Assembly (NCBI RefSeq): GCF_009914755.1
Contig: NC_060944.1
Direction: 5' to 3' (one strand)
DNA from: the human T2T-CHM13v2.0 reference genome, Homo sapiens
Length of the DNA: 64,000 bases
Under the pieces are notes generated by a model, which had not been told where the DNA came from, made no database searches, and saw only the letters and a list, made by a program, of their open reading frames with translations. The position numbers were made by a program, and so were the translations under genes. Below, in pieces: positions 1 to 64,000 of this stretch (position 1 is its first letter; each line of letters starts with the position of its first letter).

Positions 1-123
1 GTGAAGCTCAATTTGGGCTGTGCCAGGTGGGCAGGAAGGGGGAAGGCTGATAATGGGAACAGAGAGGGGAAAGGCTTGAGCAGGAGAAGGGTCTCAGAGT
101 TCCTCCTTCTGCTCCTTATAGGC

Positions 124-18340
<18,217 letters not shown>

Positions 18341-18557
18341 GGCTGAGACATGGCCACCAGCCTTCCCTGTTGACTACTAGAGACCACCTGTCTACTCTGC
18401 CTCAATTTCCCTCCCAGTCTCTAGCTGATGTTGGTGACAGTAAAAATGCCCTCTGGCCCTGAAGCACTACTCCAAGTTTGGGGTGGGAACTGCCTGGCTA
18501 ATCATAGAACTGCCTCAGAGAGAGCTCTGGGGCCTCAGTAGCAAACCCTGAGCTTTC

Positions 18558-18563
18558 AATAAA
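18558..18563 (+). terminator. BPIFB3 polyadenylation signal
   Basis: AATAAA about 220 nt after the stop codon, followed by T/GT-rich sequence. Confidence 0.8.
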
Positions 18564-19354
18564 TGACTCCTGTATCTCGGTATCTCCTGGCTGGTTTATT
18601 CCCCAGTCACGTAGGACTTGACTTGGCCTTTGCCTCCAGTGCCCTCCTTAGCTCCAGGTAGGAGCTTCTGGGAGGTGAGGGGACTCAGGGCCTTGTCATT
18701 GTAGCTTTGAGTCCCAAACTGACCTTGTTGGCCTGGGCAGCCTCTGTGTCCTGTTCTGCCTTCCTCTCTGTCCCTGCCCCCCTTGCCTCCAGCTCTCTCT
18801 CTCTCTCTTTCTCTAAATACTTCTACTTTTCACTCTCTCTCTCTCTGAGTCTGCATTTTTCTCTGTTTCTGACTTTGGGATGCTTATCAGAAGTGACATC
18901 TGAGCTGAATTTTGAAGGGAGAATAGGAGCTTTCCAGGAAACAAAGGCACTAGCACCCCAGGAAGCAAGGATGAGTGAGACTTGTTCTTGCCCTGTGGTG
19001 TGGGGGGGTCCCTATTGGCTGCACATCAGACATGGACACAGCTCAGAACAGAGCTGTGCCAAACGCTCTTGGTGCAGATGGGGAGACTGAAGCCAGAGCA
19101 GGGCTTGGCTGGCCCTGGTCCACACAGCGGCAGAGTTGGGATGAGAGACTAGGGGTCCTGCCTCTAGGTCCTGGGCTTCTCCCCACTGCTTACGATGGGC
19201 ACCTTTGGTGAAAAATATCCCCAAGTTGGCACTTACAGATGGCCTGAGTGAAGAAGTGCCAACCAAGTTTTGATAACTGGCTCAGAGGATTTGAGGCTAG
19301 GCAATAGGTAGGGGAGACTTGGAGCTCATCTGAAGATTTATCCACAACTCATTC

Positions 19355-19790
19355 ATTCAGCCGACCAGCCAGCCAGCCAGCCTCCCGTCCATCCATCCAT
19401 CCATCCATCCATCCATCCATCCATCCATCCATCCCCCCTCCCATCCAGCCTCCCATCCATCCATCCACTCACCCTCCCATTTAGCCTCCTATTCAACCAT
19501 TCATCCACCCTCCCATCCAACTTTCTACCCATCCATTATTCTATCCACCCACCCACCCATTCTCCCATCCATCCATCCATCCATCTATCCATCCATCCAT
19601 CTATCCATCTATCCATCTATCCATCCGTCCATCCACTCATGCATGCATCCATCCATTCATGCATCCATCCATCCATCCATCCATGCATCCATCCATCTTC
19701 CCCCCTTCTTCCTTGCTTCCCTTCCTCCTTCCCTTCCTCTGTCCCACCCTCCCTTCCCTTTTCTCGTCCTTTCTTTTCATTCATCCACCC
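19355..19790. repeat. (TCCA)n low-complexity tract
   Basis: Direct reading. Confidence 0.9.
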
Positions 19791-22700
19791 TACATTTATT
19801 GGTGCCTGCTACATGCCAGTGCTGGGTGACATGCTCGGGTTTATCTTCCTGTGTCTGATTTCCAGACACTTCCAGTGCTACTGATTCCCATCATGGTTAA
19901 ATGAGTGGCTTGAGTTAGCTGTCCGTGTTCAAATCCCTTCCTGGCTTCTGGTTAGCCATGTGGCCTCAGGCAAGTCATTTCCTCTCCCTGAGCCTCAGTT
20001 TCTTCATCAGTAACTTGAGGATGTTCTATTATGGCTTTGAGGATTAAACCAGCACTCAGGATGGTGACCCATCTGTAAGAAGCCCCCAGTTCCAGTTAGC
20101 TCTTGTTACGGTTGCATTATTCTATCTCCTCTCCATTCACAGCCCCAGCTGTCCCTCCTCATCTCTCACAGGGAACACCCTTCCCTGACTCCCACCCTTC
20201 TCTCTTTCATCCCATCCCCCTCCTGCCCATCCTTGACCTCCTTTGACCGTCTCTCACTGTCACAGACAGCCCTGCAGTGGCTGGATTCCTGGCGCCAACA
20301 GGAAAGCCTCCAAGCTCCGAGGTTTGGCATTTAAGGCTGCCTGTGACCTGGCCTCAGCTGATTCCTCCTGGAGCATGCAGAGGGAGCAGAGCTGTCTCTG
20401 TGCCTCGGGCTCCTCGTCTGCGAAGTGGGAATATTATAGTATTTACTCACGGGTCATCTAGGGATGAAACCAGACAATTCTTGTAAAGTTCTGAGAAGAG
20501 TGCCTGGCACCTGGAAAACGAGTAACAATGTGCAGCCAGGCCTTTGCACGGCTCTTCCCTCTTCCTGGAACATTCCCTCTCCTCTCCTCCAAGTGTGCCT
20601 GGCAAACCCGTGCCATCCTTCATACACAGGACAGCGCCTCCCCGTGTGGCAGCAGGGCCCAGTATTGTATGGGCCACACTGGTCACTGCCTCAGTTTCAC
20701 TCTCCCACTTGCCCAAGAGCTCCTCAAGGTCAGGGACAGTGTCTGCTTCATCATGGTGAGTCCTGCAGCTGCAGAGAGTAGAGGTGAGAGCAGTTAACCT
20801 CTGATGAGTGCTTACTGTGTGCTGGATGCTACGTCAGATGCTTAGCATCCCTTAGTGCACTTAATTTCACAGCCCCCAGGATGGGTGGATATTATCATCC
20901 TGTTCTACATATAAGGAAACTGAAGCTCAGAGAAATGGAATCAGCCAGCTTCTAAGTGGCAGAAGCAGGATTTGAACCAGATCCCTCTGACTCGAATTCC
21001 AAAGTCTGGGCTTTCACTGCTATGCCAGAAAGTTCTTGCTGCATTTATTGCATGCTTACTAAGTGCCAGACACTGTTCTAAGTGCTTTAGGTACGTCATG
21101 TCATCAGCTTCTTGAATCAGGCCTGCTTTCTAGGAACTGTCTTCACCTTCATTATACAGTTGAGGAAACCGAGGCATAGAGAAGTTAAGTGGTATGCTCA
21201 AGGCCACACAGCTAGGTAGTGACAAGATTGAGATTTGAACCTAGTACCCAGTCTCTGACCCCCTGCCTCTGGACCCCAGTCTCTGAACTCCGCCCTTAGG
21301 GTGAGGAATCAAACAAGACTGAAGGGAGCCCCTTGCAGCCCTGGAGGGCTGACAGTTCATGGCAGGGGGGCAAGGGCTGAGTGGAGTTTTGGTGGTGGGT
21401 CTGATCTGTTTTCTAATCTCAGCAGCCCCAGTGTGACCCCCTGGCTCCTGTGTGGCTGAGTCACCTTGGAGGTGAGTCACCTCCCAGGGAATCTGGATGT
21501 CCTTCCAGCCGTCCCCCACTAGGTCCTTCCAGCTCCAGACAAAGGTACCTTTTGGAAGCTAAGCCCAGGTGATCTCCCCGGCGCCAGGGCTGCCCTAATC
21601 CTCTCAGGGTGGCCAGGAAGGACCCAGGGGACAGGCTGGCCTGAGGACTGAGAATGGGCACAGAACCTTGGGTGACTGGCACCACCTTCATGTGTGCACC
21701 GCCCTCTACAGTTTATAGTGTGCATTGGTTCCTGCCCTCTTAGGAGTGGGGAAAGGCACAGTTGCCCTCTTTGCATTGTATTCCATTTAAAACTGTCATA
21801 TATTTGTATCACAAACATTTTTATCACACTTACTAAGTGCCAGGCAATGGGGAACCACAACGACTGTAAACAGGGAAGACCCAGGAGCTGAGTTACTCAG
21901 ATGAGTAGCATCATTTTGAAATGTCCTTTCTAGTTTCCCCATTTTACAGGGGTGCAGACTGAGGCACTGAGAAAGAGTCATTGTCACAAGTTTATGCTGC
22001 TAGCAGGCTGGGCAGAACTTACCCCTACTCAGTGTCTGCTTTCATCAAGGGAAACTAAGGGGGGCTGCTGTTTACGGAGCTCCGAGGCTCCAGGGACATT
22101 CCACACATTTCCTATGTAACTCTCAAAACCCTCCTGGGAAAGTGTAATTATGCCCATTTTGCAGGTGGCCAGACGGTGGCCAGGGAGAAGTGATTGTTGA
22201 GGCTAAAAGGGCAGATGAATGTGGGAACGCAGGAGTGTGTGACTCTTGGAGTCCCTATTTCCCATTCCAGGAACCCCTCCAGCCCGCACAGGAGGCAATG
22301 AGGTGGTCTGGGCTGAAGCTACTTCCTCATGCCCCTCATCGCCCTCCAGACTTGCTGCCGTGTGGGACCCAGGATGATAAGGACGTAAATGCCACTCGCT
22401 GAGCCCAGCTGTGTGCAAGGCCCTGTTCCCAGAGCTTTGCAGGTCAGGACAGTTCCAATCACAATCTTACAACCAAGGAAACAGGGAGAACTGGCAGCAG
22501 AAGTCAAGCCCAGCAGCCAGCTCTGGAGCCTGTGCTCTTAACGGTTCCATCAATGCACCCACTGCAGATGGGGAAACTGAGTTCCAAGGTGGGACTGGCC
22601 CAGTGGCACAGAAGTGAGGGGTGACATCGGTTGAGCTTGGCAGGACTTATATCAATGACGCCTGCCTTAGAGTCCCCACTGCCTCCAGGGAGGAAGGAGG

Positions 22701-23289
22701 AGGCATCTCCTTGGGGAGTCGGGGGCAAAACACGTTTATTCCCAGTTTGACTTGAAAGCAGGCCTTGGTGGAGACAGAAATGTCTCCTGCCTCTCAGAAT
22801 TCACAGACGGGCAGGGTTGGAGCAGGGAGGAGGTGGCATTGATTAAACATGGAGGTAGGACTTGGGTTGGGGCTATGGGGTGGGAAGATAGGGAGCACTT
22901 TGTCCAGTGGAGAGCGAAAGATGAGTTAATTAATTCATTCACTTGTTCATTTGTTACACTGGCATCTATGCCTGTGCTGGCCTAGGAGTGGGGCACATAG
23001 CTGGTTCGCCTGGAGAAACAACACTTCACTATGGGCCCCAGGGATCTCTGGATGAGCCAGAGGAACTGTAGGGGCTGGGGGAAGCTTCCTGCAGCTGCTT
23101 ACCTTTCACCCTTAGAATCTGGAGAGGGCTTTGTAGACAGCAGGGACTGCACATGCAAAGGCCCAGAGGCAGGGAGCACAGGGGGTGATGAGGAGGGGAT
23201 GGAAGGAATGAGTAGCTCTGTGTGAAGAGAGGACTGGGATGTGTGTACGGAAGGCCTTGGATGCCAAGTGAAGTGGTCTGGGCTGTGTC

Positions 23290-23695
23290 CCAGCAGGTTT
23301 TGGAGGGTGCAACTGGGAAAAGGCAGACGGAACATTCTGGGGTGGTGGAAATGTTCTATATTGTGATAGGAGTGTGGGCTGCATGACCGTAAAAAATGGT
23401 CAAAACTCAGCAAATGAACATTTAAGATTTGTGCATGTCACTGTATTTAAAGATATAAAGAAAAGAATCTGAATGCCATGCAGGGTGAAGTGTTTAGTGG
23501 TAGTATACTGATGTCTGCAACTTTCAAATGCATAAAAAATAAAAGATGGACTAACAGATGGATGCAAATATGACAAGAATGTAAATGGTGGGTATAGTTG
23601 GTGGGAACAACGTGACAACCATGTGTGTCCGCTGTACATTTCCTTCACCTTTGCTATAGGTATGAAAATTTCATGAGGAAATAGTTGGGAAAAAC
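23290..23695 (+). mobile_element. Old L1 (L1M-type) 3' end fragment
   Basis: ttctggggtggtggaaatgttctatatt...gtcaaaactcagcaaatgaacatttaagatttgtgca. Confidence 0.65.
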
Positions 23696-23698
23696 CTT

Positions 23699-23793
23699 GT
23701 TGTATCTCATACATAGTAAACACTCAATAAACAGCAGCTATTGTTATTACTTTGGGACTATTATTTCAGACCCCTAAGAAATGAGTGAGGAAT
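23699..23793. repeat. Inverted repeat, left arm (partner 25190-25284)
   Basis: 95 bp, 5 mismatches and no gaps against the reverse complement of 25190-25284. Confidence 0.95.
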
Positions 23794-24351
23794 ATTTTTC
23801 AGATAAAAAAAAATGCACATTCGTGCACCAGTCCCAAGTTTGAGGAGCTGGATTCATATTCGTCTCCTTTAGTCCTAAAATCAGCCCTGTGAGGCAGGTA
23901 TTATACTCATTTGCCAGATGGAAAGAATGTGAGGCTCAGAGGAGGGAAGTGGCTGGCCCAAGGTCATACGGTGAGTTGGGGGTTGAGCAGGGTTTGAACC
24001 TGGGTCATCCTGATGCTGAGTCCAGCCTGGGCACCTCCTGTCTACCCAGATCATCTGGAATGGCTAGTGCCTGCCTTAGAGTTAGAAACTAGATGCATCT
24101 GGGGGTGATTCCAGTTCCCCAAGCTTGAGGCCTAGCTGGGGTCTCTGGGAATGTGCCCAGCCCAAGGGCTGATAAAACCCAGCTCATGTGACACCATCTG
24201 GGGCTGAGTGCAAGTCTTGGAATTAGCCACAAACCGCAAACCTTTATGGTTTTGGGGCTCAATGCCCAATTTGCAGAGCAAATCTGAATTCCGGTCTCTT
24301 GTAATTACACAGTGTTTCCCTCTCTGGGGTCTGGGCTCAGCCTCAGGCTGC

Positions 24352-24358
24352 TATATAA
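24352..24358 (+). promoter_or_regulatory. BPIFB4 TATA box
   Basis: TATATAA followed about 85 nt later by a strong donor GGG|gtaagg at 24444. Confidence 0.75.
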
Positions 24359-24379
24359 GACTGATCTGTGACCAGACTC

Positions 24380-24443
24380 AGCCAAAAGCAGAGGGGCTGG
24401 GGAACAGGACTTCTCAAGACTCAGCGGCAGGGACCTCCTAGGG
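24380..24443 (+). other. BPIFB4: BPIFB4 probable non-coding exon 1 (5' end approximate)
   Basis: Starts about 28 nt after the TATA box, contains no ATG, donor gtaagg at 24444. Confidence 0.65.
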
Positions 24444-25189
24444 GTAAGGAGGCGCACCTTGTCTACTCAGTGTCCGGCAGGGGAGGCACAGGCCTGGGAA
24501 GGTAATAAGGAGAGAGAGTCCCAGCCTGGAGATCCATCAGGATGGCCCCTCTCCAAGTTCAGGGGTCTTGTCTGTAGCATGGGCCTAGTCAGGAGAGCCT
24601 CTTGGGAATCAGCAAAAAGGCCTGGGTTATGCCAATTACATGCATGCGCAGAGCTGCACTCATCTTTCCCAGGGACGTTGGGTACCGAGGGCCTTTGCTA
24701 CCTCCTGGAGACTCCTCAGCTGTTTGCTGATGCCAGAAATCTTCCATCGGTGCCCATCTTTTTAACTGAAAGGGGTGATTCCTTTTTGAACACAGCTCTC
24801 TGGAAAGTGAGGTTAGGATGAGGTGAGGAAGCCAGAAAAAAATTATTGCATATAGTAGTCCTTTATATTCTAGTGTAAATGAATGCCTCTAATATTCTTC
24901 TGGGAGCAGATAGGAGTAGGGAAAGAATTTGGGGGGCGCTGTGAAGTCCAAGAGAAATGGGGACAGAAAAAAGAGGAGAGTGTGCCTAAACAAAGGTGGC
25001 TGAAACCAACAATTTCTTGGCTCAGATGAGAGGCCATGCCCTGTGCTGACTCTCTGAGGTTGGTGGATGTGTAGCCGGGGCTGATGGAGTGAGAGAAGTG
25101 GATGAGGGCACAAAAGGAGCAAAAGAAAGTTTCCCAGAGGCTATGCAGCTCGTTCCAAAATGCATGTTTCACCTCCCCAATCTCATAAC

Positions 25190-25284
25190 ATTCCTCACCC
25201 ACTTCTTAGGGGTCTGAAATAACAGTCCCAAAGTAATAACAATAGCTGCTCTTTATTGAGTGTCTACTATGTATGAGATACAAC
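25190..25284. repeat. Inverted repeat, right arm (partner 23699-23793)
   Basis: See left arm. Confidence 0.95.
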
Positions 25285-25439
25285 TTGTTTGTGATTTGGG
25301 AGCAGAAGTTCAAAAAGGTAAAGTCCCTTTCCTAAGCATTAAGACCCAGATATCTCTGACCTAGAGCCATTAATATTAACCACGTGGTGTAGAACTGACT
25401 CCTCCAAAGAGATGGGAAGAGTGTTTGCTGGTGAGCTGG

Positions 25440-25890
25440 ATGTGTGGAAGGGTGGCTAGATGAATGCATTGATGAGTAGATAAACTGATGGAAAGATGAA
25501 TGGATGGATGGATGGATAGCTGGGTGGATGGATGGTTGGTTGGATAGATGGATGGGCAGGAGGATATATGGCTTGCCAGCTGTTTGGATGACAGATGGAT
25601 GATAGATATATGGGAAGATGGATGGATGGTGGGATGGGTGGACAGATTAATAAATAGAGGGAGGAGAATGAGTTGATGAGTGGATGGATGGTTGGTTGGA
25701 TGGATGGTTGGTTGGATGGATAGATATATGGCTTGCTGGGTGTTTCCATGACAGATGGGTAATAGATAGATGGAAAGATAGTAGGTTGAATGTATGGGTG
25801 AATAGGAGAATAAATACGAAGGGGAGAATGAGTAGATGAGTAGATGGGTGAGTGATGTAGAGGAATGAGTAGATGAGTAGATGGGTAGAT
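25440..25890. repeat. (TGGA)n low-complexity tract with a degenerate ~160-bp internal duplication
   Basis: gatatatggcttgc...atgacagatgg occurs twice. Confidence 0.85.
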
Positions 25891-26055
25891 GCTGGAGAGA
25901 GTTCCTTAGAACCTGCGAGCTCCCAGTTTGGTGTTTTTGTTGGAATCCCTATTACCCATCTCCCTGATGCTCAATTTGTCAATTCCATCTTGGGAGATAA
26001 TTAGACATCCATTCTCTGAAACAGTGTGTTTAATGGGTCTGCTTTGTGTCACCAG

Positions 26056-26113
26056 ATTCATTTCAATTTGAAAAACTCAAAAGGTAGTATCTGGAATTCT
26101 GGACCCTGCCTTA
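26056..26113 (+). other. Possible small 5'UTR exon of BPIFB4
   Basis: ctttgtgtcaccag| acceptor; candidate donors at 26084 (gtagta) or 26114 (gtatgt). Unverified. Confidence 0.3.
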
Positions 26114-26267
26114 GTATGTGACCTTGGCTGGTTTCCCCTCTCTCTGGGTCCCAGGGTCCTGAGATGACTCTTGGCTGGGGCTGCCTAGTGCTACCTGCTG
26201 GCCAGGGTGGTGGCGCCCAGCCACATCTGCATCTGCACTTTCTCCTCCACAGGGAAGCAGTGCCAGC

Positions 26268-56180
<29,913 letters not shown>

Positions 56181-56469
56181 GTGACAGAGGCAGAGATGCT
56201 GCTGCAACTGGAAGAAGCTGGAACCAGTCCCAGAGAGGCTCGGCCTGGAAACAGTCCCCTGCCCAGAGTCCCCTCAGCCTCCATGACAGGTCCCTCCCTG
56301 GCCCCCCAACCCTCTTCCTCCCTTGCCCCAACCCTGAGAAAGGGTCCAGCCACTACCCTGTTGGCAAACATTCCCTTCCATGGTCAGCCTGCCAGGAGGA
56401 GGGGAGTCACCTTGGGGCTGGAGGCCTCTCAGACCCCATCCTGACAGCAGGTTGAGTATTCCCACTTTC

Positions 56470-56475
56470 AATAAA
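56470..56475 (+). terminator. BPIFB4 polyadenylation signal
   Basis: AATAAA about 290 nt after the stop codon, with a GT-rich tract downstream. Confidence 0.85.
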
Positions 56476-58073
56476 AGACTCCACTTTCCCGGCACTTGTG
56501 ACGAGTTTCCATGAAGGACCCTCCCTCAGGGTCTGGATGGTTTGGGTTTTTTTCCCTCTTTGGCTGCGCCCGGGCACTTGGCAGTTGTAGCTACAACTGC
56601 GGGAATGATGGTCCCTCTGGGGACAGCGGGGGAAGCAACCTGTCTCTTCATATTAAAACAACCACACAGCATTCTATGGAGAGGGTCCCCTGCCACCAGG
56701 ACATTTTCGTACTTCACTACTCTCAACTCTGGCATCAGGAGGTCATTAAAGTGCAGGAGTTTTGGAGTAGGGAGGATGAGGTTCAAATCCCAACTCTGTC
56801 ACTTGGTTGTGTGACTTGATGAGGTCCTTAGCCTTTCTGAATCTCAATTTTCCCATCTGTAAAATGGATAATAGTAATAATTATTATACTCCAAAATGAG
56901 TGTGAGGATATTAAATAAGATCAGGTATTTCTGAGGCACTTAACACTGAGGCTGACATGCAGTAGGTGCTCAATATGTGCTCACTGTGGTTAGTAACAAA
57001 GTCCACTAATTCCTAAAGTGTGAGCTTGTGGAACCCCTTGCCTCTAGTCAGAGGTAAACTGAGGACAAGGAGGGGTCCTTGGCATGTCTCTTGGCCGAGA
57101 CAGTGCCCAGGGGACCCCTCCTAGGGACAGTGCCACATCTCCCTGTAGAGCCATAGGGCACATTCAGAGCAGTTTAGGAGAGTTATTTGATCCCAGCCTT
57201 GAAGGCGTGCAGAAATACTGAAGTCCCTTTTACATAATTAAGGATTTTTTTTTCCTCCTAGTGATTTTTAAAAAGACTTTTTTTTATGTCTCTGTTGTTT
57301 TCTTTTACTTAAATATCAGGAATCTAAGCTACTGGGTTGTCGGGTTCAATAGTAGATTTCTGGCTTCACCATCCATCCATTCTTGCATTCACTGACTGTC
57401 TAGCAATGATTTAGGGACTGGGATTTCTACACTTGACAAGGGATACAGGGCTTCCTCATGAAGGTTAGGTTCTAGTCCATGAGACAGACTTTAAGTAATT
57501 ACGGCCTAAGTAAACAATAACGAGTAAATCAATAAACAGAGGTCATTTGAGATTGTCATGGGGGCTATAAAGGGAATAAACAGGGACTCCTCTTGGGGAG
57601 GGAAGGGGAAAGGAGGTGGCACCATTGGGTGGTCAGGGAAGGCGTCTCTGAGGAGGAAACACATCATCAGAGACCCCTCTGGGGGCCTTCACAGCCCACC
57701 ACCCTTCCCTCCGCAGCTTCCTGGGTCTAGGTGCCTCCTGGTCTCCTTGGTAACGGCCAAACCCTAACCCCTTGGAGGAGGAAGGGGCTCAGAAAGAAGC
57801 AGGGTGGGACTTCCTGTCCAGCCTGCCCAGGGAAGGGCTAAAGGGGAGGAAGTCCTTACTTAGAGGGTGGTGCTTGGGGAGGAGGCTGCTCCTTTCCTGT
57901 CATGGCTGCCCTCTCTTTCCTTCCACTGTGTTAGAACCACCTGCTATAAATCCTCATGAATTCATCCATTTGTTTCCATCCCTGCACCACCCTGGTTCCA
58001 CTCCCATCATCTCTCCCCTGGGCCACTGCTCCAGCCTCCCCAGTGCTCCCCCACCTTCCACTCCTGCTCTGAC

Positions 58074-58611
58074 TGATGGAGGGCAGGTGAGCCCCAGAAT
58101 TGGGGCTTATCCCAGGCGGGTTCTTGGCTTCTCCCAGGAAAGAATTCAAGGGCGAGCTGGTGGTGTCAGACAGCAACTTTTACTGAAGCAGCAATGCATG
58201 GCAGCAGAGGGACTGCTCCTTGCAGAGCAAGGCTACCCCACAGGCAGTGTGTGCAGAGGAGCAGCGGATAGGCTTTTGGCAGCTGTATGTCAACCCACTT
58301 TTAATTACATGCTAGTTAAGAGGTGAGTTATTTGGAACTTTCTGGGAAAAGAGCTGGAAGTTTCTGGAACCATTTAAGTAACTTCTGAGTTGTTGCCATG
58401 GCCCATTGCCATGGCATTTGTAAACTGTCGTGGCCCAGTGGGAGTGTCCTTATGCAGTGAGGGCAACTAGAGTCGCCTTCGTGGCCATCTGCTGGTTTTC
58501 CCTGGCTTCCTCACTGCACCCTCTTTTGAACAAATCCTGCTCTGATTAGGAGGGTAATGATCAAAGTTATGACCAGTGCTCGGAAAACAAGTCCTGGTGA
58601 TCTCCTACCTC
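58074..58611 (-). mobile_element. Solo LTR, ERVL class (MER54-like; name uncertain)
   Basis: caggtgagccccagaattggggctta...ggaaagaattcaagggcgagc...aagtcctggtgatctcctacctc. Confidence 0.55.
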
Positions 58612-58996
58612 TGTACCATCTATTCTCCAGTCAGCTGTAACAGGTCTGGATTTTTAAAACTGCAGATCCAATCACTTCCCTCCCCAGGTTTTCCTTCCGT
58701 GAGCTTTTCATGGGTGCAGAGCAAAATCCAGACCCTCACCACTGCCCACAAGGTCCTGCAGGGTCTTCTCCCATCCCCATTCCCCAGCCCACCTCTCCCT
58801 AGTCCTCTGCTGAAGAAGGGAAAGTGAAGCCCTCCACGGGGCCCTCCCACCCTTTCCTCAGGAGGCTTCACACCAACTTATGTCGGACATCTTAAAACAT
58901 ACCCACATCCTTTAACAAGTTTGATTTATTCTGCTATTCAGTTTTTGAGAGGATTTTTGAAACTTAAAAAAAAGTTTTGGCATTATAAATAACTCA

Positions 58997-59560
<564 letters not shown>

Positions 59561-59620
59561 AGATCACGACATTGCACTCTAGCCTGGGTGACAGAGTGAG
59601 ACTCCATCTCAAAAAAAAAA
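59561..59620 (+). mobile_element. Alu 3' tail fragment
   Basis: agatcacgacattgcactctagcctgggtgacagagtgagactccatctc polyA. Confidence 0.85.
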
Positions 59621-59661
59621 GAACAAGGCTAATCTTTCCTGAACATTAAAACTTTGCACCC

Positions 59662-61224
59662 GGTGCTCTCCCTCTCCCTCTCCCTCCCCCTCCCCCTCCC
59701 CCTCTCCCCACGGTCTCCCTCTCCCTCTCTTTCCAGGGTCTCCCTCTGATGCCGAGCCGAAGCTGGACTGTACTGCTGCCATCTCGGCTCACTGCAGCCT
59801 CCCTGCCTGATTCTCCTGCCTCAGCCCGCCCAGTGCCTGCTGTTGCAGGCGCGCGCCGCCACGCCTGACTGGTTTTCGTACTTTTTTGGTGCAGACGGGG
59901 TTTCGCTGTGTTGGCCGGGCTGGTCTCCAGCTCCTAACCGCGAGTGATCCGCCAGCCTCGGCCTCCCGAGGTGCCGGGATTGCAGACGGAGTCTGGTTCA
60001 CTCAGTGCTCAATGGTGCCCAGGCTGGAGTGCAGTGGCGTGATCTCGGCTTGCTACAACCTCCACCTCCCAGCCGCCTGCCTTGGCCTCCCAAAGTGCCG
60101 AGATTGCAGCCTCTGCCCAGCCGCCACCCCATCTGGGAAGTGAGGAGCGTCTCTGCCTGGCCGCCCATCGTCTGGGACGTGAGGAGCCCCTCTGCCTGGC
60201 TGCCCAGTCTGGAAAGTGAGGAGCGTCTCTGCCCGGCCGCCATCCCATCTGGGAAGTGAAGAGCACCTCTTCCCGGCCGCCATCCCATCTAGGAAGTGAG
60301 GAGCGTCTCTGCCCGGCGCCCATCGTCTGAGATGTGGGGAGCGCCTCTGCCCCGCCGCCCCGTCTGGGATGTGAGGAGCGCCTCTGCCCGGCCGAGACCC
60401 CGTCTGGGAGGTGAGGAGCGTCTCTGCCCGGCCGCCCCGTCTGAGAAGTGAGGAGACCCTCCGCGCGGCAGCCACCCCGTCTGGGAAGTGAGGAGCGTCT
60501 CCGCCCGGCAGCCACCCTGTCCGGGAGGGAGATGGGGGTCAGCCCCCGCCAGGCCAGCTGCCCCGTCCGGGAGGGAGGTGGGGGGGTCAGCCCCCTGCCC
60601 GGCCAGCCGCCCCGTCCGGGAGGTGAGGGGCGCCTCTGCCCAGCCGCCCCTACTGGGAGGTGAGGAGCCCCTCTGCCCGGCCACCACCCCGTCTGGGAGG
60701 TGTACCCAACAGCTCATTGAGAACGGGCCAGGATGACAATGGCGGTTTTGTGGAATAGAGAGGGGGGGAAAGGTGGGAAAAAGATTGAGAAATCGGATGG
60801 TTGCCGTGTCTGTGTAGAAAGAAGTAGACATGGGAGACTTTTCATTTAGTTCTGTACTAGGAAAAATTCTTCTGCCTTGGGAAACTGTTGATCTGTGACC
60901 TTACCCCCAACCCTGTGCTCTCTGAAACATGTGCTGTGTCCACTCAGGGTTAAATGGATTAAGGGCGGTGCAAGATGTGCTTTGTTAAACAGATGCTTGA
61001 AGGCAGCATGCTCGTTAAGAGTCATCACCACTCCCTAATCTCAAGTACCCAGGGACACAAACACTGCGGAAGGCCGCAGGGTCCTCTGCCTAGGAAAACC
61101 AGAGACCTTTGTTCACTTGTTTATCTGCTGACCTTCCCTCCACTATTGTCCTGTGACCCTGCCAAATCCCCCTCTGCGAGAAACACCCAAGAATGATCAA
61201 TAAAAAAACAAAACAAAACAAAAA
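59662..61224 (+). mobile_element. Full-length SVA retrotransposon
   Basis: (CCCTCT)n head, antisense Alu-like region, GC-rich VNTR, SINE-R, AATAAA at 61199, polyA; perfect 14-bp TSD aaaactttgcaccc at 59648-59661 and 61225-61238. Confidence 0.97.
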
Positions 61225-61238
61225 AAAACTTTGCACCC

Positions 61239-62986
<1,748 letters not shown>

Positions 62987-63611
62987 TCATTTTCCACTGG
63001 GTCTGATTTCTCAAAAGTCAAATGACATGCTCATGTGTTCTTGTAAAGTGAAAAAATGGAAGGATTTGGGAGACCAGGGAAGGAGGAAGAGACTGGATTG
63101 GGCCAGATGAGAATTTGGGCAGAGCAGCATGGGGCTGAGTGCCCAGATGACGGTGGATGGTCAGGAAGGCTTGGAATTCTGGAGAAGAGGAGTGAAGCAG
63201 GATGTGATTAGTGCTGCTGACTCAGGAGAGGGGCCTCAACACCCAGCCTGATGGTCCAGGGCTCAGACCACACTGATCCATTCTTGCTCATGACAGTGGA
63301 TCAAGCCATCACTGCACCCTGCATTGACAATGACAAAACCAAGTGAACGGTTGTTTTAAATTTAAACACAAGGAAAGCCTCACTGAGCATCTCCACCAGT
63401 TTGGGATGATACAGAGGTTTCACTGATGATCATAGATGCTCCTTAAAATGTCAGGATTCCAGCTGTCTGTGTGTAAGTGCTGTGGGCTCCTGGAAGCCCT
63501 GTGTGGCAGCAGATTTCATGGCAGAATATGCCATGTATCTCCGCTAATGTCTTAATTCAGTTGTAGATGACAAATAACAAACTCGAGCAGCCTCCTAAAG
63601 ACTTCACTTAG

Positions 63612-64000
63612 TAGATGTTTCTGCTATTAATCCTGAGTAACAAACCATCTCAAAACTTAATAGCACAAAACACAATTTTAGCTTCCTCACAGATTCTGTG
63701 GGTCAGAACAGCTTATCTCTGCTCCAAGATGTCCGGGGTCCTCAGCTGGGAAGACTCAAACAACTCGGGGTGATTTGAGAGCAGGGGGTTGGAATCATTT
63801 GGAGTCTTCTTCACTCACCTGCCGGCTGGTTGATGTTGGCTGTCAGCTGTGACACCTACACATGGCCCCTCTGGGTACTGGGTACTGGTATCCCAAGGGA
63901 GCAAAATGGAAGCTGCATGGTACTTTTGTGATCTGGTTTTGGAAGTCACGTAGTGTCACTTCTGCTTATACACAGTTAGTCAAGGTGGTCACGAGAGCCT
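63612..64000 (-). mobile_element. MaLR LTR (MLT1-type)
   Basis: gtaacaaaccatctcaaaacttaatagc...ctcacagattctgtgggtcag...tcagctgggaagactc. Confidence 0.7.

What the first reader, a model, noticed from the sequence alone, without database searches (positions are those of the whole stretch)
23699..25284. BPIFB4 promoter and first exon sit inside a 95-bp near-perfect inverted repeat
Seen: 23699-23793 and 25190-25284 are reverse complements with 5 mismatches in 95 bp and no gaps. The 1396-bp spacer holds the TATA box (24352), exon 1 and its donor (24444). About half of each arm resembles a MIR tail, but independent MIR copies are far more diverged, and identity continues into non-MIR sequence. Inference: a local inverted duplication, or arms homogenised by gene conversion or recurrent inversion. 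Recombination between the arms would flip the promoter to fire antisense toward BPIFB3 and silence BPIFB4, making this a candidate invertible-promoter allele.
Basis: partly seen in the sequence, partly recalled or inferred. Interest (0 to 1): 0.72.

Follow-up and report, generated by a model that had tools for sequence, protein, structure and literature searches.

The report
Copied splice junction beside BPIFB4 promoter
A 98-base stretch covering the start of the BPIFB4 gene's second exon also sits back to front just upstream of the promoter, likely a one-off DNA copying accident of a common kind rather than a switch that flips the promoter.

Summary
The inverted repeat is real: 23699-23796 and 25187-25284, 98 nt with 6 mismatches (95 nt and 5 as read). 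The genome search found only these two full copies. The edges are sharp, with no older flanking homology. Size and spacing fit the common short 'inverted duplication' class (PMC4617611), and 1 of 20 random 10-kb stretches held a similar pair. A flipping promoter is unsupported: the longest perfect run is 27 nt, and no inversion is listed here for 44 or 65 humans or against chimpanzee. Which arm is the parent is unresolved; the right is favoured about 2.5:1. If the left is the parent, the duplication built exon 2's acceptor. One oddity remains: all six mismatches are C on the right-arm sense strand (P about 0.002, post hoc). No primate orthologs were available, so age and conversion are untested.

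The parts
23699..23796 (-). Left arm: inverted copy of the intron-1/exon-2 junction; upstream of the RefSeq start, so not in the BPIFB4 pre-mRNA
25187..25284 (+). Right arm: last 23 nt of intron 1, acceptor AG (25208-25209) and first 75 nt of exon 2
   Evidence: and the RefSeq table in the finding
23797..25186 (.). Spacer (1390 nt between the 98-nt arms) with promoter, exon 1 and most of intron 1
24352..24358 (+). TATA box, 31 nt before the RefSeq start; no TATA-type match on the minus strand of the spacer
24383..24443 (+). BPIFB4 exon 1 (non-coding), GT donor at 24444
   Evidence: RefSeq table; (donor 9.1 on a matrix from window donors)
25210..25317 (+). BPIFB4 exon 2 (5' UTR), mostly an antisense MIR-type repeat; weak acceptor (1.7; leave-one-out scores of the other 30 run from -4.4 to 17.4, only one lower) and modest donor (6.0)
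   Evidence: RefSeq table; (crude matrices)
25269..25275 (+). Two upstream ATGs inside the right arm: 25269 opens a 65-codon out-of-frame ORF overlapping the main start; 25273 is in frame and would add 20 residues; both in weak context
23773..23796 (-). Copy of the exon-2 acceptor on the minus strand (first exonic base 23773; score 2.0 against 1.7); donor-like site at 23648 on the minus strand; use not shown
23481..23697 (+). 3' end of an old dispersed repeat (L1ME-type LINE; name recalled), ending 1-3 nt before the left arm
   Evidence: 100 bits against a profile of 16 relatives
25220..25362 (-). MIR-type element: tail inside the right arm, core (25296-25330, 13.6 bits) outside it, 72 profile positions skipped near the arm edge
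23823..24047 (-). Separate, nearly full MIR-type element in the spacer

Best explanation
The two arms are a 98-nt inverted duplication that likely arose once, when a replication or repair template switch copied the intron-1/exon-2 junction of BPIFB4 back to front to a site about 590 nt upstream of the transcription start. Shown: two copies, sharp edges, the right arm holds a RefSeq splice acceptor, and the left arm lies outside the RefSeq transcript. Inferred: a microhomology-type template switch made it, the right arm is the parent, the spacer kept its orientation, and the left copy is a neutral passenger. Mismatches now break the arms into runs of at most 27 nt, so homologous flipping would be a very rare accident and not a regulated switch. 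At 6.1% difference (95% range 2.3-12.9%) a clock-like age would be near the human-macaque split (calibration recalled); it would be younger if the six C-strand differences arose in one burst.
For: Only two full copies among 3 matches. No extension beyond either edge: inner score reached by 40 of 300 shuffles, outer by 300 of 300. Class match: 54% of 229 characterised inversion sites were inverted duplications, nearly all under 1 kb and within 5 kb of the other copy (PMC4617611); 277 of 733 events, median 284 bp (PMC12350158). 1 of 20 random 10-kb stretches held a 98-nt, 100% identical inverted pair 503 nt apart, where one copy continues as a whole repeat and the other does not. Right as parent: a MIR core lies just outside the right arm on the same strand (13.6 bits; reached in 0.4% of random segments). 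The LINE-type element on the left aligns continuously to its natural 3' end at the arm edge; the 40 nt before that score 25 bits as LINE and -22.5 as in-register MIR. No plus-strand MIR head was found in 22400-23480. No inversion is listed at the locus.
Against: Polarity is not clean. 23658-23695 scores 17.9 bits as LINE end but also 15.2 bits as MIR in register with the arm's tail. None of 16 LINE relatives exceeds 4.1 there, and LINE-emitted sequence reaches 15.2 in 0.1% of simulations. The 72-position jump in the right MIR falls near the arm edge, which a right-parent model does not explain. At 25264 the MIR profile prefers the left base (0.59 against 0.25). The all-C skew of the six mismatches is not what slow neutral decay predicts (P 0.0017, post hoc, rough mutation spectrum). 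No ortholog or single-copy allele was seen, so origin, age and neutrality are inferred.
Confidence: 0.5

Rival explanations
1. It was a single inverted duplication in the other direction. The left arm is the parent, and the copy landed in a resident MIR in intron 1, replacing its 3' part and supplying the acceptor of exon 2. The duplication would have created a new 5' UTR exon with two upstream ATGs.
For: The left flank aligns to MIR in register across the arm edge (15.2 bits; null 0.04%). The right MIR jumps 72 positions near the arm edge. The exon-2 acceptor is weak, as young exons often are (generalisation recalled).
Against: It needs the LINE on the left to have lost its last 38 nt and MIR sequence to mimic them in register (0.025% of simulations). 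The LINE reading scores higher and is continuous.
Confidence: 0.2
2. Two ancient inverted MIR tails were later homogenised by template switching or gene conversion, with the tract running about 35 nt into unique sequence. The spacer does not flip.
For: Both outer flanks carry MIR-like signal. The outer edge lies about where homology between the two MIRs would end.
Against: Independent MIR-type pairs in the window align at about 72-82% over short stretches, a poor substrate. There is no graded older homology at the inner edge. The left-flank signal is explained at least as well by the LINE.
Confidence: 0.17
3. The spacer was inverted once in the past, and the arms are the duplicated ends left by that event.
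For: Inversions with duplicated or inserted ends are known from non-homologous mechanisms (PMC6748972; bioRxiv 2021.12.20.472354). I found no old repeat spanning either inner edge, so orientation cannot be read from the human sequence.
Against: TATA, exon 1 and donor point the same way as the rest of the gene. There is no human-chimpanzee inversion row in chr20 31.x Mb among 1,576 (coordinate conversion recalled; draft chimpanzee assembly).
Confidence: 0.08
4. The arms recombine, flipping the promoter and exon 1, silencing BPIFB4 and making a spliced antisense RNA through the copied acceptor.
For: The geometry allows it, and the acceptor is present in both arms with equal crude score. Recombination on matches under 50 bp has been seen between repeats 5 kb apart (review PMC2583991).
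Against: 98-nt arms with a longest perfect run of 27 nt. Efficient segments are 134-232 bp in cells and 300-500 bp in meiosis. Repeat length drives recurrence. No row at the locus among 9 chr20 rows for 44 people, nor between the adjacent rows at 25.8 and 38.7 Mb for 65 people, in a table that holds a 1,454-bp chr20 inversion. No PRDM9-type 13-mer in 22001-27000 (motif recalled).
Confidence: 0.05

Closest known systems
Short inverted duplications ('Inverted Dup' of Sudmant 2015, PMC4617611; Schloissnig 2025, PMC12350158)
   Same: Under 1 kb, inverted, within 5 kb of the other copy, two copies, sharp edges.
   Different: Those are polymorphic and near-identical. This one is 6% diverged, apparently fixed, and happens to include a splice acceptor and bracket a promoter. 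The pre-duplication allele was not seen.
Recurrent NAHR inversions between inverted repeats (Giner-Delgado 2019, PMC6748972; Porubsky preprint 2021.12.20.472354)
   Same: Inverted repeats over 90% identical flank a gene part; the spacer is of a size seen among balanced inversions (median 1,565 bp).
   Different: Arms are 98 nt against 654 bp or more (or at least 200 bp); both orientations are not observed here.
Strand-coordinated cytosine mutation clusters (Pinto 2016, PMC4864454)
   Same: All six differences sit at C on one strand, five against T and one against G.
   Different: The ancestral state is unknown and the contexts are mixed (2 TCW, 1 CC, 3 AC), with no CCC-type target.
Exonised antisense MIR in a 5' UTR (recalled class)
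   Same: Exon 2 lies largely in an antisense MIR-type repeat with weak splice sites.
   Different: Its acceptor lies in non-MIR sequence that is duplicated upstream.

Membership tests
Short inverted duplication | Duplicated stretch under 1 kb in inverted orientation | tested here: met
   98 nt, inverted
Short inverted duplication | Within 5 kb of the other copy | tested here: met
   1390 nt apart; criterion
Short inverted duplication | Local two-copy event, not a dispersed family | tested here: met
   2 full-length of 3 genome matches; 2 of 2 for 25225-25410
Short inverted duplication | No retrotransposition hallmarks (own poly(A), target-site duplication) | tested here: inconclusive
   None evident by eye at the four junctions, but the left arm abuts an old LINE-type tail
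Short inverted duplication | Single-copy ancestral allele exists in other haplotypes or species | not testable with these tools
   No relatives of the genome are held
NAHR recurrent inversion | [quoted passage not shown] | tested here: not met
   98 nt; thresholds
NAHR recurrent inversion | Over 90% arm identity | tested here: met
   93.9%
NAHR recurrent inversion | Uninterrupted identity of over 100 bp | tested here: not met
   Runs 2, 9, 2, 20, 27, 12, 20; exceptions under 50 bp exist
NAHR recurrent inversion | Both orientations segregate | tested here: not met
   No row in tables for 44 and 65 people (samples overlap); rare or somatic flips are not excluded
Conversion-homogenised inverted repeat | Arms cluster by species in a tree | not testable with these tools
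   No orthologs
Conversion-homogenised inverted repeat | Older, more diverged homology beyond a young core | tested here: inconclusive
   No arm-to-arm extension; MIR-like signal on both outer flanks
C-coordinated deaminase cluster | All changes at C on one strand | tested here: met
   6 of 6; P 0.0017 for one shared base, post hoc
C-coordinated deaminase cluster | C is the ancestral base | not testable with these tools
   The MIR profile covers two sites; one favours the left base, one is neutral
C-coordinated deaminase cluster | APOBEC or AID motif enrichment | tested here: inconclusive
   Contexts mixed, n = 6; motifs

The most novel reading that the evidence does not exclude
The repeat is a flip-ready promoter cassette. 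Each arm carries the exon-2 acceptor, so recombination in sperm or expressing cells turns the TATA box and exon 1 round, silences BPIFB4, and splices exon 1 onto the left arm to make an antisense RNA toward BPIFB3; repeated flipping or conversion keeps the arms alike across primates.
Probability: 0.05. Interest if true: 0.8.

Novelty: new member of a known kind. Interest (0 to 1): 0.22.

Why it matters
Under the best reading it matters little: it is a fixed example of a common small rearrangement that can mislead short-read mapping or primers at BPIFB4 exon 2. Two cheap follow-ups could raise it. If the left arm is the parent, a 98-nt inverted duplication created a 5' UTR exon with upstream ATGs in a gene studied for longevity (listing), a clear case of exon birth. 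If the six C-strand differences date from the copying event, it would be a germline deamination cluster tied to a template switch, and it would show that divergence overstates the age of such copies. A true invertible human promoter would be very surprising, but nothing found supports it.

Tried and rejected
Chance pairing of independent MIRs: rejected. Older graded homology at the edges: not found. A hairpin in the normal pre-mRNA: rejected, because the RefSeq start lies downstream of the left arm; only a read-through or upstream-started RNA could pair the arms (arm duplex -144 kcal/mol plus strand, -165 minus strand). The MIR pairwise identities (median 46%) came from a poor global alignment with flanks and were not used. 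Profile round m4 lost the arm-only hits; round m2 was used for scoring. One of 17 LINE-type relatives (L046) was left out of the profile because it carries an unrelated insert. Sliding the first 10-19 arm bases along the MIR profile did not place the deletion junction (best scores 4 bits or less). The searches of 23600-23698 and 25225-25410 returned no outside relatives. The supplement search of PMC12350158 had no working positive control (file cut) and is not counted. The first positive control in PMC12350169 missed; a second worked. The horse paper (CNV near LATH) and the clinical inversion paper do not concern this repeat. The bacterial promoter scan was irrelevant. Two call-set papers (a 2022 human inversion set, a 2018 ape set) were not held under the ids tried. 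The background sample was only 200 kb, so the rate of such pairs is rough.

Full report
Observation. The repeat is in the sequence as described. The arms 23699-23793 and 25190-25284 differ at 5 of 95 positions without gaps, and extend to 98 nt with 6 differences. It is the highest-identity pair of 40 nt or more in the window self-comparison (93.9%, E 1.5e-36). A search of the whole genome with the left arm gave 3 matches: itself, the right arm, and a 43-nt piece at 88% on another chromosome. The TATA box (24352), RefSeq start (24383) and donor (24444) lie in the spacer.

The RefSeq table places exon 2 at 25210-25317, so the right arm holds the end of intron 1, the acceptor and 75 nt of exon 2. 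That part of exon 2 has two upstream ATGs: one opens a 65-codon out-of-frame ORF across the main start, and one is in frame and would add 20 residues. The left arm therefore carries a copy of the acceptor on the minus strand. On a crude matrix from the other 30 acceptors in the window, both copies score low and alike (1.7 and 2.0). The left arm lies upstream of the RefSeq start, so the normal pre-mRNA cannot form this hairpin.

Edges and background. Anchored extension found nothing beyond either edge (inner score reached by 40 of 300 shuffles, outer by 300 of 300). In the window plus 20 separate 10-kb stretches (264 kb), 8 local pairs of at least 50 nt and 88% identity within 5 kb were found, 3 of them inverted. 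These were this repeat, an 88% pair of high-copy repeats in the window, and a 98-nt, 100% identical pair 503 nt apart in 1 of the 20 stretches. In that comparator one copy continues as a whole high-copy repeat and the other does not, the pattern of a recent inverted duplication. The sample is small, so the rate is rough. Published surveys describe the class. 54% of 229 characterised inversion sites were inverted duplications, nearly all under 1 kb and within 5 kb of the other copy (PMC4617611, passages). In 1,019 people, 277 of 733 non-mobile-element inversion calls were inverted duplications, median 284 bp (PMC12350158, passages).

Which arm is the parent. I built a profile of the MIR-type repeat from 123 copies with both arm regions excluded, and a profile of the upstream LINE-type repeat from 16 of 17 fetched relatives; both family names are recalled. 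On the right, a MIR core lies just outside the arm on the same strand as the tail (13.6 bits; 0.4% of random segments), but 72 profile positions are skipped near the arm edge. On the left, the LINE aligns continuously to its natural end 1-3 nt before the arm (100 bits). Its last 38 nt score 17.9 bits as LINE, but also 15.2 bits as MIR in register with the arm's tail; none of the 16 relatives exceeds 4.1 there. Simulated, LINE sequence reaches that MIR score in 0.1% of draws and MIR sequence reaches that LINE score in 0.025%. Each direction needs a coincidence. The left-parent model needs more, so I favour the right arm about 2.5 to 1. This is a judgement, not a computed odds.

The mismatches. 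All six carry C on the right-arm sense strand, against T five times and G once, none in CpG. Under a rough neutral spectrum, six differences share one base in one arm in 0.17% of simulations; I noticed the pattern first and tested it afterwards. If C is ancestral, this looks like a strand-coordinated cytosine cluster on single-stranded DNA during copying, a class described in hominid evolution (PMC4864454, passages), though the contexts are mixed. The duplication would then be younger than 6.1% (95% range 2.3-12.9%) implies, since 0 of 76 non-C positions differ. The MIR profile cannot polarise the sites: one favours the left base, one is neutral. This stays unexplained.

Does it flip? Homology-driven inversions had repeats of 654 bp to 24.2 kb in one set of 24 (PMC6748972, passages), and repeat length drove recurrence in another study (bioRxiv 2021.12.20.472354, passages and section 10; supplements not seen). 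Efficient recombination needs 134-232 bp of unbroken identity in cells and 300-500 bp in meiosis, although events on matches under 50 bp occur between close repeats (review PMC2583991, passages). Here the longest run is 27 nt. Table S1 of PMC10150506 (supplement rows only; 44 people; T2T coordinates) has 9 chr20 rows, including a 678-bp event, and none at 34.8 Mb. Table 37 of PMC12350169 (supplement rows only; 65 people, overlapping the 44; file cut when stored) lists a 1,454-bp chr20 inversion and adjacent rows at 25.8 and 38.7 Mb with nothing between. The 1,576 human-chimpanzee candidates of PMC1270012 (abstract, passages, Table S1 search) have no row in chr20 31.x Mb, where the locus falls by my recalled conversion; that list is filtered and rests on a draft assembly. 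Rare, somatic or older flips are not excluded. Larger call sets and primate tables that I could not see may bear on this.

Literature on the locus. BPIFB4 with 'promoter' gave 74 papers (25 listed), with 'inversion' 5 (two read as passages), and an isoform search nothing specific. None of the listings or passages seen describes this repeat. PMC8755829 (first fifth of the text) treats 17-33-nt microinversions and template switching at inverted repeats, a smaller scale.

Verdict. It is a real feature and most likely a single short inverted duplication, a new member of a known kind. The invertible-promoter reading has about 5% support. The open questions, parent arm and the all-C skew, can be settled with one primate alignment.

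Noticed in passing
L029:4512-4609 and 5112-5209 (G000:C2, near 120.005 Mb): 98-nt, 100% identical inverted pair 503 nt apart; one copy lies in a whole Alu-type repeat, the other is an orphan fragment. Likely a very recent inverted duplication, possibly polymorphic.
   Followed up: partly
L022:3013-3086 and 3621-3694; L035:2039-2180: A 74-nt direct pair at 97% with two copies in the sample, and a perfect 71-nt tandem duplication inside an Alu-type repeat.
   Followed up: no
window 25437-25907: GGAT-rich simple repeat right after exon 2, with a 160-nt internal duplication at 72%. Similar tracts lie near 19340-19730 and 37930-38720.
   Followed up: no
window 25269-25275: The in-frame upstream ATG would put 20 residues before the RefSeq start of BPIFB4; the out-of-frame one overlaps it and could damp translation when exon 2 is included.
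   Followed up: partly
window 22300-22315 and 23269-23285: 17-nt direct repeat at 94%, 970 nt apart; probably chance.
   Followed up: no
between BPIFB3 and BPIFB4 (exact window place not derived): PMC11881346 lists one breakpoint of a large inv(20) as intergenic BPIFB3-BPIFB4; by recalled conversion about 3 kb upstream of the left arm, so apparently unrelated.
   Followed up: no
window 19857: A SNP here is listed in full linkage with a 3.3-kb deletion about 570 kb away in a table of variants linked to GWAS SNPs (PMC12350169).
   Followed up: no
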